From an uncultured Acidobacteriota bacterium (GTDB lineage: Bacteria; Acidobacteriota; Thermoanaerobaculia; Multivoradales; UBA5704), in contig OY969474.1 in NCBI GenBank assembly GCA_963700145.1, positions 2,432,001-2,496,000 on the forward strand: 64,000 nucleotides of DNA. The letters are read 5' to 3'. The position numbers were made by a program, and so were the translations under genes. Positions 1 to 64,000 of the stretch are shown one piece after another. The notes beneath the pieces were generated by a model. It was given only the letters and a program-made list of their open reading frames with translations. It ran no database searches and was not told where the DNA came from. How positions within the stretch are numbered: the first letter of the stretch is position 1; each line of letters starts with the position of its first letter.

Positions 1-109
1 GTACCCACTCCATTCGCCGGGCCCCGGGCCTTCCCGCTGTCCTCAACTTACGCACTTCGCCTTCCGACCCAGCCCATCCGGCCGTCGGCGAAGCGCCCGT
101 GTCCTCGAC

Positions 110-709
110 CTACTCGCTTCGCCGGCGTGACTTGCCCTTTTCGCCTTCGAGCTCGATCCCGCGCTTGCCGAGGAGCTTCTTGAGGCGGGCGTAGATGTTC
201 TCGCCGAGGAGGGAGTTGGCGGTGGTGGTCAGGTCGCGCAGCACGGTGCGAAGCTCCTCGGAGCCGCTCCAGTGGCGGCGGGCGTAGGTCTCCAGCTCGC
301 CGCCGAAGGCCTGGGAGAGGACTGCCGCGGCGAGGACCAGGTCCTCCAGGTAGCCGGCGCCGCCGATCAGCGCTTCGGGCAGGAGGTCGGTCGGCAGGAC
401 GAAGTAGGCCAGGGCGCCGCCGATCAGGGCGCGCGTCGGGCCCGGGACGTTCTTGTCGAGGGCCAGCCGCACCAGCAGCATGAAGACGTCGGGGACGAGA
501 AGGAGCGCCTTGAGCGCCTTGCCCGAGAGCTTCCCGCCCTTGCTCTCGGCGGTCTGCACCACCCGGCCGCGCAGCCGGTCGTAGAAGGAGAGGAGGCCGG
601 TCGAGCGCAGCTCGCTTTCGAGCTCGGCGCCGCCGCGGACGAGCGCCGTCTCCGAGCGCTCCTCCGCCGCCGCGATCTCCACGTCAGGGTCCTTCGTCAC
701 GTTGGCCAT
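110..709 (-). CDS. DUF1232/YkvA family membrane protein
   Basis: Motif GALAYFVLPTDLLPE..IGGAGYLEDL typical of DUF1232; GGAGG RBS upstream. Confidence 0.8.
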   Translation of the reverse strand: MANVTKDPDVEIAAAEERSETALVRGGAELESELRSTGLLSFYDRLRGRVVQTAESKGGKLSGKALKALLLVPDVFMLLVRLALDKNVPGPTRALIGGALAYFVLPTDLLPEALIGGAGYLEDLVLAAAVLSQAFGGELETYARRHWSGSEELRTVLRDLTTTANSLLGENIYARLKKLLGKRGIELEGEKGKSRRRSE

Positions 710-751
710 GATCCCCCTCCAGCCGCAAGTGGCGTGCCACGCACGCGCCCT

Positions 752-1738
752 CTAGAAGATATACGCAATCGCGAACCCCACCTGCGCCGCCATCAACATC
801 AGGTACATGTGGCGCCAGGAGGGGTGGTTCTCGGTCGCGGTGAGCGAGGAAGGATCGCGCACCAGGAGCCAGACGGTGTAGCAGCCCCAGAGGGTCAAGA
901 GGACCCCCAGGGCGACCAGCAGCACCGGGTTGCCGGTCAGGATCGGCAGGCTCGGGTCCTTGGGGTCGCGCAGCCAGATGCCGAGCGGCACCAGCAGCCA
1001 GGGGAGGACGAAGAAGGGGCTCATGATCCAGGCCGCCTTCTTGACGCCGTGGATGATCGGCAGCGTGTGGCAGCCGCCGGCGCGGTCGCCCTCGATGTCG
1101 GCGAAGTCCTTGGTCGAGGCGGCGCCGAGCAGGAACAGGGCGAAGACCGCGCCGATGTACCAGGGCTCGGCGTACCAGACCGGCGCCACCATCCCCCAGC
1201 CCGCCACCTTGAGCAGCATGCCGCGCGGGATGGCGATCGTCCAGTTGGCGAGCATGCCGCGGGTCTTCGTCCGCCCGAGCTGCGGCGCCGAGTAGACGAA
1301 GGTGAAAAGGAGCCCCGCCAGGTAGATGAAGAAGCAGGCGCGCAGGCCGATCGGCGCCTGAAGCTTCTCGGCCAGCGTGTCGTAAGGGTAGGGCACGACC
1401 AGCCAGACCGGGATGAGCGCCAGGGCGTAGAAGACCCAGGTGAACCCCCACGCCTCGCGCAGCGTCAGCTCGCCGGTCACCAGCGGCCGCCCCGGCTTGT
1501 TGAGGCGGTCGATCTCCAGGTCGTAGACCTGGTTGATGGCGTTCGAGGCCGCGTTCATGAAGGCGGCGCAGAGCGAGCCCAGGGCCACGGTGCCGATGAC
1601 CGCCCAGGTGAGGCGACGCGCCGGATCGGGGTTGTGGGCCGAGCCGAAGGCGCAGATGGCCCCCGAGACGATGCCCAGGAGCGGCGGCAGCAGGGTGAAC
1701 GGGCGGGCGAGCCGGACGTAGAGGGGGAGCTTCTGCAT
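752..1738 (-). CDS. UbiA-family prenyltransferase
   Basis: Real start inside ORF 752..2806 (MQKLPLYVRLARPFTL; GTG at 1747 is an alternative). Asp-rich motifs NQVYDLEIDRLNKPGRPL and KDFADIEGD; multiple TM helices. Confidence 0.88.
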   Translation of the reverse strand: MQKLPLYVRLARPFTLLPPLLGIVSGAICAFGSAHNPDPARRLTWAVIGTVALGSLCAAFMNAASNAINQVYDLEIDRLNKPGRPLVTGELTLREAWGFTWVFYALALIPVWLVVPYPYDTLAEKLQAPIGLRACFFIYLAGLLFTFVYSAPQLGRTKTRGMLANWTIAIPRGMLLKVAGWGMVAPVWYAEPWYIGAVFALFLLGAASTKDFADIEGDRAGGCHTLPIIHGVKKAAWIMSPFFVLPWLLVPLGIWLRDPKDPSLPILTGNPVLLVALGVLLTLWGCYTVWLLVRDPSSLTATENHPSWRHMYLMLMAAQVGFAIAYIF

Positions 1739-1743
1739 CGCGC

Positions 1744-3105
1744 TCACCGTACCAGGGGCGCCAGCGCCATCGCGGCGAGCGCCCCGATCAGGGTGTTGAG
1801 GAAGTTGACCGCCTCGTTGTCGAGCCAGCCGCGCTTCTCGATCGTCGCGCCGACGACGCTCTCCAACGTCGAGCCCAGGAAGGCGGCGAGGACCACCGGC
1901 AGCACGCCGGCCCACGGGTAGAGCCCCACCGCCGCCCCGAGCGCCGCGACGACGAGCGACGCGGCGACGCCGGCGAGCGTGCCTTCGAGCGACACCGCCC
2001 CCTGCGTGCCGCGCGGCACCGGACGGAGGGTGGTGATCAGGAAGGTGCGGCGGCCGAGGAGCTGGCCGATCTCGGAGGAGGCGGTGTCGGCGGCGGCGGT
2101 GGCGAAGGCGCCGGCGAAGGCGAGGGCGAAGAGCGCCGGGTGCGGCGTCACCGCGGCGAAGAGGGCGCACGCCGCCGCGACGCCGCTGTTGGCCAAAGCG
2201 TGGCGCGCGCCGCGCCGCCCCCCCGCCTCCTGCGCCAGCTTCGCCGCCGCCTTCTTGCGGTAGCCGAGCTTGGTGGCGGCGCTGCCGAGGACGAAGAAGG
2301 CGACGAGGAGGAGGAACCCGCGCCAGTCGAGGAAGGCCCAGATCGCCGTCCCCAGGATCCAGCCGGCGACGACCCCCGAGACGTTCACCGTGCGCGCCGC
2401 GTAGGCGGCGGCGGCGAGGGCGGCGTTGACCGCGGCGCCGATCAGCAAACGCGCGCCGATACCGCTCGCCAGCCACCGCTCCCATCCCCCTTGCGTCAGC
2501 AGCAGACCGAAGAGGAAGAGCCCGGTCAGGAGCGGCACGCCCAGGTTGTCGTCCAGCCCCTGCGGCAGCGACTCCAGCCAGGCGGCGAAGAGCGCTGCCG
2601 TCGCCGCCACCGCCACCGCGAAGGGCCACTCGTAGCGGCCGGGCGCCGTCCAGAAGAGCAGCCCCGCCGCCGCCACCGTGCCGAAGAGGACGTACGCCGC
2701 GCTCCCGGCCCAGCTCTTCCGCGGGTTCCAGGGCAGCTTCCGCCGGCCGAGCGTCATGCCGACGACCGAGGCCATGCCATCGCCGAAGGCGAGGATCCCC
2801 CAGCACGCCGCCGCCACCTCCAGCCGCCGCCAGAAGAGCAGCACGAGGAGGAGCACGGCGAGCGGGTAGAGGACGATGCCGGCCGAGCCGCCGGCCGCGA
2901 GCTCGGCGTCGCGCCAGAGGCGCCGGCCGCCGACCCGCGGCAGCAGGTAGAGGTTCATCAAGAGGGCCGAGCCCGCCAGCACCGCCGACCAGAACGGCCC
3001 GAGCGGCCGCAGGGCGAGGGCGAAGAGCCCGGTCCCCATGTGGACGGTCTTGCGCAGCAGCTCGCGGCGCAGGAGCGCCGAGCCGGGGGCGGGCGCCGGC
3101 GTCAC
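1744..3105 (-). CDS. Phytol/dolichol kinase-like (CTP_transf_1) domain fused to DUF92 (phytyl-phosphate kinase-like) domain
   Basis: N-half: RKTVHM, GDGMASVVG..GRRKLPWNPRKSWAGS, DDNL. C-half DUF92 motifs: RRGARHALANSG, ADTASSEIG, GAVSLEGT, NEAVNFLNT. GTG start overlaps the upstream stop (GTGA). Confidence 0.82.
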   Translation of the reverse strand: MTPAPAPGSALLRRELLRKTVHMGTGLFALALRPLGPFWSAVLAGSALLMNLYLLPRVGGRRLWRDAELAAGGSAGIVLYPLAVLLLVLLFWRRLEVAAACWGILAFGDGMASVVGMTLGRRKLPWNPRKSWAGSAAYVLFGTVAAAGLLFWTAPGRYEWPFAVAVAATAALFAAWLESLPQGLDDNLGVPLLTGLFLFGLLLTQGGWERWLASGIGARLLIGAAVNAALAAAAYAARTVNVSGVVAGWILGTAIWAFLDWRGFLLLVAFFVLGSAATKLGYRKKAAAKLAQEAGGRRGARHALANSGVAAACALFAAVTPHPALFALAFAGAFATAAADTASSEIGQLLGRRTFLITTLRPVPRGTQGAVSLEGTLAGVAASLVVAALGAAVGLYPWAGVLPVVLAAFLGSTLESVVGATIEKRGWLDNEAVNFLNTLIGALAAMALAPLVR

Positions 3106-4106
3106 CGCTTCCACTGCCCGGTCTCCTCGAGCCAGCGGAAGGTGGCGGCGAGCCCCTCGTCGAGACCGCGGGCGCGCCAGCCGAGGTCGGCCGCGGCGCG
3201 CGCCGAGTCGTAGGCCCAGTCGTGGCGGTAGACCTCGACCAGGTCGGGGGTGAGCTTCGGCGTGCCGCCCGTCAGCCGCGCCCATCCCTTCTGCGCCGCG
3301 CCCAGCGCCTTCGCCAGCCCGTCCGGCATGCGGCGGCGCGGCACCGGCACGCCGGAGAGCCGCTCGACCGCGCCGTAGAACTCACCGAGCGTCACGTTCG
3401 GCCCGCCGAGGACGTAGCGGCTGCCGGGCGCCGCCCGCTCCAGGACCGCCGCCACGCCGCGCGCCACGTCCTCGACGTAGGCGTAGCTCCAGCGCCGCTC
3501 GGCCGACCCGACGAGCGCCGGCAGGCGCTTGTGGAGGAGGTCGAGCAGGTGGCGCACCACGATGTTGCCCTCGGTCATCTCGCCGGGGCCGTAGATCACG
3601 CCCGGGTAGACGACCGCGACCGGCGCCCCCTCGGCGATGGCGCGGCGGGCCAATCGGTCGGCCAGGGTCTTGGTCTCCTCGTAGGGGTTGATCCAGGGGC
3701 GGTCGGCGGCGGTGTCGGCCGCCTCGTCGAGGACGCCGCCCGGCGCCCGCTCGGAGGGGCCGAGGGCGATGAAGCTCGAGACGTAGACGACCTTCCCGAC
3801 GCCCGCCGCCCGCGCCGCCGCCAGCACGTTCTCGAGCCCGCCGACGTTGACGCGCTCGAACTCGGCGCGCGGCGCCAGGATCTTGACCAGCGCCGCGGCG
3901 TGGACGACGGCCTCGCACCCCGCGGCCGCCCGCGCCAGGCTGTCGCGGTCGGTGACGTCGCCGGCGGCGAGCTCGACGCCTCCGGGGAAGGGCGCGCGGG
4001 CCCCGGCGCGTGGCCGCACCAGCAGCCGCAGGGCGTGGCGCGGCGCCAGCTCCTCGACCAGGCGGCGGCCGAGGAACCCGGTGCCGCCGGTGACGAGGAC
4101 CCTCAC
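3102..4106 (-). CDS. Extended SDR, NAD-dependent epimerase/dehydratase (farnesol dehydrogenase/HpnA-like)
   Basis: TGGTGFLG, YEETK (YxxxK), VYPGVIYGPGEMTEGN. Confidence 0.8.
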   Translation of the reverse strand: MRVLVTGGTGFLGRRLVEELAPRHALRLLVRPRAGARAPFPGGVELAAGDVTDRDSLARAAAGCEAVVHAAALVKILAPRAEFERVNVGGLENVLAAARAAGVGKVVYVSSFIALGPSERAPGGVLDEAADTAADRPWINPYEETKTLADRLARRAIAEGAPVAVVYPGVIYGPGEMTEGNIVVRHLLDLLHKRLPALVGSAERRWSYAYVEDVARGVAAVLERAAPGSRYVLGGPNVTLGEFYGAVERLSGVPVPRRRMPDGLAKALGAAQKGWARLTGGTPKLTPDLVEVYRHDWAYDSARAAADLGWRARGLDEGLAATFRWLEETGQWKR

Positions 4107-4124
4107 GCCGCGGCCGCGCTCCGG

Positions 4125-5399
4125 CTACCGCGTGACGCGCACCTGCAGGTTGGAGAACTTCCAGCCGACCGGCGGGAAGTAGGCGCCGTCGGCCACACCG
4201 GCGAGCCCGAAGTTGAGCTTCACCGGATTGCCGTTGCGCTCGGCGAGGTCGAGGTTGAAGGCGGCGCTGGTGACGTCGGCGATCACCGCGTCGTTGCGGG
4301 AGACCACCATGCGCAGCGTCGCGGTCTGGGTGTCGTAGACGATCTTGACGTGGTGGACCGCTCCCTCCTGCCAGCCGGTGCCGAACTTGATCGCCGGCTC
4401 GACGACCGCGCTCCCCTGGTCGACCAGGGTGCGCGAGCGCATGCCGCGCACGAAGCTGCCGAAGTAGAGGGTCTTGTTGAAGCGCTGGCCGCCGGTGTGG
4501 AACATGCCGACGAGGCCGGTGAAGTGGGTGGTGAACTTGCTGATCCGCACGTCGAAGTCGATGGTGGCGGCGCGGTAGGCGCGGTCCGGCACCAGCGGCA
4601 GGGTGAAGGTCATCTGCGAGTTGGCCGGGGTCGGCGCGAAGAACTGCTTCGGCCGGTCGATCGAGACGGTCTCCACCACCGGCTGCGGCGGCGCGTCGAG
4701 CGGGTAGAGCAGGCGGAAGGCGCGGGCGTTGTCGCCGACGAAAGTGCCGTAGGCGTAGAACGGCTGGTTGCACGAGACCTCGGCGCGCAGCCCGCCGGCG
4801 GCGGGGAGCGAGAGCAGCCTTGCGAACGGATCGTCCATCACCCGGTGCGAGAGCGGCAGCACCTTCACCTTGTCCACCGGGCCGAGCGGCGAGCCCTTGG
4901 GGCGGAGGAGCTTGACGTTGCAGGTGGCGTTGGCCTCGGCGAAGTTGAGGATCTCGAGGTTCGAGTGCCCGGCGGGATCGCGCGCCAGCCCCTGGATGTG
5001 GGCCGTCTCGCCGGCCTTGAACCAGTTGTCCTCGGCGAGCACCGGCAGCGCCCAGGTCATCGTGTCGTCCCCCTGCGGCAGGAAGAGGACGCCGGTGTTG
5101 ACCTGCATCCCTGCCCCCTGCACCTTGAGCATCCCGGCGCCGCGGATGAACCCGGAGACATCGAAGACGTTCGGCTTCTCGTCGTTGTCGACGTCGACGT
5201 CGAAGCCGGTGGCGCGGGAGCCGTCGATCCCGGTGTCGATGAAGATGGGGGCGAGGCGGCGGGGCCCGCCCCGGCTCACCTCCAGCTTCCACTCGGCGCG
5301 GCGCAGGCCGTCGAGGTCCGGGTTGGGGATGTAGTACGTGCCCGCGGCGGCGGGGAGCGCCAGGGCGGCCAGGGCGAGTGTGAGCGCGAGCTGCTTCAT
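4125..5399 (-). CDS. Secreted hypothetical protein, beta-rich
   Basis: Signal peptide MKQLALTLALAALALPAAA; normal codon bias; AGGAG RBS; TACAAT upstream. Confidence 0.7.
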   Translation of the reverse strand: MKQLALTLALAALALPAAAGTYYIPNPDLDGLRRAEWKLEVSRGGPRRLAPIFIDTGIDGSRATGFDVDVDNDEKPNVFDVSGFIRGAGMLKVQGAGMQVNTGVLFLPQGDDTMTWALPVLAEDNWFKAGETAHIQGLARDPAGHSNLEILNFAEANATCNVKLLRPKGSPLGPVDKVKVLPLSHRVMDDPFARLLSLPAAGGLRAEVSCNQPFYAYGTFVGDNARAFRLLYPLDAPPQPVVETVSIDRPKQFFAPTPANSQMTFTLPLVPDRAYRAATIDFDVRISKFTTHFTGLVGMFHTGGQRFNKTLYFGSFVRGMRSRTLVDQGSAVVEPAIKFGTGWQEGAVHHVKIVYDTQTATLRMVVSRNDAVIADVTSAAFNLDLAERNGNPVKLNFGLAGVADGAYFPPVGWKFSNLQVRVTR

Positions 5400-5467
5400 G
5401 ACGGCTGCCTTCTCCTACGAAATGGCGTCGGGGACGCGAGGAAGTCGGGGGATTGTACCAGAGCCGC

Positions 5468-6367
5468 TCAGCCGCGGGCCTGGACCGCGGCCCAGAGGTC
5501 GGCGAGGGCGTCGTCGAGGGTGCGCTGCGGCGCCCAGCCGAGGGCGCGCAGGCGGGAGGCGTCGCCACGGAGGAGGGGCAGGTCGACGGGGCGGACGCGG
5601 GCGGGGTCCTCCTCGACGCGGGCCTCCACGCCGGCGACAGCCAGCAGGCGCGCGAGCGCTTCGGCGATCGAGGGAGCGCAGCCCGAGGCCACGTTGTAGA
5701 CCCCGCCCGGCTCCCCGCGCTCTACGAGCAGGGCCAGCGCCTCGGCGCCGTCGGCGACGTGGACGAAGTCGCGCCGGGGCGTCAGGTTCCCCACCCGCAG
5801 CACCGGCTCCTGCTCGCCGCGAGCGATGGCGCGGAGCTGGGTGGCGAAGGCGGGCAGGGCGAAGCTCGGCGCCTGCCCGGGCCCGACGAGGTTGAAGCAG
5901 CGGGCGACCACCGCGCCGGCTGCCAGGGCGAGCCGCTCGGCCGCCACCTTGGTCAGAGCGTAGGGGGTGAGCGGATCGGGCGGCCGCTCCTCCCCGATCG
6001 GCTGCTCCGCCTCGGGCACCGCGCCGTAGACCTCGGCGCTCGAGGCCACGACCGTCCGGCGGCCGGCGGCGGCCTCCAGCAGGTTGGCGGTGCCGCCGAC
6101 GTTGATCTCGACGTACTGCGGCATGCGGTGCCAGGAGTCCCCGACGTGGGAAAGGCCGGCCAGGTGGACGACGACCTCGGGGTCGGCCTGCCGCACCACC
6201 TCGCCGAGCCGCGGCAGATCGCGCAGGTCGGCCTCGTAGCACTCGACCCCTGGCAGGTCCGGCCGGCCGTCCACCCAGGTGCCGGCGACCTCGTGGCCGC
6301 GGGCGGCGAGGGCACGGGCGAGGACCGGCCCGAGGAAGCCGCCGACGCCGGTGACCAGGACGCGCAA
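5468..6367 (-). CDS. rmd: GDP-6-deoxy-D-mannose reductase / NDP-sugar epimerase (Rmd-like)
   Basis: TGVGGFLG, HLAGLSHVGDSW, YALTK, VGNLTPRRDFVHVAD; directly downstream of gmd. Confidence 0.7.
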   Translation of the reverse strand: MRVLVTGVGGFLGPVLARALAARGHEVAGTWVDGRPDLPGVECYEADLRDLPRLGEVVRQADPEVVVHLAGLSHVGDSWHRMPQYVEINVGGTANLLEAAAGRRTVVASSAEVYGAVPEAEQPIGEERPPDPLTPYALTKVAAERLALAAGAVVARCFNLVGPGQAPSFALPAFATQLRAIARGEQEPVLRVGNLTPRRDFVHVADGAEALALLVERGEPGGVYNVASGCAPSIAEALARLLAVAGVEARVEEDPARVRPVDLPLLRGDASRLRALGWAPQRTLDDALADLWAAVQARG

Positions 6368-6382
6368 GCGCTTCGCGGTCCG

Positions 6383-7378
6383 CTAGACGGCTGCCACTTC
6401 GGCGGGGCGGCGGCGGCGCGCCAGGGTCTCGCGCCAGTAGTCGAGGAGGTCGGCGACCGTCTGCTCGAAGGGGATGCGCGGCTCCCAGCCGGTGTCGGCG
6501 CGGAACTTCGAGCTGTCGCCGATCAGGATCTCGACGTCGGAGGGGCGGAGGCGCTCGGGGTCGACCTCGACGTCCACCTTCACCTTCGCCAGGCCGACGA
6601 TCATCTGCAGCAGCTCGCGGATCGAGATGCCGCGGCCGCTGGCGATGTTGTAGACCTCCCCCGGCCGGCCGCGCTCGACCGCCAGCCAGTAGGCCCGCAC
6701 CATGTCGCGCACGTCGGTGAAGTCGCGGACGGCGTCGAGGTTGCCGACCCGGATCACCGGCCCCTGCATGCCGTGCTCGATGGCCGCTACCTGGCGGCAG
6801 AAGTTGGAGGTGACGAAGGGGTGGCCGCGCCGCGGCCCGGTGTGGTTGAAGCCGCGGGTGCGGATGACCTTCAGGCCGTAGCTCTGGAAGTACTGGTAGC
6901 CGAGGAGGTCCTGCGCCACCTTGGAGACGGCGTAGGGCGACAGCGGCCGCAGCGGGTTGTCCTCGGTGATCGGCACCTCGTGCGGGAGCACCAGGCCGTA
7001 CTGCTCGGAGGAGCAGGCGATCTGCACCACCGGGTCGAGGCGCAGGGCGCGGATCGCCTCGAAGAGGTTGACCTGGCCCTGGACGTTGGTGGTGAGGGTC
7101 TCGTTGGGGGCCGTCCAGCTCGACGGCACGAAGCTCTGCGCCGCCAGGTGAAAGATCGCATCGGGACGCGAGCGCTCCAGCGCCTGTTGGATCGAGCTGT
7201 AGTCGCGCAGGTCGGCCTCGAGGAGCTGCACGGCGCCGCCGTCGATGTGGTCGAGGTTCTCCATGCGGCTGCGCCAGCGGTGGGTGCCGAAGACCTCCAC
7301 CTCGGGGTGCTCCTGGAGAAGGAACTCCGCCAGGTGGGAGCCCGCGAAGCCGGTGATGCCGGTGATCAGGACGCGCAT
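6383..7378 (-). CDS. gmd: GDP-mannose 4,6-dehydratase
   Basis: TGITGFAGSHL, HLAAQSFV, SPYAVSK, FNHTGPRR, GNLDAVRDFTDVRD. Confidence 0.8.
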   Translation of the reverse strand: MRVLITGITGFAGSHLAEFLLQEHPEVEVFGTHRWRSRMENLDHIDGGAVQLLEADLRDYSSIQQALERSRPDAIFHLAAQSFVPSSWTAPNETLTTNVQGQVNLFEAIRALRLDPVVQIACSSEQYGLVLPHEVPITEDNPLRPLSPYAVSKVAQDLLGYQYFQSYGLKVIRTRGFNHTGPRRGHPFVTSNFCRQVAAIEHGMQGPVIRVGNLDAVRDFTDVRDMVRAYWLAVERGRPGEVYNIASGRGISIRELLQMIVGLAKVKVDVEVDPERLRPSDVEILIGDSSKFRADTGWEPRIPFEQTVADLLDYWRETLARRRRPAEVAAV

Positions 7379-7394
7379 ACGGAAGTCTCCTTCT

Positions 7395-8249
7395 TCATCC
7401 TCTGCCCCGCCGGAGGGCCGTCAGGTACTCCACCAGTCCCCACCCCCAGGGCTCGACCCGCCGGCGGAGCGCCCGCTCGCAGCGGCTGACGTCGAGCACC
7501 GAGTAGGCGGGGCGCGGCGCGGGGCGGGGGACCTGCGCGGTCGGGACCGGGACCACCTCGACGTCGCTGGCCCAGAGGCGGGCGATCTCGTCGGCGAAAG
7601 CGTACCAGGAGACCGGCTCCCGGTTGCGGTAGTGGACGACGCCGTCGAGCGCCAGGGGCGCCAGGTCGAGGACCGCCCGCGCCAGGAACGGCGTGTAGGT
7701 CGGGCAGCCGACCTGGTCGTCCACGACCTCCAGGCGCCGCGTGCCCTCCGTGATCTTGCGCACGATCGTCGCCGCGAAGTTGGGCCCGCCGGGGCCGAAG
7801 AGCCAGCTCGTGCGCACGACGAGCGCCCGCGGCGCCGCGAGCGCCGCCTCCTCCCCGGCGAGCTTGCTGCGGCCGTAGACCGAGAGCGGCGCGGTGGCCG
7901 CCTCCTCGGCGTAGGGCGCGGCGGCGCGCCCGTCGAAGACGTAGTCGGTCGAGAGCTGGATCAACCGCGCGCCGGCCTGCCGCGCGGCGTCGGCGACGTG
8001 CGCCACGGCGCGGCCGTTGACCTCGGCGGCGCGCTCGGGCTCGCTCTCGCAGGCGTCCACCTTGGTGAAGGCGGCGCAGTTGACGACCAGCTCGGGGCGG
8101 AAGGTCTCGGCCCAGTAGAGGAGGCGGTCGCGGTCGCGCACGTCGGCCTGCCCGCGCGGCAGGGCGAGGGCGGCGAAGTTGCGCGCCCGCGCCTCCGCGA
8201 CGAGCGCCCGGCCGAGCATGCCGGCGCCGCCGAAGATCAGCGTGCGCAT
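7395..8249 (-). CDS. rfbD: dTDP-4-dehydrorhamnose reductase
   Basis: GGAGMLG, NCAAFTKVDACE, STDYVFDG, YGRSK, VVDDQVGCPT. Confidence 0.93.
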   Translation of the reverse strand: MRTLIFGGAGMLGRALVAEARARNFAALALPRGQADVRDRDRLLYWAETFRPELVVNCAAFTKVDACESEPERAAEVNGRAVAHVADAARQAGARLIQLSTDYVFDGRAAAPYAEEAATAPLSVYGRSKLAGEEAALAAPRALVVRTSWLFGPGGPNFAATIVRKITEGTRRLEVVDDQVGCPTYTPFLARAVLDLAPLALDGVVHYRNREPVSWYAFADEIARLWASDVEVVPVPTAQVPRPAPRPAYSVLDVSRCERALRRRVEPWGWGLVEYLTALRRGRG

Positions 8250-8259
8250 GAGCTGGACT

Positions 8260-8364
8260 TGTCATCCCGAGCGTGAGCGAGGGATCTGGGGGCAGGGTGG
8301 CGCGACACCGCCACGCCCTCGCGCCGCCCCCCGCCCAGATCCCTCGCTATCGCTCGGGATGACA
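8260..8364. repeat. REP-like inverted pair (GTCATCCCGAGCG..GCGAGGGATCT family)
   Basis: tgtcatcccgagcgtgagcgagggatctggggg ... ccagatccctcgctatcgctcgggatgaca; intergenic. Confidence 0.85.
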
Positions 8365-8370
8365 TCGGCG

Positions 8371-9438
8371 TCAAGTGATCCCCACCTCGGAGTTGTCCCC
8401 CAGCATGAAGCGGTAGGCCTTGGGCTTGTAGTCGGTCTTGACGATGCGGACGTTGCGGCCGACGAGCGACCCGTCGATGCGCAGGGGGATGTCGCGGATC
8501 TCGCAGTCGGAGAGGACGATCGAGTTCTCGATCTCGCAGCGCACCAGGGTGCAGCGCTCGCCGATCGAGGTGTAGGGGCCGACGAAGGCGTGCTCGAGGC
8601 GGGTGCCGTCGCCGATCACCACCGGCCCGCGGATCAGCGAGTCCACGATCTCCACCCCCTCGCCGAGCTGCACCCGCCCTTCGATCTGGCTGCCCTTCCC
8701 CACCTCCCCGCCGCGCCGCACCTCCAGGGTCTCCAGCACGATGCGGTTGGCCTCCAGCATGTCCTCGAGCTTGCCGGTGTCCTTCCACCAGCCGCGCACG
8801 ACGTGCGGGTGGACGTCGAGGCCGCGCTCGATCAGGTCCTGGATGGCGTCGGTGATCTCCAGCTCGCCGCGCGCCGAGGGCTTGATCCGGTTGACCGACT
8901 CGAAGATGTGCGGGTCGAACATGTAGACGCCGACCAGCGCCAGGTCGCTCTTGGGCTCCTTGGGCTTTTCGACCAGCCGCCGCACCTTCCCCTCGGGGGT
9001 CAGCTCGGCCACCCCGAACTGCTCCGGGTTGTTGACGTGGGCGAGCAGGATCTCGGCGTTGCAGCCGAGGGTGCGGAACTCCTCGACCAGGCCGGTGATG
9101 CCGCCGGCGATCAGGTTGTCGCCGAGGTACATGACGAAGGGGTCGTCGCCCAGGAACGGCTCGGCGATCTTGACCGCGTGGGCGAGGCCGCGCGGCGCGT
9201 CCTGCTCGATGTAGCGGACGCGGGCGCCGAAGCGCCCGCCGTCGCCGACCGCGGCGCGGATCTCCTCCTTGGTCTCCCCCACCACGATGCCGATCTCCTC
9301 GATCCCCGCCGCCACGATCGACTCGATGGCGTAGAAAAGGACCGGCTTGTTGGCGACCGGCACGAGCTGCTTGGCCGAGGTGTAGGTGAGCGGCCGCAGC
9401 CGCGTCCCCTTGCCGCCGGAGAGGATGAGCCCCTTCAT
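8371..9438 (-). CDS. rfbA: Glucose-1-phosphate thymidylyltransferase (long form)
   Basis: Start MKGLILSGGKGTRLRPLTYTSAKQLVPVANKP inside ORF 8371..11919; WWKDTGK; C-terminal hexapeptide repeats. Confidence 0.92.
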   Translation of the reverse strand: MKGLILSGGKGTRLRPLTYTSAKQLVPVANKPVLFYAIESIVAAGIEEIGIVVGETKEEIRAAVGDGGRFGARVRYIEQDAPRGLAHAVKIAEPFLGDDPFVMYLGDNLIAGGITGLVEEFRTLGCNAEILLAHVNNPEQFGVAELTPEGKVRRLVEKPKEPKSDLALVGVYMFDPHIFESVNRIKPSARGELEITDAIQDLIERGLDVHPHVVRGWWKDTGKLEDMLEANRIVLETLEVRRGGEVGKGSQIEGRVQLGEGVEIVDSLIRGPVVIGDGTRLEHAFVGPYTSIGERCTLVRCEIENSIVLSDCEIRDIPLRIDGSLVGRNVRIVKTDYKPKAYRFMLGDNSEVGIT

Positions 9439-9440
9439 CG

Positions 9441-11699
9441 CTACTGCTCCGAGGGGACGGAGCTGCGCCCGGTGAGGTCCAGGAAGGTGCCGACGTTCTT
9501 GAGCGTCACCGAGAAGCGGTACTCGCGGTTGCGCAGCGCCTGGGCCTGGAAGCTCAGCAGCTCGAGGCGGAAGCCGTAGCACTGCGACATCCAGTTGACG
9601 ACGTAGCGCTGCTGCTGGATCTTGGCCTCGTCGAGGTCGTAGGAGAGGCGGCCCTCGACGCGCAGCCGGTTGGGGCGCAGGCCGAGGGCGCCGAAGAGCT
9701 GCACCTGGGTGCCCAGCTCGCCCGGCTCCCCGGCCTGCGGCCGGCGGTAGAGGGTGAGCCCGAGGTTGTTGGCCACTCCCCAGCCGTAGCCGCCGGAGAG
9801 CGAGCTCGAGGCCAGGCGCGCGTCGAGGGTGTTGTAGGTGACGCGCGACTCGAAGCTCGTCTTGTCGCTGGGGTTGATGCGGACCAGGGCCTCCAGCGGC
9901 CCGGCGGTGTCGTTCTCGAGGCCGTCGATCGAGGTCTGGAGCGGCTGCTGGTCGTCGAACGAGAGGTCGCGCGCCACCTCGAAGAGGAAGACCTCGCGCG
10001 CCGCTCCCTTGCTGTCCTCGGGCTTGGCCAGGATGCGGTTGACCAGGGCGACGCGGGCGCGGTTGGTCGAGAAGGCCGTGTCCACCTCGTCGAAGCGCGG
10101 CACCAGCGCCTGGTCCTCGACCTCGCCGCTGTAGACGTAGCCGATGCGCGGCGCCACGACGTGCTTGAAGCGGGCGAAGGCGCCGAGCTTGCGCTCGTAG
10201 ATGCGCGACAGCGACGGCCCCACCAGCTCGGCGCGGCCGAAAGGGAAGCTGCGGGTGAAGGTCTCGCCGGTGAAGGTGCCGTCGACCGGCGACAGGCTGT
10301 CGCCGTACCAGGTGTAGCGGCCGCCGCCGGTGAGGTTGAGCGACAGCCACGGCAGGGTCGAGACCGGCAGCGACAGCTCCGGCCCGACGTCGACGCGGCC
10401 GTAGGTCGCGTCGAGGGTGCGCTGGTTGTCGAGGTCGAGGTAGTCGGCCGACCCGCGGAAGCCGACGTAGAAGGGCGTCTTCCACAGCCGCGTCGAGCGC
10501 AGCCGGTACTCCACCTCCGGGAGCTTCCGCTGCACCACCGTCACCCCCGGCACGTCGAGGGTCTGGATCTCGTTGAGCAGGACGTTGAGCAGGTGGGCGC
10601 CGCGGTTCCGGCTGACGAAGGCGCGGCTGGCGACGCGGCGGGTGGTGTTGCGGTCGATGTCGCGCTCGAAGTCGCGGAAGAACTCGAAGTCGGAGAAGTC
10701 CTCGTAGGCGATGACGCCGCGCATCCCCCACGGCAGGTCGTTGGTGACGTGGTCGAGGTTGACCTTCCAGCGCCACTCGTCGCGGTCGGGGTCCTGGACG
10801 GCGTAGCCGACGAAGCTGCCGCGCGTCCCCTCGCTCGGCTGGTAGCGCAGCTCGTTGCCGAGGCCGAAGTAGCCGCGGCTGTAGCTGTCGATGTGGAAGG
10901 TCGTGTCGTAGCTCCGCCCCAGGGTCTGGAAGTAGGCCAGCGAGAGCGAAGCGCCGCGGCGCTCGGAGTAGCCGATGTTGGGGATCAGCAAACCCGAGCT
11001 GCGCTCGCTCTTGGCCGGCCAGAGGAGGTAGGGGGTGTAGAACACCGGCACCTTCTTGACCCGCATCGCCGCGCTGCGCACCCGCGCGTAGCCCTCCATC
11101 TCGACCGTCGCCTGGCCGAGCCGGAAGCTCCAGTCCGGGTTTTCGCCGCTGCAGGAGGTGAAGATGCCGTCGGTGACGGTGTAGACGTCCTCGGCGACCT
11201 TCGCCACCTCGGCGCCGCTGAAGTAGTACTCGGAGGCGACGTGGGCGGTGGCCTCGGTGAGCTTGCCGGTCTTGGTGTCGAGGTCGAAGGTGGCGGTCTC
11301 GCCGGTCAGCCGCCGCGGCCCCTGGTCGACGATGACGTTGCCGGTGGCGGTCACGACCTTGGTCTCGAGATCGAGCTCGGCGCGGTCGGCCGAGAGCTCC
11401 ATGTCCTGGTACTTGATCTTCACCGCCCCGGAGAGGACGGCGTAGTCCTTGGTCTTGTATTCGAGGTCCGCGGCGCTGCCGGAGGCGCTGCCGCCGCCCT
11501 GGTCCTCCGGGAACTTCAGGTCGAACTCGATGCGGTCGGCGGCCGCGGCGGGGACCGCGGGCTGGGCGGGCTGGGTCGAGGCCGGCGGCACGGCCGGCTC
11601 GCCGGTCGTCTCCGGCTCCCCGCTGAGCTCCGGCTTCTGCGGGTCCTGGGCGGCGAGGGGAGAGGCGAGGAACAGTCCCAGCAGCAACAGCCTTGTCAT
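9441..11699 (-). CDS. lptD: LPS-assembly protein LptD
   Basis: Signal peptide, OstA-like N-domain, FTSC..PDW, PVFYTPY, RSSGLLIP, beta-barrel with QCY near the C-terminus. Alternative GTG start at 11756. Confidence 0.85.
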   Translation of the reverse strand: MTRLLLLGLFLASPLAAQDPQKPELSGEPETTGEPAVPPASTQPAQPAVPAAAADRIEFDLKFPEDQGGGSASGSAADLEYKTKDYAVLSGAVKIKYQDMELSADRAELDLETKVVTATGNVIVDQGPRRLTGETATFDLDTKTGKLTEATAHVASEYYFSGAEVAKVAEDVYTVTDGIFTSCSGENPDWSFRLGQATVEMEGYARVRSAAMRVKKVPVFYTPYLLWPAKSERSSGLLIPNIGYSERRGASLSLAYFQTLGRSYDTTFHIDSYSRGYFGLGNELRYQPSEGTRGSFVGYAVQDPDRDEWRWKVNLDHVTNDLPWGMRGVIAYEDFSDFEFFRDFERDIDRNTTRRVASRAFVSRNRGAHLLNVLLNEIQTLDVPGVTVVQRKLPEVEYRLRSTRLWKTPFYVGFRGSADYLDLDNQRTLDATYGRVDVGPELSLPVSTLPWLSLNLTGGGRYTWYGDSLSPVDGTFTGETFTRSFPFGRAELVGPSLSRIYERKLGAFARFKHVVAPRIGYVYSGEVEDQALVPRFDEVDTAFSTNRARVALVNRILAKPEDSKGAAREVFLFEVARDLSFDDQQPLQTSIDGLENDTAGPLEALVRINPSDKTSFESRVTYNTLDARLASSSLSGGYGWGVANNLGLTLYRRPQAGEPGELGTQVQLFGALGLRPNRLRVEGRLSYDLDEAKIQQQRYVVNWMSQCYGFRLELLSFQAQALRNREYRFSVTLKNVGTFLDLTGRSSVPSEQ

Positions 11700-11729
11700 T
11701 CCGAGCGCAGCGAGGAATCTGGGGGCAGG
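11694..11729. repeat. Single REP-like copy overlapping the lptD start
   Basis: tgtcattccgagcgcagcgaggaatctgggggcagg, same family as 8260 and 13261. Confidence 0.7.
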
Positions 11730-11752
11730 CTGCCTGACAGCGACCATCTGCC

Positions 11753-12937
11753 TCACGCGTCGAGCCTCTCAACCACCATCGCCGTCGCCTCGCCGCCGCC
11801 GATGCAGATCGCGGCGCAGCCGGTCCTGGCGCCGCGCTCGCGCAGGGCGTGGAGGAGGGTGACCAGGATGCGCGCCCCCGAGCTGCCGATGGGGTGGCCG
11901 AGGGCGACCGCCCCGCCACGGACGTTGACCCGCGCGGGGTCGAGCCCGAGGTCGCGGATGAAGGCCAGCGCCACGACCGCGAAGGCCTCGTTGACCTCCC
12001 AGAGGTCGATGTCGGCCGCCTTCATGCCGGCCCGCTCGAGGACCACCTTGACCGCCCCGGCCGGCGCGGTGGTGAACCACTCCGGCTTCTGGGCCAGCGA
12101 GGCGTGGGCGACGATGCGCGCCAGCGGCTTCTTCCCCAGCGCCGCGGCGTGGGCGGCGGTGGTCAGCACCAGGGCGGCGGCGCCGTCGTTGATCTTGCTG
12201 GCGTTGCCGGCGGTGACGGTGCCGTCCTTCTGGAAGGCGGGGCGGAGGCCGCCGATTCGCGACAGGTCCGCCTTGAAGGGCTCCTCGTCGCGATCGACCG
12301 GGGTGCCCTCCCCCTTCTTGCCGGGAACGGTCACCGGCACGATCTCCTCGGCCGAGAGCCCGCGCTCGGTGGCCTCGCGGGCGCGGCGGTAGCTCTCGAG
12401 GGCGAAGGCGTCCTGCTCCTCGCGCGAGACGGCGTACTCGCGCACGCAGAGCTCGGCGCAGTTGCCCATGTGGAGGTCGTTGTAGGGGTCCCAGAGGCCG
12501 TCGTGGATGACGGAGTCGATGAGCTTGCCGTGCCCGAGCCGCAGGCCCTCGCGCGCCCCGGGGGCGAGGTAGGGGGCCTGGCTCATGCTCTCCATGCCGC
12601 CGGCGGCGACGATCCGGAAGTCGCCGCAGCGCAGGTCGTTGGCGGCGATCATGACGGCGCGCATCGCCGAGCCGCAGACTTTGTTGAGGGTGACGGCCCC
12701 GGTCGCGGGCGGGCAGCCGGCGCCGAGGGCGGCCTGGCGGGCGGGGGCTTGGCCCTGGCCGGCGGTGAGGACGCAGCCCATGTTGACTTGCTGGATGTCC
12801 GCGGGGGTCAAGCCGGCGCGCTCGATGGCAGCGGCGAGAGCGCGGGCGCCCAGGACGTGCGCGGGGAGGGCCGCGAGCGTCCCCTGAAAAGCGCCGATCG
12901 GGGTACGCACGGCGCTCAGGATGACGACGTCGTCCAA
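11753..12937 (-). CDS. Acetyl-CoA C-acetyltransferase (thiolase)
   Basis: TTG start after GAGGA; NKVCGS, NEAF, GHPIGSSG, CIGGG. Confidence 0.93.
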   Translation of the reverse strand: MDDVVILSAVRTPIGAFQGTLAALPAHVLGARALAAAIERAGLTPADIQQVNMGCVLTAGQGQAPARQAALGAGCPPATGAVTLNKVCGSAMRAVMIAANDLRCGDFRIVAAGGMESMSQAPYLAPGAREGLRLGHGKLIDSVIHDGLWDPYNDLHMGNCAELCVREYAVSREEQDAFALESYRRAREATERGLSAEEIVPVTVPGKKGEGTPVDRDEEPFKADLSRIGGLRPAFQKDGTVTAGNASKINDGAAALVLTTAAHAAALGKKPLARIVAHASLAQKPEWFTTAPAGAVKVVLERAGMKAADIDLWEVNEAFAVVALAFIRDLGLDPARVNVRGGAVALGHPIGSSGARILVTLLHALRERGARTGCAAICIGGGEATAMVVERLDA

Positions 12938-12997
12938 TTGGGGTTCCTCGGTCGGAAGTTCGGACGTTCGGACGGGATCTACGGCCGGCTCGGGAAA

Positions 12998-13010
12998 ATC
13001 GTAGCACACG
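12998..13010 (-). promoter_or_regulatory. Extended -10 (TGCTACGAT) upstream of thiolase
   Basis: Minus-strand gtgtgctacgat about 60 nt upstream of the start. Confidence 0.4.
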
Positions 13011-13260
13011 CTTTCCCCCCGCCCGCCCGCGCTTGATCGACCGTTCCGGTGTGGGGTCCCGCAGGTCTCCTCCGCGCCGGGCGCTCCTTGATGTCCGCGC
13101 TTCGCGTGCTGGTACAGAGGCGCCTTGCCGGCAAACACGGTCTTGCCTTCGCCGCCTCGCACGGTGGACTGCGAGGGGGAGCGGACGGAGCGCCCGGCGC
13201 TCCAGAGATCCTGCGGGCCCTAGAACCGGCGGTGGAGCCACTGCTCCGATGGTGGCCCTT

Positions 13261-13365
13261 TGTCATCCCGAGCGAGAGCGAGGGATCTGGGGGCAGGGCG
13301 GCGCGAAGACAGTCCAGCATCGCGCCGCCCCCCGTCCAGATCCTTCGCTCTCGCTCAGGATGACA
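13261..13365. repeat. REP-like inverted pair
   Basis: tgtcatcccgagcgagagcgagggatctggggg ... ccagatccttcgctctcgctcaggatgaca. Confidence 0.85.
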
Positions 13366-13423
13366 AGGAAGCGTCGTTTCTTGTGGGCGGGGGCCGTCGT
13401 TACTTCAGAGATTCGAGTCATGG

Positions 13424-13597
13424 CGCCGCGTGATGTGCCGGGCCAGAGGCCCGCGAAGCGGCGCGTTCGGGTGAGGGGGCCACCGCCGTACGCGAACGAA
13501 GCCGACTTGACTCATCCGCCACTGCGTCCTCCAACCAGGAACCCGCGAAGCGGGCGCGCCTCTTCGCGGGCCGGGTGGCCCGGCATCTCACGCGGCA
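13424..13597. other. Long imperfect inverted repeat (candidate structured RNA or MITE-like element)
   Basis: gccgcgtgatgtgccgggcca..ggcccgcgaagcggcgcg pairs with cgcgcctcttcgcgggcc..tggcccggcatctcacgcggc. Confidence 0.45.
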
Positions 13598-13655
13598 CTA
13601 TCCGCCCCGCGCGGAAAAGGGCGGGGGGAAGGGCCGACGTAGAATCCGGGCGGCG

Positions 13656-14075
13656 ATGCGCACCCTGGGGATCGATTTCGGCGAGAAGCGGGTGGGGTTG
13701 GCGATTTCGGACCCCGAGGGCCGGGTGGCGGTGCCGCTGGAGACTTTGGGGAGGACGAGCGACGCGGCGGTGGTCGCGGCGATCGCGGCGCTGGCGCGGC
13801 GGGAGGGGGTGGAGAGGCTGGTGGTCGGCGAGCCGGTGGGGCTCGACGGGGTGCGCGGGGCGGCGGCGGAGCGGGCTCGGCGGTTCGCCGCCAAGCTCGG
13901 CGCCGCGACCGGACTGCCTTGCGAGATGGTCGACGAAGCCCTGACCAGCGTCGAGGCCGAAGCGCGGCTCCGGGCCGCCGGGGTCGACCCGCGCCGCCGT
14001 CCCGACCGCATCGACGCCGTCGCCGCCCAGATCCTCCTCCAGGAAGCCCTCGACCGGGCGGCCGCCCGGCAATGA
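13656..14075 (+). CDS. ruvX: Holliday junction resolvase-like / pre-16S rRNA nuclease RuvX (YqgF)
   Basis: MRTLGIDFGEKRVGLAISD, VDEALTS, IDAVAAQILLQ. Confidence 0.93.
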   Translation: MRTLGIDFGEKRVGLAISDPEGRVAVPLETLGRTSDAAVVAAIAALARREGVERLVVGEPVGLDGVRGAAAERARRFAAKLGAATGLPCEMVDEALTSVEAEARLRAAGVDPRRRPDRIDAVAAQILLQEALDRAAARQ

Positions 14076-15178
14076 GCCCGCGGCGCCGGGCCGCCCCGGC
14101 GAAGAAAACCAAGACACCCCGCAAGAAACGCATGAAACCGCGCTTCGCCCTCGGCCTCGGCCTCCTGCTCCTGCTCGCCGCCGTGCCGGCGACGGCGGTG
14201 CTCTGGTCCTGGTGGCGGCTCAACCAGCCCTACCGCGGCTTCCCCGGCAGCGAGAAGACCGTCCTCGTCGAGCCCGGCATGGGCGCGGCCGAGATCCTCG
14301 TCCTCCTCGAGCGCGAGGGGGTGCTGGCCGACGCCCGGCTGGCCCGCGCCTACCTGGTCTACGCCCTCGGCGACCCGCCGATCCTGGCCGGCGAGTACCT
14401 CTTCGACGAGCCCGCCTCGGCGCCGGCGGTGCTGCGCAAGCTGGTCGAGGGGGACGTCGTCTCGGTGCGCGCGACCCTGATCGAGGGGCTGACCCTCGAG
14501 GAGAGCGCCCGCGCCCTCGCCGACCGCGGGCTGGGTGGCTACGACGAGCTGGTCGCCGTCATGCGCGATCCGGCGCCGATCGCCGACCTCGACCCCGAGG
14601 CCCCCGACCTCGAGGGCTACCTCTTCCCCGAGACCTACACCTTCGCCAAGGGGACTCCGCCCGCGGAGGTGGTGCAGACCCTGGTCGACACCTTCCGCGC
14701 CCGCTGGCGGGAGGAGGTGGCGCCGCGCGCCGGCGCCGCCGGTGCGGGGAACGTCCGCGAGCTGGTCACCCTGGCCTCGATCGTCGAGAAGGAGGCCAAG
14801 ATCCCCGGCGAGCGGCCGACGATCGCCGGCGTCTATCAAAACCGCCTCCAACGCGGCATCGGCCTCTTCGCCGACCCGACGGTGATCTACGCCCTGAAGC
14901 GCCAGGGGCGCTGGGACGGCAACCTCCGCCGCCGCGACCTGCAGATGGACTCCCCCTACAACACCTACCGCTACGCCGGACTCCCGCCCGGCCCGATCTG
15001 CTCCCCCGGCCTCGCCAGCCTCCTCGCCGCCGCCCGCCCGTCGCCGGTCGACTATCTCTACTTCGTCAGCCGCAACGACGGCACCCACGTCTTCGCGGCG
15101 ACCGTGGCCGAGCACAACGCCAACGTCGAGCGCTGGCAGCGCCGCTTCTGGCGCGAGCGGCGAGCGCCAAGTCGCTGA
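14072..15178 (+). CDS. mltG: Endolytic transglycosylase MltG
   Basis: LEGYLFPETY, LASIVEKEA, DPTVIY, SPYNTY..GLPPGPICSPG; ATGA overlap with ruvX. Confidence 0.93.
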   Translation: MSPRRRAAPAKKTKTPRKKRMKPRFALGLGLLLLLAAVPATAVLWSWWRLNQPYRGFPGSEKTVLVEPGMGAAEILVLLEREGVLADARLARAYLVYALGDPPILAGEYLFDEPASAPAVLRKLVEGDVVSVRATLIEGLTLEESARALADRGLGGYDELVAVMRDPAPIADLDPEAPDLEGYLFPETYTFAKGTPPAEVVQTLVDTFRARWREEVAPRAGAAGAGNVRELVTLASIVEKEAKIPGERPTIAGVYQNRLQRGIGLFADPTVIYALKRQGRWDGNLRRRDLQMDSPYNTYRYAGLPPGPICSPGLASLLAAARPSPVDYLYFVSRNDGTHVFAATVAEHNANVERWQRRFWRERRAPSR

Positions 15179-15207
15179 CTTGCCAAGGGCTTGACGTGCA
15201 AGTCTTG

Positions 15208-15248
15208 TTGACACCGGGGGTTGCCAGGGTGTATCTAGATCTCACAAT
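15208..15248 (+). promoter_or_regulatory. Possible sigma70 promoter for the pseudokinase-TonB gene
   Basis: TTGACA/TTGCCA followed by TATCTA/CACAAT at 16-18 nt in an AT-richer gap. Confidence 0.35.
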
Positions 15249-15331
15249 TCCCGACACACCGCCGTAGCCCGGAAGCCGTCCCCCGTGTAGGCCGACGCCG
15301 GAACCGGCGAGGGGCCCGCGAAGGAGACGTG

Positions 15332-17308
15332 ATGCAGATCCCGGAAGAGTTTGGTCAGTATCTCCTCCTCAAGAAGCTCACCGAAGACTCTCTGGGAGAG
15401 ACGTTCCGCGCCGGCAAGGTGGGGCGCGACGGGCTCGAGCGGGTCGTCCTGCTGCGCGTCTTCAACGGCCGGGGCCTCGACGCCGAGGGTTTCGCCCAGC
15501 GGCTCGGCGCGCGGACGCCGGTGCAGCAGGCGCTGCGCAGCCCCAACATCGGCAGCGGCGTCGACGTCGGCCGGGTGCGCAACTACAGCTACGTCGCCTA
15601 CGACTACATCTCGGGCAAGAACCTGGCGACCCTCGCCGCGCAGGCGACGAAGGCCCGCCTCCCCATCCCCCCAGACCACGCCCTGCTGATCGTCGAGCGC
15701 CTGGCGCTCGCCGTCGCGGTGGCCTACGAGAGCCGCGTCGAGGACGAGCGGGTGCTGCACGGCTTCGTGGTGCCGCACCTGGTCATGGTCTCCAACGAAG
15801 GGGAGACGCGCCTCCTCGGCTTCGAGGCCGCCCCCGGGCTGCGCGAGGCCGCGGCCGCCGGCGCCTTCGGGCCGGAGGTCACCCGCTACCTCGCCCCCGA
15901 GGCCCTGACCTCGGCGGCGGTGGCCAAGAACGACGACGTCTGGTCGCTCGCTGCGATCCTCTTCGAGCTGCTGACCGGCGAGCCGCTGCCGGCGCCGCCG
16001 CCCGGCGGCTACGGCGCGCTCGTCGACGCCGCCACCCTCGCCCAGGAGGGGGGCGCGCTGGCGGCGCCGATCGCGGCGCTGCTCAAGAAGAGCCTGGTGC
16101 CGCGGGCCGAGCGCGTCGCCGACGTCGTCTCCTGGCACAAGGCGCTGTCCAAGCTGATGATCGACGGCCAGTACAGCCCGACCACCTTCAACCTCGCCTT
16201 CTTCATGCACAACCTCTTCCGCGACGAGATCGAGCGCGAGGGCCAGGAGCTGCAGGCCGAGCGCAAGCTCGACCTCTCCGAGCGGGTGGTGCGGGCGGCC
16301 CACGCGCCGGCCGCCGCGGCCGCCGCCGCCTTCGACACCCGCGAGCAGACCGGGGTGCGGCAGGCGCCGGTCAAGGAAGGGACGGGCGTCTACGCCTACG
16401 GCACCGCCGCCGCGGCCGCGGCGCCGAAGCGCTCGAAGACGCCGCTCTGGATCGGCCTCGCAGCGGCGCTGCTGCTCGCCGCCGGCGCCGGCGGCTGGCT
16501 GCTCTACGCGCGCGACGCCGACGGCAAGCCCGGGCCGCGCGAGGCCCGCAACGCCGCGGCACCGCCCGTCCGCCCCAAGGCGGCCGCGGCGACTCCGACG
16601 CAGGCGCAGATCCAGGCCCAGATCAACGCCATGATCGAGCAGCGCAGCAAGGAGATGGAGGACAAGTACCGGGCGCAGACCGACGAGCAGATCCGCGCCC
16701 TCCAGAAGCAGCTCGAGGAGAGCCGCCGCGCCGCCGCCTCGGCCGCGCTGGCGAAGGACGAGCGCCCCGCCCCCGCCGCGGCCAGCGCCCCGCCCGAGCC
16801 CAAGCCCGCGGTGCGCACCGCCGCCGCCGAGCCCGAGCCGAGCGCGGCGGACGCCGCCGAGGCCCGGGCGGCGGCGCAACAGCCGACGCAGCAGGCCGCC
16901 GCCCCCGTGCCGGCCGTCGATCGCGGCGGCGCGGCCGCCGCCGACACCACCGCGCCGGCGTCCACCGCCGCCGTCCCCGAGCCCGCGCCGGCGGCGCCGG
17001 AGGTGCGGGTCGGCGACCTGGTGAGCGGCGGCACCGGCGTCATCCCGCCGCAGCGGGTGAGCGACCTGCGGGCGGTCTACCCGCGCGCCGCCGAGCGCTT
17101 CGGCAAGACCGCGACGGTCAACGTGCGAGTGCTGGTGGACGAGAACGGCAAGGTGGCCCAGGCCGAGCGGATCGGCAACAAGGTCGGCTTCGGCTTCGAC
17201 GAGGCCGCCGTAGACGCCGCGCGGAGGGTGAACTTCCGCGCGGCCACCAAGGACGGCGTCCGGGTCAAGATGTGGCACACGCTGCGCGTCGACTTCAAGC
17301 AGCCGTAA
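15332..17308 (+). CDS. Ser/Thr protein-kinase-like (pseudokinase) domain + TM + coiled coil/Pro-Ala linker + TonB C-terminal domain
   Basis: [30 protein letters not shown]; single TM; C-terminal [32 protein letters not shown]. Confidence 0.8.
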
Positions 17309-17318
17309 CGGGGAGGGC

Positions 17319-18497
17319 ATGCACGAAGCGCTGATCCTGGCCGGCCTCTCGGCGGCGGTCGCCGGCCTCATCACCAACCTGCTGGTCCCCTTCGCCGCCA
17401 AGGTGGCGGTGGCGATCCGGGCGGTCGACCACCCCGGCGACCGCAAGCTCCAGGGGTGGCCGGTGCCGCGGCTCGGCGGCCTCGCCATCGTCCTCGGGCT
17501 GGGGCTCTCGGCCGGCAGCCTCCTCCTCTCGCGCTGGGCCGAGTGGGGCGCCCAGGTCGGCCGCTCCCAGATCATCGCCCTCGCCGTCGCCACCAGCATG
17601 GTCTTCCTGGTCGGCCTGGTGGACGACGTCATGGGGGTGAGCACGGCCAAGAAGTTCCTGGTGCAGCTCGCCGCGGCGGCGCTGATGGTGCGCATCGGCT
17701 GGTCGTTCGAGGTGATGCGGCTCCCGGGCTTGGGCGAGATCGAGCTCGGCATGTTCGGCCAGCTCGTCTCGCTGATCTGGATCGTCGGGGTGACCAACGC
17801 CATCAACCTGATCGACGGCCTCGACGGGCTGGCCGGCGGGGTGGTGGCGATCATCTCGGGGAGCCTGCTGACCTACTCGGTGCTCCTCGGCAACCCGCAC
17901 ACCGTGATCCTCATGGGGGCGATCGCCGGCGCCTGCCTGGGCTTCCTGCGCCACAACTGGGCGCCGGCCCGCATCTTCATGGGCGACTCGGGGTCGCTGA
18001 CCCTGGGGTTCCTGCTCGGCGTGATGACCGTCCACTCGACGTTCAAGGCGCCGGCGGCGGTGGCCATCCTGGTGCCGATCCTGGCGCTCGGCGTGCCGGT
18101 GATCGACACGCTGCTGGTCATGGGAGTGCGCTTCCTCGACCGCCCCAAGGGGGCGCACGCCGAGGGCTTCCTGCGCATGTTCCGCGCCGACCGCAACCAC
18201 CTCCACCACCTCCTCCAGCACGTGCGCGGCAGCCGCACCGGCGTGGTGGCGACGATCTACGCGGTCGTGCTCGGCTCTTGCGCCGCGGCGCTGCTGGTGG
18301 CGGTGAGCGGCGACGCGCTGCTCGGGCTGGTGCTGCTGGCCGTCGAGTTCCTCGCCCTCTTCGGCATCCGCCGCCTCGGCATGGCCCGCGAAGCCGCCAA
18401 GCTCGCCCAACAGCAGCGCGCCGACATCGCCCGCCGCCTCGCCGGGCCCGAGGACGACGAAGCCGGCGAAGCGGCGGTGCTACGGTTCGGGCGGTAA
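17319..18497 (+). CDS. Undecaprenyl-phosphate GlcNAc-1-phosphate transferase (WecA/TagO, MraY-like)
   Basis: [39 protein letters not shown]. Confidence 0.9.
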
Positions 18498-18500
18498 GAC

Positions 18501-18601
18501 CTGCCCCCAGATCATTCGCTGCGCTCAGGATGACGTCGTAAATTCATCGCGGGCACAGCCCACGCCGTCATCCTGAGCGAAGCGAAGGATCTGGGCGGGG
18601 G
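18501..18601. repeat. REP-like inverted pair between convergent genes
   Basis: cccagatcattcgctgcgctcaggatgacg ... cgtcatcctgagcgaagcgaaggatctggg. Confidence 0.85.
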
Positions 18602-18613
18602 AACGCGCAGTCG

Positions 18614-20278
18614 CTACGTCTGCAGCACGCCGGTCTTGAACTCCGGGATCTCCGGGTTGTTGGCGACCGCGGCGAGGGAGCGGGTGAGGACATCGCGGGT
18701 CTCGGCGGGGTCCAACAGGGCATCGACCCAGAGGCGGGCGGCGGCGTAGCGGGGGTCCATGGCGCCGGCGTAGCGGGCCTGGATCTCGGTCAGGCGCCGC
18801 GCCTTTTCCTCCTCGGAGACGTCGTCGCCGCGGTTCTTGAGCTGGATGCCGAGCAGCGTCTTGCTCGCCTGGTCCCCGCCCATGACCGCGATCGCCGCCG
18901 ACGGCCAGGCGTAGAGGAACCGCGGGCCGTAGGCCTTGCCGCACATCGCGTAGTTGCCGGCGCCGTAGGAGTTGCCGACGAAGAGCGTCAGCTTCGGCAC
19001 CGTCGAGTTGGCGACCGCGTTCACCATCTTGGCGCCGTCCTTGATGATGCCGCCGCGCTCGGCACGGCTCCCCACCATGAAGCCGGTCACGTCCTGGAGG
19101 AAGACGAGCGGCAGCCTCTTCTGGTTGCACAGCTCGACGAAGCGCGCCCCCTTGTCGGCCGAGTCCGAGTAGATGACGCCGCCGATCTGCAGCTCCTTGT
19201 CCGACTCGCCGGTGCCGGTGCGCCGGGCCACGATCGAGCGCTGGTTGGCCACGATCCCTACCGCCCAGCCACCGATCCAGCCGGTGCCGCAGATCAGCGT
19301 CCGGCCGTAGGTCGCCTTGTACTCGTCGAGCTCGCTGCCGTCGAGGAGGCGCGCCAGCAGCTCGTAGGTGTCGTAGGGGCGCGTGCGGTCGACCGGCACG
19401 ACGCCGTACAGCTCCTCGGCCGGGTAGAGCGGCGGGCGCGGCTCCCGCCGCGCGAAAGGCGCCATCTCGCCGCGCGCGAGCTGCGCGAACTGGCTGCGGA
19501 TCTTCTCGAGGCAGGCGGCGTCGTCCGGGTGGCGGTGGTCGACGACCCCCGAGACGTCGCACTGCACGACCGCCCCGCCCAGCTCCTCGTTCTCGACCTT
19601 CTCGCCGATCGCCGCCCGCACCAGGTGCGAGCCGGCGAGGAAGATCGAGCCGGTCCCTTCGACGATGTGCGCCTCGTCGCTCATGATCGGCAGGTAGGCG
19701 CCGCCGGCGACGCAGGAGCCCATGATGGCGGCCATCTGGAAGACACCCTCGGCCGACAGCCGCGCGTTGTTGAAGAAGATCCGCCCGTAGTGCTCGCGGT
19801 CGGGGAAGATCTCGTCCTGCATCGGCAGGAAGACCCCGGCCGAGTCCACCAGGTAGACGATCGGCAGCCGGTTCTCGAGCGCCATCTCCTGGAGGCGCAG
19901 GACCTTCTTGATGCCGAGCGGGAACTTCGCGCCGGCCTTGACCGTGGCGTCGTCAGCCACGACCAGCACGTCGCGGCCGTGGATGGCGCCGATTCCCGCC
20001 ACCACCCCCGCGGCGGGCGCGCCGCCGTGCTCTTCGTAGAGGCCGTGCGCGGCCCACAGGCCCAGCTCGAGGAAGGGCGCGCCGGGGTCGCAGAGCGCCG
20101 CCACCCGCTCGCGCGCCGTCATCTTGCCCTGCGCGCGCTGCCGCTGCTGCCCCTTCTCGCCGCCGCCGAGCATGAGGCGCGCCTCCTCCTCGCGCAGCCG
20201 CGCCACGGCCTCGCGCCAGTGCGCGGCGCGGCGGCGGAAGGCGTCGTCCTGCTGCAGGCGGCTCTCGAGGACGGTCAC
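18614..20278 (-). CDS. Acyl-CoA carboxylase, carboxyltransferase (beta) subunit
   Basis: GKMTARER, YLVDSAGVFLP, GSCVAGGAY, GFMVG, SYGAGNYAMCG, FKTGVLQT. Confidence 0.92.
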   Translation of the reverse strand: MTVLESRLQQDDAFRRRAAHWREAVARLREEEARLMLGGGEKGQQRQRAQGKMTARERVAALCDPGAPFLELGLWAAHGLYEEHGGAPAAGVVAGIGAIHGRDVLVVADDATVKAGAKFPLGIKKVLRLQEMALENRLPIVYLVDSAGVFLPMQDEIFPDREHYGRIFFNNARLSAEGVFQMAAIMGSCVAGGAYLPIMSDEAHIVEGTGSIFLAGSHLVRAAIGEKVENEELGGAVVQCDVSGVVDHRHPDDAACLEKIRSQFAQLARGEMAPFARREPRPPLYPAEELYGVVPVDRTRPYDTYELLARLLDGSELDEYKATYGRTLICGTGWIGGWAVGIVANQRSIVARRTGTGESDKELQIGGVIYSDSADKGARFVELCNQKRLPLVFLQDVTGFMVGSRAERGGIIKDGAKMVNAVANSTVPKLTLFVGNSYGAGNYAMCGKAYGPRFLYAWPSAAIAVMGGDQASKTLLGIQLKNRGDDVSEEEKARRLTEIQARYAGAMDPRYAAARLWVDALLDPAETRDVLTRSLAAVANNPEIPEFKTGVLQT

Positions 20279-20425
20279 GGGCGGCGATTGTAGCGCCCGG
20301 CCTACGTGCCGGGCGTCGCGGCCGGCGCGCCGGCACGGACTGGCCCCGATCTTGCTCCTGTCCAAAGTGCGGCGCGGCGCACGTGCGGCGCGCCACCCCA
20401 CGAACTTAGGGAAAGGAGTCCAGCG

Positions 20426-20647
20426 ATGAACGACGACGTGTTCGAGGGCCGATGGAAGCAGGTCAAGGGCGACGTCAAGCGCGCCTGGGGCAAGCTCACC
20501 GACGACGACCTGGACAAGGCCGAGGGCAACCGCGAGAAGCTCGTGGGCGCCCTGCAGGAGCGGTACGGCTGGGAGAAGACCCACGCCGAAGGCGAGTTCG
20601 ACCGCTTCATCGAGTCGGTCCGCACCCCCGCCGGCACCAGCCGGTAA
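20426..20647 (+). CDS. CsbD family stress protein
   Basis: MNDDVFEGRWKQVKG..WGKLTDDDL..G.LQERYG; AAGGAG RBS. Confidence 0.9.
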   Translation: MNDDVFEGRWKQVKGDVKRAWGKLTDDDLDKAEGNREKLVGALQERYGWEKTHAEGEFDRFIESVRTPAGTSR

Positions 20648-20715
20648 TAGCGTTAGCTTCCCGTTCCCGGCGGCGCGGCCAGCGTGCCGCGCCGCCGGGC
20701 CTGTAACATCCCCGC

Positions 20716-21426
20716 GTGCACATCCGCCTCCTCGCTTTCGCCAGCGCCGGCGACGCGCTCGGCGCCGGAGAGCTCGAGGTCGAGCTGCCGGACGGCAGCC
20801 GCCTCGCCGACCTGCGCGCGCTCCTGGCGCGCGACCACCCGGCGCTCGCACCGCTCTGGCCGCGGCTGGCGGTGGCGATCGACGGCCGGCTGGCGGCGCC
20901 CGACGAGGCGCTCCCCGACGGCGCCGAGGTGGCTCTGCTGCCGCCGGTGTCCGGTGGATCGGGAGGATCGGAGGGGGCGTCCGCTTCAGCCGCGGAGCTG
21001 GTGGACGGCCCGCTCGACGTGGACGCCGTCGTGGGCCGGGTGAGCGGCCCCGACCGCGGCGCCGTCGTCGTTTTCCTCGGCACGGTACGCGACCGCCACG
21101 CCGGCCGCGCCGTGGAACGCCTCACCTACTCCGCCTACCGTCCGATGGCCGAGTCCCGCCTCCGCGCCATCACCGCCGACCTCGCCGCCGCCGCGCCCGG
21201 CGTCCGGGTGGCGATCGCCCACCGCCTCGGCGAGGTGCCGGTCGGCGAGCCGAGCGTCGTCATCGCCGTCGCCTCCCCCCACCGCGCCGCCGCCTACGAA
21301 GCCAGCCGCGCCGCCCTGGAGCGGCTGAAGACCGAGGTCCCGATCTGGAAACGCGAGCACTACGCCGGCGGCGAGGCGGCGTGGCGGGAGGAGGAGGCGC
21401 TTACCGCCGCCCGGGAAACGGGTTAG
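20716..21426 (+). CDS. MoaD-MoaE fusion (molybdopterin synthase)
   Basis: Ubiquitin-like MoaD ending PPVSGG, a linker, then MoaE motifs FLGTVR, HRLG, LKTEVPIWKRE. Confidence 0.9.
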   Translation: MHIRLLAFASAGDALGAGELEVELPDGSRLADLRALLARDHPALAPLWPRLAVAIDGRLAAPDEALPDGAEVALLPPVSGGSGGSEGASASAAELVDGPLDVDAVVGRVSGPDRGAVVVFLGTVRDRHAGRAVERLTYSAYRPMAESRLRAITADLAAAAPGVRVAIAHRLGEVPVGEPSVVIAVASPHRAAAYEASRAALERLKTEVPIWKREHYAGGEAAWREEEALTAARETG

Positions 21427-22112
21427 TGCTGGAGGTGTTGACCGTCAGGCGGTACACCGAAGTGACGGCCTCGCCGTTCACGCGGGCCGGCGTGAAGCGC
21501 CAGTGGCGGAGAGCGTCGAGGGTCACGAAGGCGTGGATCGGGAGCGCCTTCGCCGAGGCGAGGACGGGCTGCGTCGGGCGGCCGTCCGTGTCGACCAGCA
21601 CTTCGACGGCGACCTCCGTCGCGATCACCGCCGAGACCGGCCTGAAGAAGTGCTTCGGCCATTCGGGCCGCTCGGCCGGCTTGGCCAACTCGCCTTTGAC
21701 CAAGTCGCCGTTGGGGAGGAGGACCTCGCCAGCTTGAAACTTTCCCGTCGCCGAGCCGACCAGGGACCGCGGGGGCGGCAGCTCGAGCAGGAGGCGGCGC
21801 TCGCGGAGTGAAGGCAGGAGCTCGAGGGCGCGCTGGGCGTCCATCGCGATGGCCGTGAACCACCACCAGGTCGCGTCCGCTGGATCGCCGGCGCCGCTCG
21901 CGATCGCCGCACACTGCGCCGCCTTCTCGGCGTACTGGGCGGCCGAAAGCTGCCGGCGGTCGGGCCTGCGGGCCTCGTCCGCGGCGAGGCTCTCGCATTT
22001 CTTGGAACCGGACGCCCAATCGCGGGTCTCGATCGCGCGGCCGAGGGGATCGGAGGCGTGCGCGGCAGCCGCGAACAGGGCCAACAGCAGGGCGGAAGCG
22101 AACGTTCTTCAT
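21401..22112 (-). CDS. Exported protein with TonB C-terminal domain (signal peptide disrupted by a +1 frameshift right after the ATG)
   Basis: C-terminal VEVLVDTDGRP..LDALRHWRFTPARVNGEAV. ATG at 22112 is one base out of frame with TFASALLLALFAAAAHA. Confidence 0.6.
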
Positions 22113-22154
22113 CAGGTCAGGCACTCCAGCAGGTAGAAGCCTCTCCGTGCTGCT

Positions 22155-22830
22155 CGGGAAATTCGGTACAGCGCCTGGGAAATTCCCCCCGCGAGCCGGG
22201 GAGCGTGCCCCACCGGCCGGGGAGCGCCTTCCCAGCGGCCGGGATACGTTCCCCAGGGGGTGGGGAGCGCTCCCCCGCGGGTGGGGAGTGCTCCCCGCGG
22301 TCCGGGGAGCGTGTCCCGCGGCTCGGGGAGCGTTCCCCGCCGCCCGGGGAGTGCTCCCCAGCGCCGGGGGAGCGTGTCCCAGGTCGCGGGGAGCGGTCCC
22401 CACCTTCGGGGGAGCATTCCCCGGGCCGTGGGGAGCCCTCCCCGCGGCGGAAAGCGCTTGGACGAAGCGCCGGAACGGCCGTCCGAGCCGCCCGGGCGCT
22501 CGCCCGCGGCGCCGGGGCGGTTGGACGAGGCGTTCGGGGGCCTGTGCGAGCCGTCCGGACCAGCGTCCCGGGCGCCGGGGAGACTGTACCGAGACCTGGG
22601 GCAAGCGTCCTTGGCATGTGGACGCTTGCCCCAGCCGCCGGGGAGCTTGGACCGGGCAGCGGGGCAAATGGACTTGGCGTCCGTCCGCTCACCCCGCGCG
22701 ACGGGGAGCTTGGACCGAGCCGCGGGGCCAGCGTGCGGAGCGCTGGGAGTCTTGCACCGGCCGTCGGGGAGGCTGTACCGGACGATGGGGAGCTTGCCCT
22801 GCGTGGCGGGGAGCTTGGACACGGGGTTGC
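22155..22830. repeat. 21-bp-period degenerate tandem array (about 30 units; first about 13 with core GGGGAGCGYTCCCC)
   Basis: Cores recur about every 21 nt from about 22177 to 22430, then variants (GGGGAGCTTGGACC) to about 22830. Confidence 0.85.
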
Positions 22831-22949
22831 CTTCGGGATCGTGCAGGCGCGCGAAGCGCCCATTGGGATTACCGCACCGGCCGCGGCAGCGCCGGCGGCG
22901 GATATAGTCATCTCTGTATACAACGCAATCTGCCAAGGAGGTGCATGCC

Positions 22950-24044
22950 ATGTGGAGAGTCACCGCAGGTCGCCGCCGCCCGGGTTTCTGCCTCGCCGTC
23001 GCGCTCGGCGCCCTGGCCGTGGCGCGCGCCGCCGAGGCGCAGCCGTTCCAGGCCTGGATCACTTTCGCCGGCAACCCAACCCACGGTTTCGTGCGGGTCC
23101 TGCACAGCGCCGCGCTGAATCCCACCGGCGCCTTCACGATCGAGGCGTGGGTCGCGATCTCCAACAACGTCGCCGGCGAGGACTGCCGCTCGATCGCGGG
23201 GAAGAACTTTCAGCAAGCCTGGTGGATCGGCCAGTGCAACGTCGCCGGCCAGCCGACGCTGCGCTCGTACCTCAAGGGGTCCGGCTCGCTGAAGCAAGGC
23301 GGGATCATCCCGCGCAACGTCTGGACGCACGTCGCCGTCACCTTCGACGGCGCGACGCGGCGCCACTACATCAACGGCGAGCTGGCGGCGCAGTTCCCCG
23401 AGGCCGGCCCGCTGACGACGAGCGCCAGCGAGATGCGCATCGGCAGCGACGTCTCGTGGCAGTTCACTCCGGCCGGGGCGATCGACGAGGTGCGCCTCTG
23501 GAACGTGGCGCGGACGCTGGGCCAGATCCGCGCCAACCTCAACGAGCCGATCACCTCGGCGCAGCCCGGGCTAGTGGCGGTCTGGGCGCTCGACGGCAAC
23601 GCCAACGACGTCGTCGGGCCGCGCGACGGCAGCGTGCAAGGCGCCGGCGTCGGCTTCCTCACTTTCCCGGTGCTCTTCGACTGCGGCCCCAACACGGCGA
23701 CCACTCTCTGCCTGCAGGACCGCTTCGTCATTCGCGCCTTCTGGCGCACCAACCCGGTCCCGGGGACGCCGCCCGACGGCCAAGCCCAAACCGTGCCCGT
23801 GGTCAACCAGGGTTCCGGTCTCTTCTGGTTCTTCTCCGCGGAGAACTGGGAGGTGATGGTCAAGGCGATCAACGCCTGCGGCTTGAACAACCGGTTCTGG
23901 ATCTTCTCGGCGTCGGCCACCAACGTCTTCTACCGCATGGAGGTCAACGACGCGCGGGCCGGCGCGCAGAAGATCTACTTCAACTACTCGGGGCCGCCGG
24001 CGCCGGCGGTGACGGACACCGACGCCTTCGCCACCTGCCCGTAA
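22950..24044 (+). CDS. Secreted LamG/ConA-like jelly-roll protein with a conserved about 110-aa C-terminal domain
   Basis: FTIEAWV, WTHVAVTFDG..YING, GAIDEVRLWNVART; C-terminal CLQDRF..FWFF..WEVMVK..C..FW; AAGGAGG RBS. Confidence 0.8.
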   Translation: MWRVTAGRRRPGFCLAVALGALAVARAAEAQPFQAWITFAGNPTHGFVRVLHSAALNPTGAFTIEAWVAISNNVAGEDCRSIAGKNFQQAWWIGQCNVAGQPTLRSYLKGSGSLKQGGIIPRNVWTHVAVTFDGATRRHYINGELAAQFPEAGPLTTSASEMRIGSDVSWQFTPAGAIDEVRLWNVARTLGQIRANLNEPITSAQPGLVAVWALDGNANDVVGPRDGSVQGAGVGFLTFPVLFDCGPNTATTLCLQDRFVIRAFWRTNPVPGTPPDGQAQTVPVVNQGSGLFWFFSAENWEVMVKAINACGLNNRFWIFSASATNVFYRMEVNDARAGAQKIYFNYSGPPAPAVTDTDAFATCP

Positions 24045-24086
24045 CGGCGGGTCACCGGATGTAGCCGAGGGGGCGGAGCTGGAGGC

Positions 24087-25358
24087 CTATGCGGTCTCCG
24101 CCTGCCGCGCCAGCACGAAGGCGCGGAAGCCCGCCTCCAGCTCCTCCCAGCTCCGGCCGAGGCGGGCGCGGAGGGCTTCGGGGGCGACCGAGCCGCCGGC
24201 GGCGACGCCGGCGAGGAAGGCGCGGAAGGCGGGGGCGAGGGCGCCCCCTTCCCCTTCGAGCAGGTAGCGCACCCAGAAGGACGCCTGGGCGTAGTGGAGG
24301 CGGGCGCCGCCGCCGGCGACGAAGGCGGCCCACTCGAGGTCGAGCAGCTCCGGCAGCGGCCGCAGCGTCCCCGCCTCGACGCCCTCGGCCAGGCGGTGGA
24401 GGGCGGCGGGGCCGCCGAAGAACTGCCGGCGGAAGCCCTCGACGACGATGGCGCCGCCGAGCGTCCCGGGCGCCAGCCGCCCGGCCTCGTCGATCCGCGA
24501 CAGCGCCAGCTCGTCGGCGATCCCCTCGTCGAGCCAGCTCGGCAGCGCCGGGCCGATCGCCCGCCGGTTGAGGAGATGGGTCAGCTCGTGGACCAGCGTG
24601 CCGCCGACCTCGGCGCGGCGGCGGCCGCCGTCGAAGAGGGCCGCCAGGCCGTGGCCGGTGTGGCCGGAGGCGGCGAGCCCGGCGAGGCGGCCTTCGCGCT
24701 CCTGGAAGCCGCGGTAGGCCGTCTCGTCGGCGAAGAGGACCACGGTCTCGGCCGGCTCGCCCACCGGCGCCAGGCCGTAGCGGGCGCGGTAGCTCGGCTC
24801 GATGCCGGCCGCCACGCGGTCGAGCCAGGCCAGCCGCTCGGGGTCGGCGAGGTCGGTGACCAGGGCGTAGGGCCCGAGCCGCCCCTCGGCGGCGCCTTCG
24901 CCCAGCGCGGCGCGGGCGACCGCGAGGAGCGCCGGGTCGGCGGGTGTGCCGGGGAGCGGCAGCGTCGGGTCAGAGGCGCTGCCGAGCGGCGGCTCGTCCC
25001 AATCCCCTTCGAGCGGCACCCAGCCGGAGTGCCCGCGGTACTCGACCTTCACCCAGCCCGGCCGGTGGTCGAGGACCTTGAGGTTGCCGTAGGCGTGGAA
25101 GCGGGTGAGGGCACGGGCCCCGGCGCGCGGCCCGGCGTGGAGGGCCGCGCCGCGCTCGATCGAGACGCTCGCCGGCGGCGGCGGCGCGGCGTTGGGATCG
25201 AGCGGGAAGGAGCTCCCCTTCTCGAACAGTCCCTCGCTCAGCTTCCAGGGGCGCGGCGCCCGCGGCGGCTCTTCGCGGCGCAGGAGCCAGGCGGCGGCGC
25301 CGAGGCCGGCGGCGGCGAGAAGCGCCAGGGCGGCGACGAAGGCGGTGCGGCGGCCCAT
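24087..25358 (-). CDS. Membrane-anchored zincin-like peptidase (HExxH; DUF1570/peptidase MA-like) with an SH3-like domain
   Basis: GWVKVEYRGHSGWV; LVHELTHL..PSWLDEGIAD; YAQAS.WVRYL. Confidence 0.6.
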   Translation of the reverse strand: MGRRTAFVAALALLAAAGLGAAAWLLRREEPPRAPRPWKLSEGLFEKGSSFPLDPNAAPPPPASVSIERGAALHAGPRAGARALTRFHAYGNLKVLDHRPGWVKVEYRGHSGWVPLEGDWDEPPLGSASDPTLPLPGTPADPALLAVARAALGEGAAEGRLGPYALVTDLADPERLAWLDRVAAGIEPSYRARYGLAPVGEPAETVVLFADETAYRGFQEREGRLAGLAASGHTGHGLAALFDGGRRRAEVGGTLVHELTHLLNRRAIGPALPSWLDEGIADELALSRIDEAGRLAPGTLGGAIVVEGFRRQFFGGPAALHRLAEGVEAGTLRPLPELLDLEWAAFVAGGGARLHYAQASFWVRYLLEGEGGALAPAFRAFLAGVAAGGSVAPEALRARLGRSWEELEAGFRAFVLARQAETA

Positions 25359-25380
25359 GGCCGGCAATTGTAGACGCCGC

Positions 25381-26157
25381 TCAGGGCGCGGGCGGCCGGT
25401 GCGCGCGGCGCCAGACGAGGACGCTCCAGGCGAGCGCGAGGGCCGGCAGCAGGACGAAGAGCGGCGGCATCCAGCGCGCCGCCTCCGCCGCGTCGCCGGG
25501 GCTCGGCGGCAGCCCCTGGTGCGCCCGCCAAGCCGTCACGTACTCGGCGATCCAGGCCGGCAGCGCGTCGTAGGCGAGGACGGCCGAGAGGATCGACGCG
25601 CCGTGGACGGCGACCGAGAGCGGTAGGACCGCGGGCCGCAGCCGCAGCGCCGCGGCGCCCACCAGGCACTCCAGGACCCCCACGGCGACGCAGAGCGCGG
25701 CCGACGCGGCGGCCGGCAGCTCGAGCCCGAACCAGGGCGTCGGCGGTGCCGCGACCGTCCAGCGCACCGCCTGCTTGACGCCGCTCAGGATCGCCAGGAC
25801 GCCGAAGAGGACGGTCCACCAGGCCTCGGCCTGAAGCAGCCGCTCCGGCACCATCGGCACAGCGGGGCGCGCCGGGCCGGGTGGATAGAGCAGCTCAGAG
25901 CCCGGCAGCTCGATCGAGAGGAGGGCGTTGCCCGGCGACCAGCGGGCGAAGCGGACGAGGGCGATCTCGACGACGGCGAAGAGCAGCGTCTTGGCGACGA
26001 GCGCCTCGCGCGTCGCCCCCGCGAAGCGCGGCCCGAGGGCCCAGACGGCGAGCGCCCAGAGGCCGCCGAAGAGGAGGTAGTCGAGGTAGACCGCCAGGAG
26101 CTGCCGCCAGCCGCTCGCGGGGGCCCGTCCGGGCGGCAGCTCCGGCTCGGCGGTCAC
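25381..26157 (-). CDS. Integral membrane protein (RDD-like N-terminus)
   Basis: WRQLLAVYLDYLL..SPGNALLSI; several TM helices. Confidence 0.55.
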   Translation of the reverse strand: MTAEPELPPGRAPASGWRQLLAVYLDYLLFGGLWALAVWALGPRFAGATREALVAKTLLFAVVEIALVRFARWSPGNALLSIELPGSELLYPPGPARPAVPMVPERLLQAEAWWTVLFGVLAILSGVKQAVRWTVAAPPTPWFGLELPAAASAALCVAVGVLECLVGAAALRLRPAVLPLSVAVHGASILSAVLAYDALPAWIAEYVTAWRAHQGLPPSPGDAAEAARWMPPLFVLLPALALAWSVLVWRRAHRPPAP

Positions 26158-26164
26158 GCCGCGC

Positions 26165-26986
26165 TCACCGCAGCCTCACCCCTTCGAGCACGTACTCCTC
26201 CTCCACCGCCTGGTCCGCGTCGAGGCCGCCGTACTCCGCCGCCGCCCAATCTTCCAGCTCGCGCAGCACCTCTTCCTGCACGCCGGGCGGTAGGACGATC
26301 CCGCCGAGCCCATCCTTGCTCCGCCAGTCGGCGAGGGCGCGGCGCGGCGAGTGGAAGGCCGGCCAGGAGGCGGCGACGGTACGCGGCAGCTCGCGGGCGC
26401 CGCGGGCGCGGAGGGCTTCTAGGAGGCGCTTGCCTCCCGCCGAGCGGGGAGCGTAGCCCCGCTCGCGCAGCCGCCGCCGCATCTCGCGAGCGAGACGTCC
26501 CTTGACGCTCTCGGGCGGGCGCTCGACCCACCCCACGACGCAGGCCGCGCCCGCTCCTCCCACCCGGAAAAGCTCCCCTACCACGTGCTCTTCCGGCAGC
26601 AGGTGGAGTGCGCGCGAGCCGAAGACGGCGCGGGCGGCGCCGTCCGGCAGCGGCCAGGGGCGCGCGGCGTCGGCCTGCACCAGGGGGGCGCCGCCGGGGA
26701 GACGCCGCCGGAAGACCTCGAGCATCGGACGCGAAACGTCGAGGCCGAGGTAGCGGACGGGCTGCTCGAGGAGCCACCGCCCGACGAGCCCGGTGCCGGC
26801 GCCGATCTCCACCAGCAAGTCACCCGGGGCGACCTCCGCCATCGCCACGACGGCGACGGCGACGGCGTGGCCGGTCTCCGCCGTCAGCCCGGCCCGGAGG
26901 TCGAACTCCGCGGCCTGGGCATCGAAGGAGGTGGCGGAGGTCAGCGGCAGCGCTCCGCGGTCAGCCGCCGTTGTTCGTGTGCCCAA
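26165..26986 (-). CDS. Class I SAM-dependent methyltransferase (start uncertain)
   Basis: LVEIGAGTG, LGLDVSRPML, QADA..WPLPDG. Confidence 0.8.
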   Translation of the reverse strand: MGTRTTAADRGALPLTSATSFDAQAAEFDLRAGLTAETGHAVAVAVVAMAEVAPGDLLVEIGAGTGLVGRWLLEQPVRYLGLDVSRPMLEVFRRRLPGGAPLVQADAARPWPLPDGAARAVFGSRALHLLPEEHVVGELFRVGGAGAACVVGWVERPPESVKGRLAREMRRRLRERGYAPRSAGGKRLLEALRARGARELPRTVAASWPAFHSPRRALADWRSKDGLGGIVLPPGVQEEVLRELEDWAAAEYGGLDADQAVEEEYVLEGVRLR

Positions 26987-27542
26987 TGATCGGCCGCACG
27001 ATCTTCGCCATCGCCAGGCCGGCCAGGAGCCACCCGCCGACCTGATCGACCAGCTCGGCGCCGAGGTAGGCCTCCGGGAAGCCGTACCAGATCCAGTACG
27101 AGGCGCTGACCGCCAGCCAGGCGAAGACGCCGGCCAGGGCCACCAGCAGCACGCGGCGGCCGTAAGGGGCGAGGACGTGCGCCAGCCCGAAGGCGACGAG
27201 AAGCGCCGCCAGGACGTCGGACAGCAGCTCGAGGACGAGCTGGCGCACCATCATCGGCTCCGCCCCCTGCGGATGGACGACCATGATGCCGGTCGGCCCG
27301 GTGCGCATGCGCTCCACCCACGCCTCGTGCTGCTCGGGCGTCATGTCGGGGCTCATCCCGGCGGCCGGGAAGAAGTAGAACCCGTCCTCGCGGACGTTCG
27401 CGCGCAGCGCCCCGAGCACCGCCTCCTCGCCCGGCAGGACGCTGATCCCCGCCATCCCCAACGGCGTCGCCATGTGCAGCAAGGCGCTCCACGCGAAGAC
27501 GATGAGACCGCCGGCCACGGCACCCAGCAGGATCCGTTTCAT
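26961..27542 (-). CDS. Hypothetical membrane protein
   Basis: MKRILLGAVAGGLIVFAWS..; four TM helices; GGAGG RBS. Confidence 0.7.
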   Translation of the reverse strand: MKRILLGAVAGGLIVFAWSALLHMATPLGMAGISVLPGEEAVLGALRANVREDGFYFFPAAGMSPDMTPEQHEAWVERMRTGPTGIMVVHPQGAEPMMVRQLVLELLSDVLAALLVAFGLAHVLAPYGRRVLLVALAGVFAWLAVSASYWIWYGFPEAYLGAELVDQVGGWLLAGLAMAKIVRPIIGHTNNGG

Positions 27543-27578
27543 AACCCCTCCAAGGGAAAGTGACGAAAGCATAAGGCA

Positions 27579-27657
27579 CCCGCCCCCAGATCCTTCGCTG
27601 CGCTCAGGATGACATGCGAACCGTCATCCTGAGCGAAGCGAAGGATCTGGGCGGGGG
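27579..27657. repeat. REP-like inverted pair
   Basis: ccagatccttcgctgcgctcaggatgac ... gtcatcctgagcgaagcgaaggatctgg. Confidence 0.85.
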
Positions 27658-27666
27658 AAGCCTCGC

Positions 27667-29844
27667 CTAAAGAGGCCGTATGGCGCAGCTCTTCGCGGCC
27701 ACCCGCTGCCCGGGCCCGAGGGAGAGGCGCGGGTAGACGCCGGGATTGGGCTCGCGCTCGGCTTCGCGCTCGATCGCTTCGACGAAGGCGTCGCGGGAGA
27801 GAGTGGCGCCGAGGTGCGCCAGGGCGTGGTCGGCGAGAGACAGCGTCCAGTGGGCGGTGAGCCGGCGCGCCTCGGGCGCGGTGCCGCCGCCGGCGGCACC
27901 GCGGGAGCGCAGCCAGGCGCCGGCGCGGTAGGCGTGCGGGTGCGCCTCGCCCGGTGGGGAGAAGGGACAGACGACGGAGGCGCGCTCCTCCCAGCCGGCG
28001 GCGAGCGCGGGCGGCGACTCGCCGAGGAGGGTGCGAGAGAAGAAGAGCTGGGTGGGGATCGAGGCAGCCGGCGGCGGGAGGGCGGCGAGCGCGGCCAGGT
28101 CGGCGGCCGGGAGCCAGAGCACGAGCGTCGCCGGTGTGCGGGAGCCCCTCGCGAGGAGGTCCGGCGGCGGCGGCGCACCCGGCGGCAGCACCCGCTCCGC
28201 GAGGTGGATGCGCGGCGCGCCGGCGAGCCCGCGGCGCAGGCCCTGCGCGGCGGCGCGCCCGCGGGCGTCGTCGCGGTACACCTGGAGGACGCTCGAGCGC
28301 CGGTCCGCCGGAGCGCCGTCGAGCAGGTGCCGCGCCAGCGCCTCGCCCTCCGCTTCCAGCCCACCTGAAAAATAGATGGTGTAGTCGCCGGGAGGCTCCA
28401 GCACCGGCAGGTCGGTGTCGGGGAAGAGGCAGGGGATCGCGCGCCGCTCGCAGACCTCGTGCACCGGCCGCCAGCTCCCGCCCGTCCCACCGAGCAGCGC
28501 GAAGACCGGCCGCTCGTCGAGCCGCGCCTCGAGCTGCCCCGCCCAGCTCTCCTCCGGCCCCGCCAGCTCCCAGACGTGCAGCACCCACTCGCGCCGCCGG
28601 CCGGTCAGGTCCTCGCCGTAGCCCGGCGTCGAGGCCGCCTTGCGGGCCAGCCCTGTGAGCATGGCGTTGCGCCAGCGCACGTAGGCCGCCGCCACCTCCA
28701 GCCAGGCCGCGCGCCGCGCCGGCTCGGCGTCCGGGGTGACGACGGTCGCGAAGTGGACCCGCGCCGGCTCGACTCCCGGCGGCTCCGTTGCGCCCAGTGT
28801 GCGCAGGTAGGCGGTGAGGTCGGCGAGGTCGCCCTCGCTCAGCCGGTAGCGCGGCATCAGCGGGTCGAGCGTGCGTCCCGTCGGATCGCGCCCCTCGCGC
28901 AGGGCCGCGGCGAGCGTGGCGTCGCCGTAGGGCGGGCGCGGCGAGCCGGTGCGCACCCGGCTCCACGGCTGCGGCGCGAGCTGCTCCTGGAAGAGGGCGC
29001 GGAAGAGGAGGCCGGTCGGCGGCGGCTCGGCGAAGAGCGCCGGCGCGGTGATCGCCGGCACCGCCACCGTCCCCTCGACGCCGCCGAAGCCGCTGCGGCG
29101 GTGGCAGGTGGCGCAGGCCGCGGCGCGGCCGGCGGCCGGCACGTCTCCCTGGAGGACGGCGGCGAGCGGCGCGCCCGAGGGCAGGACGCCGTCGCGGTAG
29201 ATGCGCTCCCCCGCCCGCGCGTCGTCGGCGGCCGGCGCCGATGCCGCCAGGGGCAGGCGCCCGGCCTCGGCCACCAGGTCGGCGGCGGCGAGGAAGCCGT
29301 CGATCCGCACCCAGGGCGCCCCCGGCGCGGCGCGCAGGAAGGCCGACGGCTCGTGCCGCATCTTGTCGCCGCGGTAGGCGTCGAAGGCCTCCTGCACGGC
29401 GAGGACGTCGCTCGGCTCGCCGGTCAGGAAGCGCCAGCGCGGCCCCGCGCCGAAGCGCGCCGCGTACTCGCGCAGGCGCGCCGGGGTGTCGTGCTCCGGG
29501 TCGATCGAGATCGAGAGGATCCGCACGTCGGGCAGCCGCTCCTGCGCTGCCGCGAGCGTCCCGGTCAGGACCGGGCAGACCGTGGCGCAGGAGGTGAAGA
29601 GGAAGTGCAGGACGACCGGCCCCGCGCGCTCCAGCTCGGCGCGCAGGCGGACCGGCGCCCCGTCCATGCCGACCAGCGCGACGTCGGGCGCGCGGTAGGC
29701 GTGGAGGGTGCGGCTGTAGCGCGGCGCCGCCGCCGCGCCGCCCGAGAGAGCGGCCGGCGCCAGCGTGCAGCCGAGGAGGACGAGAGCGGCGGCGGCGCCG
29801 CGGGTGCGGGGCGCCCTCTCAGTGAATCGAGAAGATCGCCACAT
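27667..29844 (-). CDS. SCO1/SenC + c-type cytochrome + periplasmic-binding-protein-like fusion
   Basis: FTSCATVCP (CxxxC), SIDPEHDTP, His in KMRHEP; CATCH haem motif, MPRY axial Met. Confidence 0.75.
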   Translation of the reverse strand: MWRSSRFTERAPRTRGAAAALVLLGCTLAPAALSGGAAAAPRYSRTLHAYRAPDVALVGMDGAPVRLRAELERAGPVVLHFLFTSCATVCPVLTGTLAAAQERLPDVRILSISIDPEHDTPARLREYAARFGAGPRWRFLTGEPSDVLAVQEAFDAYRGDKMRHEPSAFLRAAPGAPWVRIDGFLAAADLVAEAGRLPLAASAPAADDARAGERIYRDGVLPSGAPLAAVLQGDVPAAGRAAACATCHRRSGFGGVEGTVAVPAITAPALFAEPPPTGLLFRALFQEQLAPQPWSRVRTGSPRPPYGDATLAAALREGRDPTGRTLDPLMPRYRLSEGDLADLTAYLRTLGATEPPGVEPARVHFATVVTPDAEPARRAAWLEVAAAYVRWRNAMLTGLARKAASTPGYGEDLTGRRREWVLHVWELAGPEESWAGQLEARLDERPVFALLGGTGGSWRPVHEVCERRAIPCLFPDTDLPVLEPPGDYTIYFSGGLEAEGEALARHLLDGAPADRRSSVLQVYRDDARGRAAAQGLRRGLAGAPRIHLAERVLPPGAPPPPDLLARGSRTPATLVLWLPAADLAALAALPPPAASIPTQLFFSRTLLGESPPALAAGWEERASVVCPFSPPGEAHPHAYRAGAWLRSRGAAGGGTAPEARRLTAHWTLSLADHALAHLGATLSRDAFVEAIEREAEREPNPGVYPRLSLGPGQRVAAKSCAIRPL

Positions 29845-32047
29845 CGTGGTGGAACGGGTCGAACTGGTAGAAGCGCAGGCGGCGCCCGGGGTCGTAGTTG
29901 TAGGTGATGTGGATCTTCTGGACGCTCGCCTTGTAGGGGTCGCGGGTCGCGGGCGGGAGCATGACCGGCGACGCCGTGTTGATCCACCAGTAGAAGCGGC
30001 CGAAGGTGAACCAGCAGCCCGAGCCGCCCACCTTGACCGAGGACTTGTACTGGTTCTCCCAGCCGCGCCCGCCGCCGAAGTCGACGTTCAGGTAGCCGCG
30101 CTCGTAGTAGTCGCCGTTGATCACCGTCACCTTGAGCTGCGCGCCGCGGGTCTGCCACTCCGGCCAGCGGGTCAGGCCGCCCTTAGTGAACTCGCCGTAG
30201 ATCGTGTTGTTGACGTAGAAGAGGGTGAGGTCGGCGTCGCGGTCCATCTCGACGCCCTTGGGGAGCTGGGTGCGCTCGCGCCAGTCCTCGAAGGCGCTCC
30301 AGCCCTCGTCGGCGTGCCGCCGCACGTGATGCCAGTGGCCCTCGGCGGCGGCGGCGCGCGCCGCGCGCAGCGCCGTCCACATCTTCTTGGCCGGGGCGAG
30401 GTCGCCGATCTGGGCGATCGCCGTTTCCCGCGCATGCTCGCTCGAGGTCGGCGCCGGGCCGAAGACGTCGATCTCCCACTTCGCCAGCGACTTGCCCGCC
30501 ATGACCAGGTTGGCGTCGTCCATCACCTGCACGCGCGGCGGGTGCATGCGCCAGCCCCAGGTGTAGATCAGCCGGTAGTACTCGGGAGGCGCCATCTTGA
30601 TCTTGAGCACCGTGCGGGTGCCCTCCTGCAGCGGAAAGAAGCTCTGGTCCATCCCCATGCCGGGGCGCTTGTTCGGCGGCGGCGGCGCGGGCGGGCCGCA
30701 CGGCGCCGGCGGCGGGGGCGGGGGCGGCGTGCCGTCAGGGACCAGGTTCCAGTACATGACCAGGGGCGAGAAGTCGTCCTCGCCGCGGGCCAGGACGTCG
30801 ATCGTGTAGGTGACTGTCCACGGCTTTCCCGGGGCGAGCGCGCTGAGGTCGAGCAGGCCGGTGTCGGACTCGAAGTGGTTGTCGTACCAGACCTGGTGGA
30901 CGTCGACGTTGCCGTCGACCACCTTCTTGATCTTCTCCGGCCCGTTGTAGTGCAGCAGCGGCAGGCCGCTGTAGGCGCGGTTGCGGACCGGCCTCCCCTC
31001 CAGGATGTCGATGCCGTTCTGGATGGCCTCACGGATCAACCGGTCGTCGATCGGGTCGCGCGAGCCGAAGTCGCGCAGCCGGCGCCAGAGGGCGTCGAGG
31101 TCCTGGGTCGGCGAGATGGGGTTGATCGCGGTGACCACCGGCTCACCGTCGTGGAGGTTGTAGAAGACGGTCGGGGTCGAGGGCAGGGTGTTGGGCACCT
31201 CCTGCCCGCGGCTGTCGAAGAGGTTGGTGTAGACCGTGGGCAGGAAGTTCGTGCCCGGCGGATCGACGAACGGATAGCTCGGCGGGAAGTGGCTCTCGCC
31301 GGTGACGATGGTGGTGACGTTGCCTTCCGTCGTCTGGCAGGAAGGCGCCAGCGGCGGCTGCGGGTGCGGGTGCTGGGCGAAGCCGGCGGCGGCGCCGAGG
31401 CCCAGCAGCAGCCCGGCCCGGGCGGCGAGCGGCAGCGGGCCGCGGCGGCGCGGCGCGCCGGCAGCCGGCGCGCGCGGCGTGAGCCAGGCGATGCGCTCGG
31501 CGATCCACGCCGGGTCGGTGCGGGCCGGCACCGACCCCCACAGGCCCACCGCCGCGTTGCCGTAGCGCAGCAGGCCGCGCGAGCAGTCCTGGACCGGCGC
31601 CGCGGCGTGCTCGGCGTGCGCGCCGGCCCCCGCGGCGACACCGGCGTCGTGCAGGAAGAGCCGCGAGCGCAGCAGCTCCATCGCCGCCGGCTCGCCGGTC
31701 AGGAAGAGCCACCCGGGCCCGGCGCCGTGGGCGGCGGCGAAGTCGCGCAGCGCCCGCGGCGTGTCCCGCTCGGGGTCGGTCGTGAGCGAGTAGAAGAAGA
31801 CGTCCCGCCCCATCCGCTCGCCGACGAGCGCCTGCACCTTGGCCAGGTTGGCGGCCACCGGGTAGGCGGCCTCGCCGGCCAGCGAGAAGACGTGCAGCAC
31901 GACCGTCTTGCCGCGCACCAGGTCGGTCCAGAAGCGCCCGCGGCGGCCGTCGTGAGCCTCGACCACGACGTCGGGGAAGTAGCCCGCCGGCAGCCCGCAT
32001 TGCGGCTCCTCGGCGGCGAGCCCCAGCACCTGCCTCCGGTTCATCAT
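29819..32047 (-). CDS. Cys-less SCO-like domain fused to a large uncharacterised secreted domain
   Basis: FWTDLVRGKTVV..SLTTDPERDTP..GWLFLTG without CxxxC; ATGA coupling to the oxidase gene. Confidence 0.7.
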   Translation of the reverse strand: MMNRRQVLGLAAEEPQCGLPAGYFPDVVVEAHDGRRGRFWTDLVRGKTVVLHVFSLAGEAAYPVAANLAKVQALVGERMGRDVFFYSLTTDPERDTPRALRDFAAAHGAGPGWLFLTGEPAAMELLRSRLFLHDAGVAAGAGAHAEHAAAPVQDCSRGLLRYGNAAVGLWGSVPARTDPAWIAERIAWLTPRAPAAGAPRRRGPLPLAARAGLLLGLGAAAGFAQHPHPQPPLAPSCQTTEGNVTTIVTGESHFPPSYPFVDPPGTNFLPTVYTNLFDSRGQEVPNTLPSTPTVFYNLHDGEPVVTAINPISPTQDLDALWRRLRDFGSRDPIDDRLIREAIQNGIDILEGRPVRNRAYSGLPLLHYNGPEKIKKVVDGNVDVHQVWYDNHFESDTGLLDLSALAPGKPWTVTYTIDVLARGEDDFSPLVMYWNLVPDGTPPPPPPPAPCGPPAPPPPNKRPGMGMDQSFFPLQEGTRTVLKIKMAPPEYYRLIYTWGWRMHPPRVQVMDDANLVMAGKSLAKWEIDVFGPAPTSSEHARETAIAQIGDLAPAKKMWTALRAARAAAAEGHWHHVRRHADEGWSAFEDWRERTQLPKGVEMDRDADLTLFYVNNTIYGEFTKGGLTRWPEWQTRGAQLKVTVINGDYYERGYLNVDFGGGRGWENQYKSSVKVGGSGCWFTFGRFYWWINTASPVMLPPATRDPYKASVQKIHITYNYDPGRRLRFYQFDPFHHDVAIFSIH

Positions 32048-33942
32048 GGCTCGCGCTCCTCCTCCTGGTCCTCCTGGAAGCTCGAGGCGGCGGGCCGCGA
32101 CTCGAGGTGCGGCGGCGCCGCTTCGGTGCCGTAGACCGCCGAGGCCGGCCGCGAGCCCACGAAGCCCTGGCCGGGCTCGACGATGTCCCAGCGCACCATC
32201 ATCGAGTGGTCCTCGTGCACCACGTTGTGGCAGTGCATGACGTACTTGCCGAGGAAGTCGGTCCAGCGCATCACCACCTTGATCTCGTCGCCGGGCAGCA
32301 GCGTCGCCACGTCGCGCCGCTTGCCGCCCATGAAGCGCTTGATCGGCTTGGGCTTGGGCCCGCCGTCGAAGTAAGGGACGTGGACCTCCTCCCCCTCGTG
32401 CCAGTCCTGCACCCAGCTGCGGTCGAAGGGCACGCCGTTGACCTCGAGGATCAGGAACTCGGTGAAGTGGCTGTGGATGGGGTGCGACCAGGAGTTGCCG
32501 CCGTTGCGGAAGATCCACACCTCCGCCGTCCCCTGCTCGATGCCGGCGTCGATGCGGTTGGGGTCGAAGACCTTGCCGTTGACCGTCCACAGGCCGCCGT
32601 CGTAGTCGAACTCCCACACCCGCTCGCGGCGGATCTCGCCCGGGTCGATGCGCGGCCACTCGCGGAGCTTGTCGGGGATGCGGCTGGGGTCGGGGCCGGT
32701 GGCCTCGACGACCCGGAACTGGATGAGCGGATCGCCGGGGTCGAGCATGCGCCCCGAGGGGCCCTTGCCGTTGGTCTGTTCGAGGCGGTTGACGATCTCC
32801 ACCCTGTCCCCGACCCGGTACTTCGAGAAGTCGAGGATGACGTCGACGCGCTGGGCGACCGAGAGGAAGATGCTCTCGGCTTCCAGCGGCCGCGGCAGGA
32901 TGTTGCCGTCGCCGCTGATGACGGTGAAGGGACGGCCGTTCGAGAGGAAGATCTGGTAGAAGCGCGACGGCCCGCCGTTCAGGATGCGGAAGCGGTACTT
33001 GCGCCGCTCGACCTCGAAGTGAGGCTGGATGCGGCGGTTGACGGTGTAGCGGTCGCCCAGGATGCCGTCGGTGTTGAACGGGTTCCAGCGCACCTGGCCG
33101 TTCGCGTCGAACATCACGTCGTGGAGGATCAACGGCACGTCGTACTTGCCGCTCGGCAGGCCCCAGGCGGGTGGCGGGTCGTTCTCGTTGCCGGTGTCCT
33201 GCTCGTCGAAGAGGCAGTAGAAGCCGTCGAGCCCGGCGTAGACGTTGGCGGCGGTGAAGTCCAGGCGGTGGTCGTGGTACCAGAGGGTGGTGAGCTTCTC
33301 GCGCGGGTCGAAGTTGGACGGGAAGTTGGGGTAGTGGTGGTCCCAGAACTCGCCGGTGTCGATCCAGTCCTGCGGCGAGCCGTCGCTCTCAGAAGCGGTG
33401 TGGCCGTTGTGCAGGTGGCTGGTCGTCGAGGGCAGCGCGAAGGTGGCCTTGCTCACGCCGACCGGCGGCAGGTCGTTGTAGCGCCGCACCAGGATCGGCT
33501 CGCCGTAGCGTGCGTGGTAGGTGGGGCCGGGGGTCGAGCCGTTGAAGCCCCACGACCCGCTGCCGGTTTTCCACGGCGGGCCGTCGGTGGCCCACGTCGG
33601 GCTGCCGTCGCCGTAGGGCGGGTCCGGGTGGTAGGACCAGACGAACTCCTGCTCGTGGATCTCGTAGAGCTTCTGCGGCGGGAACTCCGCGTAGCGCTGG
33701 TGGGCGCGCGGATCGGGCGGCGGGTCGAGCTTCGCGACCGGCTGCATGATCGGCGGCACGAAGAGCGGTGCCTTGAAGGGCGTCGCCGGCGGGCTCGGGG
33801 TGGCGAGGTCGGGCGGCTCGCCGTCGGGCGGGCAGAGGAACTTGAGCAGATCGCTCGGGTCGGCGGCCGCGGCGCGCCGGGCGAGGAGCCCGGAACCGCC
33901 GGCCACCAACCCGAGCTTGAGGACCTCCCTCCGTCGGATCAT
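32044..33942 (-). CDS. Tat-exported multicopper oxidase (bilirubin oxidase/CotA/McoA-like)
   Basis: Twin-Arg RRREVLK; Cu motifs HLHNGH, WYHDH, HPIHSH, HCHNVVHEDHSMM. Confidence 0.92.
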   Translation of the reverse strand: MIRRREVLKLGLVAGGSGLLARRAAAADPSDLLKFLCPPDGEPPDLATPSPPATPFKAPLFVPPIMQPVAKLDPPPDPRAHQRYAEFPPQKLYEIHEQEFVWSYHPDPPYGDGSPTWATDGPPWKTGSGSWGFNGSTPGPTYHARYGEPILVRRYNDLPPVGVSKATFALPSTTSHLHNGHTASESDGSPQDWIDTGEFWDHHYPNFPSNFDPREKLTTLWYHDHRLDFTAANVYAGLDGFYCLFDEQDTGNENDPPPAWGLPSGKYDVPLILHDVMFDANGQVRWNPFNTDGILGDRYTVNRRIQPHFEVERRKYRFRILNGGPSRFYQIFLSNGRPFTVISGDGNILPRPLEAESIFLSVAQRVDVILDFSKYRVGDRVEIVNRLEQTNGKGPSGRMLDPGDPLIQFRVVEATGPDPSRIPDKLREWPRIDPGEIRRERVWEFDYDGGLWTVNGKVFDPNRIDAGIEQGTAEVWIFRNGGNSWSHPIHSHFTEFLILEVNGVPFDRSWVQDWHEGEEVHVPYFDGGPKPKPIKRFMGGKRRDVATLLPGDEIKVVMRWTDFLGKYVMHCHNVVHEDHSMMVRWDIVEPGQGFVGSRPASAVYGTEAAPPHLESRPAASSFQEDQEEEREP

Positions 33943-33984
33943 CGTCACCTCCGAAGAGCGGCTGCTGGGTCGATCTACCCTACT

Positions 33985-35583
33985 TCACTGACAGGCGAAC
34001 GCCTCAATGTCCTGCACCGGCTGGTACGCCTTCCCCTCCCGGTTGAAGTAGCGCCGCGTGTGACCGGTCTGGGTGTCGGTGACGGTGACCAGCACCTCGA
34101 CGTCGGTCAAGCCGCTGGCGAAGAACCAGAAGTTGTCGTTGATGACGCAGCCGTTGAGGACCTTCACCACCAGCTCGGTGTTGTCCTCGTTGAAGAACCA
34201 GAAGCGGCCGGAGTCGGCGGTGTCCGCGACGGCGAAGCCGTGGCCGCCGACGCCGCCGGTCTCCCACAGCGCCTCGACCTTGAAGCGTCCCCCCTGCAGG
34301 CAGAGGTTGGCGATGCCGGGCACGCAGGGCCCGATCGCGCCGAGCGGCCCGAGCTGGCCGAAGAAGACCAGGTCGCCCAGGTCCCGCCCGGTCTGCAGCC
34401 CGACCTGGTTGTCGTACTGCCAGTGGATGCCGCCGTAGATGCGGCTCTGCCCGGCCTCCGCGGCCGCCTGCGAGAAGCTGGTGAACGAGCGCGTGACGCC
34501 AGGCAGGCCGTCGGAGACAGTGCTGAAGGAGAAGTTGTCGGTGCCGAAGAACTGTCCGAGGACGCGCGCGGCGGCGCTGCTGAACGTGCTGTGCCCGGAG
34601 GTGTAGGCCGGGAAGGGGGGCGTGACGATGAGCGGCGTCCAGGCGGGGTCGGCAACGGTGTTCGGATTGCCGTCCTTGTCGGCGTTAGGGATGCCGGTGA
34701 AGGGCCGCCAGTGGTTGTAGGCGTACTTGTGGTCCCAGGAGACGATCGCCGCGTCGGCCTCGGCGATCGAAACCAGTGCCAGCAGGCGCGACTTGTCGAG
34801 CAGCGACAGCCCCTCCTCCTCGGCGATGCCCTGCGCGATCACCAGCCAGTGCCCGGGCGGGGTGGCCGTGCCCCCGCCGTCGGCCCAGAAGAGAGCGATC
34901 TGGGTCTGCTCGGCGGTGCGCTCGCTGCTGTCCACCCGGCCCAGCCGCTTCACCTCGTTGAAGGCGATCGTGTACTGGACGCTGGTGAGCGAGGGGGGCG
35001 GCCCCTCCCGGAGCTGCGAGCCGGTCTGCAGCGCCCAGGGCGTGACCAGCGGCCACTGCGGCAGCAGCGCGGCGGCGAAGGCGGGCCCGGTCGGGATCCA
35101 CCAGTTGGCGCCGTCGATGGTGTTGTAGGCGACGACCCGATCGTGGCCGTCGTCGGCGCGCAGGGCGAGGATCTGGTCGGCCACCTCCTGCCCCCAGTCG
35201 ACGCCGATGGCCGCCGCGTTGCCGTCGAGGATGGTCGCCAGCGAGGCCGCGAGAGCGGCGTCGAAGGCCGCCTGCTGCGCCGGGAAGAGCGCCGAGAGCG
35301 CGCGGTGCGCCGCGGCGGCCGCCGCTGCCTCCGGCGAGGCGCCGGCCGGGGCGTCGTCGGTGACGTGATACGGCGTGTAGCCGCCGAGGATGCCGACCAC
35401 GGCGTCGAAGATCGAGACGTGGACGATCGCCATGGCGCGGCTGGCGCGCGGCGGCGAGGTCCGGTCGGTGCGGACGGCGTCGAGCAGCTCCTCGTTCCAG
35501 TCCGAGACCACGTCGGCGCGCGCGGCGCCGGCGGCGCCGAGCAGCCCGGCACACAGCATGAGGACGAACAGCTTCCGGGACAT
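33985..35583 (-). CDS. Secreted vanadium-dependent haloperoxidase (PAP2 superfamily) with a conserved C-terminal domain
   Basis: KYAYNHWRP, PPFPAYTSGHS, SRIYGGIHW; signal peptide. Confidence 0.85.
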   Translation of the reverse strand: MSRKLFVLMLCAGLLGAAGAARADVVSDWNEELLDAVRTDRTSPPRASRAMAIVHVSIFDAVVGILGGYTPYHVTDDAPAGASPEAAAAAAAHRALSALFPAQQAAFDAALAASLATILDGNAAAIGVDWGQEVADQILALRADDGHDRVVAYNTIDGANWWIPTGPAFAAALLPQWPLVTPWALQTGSQLREGPPPSLTSVQYTIAFNEVKRLGRVDSSERTAEQTQIALFWADGGGTATPPGHWLVIAQGIAEEEGLSLLDKSRLLALVSIAEADAAIVSWDHKYAYNHWRPFTGIPNADKDGNPNTVADPAWTPLIVTPPFPAYTSGHSTFSSAAARVLGQFFGTDNFSFSTVSDGLPGVTRSFTSFSQAAAEAGQSRIYGGIHWQYDNQVGLQTGRDLGDLVFFGQLGPLGAIGPCVPGIANLCLQGGRFKVEALWETGGVGGHGFAVADTADSGRFWFFNEDNTELVVKVLNGCVINDNFWFFASGLTDVEVLVTVTDTQTGHTRRYFNREGKAYQPVQDIEAFACQ

Positions 35584-35729
35584 AAGGCCTCCTTCAAGCC
35601 ACAGATCCGACGAGCGCCGCCCTCCAAGGGCGGCCGCGATACGCGATGACTGGGAGGGAATTTACAGGAACCGGCGCCGGAGTCGAGCCCGTCGCAGAGA
35701 GTATGAGCTGCGCATAACTCCTACGAGCG

Positions 35730-37184
35730 TCAGTAGCGCGGGACCGCCGGGTCGACCCGGGTGCTCCAGGCGTCGATGCCGCCGGCGAGGTTCCTGGCGC
35801 GGTCGTAGCCCATGCGGCGGAGGAAAGAGACCGCCTGCGCCGAGCGCATGCCGTGGTGGCAGTGGGCGACGATCGTGGCCGCCGGGTCGAGCTCGCCCAG
35901 CCGGTCGCGCAGCTCCTGGAGCGGGATGAGCCGCGCCCCTTCGATGCGCGCGATGTCGTGCTCCTGCGGCGACCGCACGTCGAGCACCACCACGTCGCGG
36001 CCCTCGTCGAGCCAGCGCTTCAGGTCCTCCGGCTGCACGTCGAAGTCGTCCGCCATCGCCTCCTCCGGCTGCGGCGCCACGCCGCAGAACTGCTCGTAGT
36101 CGATCAGGCCGCGCTGCGTCGGGTGCTCGGAGCAGACCGGGCAGGCGGGGTCCTTGCGCAGCTTGAGCTCGCGGAAGCGCATCTTGAGGGCGTCGAAGAG
36201 GACGAGGCGCCCGATCAGCGGCTCCCCCACCCCGACGACCAGCTTCACCACCTCGTTGGCCTGCAGCGCGCCGATGATCCCGGGCAGCACGCCGAGCACC
36301 CCGCCCTCGGCGCAGGAGGGCACCAGCCCGGGCGGCGGCGGCTCGGGGAAGAGGCAGCGGTAGCAGGGGCCGCGCGCCCCCCAGAAGATCGAGACCTGCC
36401 CCTCGAAGCGGAAGATCGAGCCGTAGACGTTGGGCTTCCCGGCCAGGACGCAAGCGTCGTTGACGAGATACCGGGTGGGGAAGTTGTCGGTGCCGTCCAC
36501 CACGATGTCGTAGCCGGCGAAGAGCTCGAGGGCGTTCTGCGAGGTGAGGCGCGTCTCGTGCGGCACGAGAGTCACGTGCGGGTTGACGTCGTGCAGGCGC
36601 TCGAGCGCCGCCTGGATCTTCGGGCGGCCGACGTCCGAGCGGCCGTAGAGCACCTGGCGGTGGAGGTTCGACTCGTCGACGACGTCGAAGTCGACCAGCC
36701 CGAGCTTGCCGACCCCGGCCGCCGCCAGGTAGAGGCCGAGGGGCGACCCCAGCCCGCCGGCGCCGATGAGCAAGACGCGCGAGGCCTTGAGCTTCCGCTG
36801 CCCCGCCATCCCCACCTCCGGCATGATGAGGTGGCGGCTGTAGTGGCGGATCTCGGAGGGCTCCAGCTCGGGCAGATCGGCGGCGGCCGCCGCCGGCGGC
36901 TCGGCCGCCACGCCGCCGGCGATGGACGGCACGATCGAGAGCGCGTCCCCGGCCGCCACCGGCGAGCGCTCGCGGTCGGCGAGGTAGCGCACGTCCTCGT
37001 CGTTGACGAAGACGTTGACGAAGCTGCGCAGGCGCCCGTCGTCGGTGTAGAGGTGGCGCTCGAGCCCTGGGTGGCGGCGGACGAGGTCGCGCAGCGCCTC
37101 CTCGACCGTCGCCCCCTCGACCGCGATCTCCCCCTGCTCGCCGGTGAAGCGGCGGAGCGGGGTCGGGACGTGGATGGTCGGCAT
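35730..37184 (-). CDS. ThiS/MoaD(CysO)-like sulfur carrier fused to MoeB/MoeZ adenylyltransferase and rhodanese
   Basis: Ubl ending SIAGG; RHYSRH, GAGGLGSP, CYRC, SCAEGG, CPVC; rhodanese HCHHGMRS. Confidence 0.9.
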   Translation of the reverse strand: MPTIHVPTPLRRFTGEQGEIAVEGATVEEALRDLVRRHPGLERHLYTDDGRLRSFVNVFVNDEDVRYLADRERSPVAAGDALSIVPSIAGGVAAEPPAAAAADLPELEPSEIRHYSRHLIMPEVGMAGQRKLKASRVLLIGAGGLGSPLGLYLAAAGVGKLGLVDFDVVDESNLHRQVLYGRSDVGRPKIQAALERLHDVNPHVTLVPHETRLTSQNALELFAGYDIVVDGTDNFPTRYLVNDACVLAGKPNVYGSIFRFEGQVSIFWGARGPCYRCLFPEPPPPGLVPSCAEGGVLGVLPGIIGALQANEVVKLVVGVGEPLIGRLVLFDALKMRFRELKLRKDPACPVCSEHPTQRGLIDYEQFCGVAPQPEEAMADDFDVQPEDLKRWLDEGRDVVVLDVRSPQEHDIARIEGARLIPLQELRDRLGELDPAATIVAHCHHGMRSAQAVSFLRRMGYDRARNLAGGIDAWSTRVDPAVPRY

Positions 37185-37205
37185 GGGTGTCTCCTACTCC
37201 TATTC

Positions 37206-37688
37206 CTAGGGAGCGCTCTCGCTCCGCTCGGGGACCGGCGGGCCGGCCGCGGCCCTCTCCTCCGACTGGCGCTCGATCGGCTCTTCGACGAAGCCGGAGC
37301 GGTCGTCGGCGAGGCGCCAGCTCCGCACCTCGGAGGGCTTGCCGTCGGTCACCGCCACGATCAGGTACGACACCCCCGGCCAGGCGTTCTCGCGGTCGAA
37401 CTCGCTCGGCTGCGCCGGGTGGTCGGGGTGCGAGTGGTAGTAGCCGACGATCTCGAGTCCCGCCTCGCGCGCCGCGCGCTGCGCCGCGAGCACCGTCTCC
37501 GGGCCGATGACGAAGCGGTTGGCGCGGCTCTCCTCCCGCTCGTTGTCGGCCGGCACGATCCGCTGCACCAGCAGACGCTCGCCCTCGGCCTTGCCGAGGA
37601 GGATGCCGCAGCACTCCTCGGGGTAGGCCGCGGCGGCGTGCCGCTCGATGGCGGCCAGGTCGGAAGGCACGAGGACGAGGGCGGTCAT
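37206..37688 (-). CDS. JAB/MPN+ (M67) metallopeptidase, Mec-like
   Basis: YPEECCG, YHSHPDHPAQPSEFD (complete JAMM motif). Confidence 0.9.
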   Translation of the reverse strand: MTALVLVPSDLAAIERHAAAAYPEECCGILLGKAEGERLLVQRIVPADNEREESRANRFVIGPETVLAAQRAAREAGLEIVGYYHSHPDHPAQPSEFDRENAWPGVSYLIVAVTDGKPSEVRSWRLADDRSGFVEEPIERQSEERAAAGPPVPERSESAP

Positions 37689-38671
37689 GACGGGCTCGCG
37701 GGCTCCTCCCAGAAGCGCTCGGACAGGTACTTGTCGGCGCCGTCGCAGAGGACCGTGACCAGCGTAGCACCCTCGCCGCCGCCGTCTTCTCCGTCGGCGG
37801 CGAGCCGCGCCGCCAGGCGGAGCGCCGCCGCCACGTTGGCGCCCGACGAGATCCCGGCCAGCACGCCGGCCTCGCGCGCCAGCCGGCGCACCATGGCGTG
37901 CGCCTCCTCGGTCGTCACCTCCCAGGCCTCGTCGGCCAGCGCCGGGTCGTAGATCGGCGGCACGATGGCCGAGGCCATGTGCTTCATCCCCTCGAGGCCG
38001 TGGAAGGCGCTGTCGGGTTCGACCGAGATCAGTCGCACGCCGGGCGCCCGCTCGCGGAGACACCGCCCCACCCCCATGAACGTGCCGCTGGTCCCCAGGC
38101 CGGCGATGAAGTGAGTGAGGCGGCCGCCGGTCTGCGCCCAGATCTCGGGGCCGGTCGAGCGGTAGTGGGCGCCCCAGTTCTCGGGGTTGGAGTACTGGTC
38201 GAGGTAGGCGTAGCGCGCGGGGTCGGCGGCGGCCAGGCGGCGGGCCTCGAGGATGGCGCCGTCGCTGCCGGTCAGCGGGTCGGTGAGGAGCAGCTCGACG
38301 CCGTAGGCGGCGAGGATGCGCTTCCGTTCCGGGCTGGCGTTGGCCGGCAGGCAGAGGGTCACCGGGATGCCGAGCGCGGCACCGATCATGGCGTAGGCGA
38401 TCCCCGTGTTGCCGGAGGTGGAGTCGAGGAGGCGGCGCGGGGCGCCCGGCGCGAGGAGCCCGCGGCGGACCGCGTCCTCGACCATGGCGAGCGCCGGGCG
38501 GTCCTTGACCGAGCCGCCGGGGTTGGCGAGCTCGGCCTTGGCGTAGAGGCGGACGCGCGGCGTCCCGGTCAGCTGCGAGAGGTCGAGGAGCGGGGTGCGG
38601 CCGATGAGGTCGAGCAGCCGGCGCGGCCCGTGGCCACCGGCGGGCGAGGTCTCGTCCTCAACCTGCGTCAT
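37685..38671 (-). CDS. PLP-dependent cysteine synthase (CysM-like)
   Basis: NPGGSVKDR, STSGNTG, GLGTSGT. Confidence 0.9.
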   Translation of the reverse strand: MTQVEDETSPAGGHGPRRLLDLIGRTPLLDLSQLTGTPRVRLYAKAELANPGGSVKDRPALAMVEDAVRRGLLAPGAPRRLLDSTSGNTGIAYAMIGAALGIPVTLCLPANASPERKRILAAYGVELLLTDPLTGSDGAILEARRLAAADPARYAYLDQYSNPENWGAHYRSTGPEIWAQTGGRLTHFIAGLGTSGTFMGVGRCLRERAPGVRLISVEPDSAFHGLEGMKHMASAIVPPIYDPALADEAWEVTTEEAHAMVRRLAREAGVLAGISSGANVAAALRLAARLAADGEDGGGEGATLVTVLCDGADKYLSERFWEEPASPS

Positions 38672-38873
38672 CGAGAAGAGAGGAACCGGAGAGAGGGAGC
38701 TTCCACCTCCCAAGCTAACAGAGGTCGGCCCGAAGGGCAAGTGACTCGGGGGCCCACCGCCAATTGCCTGGCCGCCCGCGCAGGAAATGTGCGCCCTCTA
38801 CGCATGTTCAAATATCGAGACCCATCTTCTCTTCTTTTAGTGTACGATGATTCTTTCACCTAAAGGAGCCGCT

Positions 38874-39983
38874 ATGACCAAGTCGCGTTTGGTGCAGGCG
38901 CTTGCCGTCGTCCTGTTCTCCGCAACTGGAATCAGTGCCCAAGAGGTTCAGTTCACGCAACGATCGTTAGAGCGGATCGAGGGGAGCTTGCCCGAGAATG
39001 GAGTCGAGTTCTCATCGGTGCTGAAGCTGCCGGCACTTGCGGTCGTTGAGGTTCGACTCCCCACCGGGACGCTCGTTCGCGCCGAGATCGACTACGTGTC
39101 AGGGGATGTATTGGTGCAGAGCCTTGCGGGCGAGTCCGATGAACTGGTGCCTCTCGACTCCGACGATCCTTCCCTACTCGCGGCGCTGCTCGATGCCGTG
39201 GGTGATCCTCTGAGCCCGCGCGAGGAGACGCTGGCTCGCATGCTCGCCTTCGTCACAGCCTACCCATCGGGTGCCGTGATCGATGTCAACTCTGCCAGTG
39301 TGAAACAGGGACCGCGCGAGAAGGTAGTTAGCTCCCTCTGTGCGACTACCGGAAGCCAGCGTTCGGGCACCTTCGATGTCGGGACGAAGACCTATCGCCA
39401 GACGGCAAAGCTTGGACCCTGCTATAACCGCCAAAATCAGTGCATGGGGCGCTGTGGTCCTGGATGCAACGCGCCACCGAACCCCACGTTCCAGGTTTTT
39501 ACGCAGGACTGCCTGAACCATGATCTTTGTACCCTCAAGACCGGAACGATCTTCGGTGAATGCACGGACGAATGGCACGCTGCCGCCGACGATTTCCTGA
39601 GGGGGCGGGATTGCGGCGATCTCGATGGTACTTGGAAGGACAACTTCAATTACGTCTGGAAGCTGGTCCAGGGGCCCATTATCACAGGTACCGTTCAGGG
39701 AGCCGGTAGGGAGGCTCACTGCCGGCCTTGGAATGTCTCAGGGCTCCACACTGGAGACGACGTCTCCCTGGATGGCAACCGGCTCTTTCAGAAGGAGGGC
39801 TGCTGCCGGGCTTTTTCACTCAAGGGCGACATCACGACCTGCAGCAAAGCGAGCGGGACGTGGACAAATGTCTGCAGGGGAAGCGGAACGTGGACTCTGT
39901 CGCGCCAGGGCACCAGTGCCAAGCTTCAGTTCTTTGGGGACGACGGCGAGCCAAGCGCCGGCCCAGGGGCAGTGGAGGAATAG
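38874..39983 (+). CDS. Secreted Cys-rich hypothetical protein (visibly lower GC)
   Basis: Signal peptide; CMGRCGPGC..QDCLNHDLC..CTDEW..AADD; AAGGAG RBS. Confidence 0.7.
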   Translation: MTKSRLVQALAVVLFSATGISAQEVQFTQRSLERIEGSLPENGVEFSSVLKLPALAVVEVRLPTGTLVRAEIDYVSGDVLVQSLAGESDELVPLDSDDPSLLAALLDAVGDPLSPREETLARMLAFVTAYPSGAVIDVNSASVKQGPREKVVSSLCATTGSQRSGTFDVGTKTYRQTAKLGPCYNRQNQCMGRCGPGCNAPPNPTFQVFTQDCLNHDLCTLKTGTIFGECTDEWHAAADDFLRGRDCGDLDGTWKDNFNYVWKLVQGPIITGTVQGAGREAHCRPWNVSGLHTGDDVSLDGNRLFQKEGCCRAFSLKGDITTCSKASGTWTNVCRGSGTWTLSRQGTSAKLQFFGDDGEPSAGPGAVEE

Positions 39984-39999
39984 CAGCGCGAAGAACGGC

Positions 40000-40500
40000 T
40001 CAGCCCGTCTTCTTCTCGCCCAGCTCGATCAGCGTCTCCGGCCGCGGCAGCGGCGCCACCAGCGCGGCCTCGACCGCCTCCTCCTCGAGCCCCTGCCGGT
40101 CGGAGGAGAGCCGCCAGGCGCGCGTCTCCACGACCTGCCCGGCCGAGATCGCGGTGAGCAGGTAGCTCATGCCCGGGCGCAGCGTCTCGAGCTCCAGCTC
40201 GCTCGGCGTCGCCGTCCCGCCGGCGCGCGCCAGGTAGTAGCCGACGACCTCCATCCCCAGCGACTGCGCCTCGTGCGCCGCGGCGGCGTGGGTCTCGGCC
40301 GGCACCGGGTCGGCGCCCTGACCTTCGCCGCCGCCGTCGGCCGGCTGCACCGCCAGGATCCGCTCGACGAAGATCTTCTCCAGGCCGTTGCGGTGCGGTC
40401 TGCCGATGAGGACGCCGCAGCACTCGCCGGGGTACGTCATGGCGGCGTGGCGCCCGATGGCGTGGAGGTGAGTGGGCGAGATCACGAGATGGCAGTTCAT
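40000..40500 (-). CDS. Degenerate JAB/MPN domain protein lacking the Zn ligands (MPN-minus)
   Basis: Aligns with 37206..37688 (YPGECCG, EVVGYY, TPSE, PGMSYL, RAWRL) but HSH is LAR and the Asp is Glu. Confidence 0.75.
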   Translation of the reverse strand: MNCHLVISPTHLHAIGRHAAMTYPGECCGVLIGRPHRNGLEKIFVERILAVQPADGGGEGQGADPVPAETHAAAAHEAQSLGMEVVGYYLARAGGTATPSELELETLRPGMSYLLTAISAGQVVETRAWRLSSDRQGLEEEAVEAALVAPLPRPETLIELGEKKTG

Positions 40501-40616
40501 ACCCGGTTGCAACCCCTCTCTCGGAGCGTCGTGGCCGGTCGGGCCACGCGATTACGCGTCGCCCCGGCCGCACTGCAAGAGCAGGGCCAGAGGCGTTTTC
40601 CTCTATCCTGCGCGGC

Positions 40617-41273
40617 ATGGACGACAGCGTCCGCACCGGGGGCGAGCGGGTGCCGCCCGGCCAGTACGTCACCGAGAAGTGGCCGGTCCTCACCTACGGC
40701 CCGGAGCCGCACGTCGATCCAAGCGAGTGGACGCTGCGCCTCTCCGGCCTGGTCGAGGAGGAGCTGGCGTGGAGGTGGGAGGAGTTCCAAGCGCTGCCGC
40801 GGGTGCGCGTCACGGCGGACTTCCACTGCGTCACCCGCTTCTCCACCCTCGACAACGCCTGGGAGGGTGTCGCCACCCGCGAGCTGCTGCGCCGGGCGCG
40901 CGTGCGGCCCGAGGCATCGCACGTCCTCGTCCACTGCCACGGCGGCTACACCACCAACCTCCCGCTCGAGGACTTCCTCTCCGAGCGCGCGCTGGTGGCC
41001 GACACCTGGCGCGGCCAGCCGCTAGCGGTCGAGCACGGCGGCCCGGCGCGGCTCGTCGTCCCCCACCTCTACGCCTGGAAGAGCGCCAAGTGGGTCAGCG
41101 GCTTCGAGCTCCTCGACGCCGACCGCCGCGGCTTCTGGGAGGAGAACGGCTACCACACCTACGGCGACCCCTGGCGCGAGGAGCGCTTCAGCTTCCAGGA
41201 AGTCAAAGAGGCCTACCAGGTCCGGCGGCGGGCGAAGGAGCTGGGGTTGGTGCCGGGCCGACCTCCTCAATGA
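40617..41273 (+). CDS. Sulfite oxidase-like molybdopterin oxidoreductase (YuiH-like)
   Basis: RVPPGQ, DFHCVT, HGGPARLVVPHLYAWKSAKW, GFWEENGYH. Confidence 0.9.
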   Translation: MDDSVRTGGERVPPGQYVTEKWPVLTYGPEPHVDPSEWTLRLSGLVEEELAWRWEEFQALPRVRVTADFHCVTRFSTLDNAWEGVATRELLRRARVRPEASHVLVHCHGGYTTNLPLEDFLSERALVADTWRGQPLAVEHGGPARLVVPHLYAWKSAKWVSGFELLDADRRGFWEENGYHTYGDPWREERFSFQEVKEAYQVRRRAKELGLVPGRPPQ

Positions 41274-41475
41274 CGTCGCTCTCCGCCGGCGCGAGGGTGA
41301 TCGTCAGCGGCCGGCCCACGGCCGCGGCTTCCTTCAAGAGGCGCAAGGACACCTCGAAGGACGGGCGTGCTCTCGGCAGGCGGTAGAAGCGGGCCGACTC
41401 GTAGAACATGACCTCGACGTGATCCGCCCCCGGCGGCTCGCGAACGTGAGCCACCGTCATCTCGCGCCGACTCAT
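41203..41475 (-). CDS. Small protein resembling a stand-alone protein-glutaminase pro-domain
   Basis: VMFYESARFYRL..LLKEA..P.TITL..I..V resembles the N-terminal domain of the upstream gene; starts 1-10 nt after its stop (ATG at 41484 or 41475). Confidence 0.6.
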   Translation of the reverse strand: MSRREMTVAHVREPPGADHVEVMFYESARFYRLPRARPSFEVSLRLLKEAAAVGRPLTITLAPAESDVIEEVGPAPTPAPSPAAGPGRPL

Positions 41476-41485
41476 CCGCTCCATC

Positions 41486-42442
41486 CTACGGGCAGGTGAC
41501 CCCGTTCTTGTACCCGATCAGCGTGCCGTTCGTCGCCGTGTACGACGGATCCGTGGTGAACGTCGTGGTCGAGCCGAAGGCCGGCGTGTAGGCCGAGCCC
41601 GACTGGATCGAGTACTTCGACACTCTGGCGTGCGGATGGCAGGCGGGGTTCTCCTGCGCGGCCAGCCAACTGGTCAGCAGCACCGGCTTGTCGAACATGC
41701 CGGGATCGATGACCATCGCCAGCTCGGCGCTGATGCCCAGCTTTCTGATGTTGATGCGCACCCGCACGAGGGGGGCGACGTGGTACCACCAGGTCACGCA
41801 GCAGCCGCCCCATTTGTTCGCCTGCACCGAGAGCCGGTCGAGGTTGTCGACGGCAAAGCTGAACACCTTCTCGCAGCAGTAGCCGTACTGGGTGGTGATG
41901 ATCCGGCGCATCTCGTGAGCGCGCGCGTAGCAACCGTCGATCACGTACTGGAACGGGATGCAGTTCGGCACGCCGAACGGCCCCGGCAGGTGGCACGACT
42001 GTTGAGCGCAGAAGTCGAAGATCGCCTTGGCCGTCGCGTAGTTCGGGACGACGCGCTTGCAGAGCAGGAAGACCGGGATCTTCAGATAGTGCTCGACGAT
42101 GTTGAAGGTCATCGGATCGATCTTCGAGAGGTCGATGTCATAGATCTTCTCGGGTTTCTCGACGTAGGTCCGGCGGCGTTGGAACTCCTCCAGCTCCTCG
42201 CCGCGGAGGACGTCGATACGCCCGATGAAGCCCCGCCCCTCGTCGAGCTGGGCCTTCACCGGAGCGCCCTTCTCGAAGGCCTCCCCGAGCCGGGCCGCCG
42301 AGGCCTCGGCGGTCCTGGCGGTGGCCGACCGGAAGGTGTAGATCCGCTGCTTCTCGTTGAAGAGATACTCGGTCTCCTGCTCGCCCCTGCCCCGGCGAAT
42401 GGCGGCGATCGTCAGGAACTCCTCGCGCGGTTCCCTGGTCAT
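41486..42442 (-). CDS. Protein-glutamine glutaminase (protein-glutaminase family), no signal peptide
   Basis: CIPFQYVIDGCYARAHEM, CEKVF, CCVTWWYHVAP, VIDPGMF (Cys-His-Asp triad); GAGGAGG RBS. Confidence 0.85.
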   Translation of the reverse strand: MTREPREEFLTIAAIRRGRGEQETEYLFNEKQRIYTFRSATARTAEASAARLGEAFEKGAPVKAQLDEGRGFIGRIDVLRGEELEEFQRRRTYVEKPEKIYDIDLSKIDPMTFNIVEHYLKIPVFLLCKRVVPNYATAKAIFDFCAQQSCHLPGPFGVPNCIPFQYVIDGCYARAHEMRRIITTQYGYCCEKVFSFAVDNLDRLSVQANKWGGCCVTWWYHVAPLVRVRINIRKLGISAELAMVIDPGMFDKPVLLTSWLAAQENPACHPHARVSKYSIQSGSAYTPAFGSTTTFTTDPSYTATNGTLIGYKNGVTCP

Positions 42443-42649
42443 CTCGAGCCTCCTCTTGCCATGATCCTATGGCGTCCGGACGGCAGGCTGCGTTACGCAC
42501 GCTCAGCCGCTTGACCAGGTGACCACTCTCCTAGGGTTTCGGGCACGACAGGCTCCTTTCGTTCGTTGGGAATTGAGGGTGCGACGCTCCGCAACGCCCG
42601 CCGAGCGGCGGCGACCGGCCGCCGCGCGGCGCCCAATGACCTCCGGGAG

Positions 42650-42930
42650 GCGTGGAACTGCCTGCGGCGGCTTCGGAACCCTTTCCCGGAGCGTGGGAAT
42701 GGGTTGCGCGGGCCGGGGAACAGGTTGCGGAGCGCCGGGAACCTATTCCGAGCGGCTCGGAGGAGGTTCCGCAGCGCGCGCAACCCGTTCCCGGCGTCGC
42801 GCAATCGATTCCCGGCGCCGCGCAGGAGGTTCCGGAGGGCGCGCAGGAGGTTCCGAGGTCCCGGGAGGACATTGGGAGGCTCCACCGGGGCGTCTGGAGG
42901 TCGCGCGGGGACATTCCGGGGCTTCCGGCG
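42650..42930. repeat. 21-bp-period degenerate array (core SGSAACSNGTTCCS-like)
   Basis: cggaaccctttccc, gggaacaggttgcg, gggaacctattccg, cgcaacccgttccc, cgcaggaggttccg x2 at 21-nt spacing. Confidence 0.7.
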
Positions 42931-43009
42931 GGCGTTACGCCACCTTCTCCAGGGCCGCGGCGAGCTCCAGCTCCGGTGTAGGCTAGCCAAACAGGCAGGA
43001 GCCTGAACT

Positions 43010-43276
43010 ATGGAGATTTCCTTCCAAGTCCCCGATTCCGTCGCCGATCGGCTGAGAGCGTCGTGGCAGGACCTTCCCCGCCACGCGCTGGAGGCTCTCG
43101 CGGCCGACGCTTACCGGCAGGGCCTCCTGACGTCGGCCGAGGTGCAGGAGGTTCTCGGGATCGCTTCCCGACACGAGCTCGACGGCTTTCTCAAGCGGGC
43201 TGGAGCGTTCCTCCAATACACCGCCCAAGACCTCGAGGAGGACGTCCGGCGCTTCCGCGAAACGACCGCTCGGTGA
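43010..43276 (+). CDS. UPF0175 family putative antitoxin
   Basis: LEALAADAYRQGLLTSAEV..LG..SR.E.DGFLK..YT..DLEED. Confidence 0.8.
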   Translation: MEISFQVPDSVADRLRASWQDLPRHALEALAADAYRQGLLTSAEVQEVLGIASRHELDGFLKRAGAFLQYTAQDLEEDVRRFRETTAR

Positions 43277-43335
43277 TCGCGGCCTTCCGACACCTCACTC
43301 CGCAGCTCGACTCTCATCCTGCGTGGCTTCATCGG
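43273..43335 (+). pseudogene. Remnant of a DUF3368/PIN toxin 5' end
   Basis: GTGA-coupled GTG ATC GCG, then a frameshifted SDTS..LIL resembling the MIxxSDTSPLxxLI start; truncated. Confidence 0.35.
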
Positions 43336-43392
43336 AGCAGCGCGCCGGACACCAGTTCTCTGCCAGCCGCGTCTGCTTCGTTGAGAGCCACG

Positions 43393-44104
43393 ATGCCACC
43401 GACCCGTCACGACCGCCTCGTCCATGGCGTCCTGGTCTTCATCCTCGCCTGCGCCGCCGGACTCGCCGGCGGCATTGCCGCGCCGCTCGCCGGCGCGGAG
43501 GTGGCGCCGGCCGCCGTCGAGGTGCGCGGCACCGTCGTCGGGCCCGGCGGCGAGCCGGCGGCGGGGGCGGTGGTCGCCGTCGTCGCCACGCGGCGCAGCG
43601 AGCCGTCGGCGGTGGTGGTCGCCGGCGCCGACGGGGGGTTCGCGGCGACGGTCCCCGCCGGCACCTACGCTTTGACCGCCACTCACCCCCAGTGGGCGGC
43701 CGCCTACTCGCCGCCGGCGGAGGCGAGCGGCAAGGTGGTGCGCGACCTGCGCCTCCTGGCGCCGGCCGAGGGGGTTCTCCTCGAAGGCGGCGTCCGCGAC
43801 TCGACGGGGGCCGCCCTCGCCGGCGCGGAGGTGCACTGCATGCGCACCATCTCCCAGGGCGACCTCTTCGTCGGCCGTGCCGACGGCGCCGGACGCTACG
43901 CGCTGCGCCTGCCCTCCTCGCCCTACTACGGCTGCCACGCGGCGGCCGACGGGCTGCGCTCGCCGCTCGTCGAGATCGACGTCGCCGCCGGCGGGGTGCG
44001 GCAGCGGCAGGACTTGGTGATCCGCCGGCCGGCGCCCGCGCCGCAGGCGGTGGTCGACTGGATCCGCGCTCAGGCGATCCCGCTGCTGATGACGCGCGCC
44101 GGGC
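43393..44104 (+). pseudogene. Truncated 5' copy of the carboxypeptidase-regulatory-domain/erythromycin esterase gene (direct repeat of 53387-54075)
   Basis: Near-identical DNA and protein to 53387-54075; homology stops at ..acgcgcgccgggc; the frame runs on to 44190. Confidence 0.85.
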
Positions 44105-44162
44105 CGCTGCAACACCACCAACTGCTAGTCGTCTGTCCATCCCCACGAGTGAGGAGGCTCAC

Positions 44163-45386
44163 ATGGTCGACCTCGATGCCCCCGCAGTAGCCTTCGTTGC
44201 GCAGCAGCTCCTGGACGTCGTGAGGTCCGGCCGGGTCAGCACGCCGGCGCCCGTGCCGGAGTCGACGGGACTGGAGTCAGGGCTGGAGTTGGGAAAGCTG
44301 GAATCGGCGACGCCGAAGCCCAGCGGCCCGAAGCCGCCCGCCGAGCGAGTCGCGCTCCTCGTGGATGCCATCCAGCGCGGCCGGCAAACCGCGAGGCCGG
44401 AGGACCGACCTGACCCGGACCTGGCGGCGGAGGTCATCAAGGGTGCCCGCTCCGGGCTCGCCAAGGCGCAGGAGTCGAACCCGATGCTCACCCGGCGCGA
44501 GGAGGTCGGCCTCGAGGCCGTCATCCTCACCGACGGCACACGGCCGAGCCTCACCGTACGCGACGGGTTCGTCGACCTCCAGGCGCCCGACATCGGCGAC
44601 TGGGGCATCGCCCTACGGCACTTCGAAGACCCGATCCGCCGGCTGATCGCCTCCGTCGGTCGCGTCAACGTACCGGTCGGTCAGGGTTTCGTGGGCACCT
44701 GTTTCGTCGTCGCCGGCGATCTCGTGGCGACCAATCGACACGTGCTCGAGGAGATCGCCACCGAGGACCCCGAGGGCACCTGGACGCTCAAGTTCCCCGG
44801 CCGAACCACCGTCGATTTCATCGGCGAGGACGGTGCTGCGAGCGCCACGCGGATTCCGGTGAAGGGCGTCGTGTTTGCCGGGCTCAACCCCATCAACCGT
44901 CAGGTCCACTTTCCCAACCTAGACCTTGCCCTGTTGCGGGTGGACGCGAGCCGAGTCGCCGACTTCCCTTCAGCCGTCCAGCTCGAGAAGGACCTCGCAC
45001 CGCTGGGGCCGTCCCGCGAACTCTACGCTGTCGGCTTCCCGGCGCGTCCCCAGACCCACTTCGGTACCTCCACGCCGCCGCCGGGGACCGAGACCGTGGA
45101 GGTGATGAGCTCGGTCTTCGGTTGGAAGTTCGGCATCAAGAAGCTGGCGCCCGGCGCCGCGGTGGCCGTCCCCGGACAGCTGCCGACGGACACGAAGAAA
45201 TGGGTCTTCACACACAACGCCTCGACCCTCGGCGGCAACTCGGGCTCCTGCGTTGTCGACCTCGGCATCGATGGCGGACGCGTCATCGGAATCCACTTCG
45301 CCGGCGAGTCCAGGGCGCAGAATTGGGCGCACTCCTTTGCGGCCGTGAAGGGGAGTATCAATAGCTTCGGGCTAACGTATGTGTAG
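44163..45386 (+). CDS. Trypsin-like serine protease (conflict-system effector type)
   Basis: LEAVIL..RP, ATNRHV, LDLALL, HNASTLGGNSGS; GAGGAGG RBS. Confidence 0.85.
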   Translation: MVDLDAPAVAFVAQQLLDVVRSGRVSTPAPVPESTGLESGLELGKLESATPKPSGPKPPAERVALLVDAIQRGRQTARPEDRPDPDLAAEVIKGARSGLAKAQESNPMLTRREEVGLEAVILTDGTRPSLTVRDGFVDLQAPDIGDWGIALRHFEDPIRRLIASVGRVNVPVGQGFVGTCFVVAGDLVATNRHVLEEIATEDPEGTWTLKFPGRTTVDFIGEDGAASATRIPVKGVVFAGLNPINRQVHFPNLDLALLRVDASRVADFPSAVQLEKDLAPLGPSRELYAVGFPARPQTHFGTSTPPPGTETVEVMSSVFGWKFGIKKLAPGAAVAVPGQLPTDTKKWVFTHNASTLGGNSGSCVVDLGIDGGRVIGIHFAGESRAQNWAHSFAAVKGSINSFGLTYV

Positions 45387-45470
45387 GCGACGCGAGGCTG
45401 AGCCTGCGCCAATCCCGTCGCGGCTTCGGCAGTCGGCGACCCCGGGACGGGCTGCTATTTCTCGGGGGCG

Positions 45471-48212
45471 TCAGCGGGGTGGACGGTGGGCGGCTGTAAT
45501 GTCCAGCCCCACGTGATCGCGCAGCAGCTGGGCCAGGCGGCCGGGTTGGTGCCCGAACTGCCGCGTCAGCAGCTCCACCAGCTCCGGCACTCTCGACGTT
45601 CCGAGGCCTGCCGCGCTCAGCCACTCGCGGATGGCGTGTTGGTCCATAGGACCCAGGCGGAGGCGAGTGACCCGCTTGAACTCCCGATCGGCAAGCTGGG
45701 CAAACTGTAGGTCGCGGGCCGCGAGCACGACGGTGAAGCTTCCGGCGGCCCAGCTGCTACGGGTCAGAAGCGGCAGGAACAACGACCTCAGCCAGTCCAC
45801 CACCCCTGCCGGCGCTTCGTCCAAGCCGTCAAAGAATAGCACCGCTCCGTCTGCGCCTTCTGCTAGCTGGTGGACCAGCTCGAACGTCAAGAGATAGTCG
45901 TTTGCCTCGTTACTCTCTCGCAGATCGACATTGAGACCTACCGCAATTGCTCGCACGGCGTCGAAGACGTTCGTCCCTTCCAGACGCACCCAGCAATACG
46001 GCACTTCGCGGTCATCGCAGAGACGAGTGAAATGGCGCAGCAGGGTGGTCTTCCCAATACCTGCGTCTCCCTCGATCGCGAGCACCTGCAATCCTTTGCC
46101 ATCCAACATCTTCAAGAAGACACCAACCTCAGCTTCACGATCCAGAAAGATCTCTTCTGAGCGAAGCGACGGCGCCGAACGCGACATGAACTCATGAGGC
46201 GAATCGAAGCGGCCGATCTCGTAGTCCAGGCCCTCGTTCGCGGCGCCGGCGTCGACCGCAAAGTAGCCTTCGTGCCGGTCTCCCCACCGGTCCTCCATTT
46301 CGCTCATCCTGGCTGACGAGGCGAGGTGCGTGGCGACCAGGGCAGATGCATCGTTGCGATACAGACCGATGAGGACCTCGTCCTCGCGCAGCTCTCGCGT
46401 GAGGTCGTTGAACGTGCGACCGTGAAGCCGCCGACCGGTCTCCCGTATCCGCTCCGGCGGATTGAAGAAGTTCGATACGGCCCGAGTTCGTGGCGATGCG
46501 GGCTCGCTCAGCATGGGATCTTCGAAAACCCCCGCGCCGGCCAACAGTGGACGATCGACGTGCGACCAGAGCGCAATCGCCGCTCCCAACTTCAGGCCCC
46601 GCGGACCTGGACGGTAGACGCCCCCGTAGTGCACGCCCAAGACCTCGCCGGTCTCCAGGTCGACCACCGGCGCGCCGCCGGTCCCGCCTGTCGTGAAGCA
46701 GTTGTGAGTTAGCTGGTCGCCCTCTACCGGACCGCCGAAGCGTTCCGGCGCCAGGCCCTGCGCGGACATCGGGGTCGATTCAACGGCTACGATTTCCCCG
46801 AGGAGCAGACGGAGGATCCCCAACTCCCCTTCCATCACTCGCGCCAGGACGATCGGATCGATTCTGCTGTCCAACATCGGGTAGCCGAGGAGGTAGACCT
46901 TGCGACCCACCAAGTCCGCGGGTCGTCGTGTGGTGGCACGCAGCGGCCGGACCAGGCTTGTTGCTTGATCTCCTACCTCCAGCACGGCCACGCCACTGCC
47001 ATCAATGGCCGCGTTCGTGACCTCGAAGCGAGGCCTTCCGGCCTCTACTTCCATGAGTTCCTCGCTTTCAACACTTTCTGTGGGCCCCTCCGCCGGCCAC
47101 TGGTTATGTCCGACCGCGAGCTCTACGAAGACCCGGAGCTCGGGCTTCAGCTGCCACTTTCCCTCGTTATCCGCCACCAGGATGGGTCCCACGGTCGGCC
47201 AATGCGTCAGCACCACCGATCTTCCCACGAAGAAGCCAGGGCCGGACCATCGGGTCTTGCCCTCCCCCACGATCCTGAGCAGGCAAACGGCCTGGGCTGT
47301 GCTCGCGATCTGGGCTCGGTGCTGCTCGAGCACCCGCCATTCCGGCGGTGCTGGCCCGAAACTCCTCCCGCTCCACATCGGTAGTGCCGGCGTCATGCGG
47401 AGCCAGTACTCCTGGATCGCGCTGGCGAGCGCCGCCGTCTCGGGGTGATCCCCGGCGGCGGCCTCTAGCACGGCCGGTACTTGGTTGACGACCCAAGCCG
47501 TCTCCAGCACCCGTTGCCAGCGCGCTGCGGGCTGCCTCTCCGCCGCCAAGCCCGCCACGTCGACGCCGGCCTTCTTGGCGATTCGCCGCGTGGCAGCGGC
47601 GGTCGGGTAGAGGCTCACCAAGGCATCCCGCAGCTCGGCGAGCGCGGGTATCTGGTCCGCCAGAAACACCGTACTTGTCTCGGCTTCCTTGACCGCGGCG
47701 GCGCGGCCCGCGAGGTCCCGCCGCATGGCGACGAACCAGCGTTCGGCCATAGGCGCCGGCCCCTCGCCACGCTCGGTTCGAGCGAGCCAGCTCTCCGCCC
47801 GCTGTGGGTCGATGAAGCTCAGTGCCGTCAGCTGCTGGGCCTCGGCGAGACCTGGACGCTCCTGCCATGGCGCGCCGCGCTCGCCGTACTCCCAGAGCAA
47901 CCGAGCCACGTCCCGCACCCTGGCGAGGGTGTACTCCTTGACCAACCGTTGTAACAGCACGTCGCGAAGGTCGGGATCCATGACGTAGAGACCATCGTCG
48001 ACCTCGGAGCAGAGCGGCGAGAGGAGGAGCTGCGCCTCCGCGGTATAAGGGAGGACGACGGGCGGATCGAGGAAGTAGTTGATGCGCAGCAGATGCACCA
48101 GGTCCGGGTTCAGCACGACCGGCAGCGCGGCGTGGCAGGCGAGCATCACTAGCTCCTCTCCACGCTGGTGCGCGAAGACGTTCAGCCGAGCCTCGGCTTC
48201 TTCCCGGCTCAA
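45471..48212 (-). CDS. Ternary-system effector: vWA-partner N-domain + EAD1-like + degenerate trypsin + P-loop NTPase
   Basis: ACHAALP..L.PDL..LLLSPLC..V..GLY.MD; ELRDALVSLYP..RW..VL; HNCFTTGGTGGAPV; FLDRE..GDAGIGKT..FFDGLDE. Confidence 0.7.
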   Translation of the reverse strand: MSREEAEARLNVFAHQRGEELVMLACHAALPVVLNPDLVHLLRINYFLDPPVVLPYTAEAQLLLSPLCSEVDDGLYVMDPDLRDVLLQRLVKEYTLARVRDVARLLWEYGERGAPWQERPGLAEAQQLTALSFIDPQRAESWLARTERGEGPAPMAERWFVAMRRDLAGRAAAVKEAETSTVFLADQIPALAELRDALVSLYPTAAATRRIAKKAGVDVAGLAAERQPAARWQRVLETAWVVNQVPAVLEAAAGDHPETAALASAIQEYWLRMTPALPMWSGRSFGPAPPEWRVLEQHRAQIASTAQAVCLLRIVGEGKTRWSGPGFFVGRSVVLTHWPTVGPILVADNEGKWQLKPELRVFVELAVGHNQWPAEGPTESVESEELMEVEAGRPRFEVTNAAIDGSGVAVLEVGDQATSLVRPLRATTRRPADLVGRKVYLLGYPMLDSRIDPIVLARVMEGELGILRLLLGEIVAVESTPMSAQGLAPERFGGPVEGDQLTHNCFTTGGTGGAPVVDLETGEVLGVHYGGVYRPGPRGLKLGAAIALWSHVDRPLLAGAGVFEDPMLSEPASPRTRAVSNFFNPPERIRETGRRLHGRTFNDLTRELREDEVLIGLYRNDASALVATHLASSARMSEMEDRWGDRHEGYFAVDAGAANEGLDYEIGRFDSPHEFMSRSAPSLRSEEIFLDREAEVGVFLKMLDGKGLQVLAIEGDAGIGKTTLLRHFTRLCDDREVPYCWVRLEGTNVFDAVRAIAVGLNVDLRESNEANDYLLTFELVHQLAEGADGAVLFFDGLDEAPAGVVDWLRSLFLPLLTRSSWAAGSFTVVLAARDLQFAQLADREFKRVTRLRLGPMDQHAIREWLSAAGLGTSRVPELVELLTRQFGHQPGRLAQLLRDHVGLDITAAHRPPR

Positions 48213-48231
48213 TACGCCTCCAGCCGTGTCC

Positions 48232-49458
48232 TCAGGCGTTCGCCGCAGTCAACGGCACCGCCGCCGGCAGTGCTTTCTCCACCGGGAACGGTTGTCCCCG
48301 CAGCACGTTCACCGCGCGGTGCATGCCATCGCGTTCCATGGAGAACATCGGCAGGTGCCGGGCCAGCTGGGCAGCCGTGGTCCCCTTCCAGGCCGCCGCC
48401 GGGAGCGGATTCAGCCACACGATCCGGCTGGTGAACGCCCGCAGGCCCTTGAGAAACGCCACTGTATCGAGCAGCCGCAGCAGGTCGTAGCGGCCGCGGG
48501 CGGCGCCGCCGTCGCTGAGGATGACCACCGCTGCGCCCTCGGCATGGCTTGCGAGGACGGCCGCAATCGGCTGCGGGCTGAGCAGCTCCTGGTCCTCGAA
48601 CAGCTCGCCGCGGCCGAGGACCGGCACCTCCGCCAGCACGGGATCGAGGCTGGGGAACAGTGTGCCACTCAACCTTTCCAGCAGCGCGGGGTCGGTTCCC
48701 TCCAGGGGAGCATCGTGGAAGTAATAGAGGCCTACCTGGCGCAACCTGCCAGCCTGGGCAATCGATCGGCAGACCATGTCGACGTAAGAGTGGAATGGCG
48801 CCATCGAGCCCTGCCTGTCCACCAGCATGAGCAGCTCCGCGCGGTTGCGCCGCCGCGGCCGCAGCATCGGCGGCGATGCCACTCCCTGGCGCGACCGCTG
48901 CTGCACGGTTGCCGCGACGTCGAGCTCGGTCGCCGGCCCCTCCCGTATGGGCCAGCGCAGTCGCCGCCAGGCCTGCGCCACGGTCCGGTAGTCGACGGGA
49001 TACTGCGGCAGGAAGGTATGCGCGAAAGGCAGCGCCGGCCGCTCGCCCAAGGTCATGGGCGGTAACCGCCCGGCGGTGGCGGTCGCCGGTGTTGCCGCCG
49101 TTTCGACCTCCTCTGGCTGCACCGGAGGAACGTTGCCGACTTCTAGCGGTATGACTTGCTCGTCGGCGTCCGGGCCCGGCGCCGCATCATCGAACTGCGC
49201 GGTTTGCAAACCGAAGCTCCAGTCGGAGACCACGTGCTGATCGAAGAGGGCCGCCGCCACCGCCCGCTCGTCTAGTGACTTGGCCCACAGCGCGCAGCAA
49301 ACCTCGCGCAGCTCGCGCCGCGACGACCAACCGAACCCGGCCCGCAAGGCGTCGCGCAGCGCTTCGTATTCCTCCGGGCCCAGCGGGAAGCCACGCCGCA
49401 CGAGCTGTTGGAACAAGGTCCAGACGAAGACCTCCGGCCCCTCTTCCGGGTCGCTCAC
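48232..49458 (-). CDS. vWA domain protein of a MoxR ternary system
   Basis: LDVAATV, LVDRQGSMAPFH, YYFHD, ILSDGGAARG, WLNPLP..W..T.A. Confidence 0.82.
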   Translation of the reverse strand: MSDPEEGPEVFVWTLFQQLVRRGFPLGPEEYEALRDALRAGFGWSSRRELREVCCALWAKSLDERAVAAALFDQHVVSDWSFGLQTAQFDDAAPGPDADEQVIPLEVGNVPPVQPEEVETAATPATATAGRLPPMTLGERPALPFAHTFLPQYPVDYRTVAQAWRRLRWPIREGPATELDVAATVQQRSRQGVASPPMLRPRRRNRAELLMLVDRQGSMAPFHSYVDMVCRSIAQAGRLRQVGLYYFHDAPLEGTDPALLERLSGTLFPSLDPVLAEVPVLGRGELFEDQELLSPQPIAAVLASHAEGAAVVILSDGGAARGRYDLLRLLDTVAFLKGLRAFTSRIVWLNPLPAAAWKGTTAAQLARHLPMFSMERDGMHRAVNVLRGQPFPVEKALPAAVPLTAANA

Positions 49459-50465
49459 TCGAGCGCTCTCTCCCGGCGCGCCCGCTCCTGGTCGGCCCGG
49501 TCCTTCAGCACGGCCGCTGTCTCCCGGCGCGCCCGCTCCTGGTCGGCCCGGTCCTTTAGCACGGCCTCGAGGTTGGGCAGCTCTTCGAGCTGCTCGGGCT
49601 TGGTCCCCTTTGCCTGCTCATGGGACACCCAGTCGATCAGCTCGGTTAGGCCTGGCTTCTTGCTCAGGTCCTTCTCGCGCAGCTGGCGGATGAGCTCTAC
49701 CGCCTTCTTCGAGAGCGCCTCTTTGGTGACACCATGCAAGCGGAGGATGCGCTCGAGCTCCTGGCGGCTCCGCGGGAACTCTACGTAGTGGTATACGCAG
49801 CGTCGCAGGAACGCCGGCGGCAGCGGCTTCTCCTCGTTGTGGGTAATGATCACGATGGGGCGCAGGTCGCCGGCGCGGTGGCCCAGCCCAGGAGCCTCGG
49901 GCACCTCGAACTCCATGCGGTCGAGCTCCCAGAGCAGATCGTTGGGGAAGTCGAGGTCGGCCTTGTCGATCTCGTCGATGAGCACTACCGAGCGACGGCC
50001 GTGCTCGGCGCGGGCGATGGCCCGTCCGAGCGGGCCGAGGGTCACGTAGTTGGCAGGCAGGCGCGCCAGCGGCTCCCCGTTCTCACTCTTGGGGCCCTCG
50101 AGCCCCAACTGTCAGTCGTAGAGCCGCCGCACCGCGTCGTAGGAATACAGCAGGTCCTGCGCGCGGCTGGTGGACTTGACGTAGGCCACCTCGAGCGGCA
50201 TCCCGAAGGCGTAGGCCACGGAGTGGGCCAGCCGCGTCTTGCCGCAGCCCGGCTCACCTTGCAGCAGCAGCGGTCTGCCCAGCGCGATGCCGAGGTCCAC
50301 CACCCGAGCCAAGTCCGCGCTCGGCTCATACACCTCGGGGAAGGCCACTCGGCTGGGCCAGTTGGCCGACAGCACCGGTCCAACGCCCGTGGCCTCGATA
50401 TTCCGCTGCGGCGGCACCTTCTTGACCGCCTCTGCATAACTCAACGACAGATCGATGGACCGCAT
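49455..50465 (-). pseudogene. MoxR-family AAA+ ATPase with an in-frame TGA at 50112-50114
   Basis: GRPLLLQGEPGCGKT..YDAVRRLYD*QLG..VLIDEIDKAD.DFPNDLL..LPPAFLRRC, all in one frame. Confidence 0.85.
49470..49566. repeat. 51-bp tandem duplication at the MoxR C-terminus
   Basis: AVLKDRADQERARRE occurs twice. Confidence 0.85.
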
Positions 50466-50467
50466 CG

Positions 50468-51499
50468 TCACCCTCCAGCAAGGTCGAGCTCGTCCAGAGC
50501 CTGCCCCAGCGCGTCCTGGGTACGGTTCGAGGTCAACAGGTCTCGGTGATACTCCAGCCGCTCGTAAAGCTCGTCGACTGGCAAGTCGTCCTCTGCATAG
50601 CCAGTGACGATCATCGCCGCCCAGCGCTGGATGATGGCTTCCTGCCAGTCGAGCTGGCGCGCGATGTCGGTCACCCAGTGGGCGACGTCGATCCGGGTGA
50701 AGGCGGGCGCCGGCAACTGCGTCATGCCCGTCGGCGCCCTTGTCGCGTCCGGCATGCCGAAGATCACCACCAGGTGCCGCGGTGGTGCGTTGGCGAACCC
50801 GGCGGCGATGCCCTGCCAGAGGGCAGCGGCATCCTCCTCTTGCGCTACGTGGGCCGCCCAGATCACGTGCTTTCTCACCAGCAGGTCCCGCACCTTGAGC
50901 GCCTTCTCTGCGGCTAGCGCCGCCGTGGTGTGGAGCGGGTCGACCTCCAGGGGCGGCCGGTTGGGAGCCACCTCGTCGCGGCCCCACGTCCGTAGGTCCG
51001 CGCCTCGGTACCTCACCCGCCTCTCACAAAGGTAGCGCAGCAGCCGTGCGGTCCGGCTCGGCACCACGAACCCGCTCACCGCCGGCTGCACCGGCAACAT
51101 GCTGATGCACATCAGCACCGGGCGGCGGAGATCGAAGAGATGGAGCTGTGCCACCTCCGCGGGGTGGACACGTCTCGGGGTGATGCCGCTCTGCGCGTCC
51201 TCGAGGGCACGGCGAATGGTCAGCAGCTCTCCTTGCAGCTCGGTTCCCCGCACGGTGGGCACTGCGTTCTCGATCAGCTGCAGCAGCCGCCACTCCCCCC
51301 CAGGGCCGAAACTCTCCTCCAGCTGCGCCACCAGGATCATCAGGTCGCCGCGGGCGTTCTGCTCGTTGCGGCTGAAGTAGGCGGCCTGGGGAATGCCGAT
51401 GCAGAGCGCCGTGCGGCCCGACCCCTCCCCTTCGATTCCAACCAACGGCACCCGCATCAGCGCTTCGATCAGGCTGAGACGCAGGTCGTCTGGGATCAT
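50468..51499 (-). CDS. EAD-like N-domain + putative inactive STAND (iSTAND) third component
   Basis: N-terminus similar to that of 51519..52634; directly upstream of MoxR-vWA; no Walker A; C-terminal LP..F.R.DV..W. Confidence 0.55.
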   Translation of the reverse strand: MIPDDLRLSLIEALMRVPLVGIEGEGSGRTALCIGIPQAAYFSRNEQNARGDLMILVAQLEESFGPGGEWRLLQLIENAVPTVRGTELQGELLTIRRALEDAQSGITPRRVHPAEVAQLHLFDLRRPVLMCISMLPVQPAVSGFVVPSRTARLLRYLCERRVRYRGADLRTWGRDEVAPNRPPLEVDPLHTTAALAAEKALKVRDLLVRKHVIWAAHVAQEEDAAALWQGIAAGFANAPPRHLVVIFGMPDATRAPTGMTQLPAPAFTRIDVAHWVTDIARQLDWQEAIIQRWAAMIVTGYAEDDLPVDELYERLEYHRDLLTSNRTQDALGQALDELDLAGG

Positions 51500-51518
51500 G
51501 CAGGAAACCGAAACGCTC

Positions 51519-52634
51519 TCACGCCCAACCCTGCGCCCGGGCGATCTCTTCGCGGGCCACTGCCGGCAGGTGGTCGAGGATGTCCTGCATGGCGATCCCC
51601 TCGTTGTGGTACTTCACGACGCCGCTCATGCCCGCCTCGCCCTTGTAGAGCTCCGGCCTCACTTCCTTGAAGCCGTGGTGGAGGGCGACGACCTGCCAGC
51701 TGTCGTCGAGCACCGGCGATCCCGACGAGCCGAGCTCGGTGTCGGTCAGGTAGCGCAGCTGGTATGTCTGGTCGCCGGTGCCGACGTAAAAGTTGTTGCG
51801 GATGGCGAAGCTGAGCGCGCCGCCGCGGGGGCACTGCACGATGTTGAGCCGCGTCCCCACGGAGAGGCTGGTCCGGCCGCGTGAAAGTGGAAGATGTCGC
51901 CGTGGCGCCAGCGTGGGATCGTCTTGCAGCCGCAGCAATGCATAGTCGAGCGTCCTGTCGCTGGCCAGCACCGCCGCCGCCTGGACGTCGACGTGGTCGT
52001 GGCCCTCGCGGTAGTAGTCGAACCAGGCGGCGGTGCTCTCCCCTTGCAGCCGGAAATCGGCGGCGTTTGCCGGCGGCTCGTTGCGGTCCCGCGCCTCGAC
52101 GACGTGATGATTGGTGAGCAGCAGCCGCGGCGCCACCAGCCAGCCGGTGCCGAAGCCGGCGCCGCGCGCCCTGCGCCCATCGACGTAACGCGGTACCAGC
52201 AAGCGCGCCACTCGGCGGCCGGTCTCTTGCGCCTGCTCGATGAAGCTCACGGTCACCCATTCGCCCGTGCCGCCGAAGATGAGCCGCTCCGGCTCGGCGG
52301 GAAGCTCGGGCAGCGGCTGCTCGCCGCCATAGGCCGCTTCGGCTTGCTGTTGGATCTCGGCGAGCTGGCGGCCGAGGTCGGTCCCCCTGGTGATCCGCCA
52401 CGCGTTGTGGACGACGATCACCACCGGACGCTCGCCGTTGTCCAGCCTACCCAGGCCGTCCAGTTGGCCGATCAGATTGGTCAGGTCGACGAACTGATTG
52501 TCGGTGCGATTGAGCGCGCCGCGCACGTTAGCGGGAACACCGTCCAGCAGGGCGCTGCGGCCGGCACGTTCGTCGGTGCCGGGCACATCCATCAGGACGT
52601 CGACCAATCGAGCCTTGAGGAACCTGTCGAGCAT
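51519..52634 (-). CDS. EAD-like domain + trypsin-like serine protease
   Basis: GTGWLV..LLTNHHV, LDYALL, YLTDTELGSSGSPVLD..VVALHH. Confidence 0.85.
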   Translation of the reverse strand: MLDRFLKARLVDVLMDVPGTDERAGRSALLDGVPANVRGALNRTDNQFVDLTNLIGQLDGLGRLDNGERPVVIVVHNAWRITRGTDLGRQLAEIQQQAEAAYGGEQPLPELPAEPERLIFGGTGEWVTVSFIEQAQETGRRVARLLVPRYVDGRRARGAGFGTGWLVAPRLLLTNHHVVEARDRNEPPANAADFRLQGESTAAWFDYYREGHDHVDVQAAAVLASDRTLDYALLRLQDDPTLAPRRHLPLSRGRTSLSVGTRLNIVQCPRGGALSFAIRNNFYVGTGDQTYQLRYLTDTELGSSGSPVLDDSWQVVALHHGFKEVRPELYKGEAGMSGVVKYHNEGIAMQDILDHLPAVAREEIARAQGWA

Positions 52635-53360
52635 TCGCTAAGGGCGCGCCCAGGGGTGCGGCAATTAAGATCTCTGCAGGCGTGAACAACTCGAATTCTA
52701 CCCCAAGCACAAGTCTATAGGCCCCGCTGCCCTTCGGCGATCTCGAGGAGCGGCCGGGCTCGGCGTGGTCGTAGAGTGGAAATAGCCGCAAAAGCCTGAC
52801 TTCAGGAGCGGATCCCTCCGAACGGCCCCGCCACCATCGGCGTCGCCAGCAGGAAGACGGCCGCGAACGCTCCCTTGAGGAGGCGCGACGGTCGCCGCCG
52901 AAAGTAGGCGGGCGTGAACTCGACGGCGCCGATGCAGCTGGCCGTCAGCAAGCCGTCCACCCACGTGTGCTCCAGGTCGATGCGCCGGCGCTGCGAGTCG
53001 GCCGCCCAGTAGCCGCGCACCGCGTCCTCGTCGAGCCAGTCCGCAGGCGCGCGTCCGCCGATAGCTCGGCGAGCCCCTCGAAGTGCGGGATCGCCAGTAT
53101 CAACGCCCGGCCGCGCATCGCCTGCGGCAGCGGCACCGTCGCGCGCAGCCGATAGACGCACGGCGCCGCCGGCAGGCGGTCGTGGAAGTGCGACGGGATG
53201 GCGACGGCGGAGGTCCGGCGGTCGGGCGCGACCAGCACCCAGCTCCGGACGGCGGCTGATCGAGGGTGAGCCCAGGAGGAGCGCAGGGATCACTGTCACG
53301 GGAAGGCGCCAATCTACGGCAACTCAAGCCGTCGATATGATGCGGCCGTCCGCGAACTCC

Positions 53361-55243
53361 ATGAAGGCCGTCGTTTACAGCCGCTACGACCGCCTCGTCC
53401 GTCGCGCCCGGGCCTTCGTCCTCGCGTGCGCCGCCGTCATCGCCGGTGCCGTGGCCGCGCCGGTCGGCGCGGAGGTGGCGCCGGCCGCCGAGGTTCGCGG
53501 CACCGTCATCGGGCCCGGGGGCGAGCCGGCGGCGGGGGCGGTGGTCGCCGTCGTCGCCACGCGGCGCAGCGAGCCGTCGGCGGTGGTGGTGGCCGGCGCC
53601 GACGGGGCGTTCGCGGCGACGGTCCCCGCCGGCACCTACGCCCTGACCGCCACCCATCCGCAGTGGACGGCCGCCTGGTCGCCGCCGGCGGAGGCGAGCG
53701 GCAAGGTGGTTCGCGACCTGCGCCTCCTCGCGCCGGCCGAGGGAGTCCTCCTCGAAGGCGACGTCCGCGACTCGACGGGGGCCGCCCTCGCCGGCGCGGA
53801 GGTGCACTGCATGCGCACGATCTCCCAGGGCGACCTCTTCGTCGGCCGCGCCGACGGCGCCGGGCGCTACGCGCTGCGCCTGCCGTCCTCGCCCTACTAC
53901 GGCTGTCACGCGGCAGCCGACGGGCTGCGCTCGCCGCTCGTCGAGATCGACGTCGACGTCGCCGCCGGCGCGGTCCGGCGGGACCTGCTGATCCGCCGGC
54001 CGGCGCCCGCGCCGCAGGCGGTGGTCGACTGGATCCGCGAGCAGGCGATCCCGCTGCTGACGACGCGCGCCGGGCACGCTTCGCCGACCGGGCGCACCTG
54101 CGCGAGGTCGTCGGCGACGCCCGGGTGGTGGCCCTCGGCGAGGCCACGCACGGCACGCGCGAGTTCTTCCACCTCAAGCACCGCCTCTTCGAGTACCTCG
54201 TCTCCGAGCTCGGCTTCAGCGTCTTCGCCATCGAGGCGAGCTGGCCCGAGTCCGAGGCGGTGGACGAGTACGTGCGGACGGGCCGGGGGGGACCCCGCCG
54301 AGGCGCTCGCCGGGCTGTACATCTGGCCCTGGAACACCGAGGAGGTGCTCGACCTCATCCGCTGGATGCGGCAATGGAACGCCGTGCCGGGGCACCGGCA
54401 GGTACGCTTCTACGGCTTCGACGTGAAGGCCGCCGCGGTGTCGGCCGAGCGCCTGGCGGCGCGGCTGCAGGAGATCGACCCGGCGCTCGCGGCGGAGGTG
54501 GGGCCCGCCCTCGTCCGGCTCGCCGCGGCCGAGCGCGCCTCGCCCGAGCTCGCCGACGCCGACGAGGCGGAGTACCAGGCCGCCGTGGCCGGCGTCGCCG
54601 CGGTGCTGCCGCGGATCGCCGCGCGGCTGCCGCCGGCGTCCGCCGCCGACCGGCGGGCGATCGTCGACCGGCACTACGTGCAGGCGCTCGAGCAGTACAC
54701 GCGGCTGCGCGGCCCCGGGGCGGCGGGCCGGTGCGCGACCGCGGCATGGCCGACAACGTCCGCTGGATCGCCTACGTCGCCGAGCCCGGGTCCCGCATCG
54801 TCGTCTGGGCGCACAACTTTCACGTCAACGTCTACGAGGAGGGCTCGCTGCCCTGGATGGGCCACCACCTCGAGGCGGCGCTGGGCAAGGACTACCTGCC
54901 GGTGGGGTTCCTCTTCCACCACGGCTCGTTCCAGGCGATGGATCGCACCGGCGGCCCCCGCGGGCTCAAGGAGTTCACGGTCGGTCCGCCCGCGGCGGGC
55001 ACGCTCGAGGACACCTTCGAGCGCGCCGGCTGGCCGCTCTGCCTCCTCGACCTGCGCCGCCTGCCGGCGGAGGGCCCGGTCGCCGAGTGGCTCCGCGCCC
55101 CTCAGCTGACGCGCGCGGTCGGCTCCTCCTTCAGCGGCGAGGCCGACATGGCGATGGAGCTGGCGCTGCCCGAGGTGTACGAGGCGGTGGTCTACGTCGA
55201 GGCGACGACGCGCGCCCGGCCGAACCCGCCGGTGCAGCCGTAG
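53361..55243 (+). pseudogene. Exported erythromycin esterase family protein with carboxypeptidase-regulatory-like domains, 3 frameshifts (about 54077, 54290, 54725)
   Basis: VALGEATHGTREF, FAIEASWPE, RDRGMADNV, VWAHNFHV spread over two frames; indels at G-runs may be assembly errors. Confidence 0.8.
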
Positions 55244-55333
55244 GACGGGGCGGAACTCACGTAGCGCGGCTCCGGGGGGTTCCCGGAGAGGCTGGAGACG
55301 CGGTCGGAACGCTGGCGGATAAGGGAGCGCGAC

Positions 55334-55560
55334 ATCCGGATACATCCGCGAGCCGCCCGGATACATCCGCGGCGCGTCCGGATAGATCCGCGGGCCGTCC
55401 GGATACATCCGCCGCGCTTCCGGACATATCCGCGCCACTTCCGGATAGATCCGCGAGCCGTCCGGATACATCCGCGGCGCGTCCGGATATGTCCCCGCGC
55501 TTCCGGATACATCCGCCGCGCTTCCGGATACATCCCCAGCCTTCCGGGCACATCTCCAGG
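55334..55560. repeat. 21-bp-period array, 11 units, core TCCGGATACATCCG
   Basis: CGGAT-NN-ATCCG palindromic cores separated by 6-7 nt GC-rich spacers. Confidence 0.9.
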
Positions 55561-55633
55561 CCTCTGGGGAGACGTCCGGAGGCCCTCCGGCGACCTCCAG
55601 AGAGGACGCGGAGAGGTCCTCCGCCGCCGTGAG

Positions 55634-56463
55634 CTAGCCGACGAGGAGGGAGGCGGCGATCGCGCCGGCGGTGGCGACGAGGCAGATGAGGGCGCCGACC
55701 GCGTGGTCGGTCCGCTCCGGCTTCAGCGGGTCGAGCCAGAGGGCCGCGAGGTAGCCGCCGGCGAAGCCGCCGAGGTGGGCCCAGTTGTCCACCCGCGTCG
55801 CCACCAGGCCGTAGACGAAGAGCATCACGGCGTAGCCCCAGGCCTGGGTGGTGAGGGCGCGGCTGCCGCCGCGGCGGCCGTAGCGCACCAGCGCCCCGAG
55901 CAGGCCGAAGATCGCCGCCGAGGCCCCGACGGTCACCCGCGCCCCGCCGAGGAAGGGGAAGAACGCCGCCACCGCGCTGCTGAGCAGGAACCCGGTGACG
56001 CTGGCGAGGGTGTAGAGGATGACCATGCGGCTGGCGCCGTAGAACTCGGCGGTGAGCGGCGCGAGCTGGCGCAGCCAGAGCAGGTTGAAGAAGAGGTGGA
56101 GGAGGTCGCCGTGCAGCCAGCCGGCCGAGAGCGGGGTCCACCAGCGGCCGAGCTCGAAGACCAGGATCGAGCCGCTCGCCCCGAAGCGGGCGAGGGCCTC
56201 GGTGGTGGGCGGGAAGATGGAGAACGGGCCGCCCGCCGGCCCCGGCCCGCCGCCGGCCACGAGCGTGGCGGCGTAGAGGACGATGCACCCCCCGAGCACG
56301 AGCTGACGAACCCCAGGTCGCCGCCGAAGCGGCGCAGCGCCCCGGCGAAGCCCCACATCCCCGGCCGCAGCCGCCCGCAGTTGAAGCAGCGCTCGTCGGC
56401 CACCCCCACCAACCGCCCGCACGACGGGCAGACGACGGCACCGGTGCGCTGGCGGCGGAACAT
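55634..56463 (-). CDS. Rhomboid family intramembrane serine protease with an N-terminal Zn ribbon (1-bp frameshift at about 56305)
   Basis: CPSC..CFNC; WLHGDLLHLFFN, VGASAAIFG, NWAHLGG; GTC-CAG reads as GTCAG. Confidence 0.82.
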
Positions 56464-56490
56464 CGGACGCTTGCCTATCGCGCGAGCCGA

Positions 56491-56919
56491 TTACTGCAAG
56501 AAGGGGTTAACGATGCGTACGGTCCCATAGCGGCGATTGTGCTGGAAGTCCTCGCTGAAAAGATCTGACAGCCCGAAGACCTCCGCGTAAGCCCAGAGAT
56601 GAGCGTCCAGCCACGAGAGGCCGTAGGCAGCGGCACCGCGGACCGCTGTGCGCACGACGGTGTCGTTCGGGTAGAGCACCGCGAACTCGTTGAGCAGCTC
56701 CTCCGTCTCGCGTCGGGCCTCCTCCGGGAGCAGGAGTGGCCCTCTGCCCGGAAGCGGACGAGTGACCGCCGAGTAGAACTCGACAATCGCCTGATGAGGA
56801 AGGCGGAGACTGCCATCCACGATCCCACGCAGCAGGAACTCCTCGGCGATCGCTTGCTTCTCTGGAGACTGGATGTCGAAGCGATAGACCAGAACGTTGG
56901 TATCAACGAGGCCGGCCAC
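56491..56919 (-). CDS. PIN domain toxin (VapC-like)
   Basis: LVDTNVLVY, Q...EF, SWLDA, SEDFQH..VNPF. Confidence 0.9.
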   Translation of the reverse strand: MAGLVDTNVLVYRFDIQSPEKQAIAEEFLLRGIVDGSLRLPHQAIVEFYSAVTRPLPGRGPLLLPEEARRETEELLNEFAVLYPNDTVVRTAVRGAAAYGLSWLDAHLWAYAEVFGLSDLFSEDFQHNRRYGTVRIVNPFLQ

Positions 56920-57199
56920 GGTCGTAGAGCTCCTCGCGGGTCCAGCCGCGGCCCTCGCCCTCCTTCCTCCTCGCCAACTCCGGCCGCTGCCGCTCTCGCT
57001 CCCGTTGGCGGAGGATCGACTGCTCGAAAAGCCGCAGACGCTCCTCGCTGCTCAGACCCTGCTCCCCTTTGCCTTGGGGCACGACGCGAATCACCTCGCC
57101 CGCAGGCACCCAGTCGATCTCATCCCCGGGCCGGATCCCGTACTGGTCGGCAAGCGCCTTGGGCAGCGTCACCTGCAGCTTGCTGGTTACTTTGGCCAT
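56903..57199 (-). CDS. AbrB/MazE/SpoVT family antitoxin (VapB-like)
   Basis: MAKVTSKLQVTLPK...YGIRPGDEI; C-terminal WTREELYDR. Confidence 0.9.
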   Translation of the reverse strand: MAKVTSKLQVTLPKALADQYGIRPGDEIDWVPAGEVIRVVPQGKGEQGLSSEERLRLFEQSILRQRERERQRPELARRKEGEGRGWTREELYDRGRPR

Positions 57200-57233
57200 G
57201 TCCTTACCCTAGCAAGGACAGCTTCCTTGTCAA
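57200..57233 (-). promoter_or_regulatory. vapB promoter with overlapping operator palindromes
   Basis: Minus strand TTGACA-16-TAGGGT-6-ATG; inverted repeats CAAGGA..TCCTTG and TCCTT..AAGGA. Confidence 0.6.
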
Positions 57234-57244
57234 ACGTCGATCCG

Positions 57245-57307
57245 CCACGCCGTCAGCCGCCCGCACGACGGGCAGACGACCGAGCCGGTGCGCTGGCGGC
57301 GGAACAT
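57245..57307 (-). pseudogene. Truncated duplicate of the rhomboid 5' end
   Basis: MFRRQRTGSVVCPSCGRL vs MFRRQRTGAVVCPSCGRL at 56463; preceded by a TAGTCT -10. Confidence 0.8.
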
Positions 57308-57317
57308 GGCGGGAAGA

Positions 57318-60300
57318 CTAGCGCGGCGCGGGCCCCGGCAGGTCGGCGCAGGTCCTGCGGTACGGGACTTCCCTGCCTACGTACTGCTTCCACTCCTCGC
57401 GGGTGAGGTCGCGGTTGGCGATCTCGCAGGCGCGGCGGATCCAGGTGCGGGTGTCGAGGTCCCAGAGGATCGGGGGGCCATGCTCGCCGGCCGAGACCAG
57501 CAGCGGCCGCTGCGGGTGGAACCTCACGGCCGCCCGTTCGCTCGGATTGCCGGCGATGGGCGGGAAGAGTGTGCGGCCCTGCGCGACGTCCCAGATGGCG
57601 AGGTCGCCGTCCTGCTGGTACGCCGCCAGAAGGTCGCCGCCGGACGAGAAGGCAAGGCTCAGGGCGAGAGACTTGCCCGCCAACGCCTCGCCCTTGGGCT
57701 GGCGCGAAGCCAGGTCCCAGAGAAGTACTCTGCCGTCCTCGAGGCCGGTGGCGAGCGTCTCGCCTGACGGGGACCACGCCACGCTTACGACCGGTCCCGG
57801 GGCAGTCAGCGGCGGCCCGGCGGGCGAGCGGGTGTCGAGGCCTACCAGCGGGATCGTCTCCTCGCCGGTGGCGAACGCCACCAGGTTCTGGCGCGGGTGG
57901 ACGGCGAGGCCGATGGCCTGTTCGATCAGGGCAGACTCCGCGCGCGGGCCGTCCGGCCCCTCACCCACGAGGTCAAAAACCACGACCTCTTCCCTGAACC
58001 CGCCCGAGGGGATCAGTTTCATGGACTCGACCTGTGCGACGAGGCGTCGCCCGTCCGGGCTGAATGCGAGTCCCCGGAAGGGCGCCGGCCCCCGCACCAG
58101 CTCCCGCGGCCTCCGGGAGGCGACGTCCCACAGACGCAGGACGCCGAAGTTTTCGAAGTCCTGACCGCTCCGCACGACGTTCCAATCGGTCGCGGCCAAG
58201 GTCCGGCCATCCGGGCTGAACGCCACGGCGGTGACCCGGCCGCCGTATCCGGCGAGCGGCGGCAGCGGCCGCTCTTCCACCACGTCCCAGAGCCTGATCT
58301 CCTCGCCTGCCGCCCAGGCGAGCTGCGTGCCGTCGGGGCGAAGGCTGAGGGAGGCGTCGCCGCCATTGCCGGGCAGACGTCGGCCGAAGGAGCGCGGCTC
58401 CCGCAGGCTCCAGAGGATCACCTTGCCAGCGCCGTCGCCGGCCGCCAGAAAGCTGCCGTCGTGGCTGAACACTGCGTCTCGCACACTGGCAGAGTGACCG
58501 CGTAGCTCCTCGATCAACTCGTTGTCCGGCCTCCAGAGGGCCAGGTCGGCGCTGCCGTCGTGGCTGAACGCTGCGTCCCGCAAACTGGCAGAGTGACCGC
58601 GTAGCTCCTCGATCGCCAGGTCGGCGCGGCCGAGGACGGCGAGCCGGCTACCATCCGGGCTGAAAAGGGCGCGGCGAGTCGACCAGGGCAGGAAACGCGG
58701 GGGCTGGTCCGGGCTGAGCTTCAGGTGCCAAAGCTGAAATCTCGAAATTGGCGCGACGGTGCCCAGCGCGCTCTGGGCCAGCAAGGTGTGCCCTGTCGGG
58801 CTGAAGCTCACGGCAGTGACGGGGCCTTTGACGCTGCCGGCCGGGCGGCCCACGGCCAACCCCTGCGAGTCCCAGAGCACGATCGCGCCGTCCTCGGCGA
58901 CCGAGACCAGCTCGGCTCCATCTGCCCGGAACCCCAGTCCCATGATCGGCGACGGCAGGTCGGACGCGATCGCACCGACGCGGCGCCGGGCCGCCAAGTC
59001 CCAGAGCTGGAGCGACGAACGGTGCCGAGCGCCAGCGGGCGCCCGTCCGGGCTGAAGGCGGCGCTGGTCACTATCTCTCCTTCGAGGAACGGCTCCGCCG
59101 CTGGCTGGGGCGGCGTTATTCGCCAGAGCGTGGCGGCTTCGTTGTCCCTGCGCACCATCAGCGCCGTTTCTGAGCCGAACTCAAATCCCTTCATCCAACC
59201 ATAAAAAGCCGCCGGCCGGCCGATGGGGCGAAGGGCCATGAGGTCCCAGAATGCGATCGCGCCCCGACCCAGGAGAGCCATGGTCCTCTGGCTCGGGCTG
59301 AAGGCCACTTCGGCGATCTCGCCCAGGCCCTCGGTCAGCTGCACCTTGGCGGCGCGGGCCAAGTCCCAGGCGTGGACCTGCCTCTTACCGGTAAGGGGCA
59401 CGTCCGAGGGCTTGCCTTCGAGCTGCCACCCGACCTCCACCAGAGCCTTCCCGCCTGGCCCGAGGACGAGATCGATCGGCGTCTCGGCCCCGCCGGTCAA
59501 CGGCGCACCGAGCGGGCGGCGGTGGCGAGGTCCCAGCGCTGGACGGAACCGCCTTCGAGGCCCGCTCCCAGGACTTTGCCGTCAGGGTCGAGGGCGATCG
59601 AGTTAACGCTCGCGGGGGCGTGCAGAAAGGCGAGGATGCGGCGGCTGCGCTCCAGGCCCTCGGCGAGGGCGCCCCTGGCCTCGAAGGTGTCAGCCGTCTT
59701 CTGTGCCTCGACTCCCAGGAGCAAGGCGAGGTCGAGTTGCTGCGCCATCTCGACCGTGCCCTGGGCCGCGAGCTGGCGGGAGAGGGAGACGCGGCGCTGC
59801 CCTTCGGTCTGCACCCACTGGAAGACCGCAAACACCATGAAGCCGAAAATGACCGTCACGAATGCCTTTAAGGTCCTATTCACTATGCGGTGCTGGTGCT
59901 CGCGCTCCTTGCGCTCGCGCTCCCGCAAAGCGGCGCTGGCGGTAATCAGCTCCTGCTCCTCCGGCCCAAGGTCCCCGCGACGCTCGGCGAGCCAGCGCTC
60001 GGCCTCGACCAGCGGCGCGCCGCGCAGCAGGGTTCCTTCGTCGCCGCCGGTGCGCCGCCACTCGGCGAGGTCGGCGCGCAGCCGCTGCCGCCAGAGCAGG
60101 AACTCGCGGTCTTCCCGCACCCACTGGCGGAGCTGCTCCCAGTGCAGGGGCAGGGTGTCGTGGACCAGCTCGACCGTGGCACCCCGCAGGACCACCAGGC
60201 GCTCGTCGGCCAGCCGCTGGAGGACCCTCTCCAGCCCGCTGTCGTCCCCGACCAGCGAGGACTTGTCCGAGCCGGCGACCGGCGGTCGCCGTAGCAGTCT

Positions 60301-61669
60301 CCTCATCGATCCAGACCAGCCGAGTCAGCAGCCCGCGGGAAACCTTGCGCTCCTCGGTGCCCAGGGCCTTGATCACCCCGTCAGCGTGGAAGCGCAGCGC
60401 TCCTTGGACCCCTTCGATCTCCCTGTAGGCATCCCAGGTGAGCCACCGCCCCCGGCGCTTGCGCCAGAGGAGGTCGAGCGCGTGCTGGAGCAGGGGGAGC
60501 ACCACCTCGCCGCCCTGGCTGGCGTCGTCGCGCACCCGGGCGGCGAGCCCCTTCTCGAAGATCGCCCCCACCTGGGCGGCGGGGGCCTCGATGACCTCGG
60601 CCACCGCTCCCTGGTCGAGGTCCTTGATGTAGAGCTGGTGGTCCACCACCTGCCCGGCCAGGTCGGGGTAGCGCCCCAGCCGGCCGTAGAAGTCGGCGCG
60701 CATCGTGGCCACCACCCGGGCCCGTCCCTCCGGGGCCCGCGCGAGCGCCAGGACGGCGGCGATGAGCTTCTCCTGCTCCGTCTTCCCGTCCGCCTCGGCG
60801 AGGGTGAACAGCTCCTCCAATCGGTCCACCACCAGCGCGAGGCGTCGTCCCGCGGGCAGCAGGAGGGCGAGGAGGGCGGGGAGCTCGCCCGGTGCCTCGT
60901 CGAGCCGCCGCAGCAGGTCGTCGGCAGCGGCCAGCGGATCGCCCGGCCGGAAGCGCGCCAGGGCGCCGGCGAGGGCGTGCAGCGGACGGGGCCCCGGCCG
61001 CACCACCAGCTCCTCCCACTCCGCCGCCGGCAGGCGGGCGAGCAGACCGGCCTGGACCAGGCTGGTCTTGCCGCTCCCCGAAGCGCCCAGGACCGCCAGG
61101 AACGGGTGGTGCGCGAGCCGCTCCTCCATCTCCGCGATCTCGGCGCTGCGGCCGAAGAAGAAGCGCCGGTCCTCGACCCCGAAGGCCGCGAGCCCGCGGT
61201 AGGGGGCCGGCTCGTCCGGCAGGTCAGCGGCGAGGTCGGCGGACGGGGCCTCGCCCTTGACGGCGGCCACCAGACGGGCGAAGGGGTCGGCCTCGTCGAG
61301 GCCGCCCTCGAAGCGGATCCAGGTGTCGACGTTGGCCCAGGTGCCCTGCGGCGGCGGCGTGCCCGGCAGGAAGACGTAGAGGACGTGGAAGCCCGGCCGG
61401 CCGTCGCGCAGCGCGTAGGCCAGGTCCCGCTCCTGGCGCTGCACCGGCCCGAGGCCGCCGGGGCCCCAGACGACGACCGCGGCGGCGCTGCCGTTCATCG
61501 CCTCCTCGATCTCGCCGCGCCAGGAGGCGCCGGGCTGGAGGCGGGCGCGGTCCATCCAGACGGCGAGGCCCGCCTCGCGCGCCAGCCGACCGGCGAGGAC
61601 CTCGACCTCGCGGGCGTCGCGGCGGCTGTAGCTCAGGAAGACGTCGAAGCGGGAGGGGCTCGCAGCCAC
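57318..61669 (-). pseudogene. TIR + nSTAND1-type NTPase + TM + WD40 repeats (NLR-like), split by about 3 frameshifts (about 60290, 59500, 59020)
   Basis: FDVFLSYSRRD (TIR); PYRGLAAF..FFGR, GASGSGKTSL, VDRLEELFT, LPLL; ELVHDTL..W..L..W; WD repeats; C-terminal ACEIANRDLTREEW. Confidence 0.8.
58452..58614. repeat. Internal near-perfect duplication (about 64 bp, 99-bp offset) in the WD40 region
   Basis: IEELRGHSAS.RDA.FSHDGS occurs twice. Confidence 0.75.
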
Positions 61670-61694
61670 TCCGCGCAGCATACCGCCGGCGGCG

Positions 61695-64000
61695 CTACGG
61701 AGACGGGGCCGCGGGCTGCGGTTGGGAGGCCGGCTCGCCGCCGGCGACCGGCCGCCGGCCGCGGCGGAGGGCGGCGACGACGGCGTCGCGGGCGTCGTCG
61801 AAGAGGGTGTAGAAGACCGGCACGACGAGCAGCGTCAGCATGGTGGCGGTGGTCATGCCGCCGATCAGGGTGAAGCCGAAGCTGGTGTAGGAGAGGCCGA
61901 TCGAGTTGGAGCCGCCGACGGTGAGCGGGACCATGCCGCCGATCGTGGTCAGCGCCGTCATCATGATCGGGCGGAAGCGCCGCTCGGTGGCGAGGAGGAG
62001 GGCCTCGCGGCGCGGGTGCCCCTCTTCGCGCAGCCGGTTCACGCAGTCGATCAGCACGATGCCGTTGTTGACCACGACGCCGATCAGCAGCACGGCGCCG
62101 ACGAAGCCGAGGACGTCGAGGTCGAGGCCGGTCGCGGCGTGCATCCAGACGACGCCGATCGAGGCCAGCGGGATGGTCAGCACGATCGACAGCGGCAGGA
62201 TGAAGCTCTCGAAGAGGAACCCCATCAGCAGGTAGACGAAGACGATCGACAGCAGCCCGGCGAAGAGGAGGTTCTTCATCTCCTCGTCACCGCCGGCGCG
62301 CTCCGGCGGGGCGCCGAGCGAGATCCCCTCCGGCAGGTCGAGCACCGCGGCGAGGGACTCCAGCCGCTCGCGGGCCTCCTTCTCCTTCCCCTCTTGCAGC
62401 TCGACGGTCACCGGCCGGGCGACGCGCTGGTCCTCGCGCTGGATGCGGCGGGCGGCGGGGAGGAAGCGGACGTCGGTGAGGGAGGCGAGCGGGACGACCC
62501 CCGCCGCCGACGGCACCTCGAAGCTCGCCAGCTCGGAGAGGCTCTCGCGGTCCTTCTCCTCGAAGCGCACCCGCACCGGCACCTGGCGGCCGTCGCGCTG
62601 GTAGCGCGGCAGCGCCTGGCCGCGCAGGGCGTAGCCGACGACGCCGGCGATGACCTCGGGGTTGACGCCCTGGCGCTGGGCGCGGGCGCGGTCGACGACC
62701 AGCGCCAGCTCGTCGGGCGGGCGGTCGCCGGCGCGGCGCACCCCGAGCACCCCCGACACCTGCGCGAAGAGCGCCTCCAGCTCCAGCGCCGTCTCCTCCA
62801 GCGCCGCGGCGTTCTCGCCGTAGAGGGTGACGGCGTGCACGCCTTCCTCCTTCGCCTCGTCCTCGGCCTGGTCGCCGGTGAAGAGCTTGAAGCCGGCGCG
62901 CTCCGGCAGCGCCGCCATCACCCGCTCGGTGGCCTCGCGCGAGGTCACGTCGGCGGTCGACGGCTGGGTGAACCAGCCCTCGATCTCGCCGTAGGTGGCG
63001 CGGTGGAAGAGGAACCACCCTTCGAGGCCCAGCTCCTCCTTGAGCCCTTCGACCGTCTTCTCGGCCTGGAGGAACCAGGCCTCGGCCTCCTCCAGCGTGG
63101 TGTTGGCCGGCATCTCGACCTGGATCCCCCAGCCGCGCGCCTCGCTCTCCTGGGTGGGCGAGAACTTGACCCGCTGCTTTGCTATGACGCCGGTTGCGAC
63201 CAGCACCAGGAGGAGCCCGAGCACCACGTCCAGCCGCCGCCCGAGGGCCACCGCCAGGAGCGCCGTGTAGCCGCGGTTCAAGCGCCCGAAGGTGGCCTCG
63301 TAGAGGCGCGCCAGGAGGACCTCGACGCGCCGCCACGCCCGCCGGTGCCCCGGCTCCGGCGCGGCGCCGTTCTCGCGCTGCGCCGGCAGAGTCAGGTAGA
63401 CGGCGAGCGGCACCGCCACCAGCGCCACGAGGAGCGAGGCCAAGAGCGCCACCGACACCGGGATCGAGAGGCGGAGGAGAAAGAACTGCCCTTCGCCTTC
63501 GACCAGCGACACCGGCAGGAAGACGGTGACGCTGGTCAGCGTCGCCAGGGTGATGGCGAGGGCGATCTCCCCCGCCCCTTCGAGACAGGCCTGCCGCCGC
63601 GGCACGCCGGCCAAGTGGAGGCGGTGGATGTTCTCGGCGACGACGATCGAGTTGTCCACCAGCATCCCGACCGAGATCATCAGCCCGAGGAGCGACAGCA
63701 CGTTGAGCGTCTCGCCGGCGAAGTACATGACGGTCAGGGCGAGGAGCAGCGAGAGCGGGATCGAGAGCGTGATGATGAGCGTCATGCGCAGCCGGCGGAG
63801 GAAGAAGAAGAGGACCGCGACGGCGATGGCGCCGCCGAGGAAGCCGCTCTCCACGACCTTGCGCAGCGACTCCAGGATCACGTCGCCCTGGTCGAAGAGC
63901 GGGATCATGCGCACCGAGCGCAGGCGCGGGTCGCGCTCCAGCCGCTCGACCAGGGCGCCGATCGAGCGCGCCACCTCCAGCGTGTTGGCGTCCCCCTCCT
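61695..64000 (-). CDS. RND efflux transporter permease (AcrB/AcrD/AcrF family), 5' end outside the window
   Basis: GMLVDNSIVVAENI, GVVVNNGIVLID, RFRPIMMTALTT. Confidence 0.9.
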   Translation of the reverse strand, partial: EGDANTLEVARSIGALVERLERDPRLRSVRMIPLFDQGDVILESLRKVVESGFLGGAIAVAVLFFFLRRLRMTLIITLSIPLSLLLALTVMYFAGETLNVLSLLGLMISVGMLVDNSIVVAENIHRLHLAGVPRRQACLEGAGEIALAITLATLTSVTVFLPVSLVEGEGQFFLLRLSIPVSVALLASLLVALVAVPLAVYLTLPAQRENGAAPEPGHRRAWRRVEVLLARLYEATFGRLNRGYTALLAVALGRRLDVVLGLLLVLVATGVIAKQRVKFSPTQESEARGWGIQVEMPANTTLEEAEAWFLQAEKTVEGLKEELGLEGWFLFHRATYGEIEGWFTQPSTADVTSREATERVMAALPERAGFKLFTGDQAEDEAKEEGVHAVTLYGENAAALEETALELEALFAQVSGVLGVRRAGDRPPDELALVVDRARAQRQGVNPEVIAGVVGYALRGQALPRYQRDGRQVPVRVRFEEKDRESLSELASFEVPSAAGVVPLASLTDVRFLPAARRIQREDQRVARPVTVELQEGKEKEARERLESLAAVLDLPEGISLGAPPERAGGDEEMKNLLFAGLLSIVFVYLLMGFLFESFILPLSIVLTIPLASIGVVWMHAATGLDLDVLGFVGAVLLIGVVVNNGIVLIDCVNRLREEGHPRREALLLATERRFRPIMMTALTTIGGMVPLTVGGSNSIGLSYTSFGFTLIGGMTTATMLTLLVVPVFYTLFDDARDAVVAALRRGRRPVAGGEPASQPQPAAPSP

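Follow-up and report, generated by a model that had tools for sequence, protein, structure and literature searches.

The window, a 64,000-nucleotide stretch of contig OY969474.1 from an uncultured Acidobacteriota bacterium, carries a three-gene operon on the minus strand at positions 752-4106, with the limits at which it was first recorded. The first gene (3102-4106) encodes a 334-residue extended SDR that resembles farnesol dehydrogenase, a predicted aldehyde reductase and an accessory member of the operon. It is followed by a gene for a 453-residue fusion of a kinase-like N-terminal domain and DUF92 (1744-3105), and by one for a UbiA-superfamily prenyltransferase of 331 residues (752-1747). 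Both gene junctions are GTGA overlaps (3102-3105 between SDR and fusion, 1744-1747 between fusion and UbiA). Coordinates, overlaps and domain scores agree with an earlier note on this DNA, which had described three coupled genes for an extended SDR, a VTE5-like/DUF92 fusion and a UbiA enzyme. For UbiA, an ATG at 1738, three codons on, is another possible start. Upstream and on the same strand lies a run of envelope genes (4125-11756) comprising lptD, an rmlA-like gene, rmlD, two genes for GDP-mannose-dehydratase-like SDRs and one for a 424-residue protein, all of which we regard as context. The gene that begins 42 bases downstream of UbiA (110-709, minus strand) encodes a DUF1232 protein (PF06803, 44.7 bits) and is a lineage-restricted neighbour, found in 11 of 49 loci. 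Of the 20 best loci, a set that includes the one in the window, 19 keep the order SDR-fusion-UbiA and the twentieth ends at a contig edge, which argues against a chance arrangement. The module adjoins lptD in many lineages, across classes; lptD is immediately upstream of the SDR gene in loci L112, L113 and L120, and near upstream in L119.

The reductase and the kinase fusion

The SDR (PF01370, 115 bits) has the cofactor and catalytic motifs of extended SDRs, TGGTGFLG, S110 and Y142xxxK146, as does plant FLDH, a likeness that is drawn from motifs and labels rather than from a direct alignment to At4g33360. Residues G7, G10, G13, R31, S110, Y142 and K146 are invariant among 18 module-adjacent SDRs. 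Among the 120 homologs listed for the Omnitrophota SDR, 28 have a JGI farnesol dehydrogenase label and 15 a sugar-epimerase label, and the SDR of the window is 40% identical to one of the labelled proteins. The first match in an atlas search was a mostly-Streptophyta cluster at 0.99, level with bacterial clusters. HpnA (TIGR03466) is the best NCBIfam model for the SDR, yet the score of 202 bits is well under the cut-off of 367.65, and the 95%-complete genome has no match to squalene-hopene cyclase (TIGR01507, a cut-off that 0 of 14 controls reached). We therefore reject an HpnA assignment, and with the cyclase result a hopanoid product; the earlier note had named an HpnA-like SDR in a hopanoid locus as the outcome that would speak against it, and this did not occur. 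With eight candidates scored per genome, orthologs of the SDR are present in 49 of 251 Acidobacteriota genomes, 47 of which also carry the UbiA, and 42 lie directly upstream of the fusion. A gap between 299 and 280 bits splits the module SDRs from other look-alikes.

The N-terminal domain of the fusion (2509-3075, about residues 11-199) has no Pfam or NCBIfam match. It aligns with proteins named phytol kinase, in an alignment from which one wrong-strand row was left out, and at 31% identity (E 1e-19) with the plant protein P0210, whose record carries no name and which we take from its motifs to be VTE5/FOLK. By homology it belongs with the VTE5/FOLK-type prenol kinases (COG0170), with conserved aspartates D109 and D186, and R18, H22, G108, D109, E178, D186 and N187 are invariant in 34 homologs. 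The same domain is a separate gene in the Omnitrophota locus L059, and of the 87 homologs listed for that gene 19 are named phytol kinase. The C-terminal domain (1780-2430) is a member of the DUF92/VTE6 family (COG1836), scoring 212.7 bits against a cut-off of 27.5 for PF01940 and 218.8 against 205.85 for TIGR00297, and has invariant residues D340, T341, E345, G347, S372, G375 and N434. The profile scores and the P0210 alignment bear out the domains first assigned to the three proteins (SDR, kinase-like/DUF92, UbiA). We predict that the N-terminal domain is an alcohol kinase and the C-terminal domain an alkyl-phosphate kinase, both of which may use CTP. Sequence searches of solved structures with the fusion gave nothing useful, and a fold search with a model of the whole protein returned CarS (5guf; Z 6.5, rmsd 3.5, 114 residues aligned) and CdsA (4q2e; Z 5.8, rmsd 3.0, 127 aligned), both within noise. 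Bacterial kinase-COG1836 fusions are reportedly mentioned by vom Dorp in 2015 and Seaver in 2014. Two-domain proteins of the same architecture, Sec59-like plus arCOG02245 (COG1836, DUF92), have been described in archaea, for example Methanosarcina barkeri Mbar_A3310, with a predicted isoprenoid kinase function (PMC5898192), so the fusion is not new. The archaeal DUF92 genes adjoin uppS (PMC5898192), whereas the context here is an SDR and a UbiA.

A UbiA clade adjoining chlorophyll synthase

The UbiA protein is a clear superfamily member, with a PF01040 score of 111.9 bits (over cut-off), two aspartate-rich motifs that are invariant (N72-Q73-D76-D80 and K213-D214-D217-G220-D221) and a UbiA fold (model pLDDT 95.5). 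It falls under all 23 NCBIfam subfamily cut-offs listed. Its best fold match is archaeal DGGGP synthase 6m31 (Z 26.9, rmsd 3.8, 277 aligned), among fold rows shown from which chlorophyll synthase 9sau is absent, and the profile scores for the two are tied at 91.5 and 90.4 bits. In trees that included three ChlG sequences and left out homogentisate prenyltransferase (HPT), the protein falls in its own bacterial-archaeal clade (SH-like 97, SH-aLRT 97) that adjoins ChlG (89, 92) and stands apart from DGGGP synthase; the chlorophyll and bacteriochlorophyll synthases (ChlG, BchG, BchK) are the nearest named clade in both trees. The clade is large, being present in 82 of 251 genomes of the phylum, and none of its best 150 clusters, formed at 50% identity, scores below 199 bits. 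A literature search found no paper on the operon or on this clade.

Assignment as ChlG or BchG is rejected on scores of 92 against a cut-off of 313 and 70.8 against 212.3 bits, and on a position as sister to the three ChlG sequences, not nested among them; unlike ChlG, the protein has NQ instead of ND in its first motif. A search of the host for reaction centres, which covered type I only, found no match, and there is no ChlG among the classified UbiA genes of its genome. DGGGP synthase is rejected on a score of 73.3 against 296 bits and on the separate clade, and Thermoplasmata genomes hold other UbiAs that group with the haloarchaeal enzyme; with no match in the genome to GGGP synthase (PcrB, PF01884), an archaeal-type ether lipid made via GGGP was likewise rejected. 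For HPT the score is 53.1 against 226 bits, and the tocopherol cyclase family PF14249, whose cut-off no control reached, has no match in the genome; a tocopherol product was set aside on the same search. Since the NQxxDxxxD motif is presumably HPT-like and HPT is absent from the trees, carbon-prenylation of an aromatic ring is nevertheless conceivable. A role in heme O or menaquinone synthesis was rejected because other UbiAs in the genome serve both. The view that the operon has a dedicated UbiA holds.

Linkage and partner enzymes

Co-inheritance was assessed in 251 Acidobacteriota genomes, 82 with the UbiA and 169 without. DUF92 is encoded in 81 of the 82 carriers, within 2 kb of UbiA in 58 of the 81 and on the same strand in 54; in the other 23 the two are not adjacent, some of these cases possibly reflecting contig breaks. 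Strong DUF92 matches without the UbiA occur in 29 genomes. Because related genomes are not independent, these counts overstate the case. The link between DUF92 and UbiA survives re-arrangement: kinase, SDR, DUF92 and UbiA are four separate genes in L059, and DUF92 and UbiA are joined in the single proteins P0411 and P0497. Four Thermoplasmata genomes have the UbiA ortholog apart from the DUF92 gene, and a metagenome scan for distant contexts found nothing. The genes therefore do co-occur, a point on which the earlier note had been prepared to fall. Its description of the operon as complete is less apt, as no SDR turned up in 35 of the 82 carriers (eight candidates scored per genome) and two unlinked partners track the UbiA.

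These two partners, new here, emerge from natural fusions and co-inheritance: a membrane-anchored AlkP/NPP enzyme and a di-iron desaturase/hydroxylase. UbiA-NPP fusions occur in three clusters (P0362, P0447, P0482), and in L059, L114 and L115 a gene of the NPP family directly precedes the module. AlkP/NPP is present in 81 of 82 carriers, as a single copy in 75; the source genome too encodes it, away from the operon. These proteins have an N-terminal hydrophobic stretch, with more membrane segments in four of five examined. The module-linked NPPs do not form one supported clade, two of the three fused NPPs being long branches. The wider family is also present in 73 of the 169 non-carriers, mostly as a separate tandem clade; as the tandem pair of these genomes belongs to a different cluster, we do not claim it as a replacement for the module. 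The ebo operon, which pairs the UbiA EboC with the PF01663 hydrolase EboF in the available text of PMC5133447, is a precedent for such a pairing, but the EboC model scores our UbiA at 24 against 250 bits and that text mentions no kinases or DUF92 (PMC5133447). The desaturase is fused to UbiA in P0350 and P0470, and stand-alone orthologs (E <= 1e-35) are present in 39 of the 82 carriers and in none of the 169 other genomes. It was not found in the source genome, and around the desaturase genes no gene is common to more than four of 20 loci except their own opposite-strand frame. SDR and desaturase are not alternatives to each other, since their distribution is not complementary (both in 15 carriers, SDR only in 32, desaturase only in 24, neither in 11).

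A candidate membrane-lipid pathway

For isoprenoid synthesis the source genome encodes a mevalonate cluster, isopentenyl phosphate kinase included; searches for DXR and IspG found neither. IspG is present in 231 of the 251 Acidobacteriota genomes, including most carriers, so we reject the module as a replacement for absent isoprenoid synthesis. Prenylcysteine lyase, a conceivable aldehyde source, had no match in the genome and likewise none in the controls, making that search uninformative.

We propose that the operon could be the recharging and attachment arm of a membrane-lipid pathway in which the predicted enzymes recycle an alcohol from the cell's own lipid, a reading that we give about an even chance. 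In this scheme, in which the activity of each enzyme, the use of CTP, an isoprenoid chain, the acceptor and the direction in which the cycle runs are inferred, the SDR would reduce a prenyl aldehyde to the alcohol, the fused protein would phosphorylate the alcohol twice to give the diphosphate, and UbiA would move the chain from the diphosphate onto an acceptor. The kinship of UbiA with chlorophyll synthase and DGGGP synthase suggests that the acceptor is probably an oxygen, to which the chain would be joined as an ester or an ether. The cell would most likely gain the free alcohol as its own product is turned over, and the mevalonate cluster makes such recycling more likely than scavenging of plant prenols. 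The AlkP/NPP enzyme, probably facing the periplasm, may process the lipid and release the alcohol, and the di-iron enzyme may desaturate or hydroxylate the lipid in some carriers; the inheritance of these two enzymes with the operon points to a probable membrane lipid rather than to plant-alcohol scavenging.

Plants use VTE5 and VTE6 to recharge the phytol that is freed from chlorophyll. The successive substrates of plant FLDH, VTE5/FOLK and VTE6 are the C15/C20 prenyl aldehyde, the alcohol and its phosphate, according to the available text of PMC13415981, which supports the proposed order from aldehyde to alcohol, phosphate, diphosphate and transfer. The operon matches plant prenol salvage, which leads on to chlorophyll synthase and tocopherol, in its three kinds of enzyme and in their predicted order, with a UbiA from the branch adjoining chlorophyll synthase; the likeness to FLDH and VTE6 is one of family and labels, not of alignment to the plant sequences. 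The differences are that here a single bacterial operon encodes the enzymes, both kinases are fused, and AlkP/NPP and desaturase are extra partners. More tentatively, and with considerable doubt, a third of the sampled Acidobacteriota, together with Omnitrophota, Planctomycetota and some archaea, might produce membrane lipids of an undiscovered class via this sister family of chlorophyll synthase, through a pathway with as many as six components (a reductase, two kinases, a transferase, a periplasm-facing AlkP enzyme and an optional di-iron tailoring enzyme). If so, the pathway would be a non-photosynthetic counterpart of the phytol cycle of plants and perhaps its origin, and might offer abundant soil bacteria a new way to form alkyl lipids with ether or ester links. 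Together the two partners restrict the candidates to a membrane lipid whose pathway includes a phosphoester step and, optionally, an oxidation, which bears on lipid biomarkers of soil Acidobacteriota. With both kinase domains on one polypeptide, expressing a single protein in E. coli is enough to test the two steps, and the fusion could serve to convert cheap alcohols to diphosphates.

The same enzyme set would also take outside alcohols, and the earlier note had proposed that environmental prenyl aldehydes and alcohols (farnesol, geranylgeraniol, phytol) are scavenged for UbiA. Record titles place many carriers in soil or sediment, and plant VTE5/FOLK accept C15-C20 prenols in the available text of PMC13415981. 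We consider this unlikely, as carriers have de novo isoprenoid genes, the UbiA gene directly follows an IspA-like synthase gene in genome G033, and the module sits beside the envelope gene lptD across classes; there is no sign of uptake, with no conserved transporter or catabolic gene beside the module in the loci compared. The chain might instead be a fatty alcohol made de novo by the SDR or another reductase, from which the fusion would make an alkyl diphosphate and UbiA an alkyl ether or ester lipid. This is quite unlikely: UbiA chemistry normally requires an allylic donor, the desaturase was not found in the source genome, and prenyl enzymes are the nearest labels among homologs of the SDR and of the kinase. 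It would nevertheless suit a fatty-acid-desaturase-family enzyme that is fused to UbiA and found only with it, the weak matches of the SDR to thioester-reductase models, and three further HMG-CoA-reductase-like genes in the source genome; a related class of enzyme reduces acyl-CoA to fatty alcohol in the available text of PMC11948995.

Sugar-nucleotide genes and lptD upstream, the Sec59-like N-terminal domain, the uppS context of archaeal DUF92 genes (PMC5898192) and the membership of DPPR synthase in the UbiA superfamily could all be explained if the fusion maintained a polyprenyl-phosphate sugar carrier for its nucleotide-sugar neighbours, in the manner of dolichol kinase, with UbiA acting on the carrier or separately. 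One phosphate is enough for such a carrier, and two kinase domains would not be called for; the DPPR-synthase-type UbiA is a different gene of this genome (L074), and the module order persists in loci that lack the sugar genes (L113, L114, L115, L120), making this very unlikely. Finally, it is highly improbable that the genes are envelope housekeeping neighbours with no single common pathway. The carriers with UbiA and fusion unlinked and those in which the SDR was not found would fit, but DUF92 and UbiA co-occur in all carriers except one, exist as single proteins, and are among four parts found re-ordered in another phylum.

An operon of three coupled genes and its conservation

The earlier note had described three translationally coupled genes, and this reading is borne out by coordinates, overlaps and domain matches. 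With Pfam and NCBIfam we assign, all on the minus strand, an extended SDR gene (4106-3102), a kinase-DUF92 fusion gene whose C-terminal DUF92 half scores over both cut-offs (3105-1744) and a UbiA-domain gene (1747-752), with GTGA overlaps at both the SDR/fusion and fusion/UbiA junctions. The genome is a single contig with a completeness of 95%, and the nearest records bearing names are Thermoanaerobaculia. The three-gene feature (hereafter the module) is real, conserved and coherent; its components all belong to known kinds, and the architecture of the fusion is already published. New in the present analysis are the placement of the UbiA in trees and, from fusions and co-inheritance, evidence for two further members. 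Literature searches listed no paper on the operon, and the supplements of PMC5898192 and PMC5133447 may list the clade or its context. Inserted between sugar genes and the SDR gene, the minus strand (4125-5399) encodes a 424-aa protein with a signal-like N-terminus, for which a Pfam and NCBIfam search returned no matches.

At the order level, the fusion was matched in 36 of 41 genomes (this one counted), and the three-gene order is kept at 19 of the 20 best loci. Across an even sample of 251 Acidobacteriota genomes, 82 carry an ortholog of the module UbiA (carriers) and 113 have a DUF92 match, of which we used the 110 strong ones and left out three weak ones. As the earlier note had anticipated, the genes co-occur elsewhere: DUF92 is present in 81 of the 82 carriers, at most 2 kb from the UbiA in 58 and on the same strand in 54, and in 29 genomes without the module UbiA; such counts do not amount to a statistical test, because kin are not independent. 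For the SDR, orthologs were called with a profile of 18 module-adjacent SDRs, taking as the limit a gap in its scores from 299 down to 280 bits; the profile includes some of the sequences it then scored. Above the gap are 49 genomes, 42 of them with the SDR directly upstream of the fusion, and because 47 of the 49 are carriers, we regard the SDR as tied to the module, yet this scoring of the 251 genomes found no ortholog in 35 of the 82 carriers. A second SDR of the same genome (C1:3002505-3003476), 41% identical to the operon SDR, scores 280 bits and falls below the gap. In an Omnitrophota genome four genes encode the parts, arranged as kinase-SDR-DUF92-UbiA. In another genome (G023:C3:2229091-2230424) the fusion gene is in two overlapping pieces, probably through a frameshift or sequencing error.

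Identity of the three proteins

The N-terminal half of the fusion matched no Pfam or NCBIfam library entry. It is 31% identical (E 1e-19) to the plant protein P0210, which from its motifs we take to be of VTE5/FOLK type, and acidic residues are invariant in both halves among 34 homologs (D109, E178 and D186; D340 and E345). Stand-alone homologs of the N-domain carry the automatic labels 'phytol kinase' in 19 and 'dolichol kinase' in 3 of 87 rows. The predicted structure of the fusion has a pLDDT of 93.4, with fold matches within noise. Makarova and colleagues (PMC5898192) describe the same two-domain architecture from archaea as a predicted isoprenoid kinase.

The SDR keeps the usual cofactor and catalytic residues. 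The possibility that it is HpnA in a hopanoid locus is not upheld, as its score stays under the HpnA cut-off and a search of this 95% complete genome yielded no hopene cyclase. Among solved structures, the closest relative of the SDR is 3wj7 (E 3e-38), presumably an aldehyde reductase; its top Atlas cluster is mostly plant, but tied with bacterial clusters. Among the 120 homologs listed for the Omnitrophota SDR, 28 bear the label farnesol dehydrogenase and 15 that of sugar epimerase.

The UbiA missed all subfamily cut-offs, and its profile scores are tied between DGGGP synthase (91.5 bits) and chlorophyll synthase (90.4 bits). In trees of 67 rows and then of 31 of those rows, neither with HPT or BchK among them, the Acidobacteriota, Omnitrophota and Thermoplasmata proteins and the fusion proteins form a single clade, with a support of 97 in each tree. 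Its sister group is a set of three ChlG sequences (89 and 92), and it is separate from the clade in which DGGGP synthase of haloarchaea stands together with further Thermoplasmata UbiAs. Five further UbiAs of this genome comprise a heme O synthase, an MqnP-like and a DPPR-synthase-like protein and two unassigned ones. At three Thermoplasmata loci (L063, L064 and L066), in genomes with 7 to 14 UbiA-family genes each, the ortholog immediately precedes a nickel-insertion (LarC-like) gene.

Two further candidate members

Scanning 16 long proteins among the best 150 UbiA-family representatives yielded two DUF92-UbiA proteins, three fusions of UbiA with a PF01663 AlkP/NPP domain (NPP) and two of a PF00487 desaturase domain with UbiA. 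At L059, L114 and L115 the module has an NPP gene of the fused family just upstream of it. In this genome the NPP gene (C1:2328063-2330207) precedes the window by about 102 kb and comes two genes behind an ispA-like gene on the same strand. NPP is present in 81 of the 82 carriers, as a single copy in 75; the 169 non-carriers have no copy in 96 cases, one in 6 and at least two in 67. In nine two-copy non-carriers examined, the NPPs are a tandem pair located in a different gene cluster, and they make up a separate clade. In the NPP tree one fused NPP groups with the module-adjacent ones (support 97) and two sit on long branches; the tree does not resolve the single-copy NPPs as one clade. The stand-alone desaturase gene occurs in 39 of the 82 carriers vs. 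none of the 169 others; it matched no named family, its loci have no conserved neighbours, and it was not found in this genome. An unpublished genome (G062) adds one to each of the counts 82, 81, 58, 75 and 39 and gives one row of the fusion alignment; no claim depends on it alone.

The tandem NPP pair, frequent in module-less genomes (L177-L185, e.g. L181:8425-14221) and nearly exclusive with the module in our sample, is accompanied by a conserved membrane protein of 265-290 aa at 9/9 loci and at 5/9 by a gene that, by motif, we take to be sulfotransferase-like. Around the NPP of this genome, one run (C1:2328063-2338864) holds the AlkP/NPP, a second membrane PF01663 protein, the ispA-like gene, an anti-sigma pair, an Rce1-like protease and BlaR1/BlaI. 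In one desaturase-UbiA fusion (P0470), the desaturase part shares 46% identity with its counterpart in P0350.

Isoprenoid supply and source of the alcohol

Searches of this genome turned up neither DXR nor IspG, but it has a mevalonate cluster (C1:1618976-1626509) with a prenyl synthase, IDI-2, HMG-CoA reductase, mevalonate kinase, decarboxylase, isopentenyl phosphate kinase and a squalene-synthase-like gene. Given this cluster, IspG in 231 of the 251 phylum genomes and an IspA-like gene preceding the UbiA in G033, a de novo supply of the UbiA donor is probably available. Searches of this genome for GGGP synthase, tocopherol cyclase and a type I reaction centre found none, and in several classes the module lies downstream of lptD. 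We infer a housekeeping pathway for an envelope lipid, where the predicted kinases would recycle alcohol freed by turnover, by analogy with the plant phytol cycle (PMC13415981). Scavenging of outside alcohols by the operon would need no other enzymes than such recycling, and we consider it unlikely next to a donor that can probably be made de novo. A fatty-alcohol version of the pathway, which has a precedent in BChl c carrying stearol (PMC9066304), seems to us somewhat more doubtful still.

Elsewhere in the genome, two near-duplicate blocks in opposite orientation (C1:7040-15194 and 1369007-1377228), each with purH-like, LolA-like and polyprenyl synthase genes, are either a true duplication or an assembly artefact. 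Three extra HMG-CoA-reductase-like genes lie at C1:4976023-4982227 and 5434611-5435717, two of them adjoining acyl-carrier/ketosynthase-type genes.
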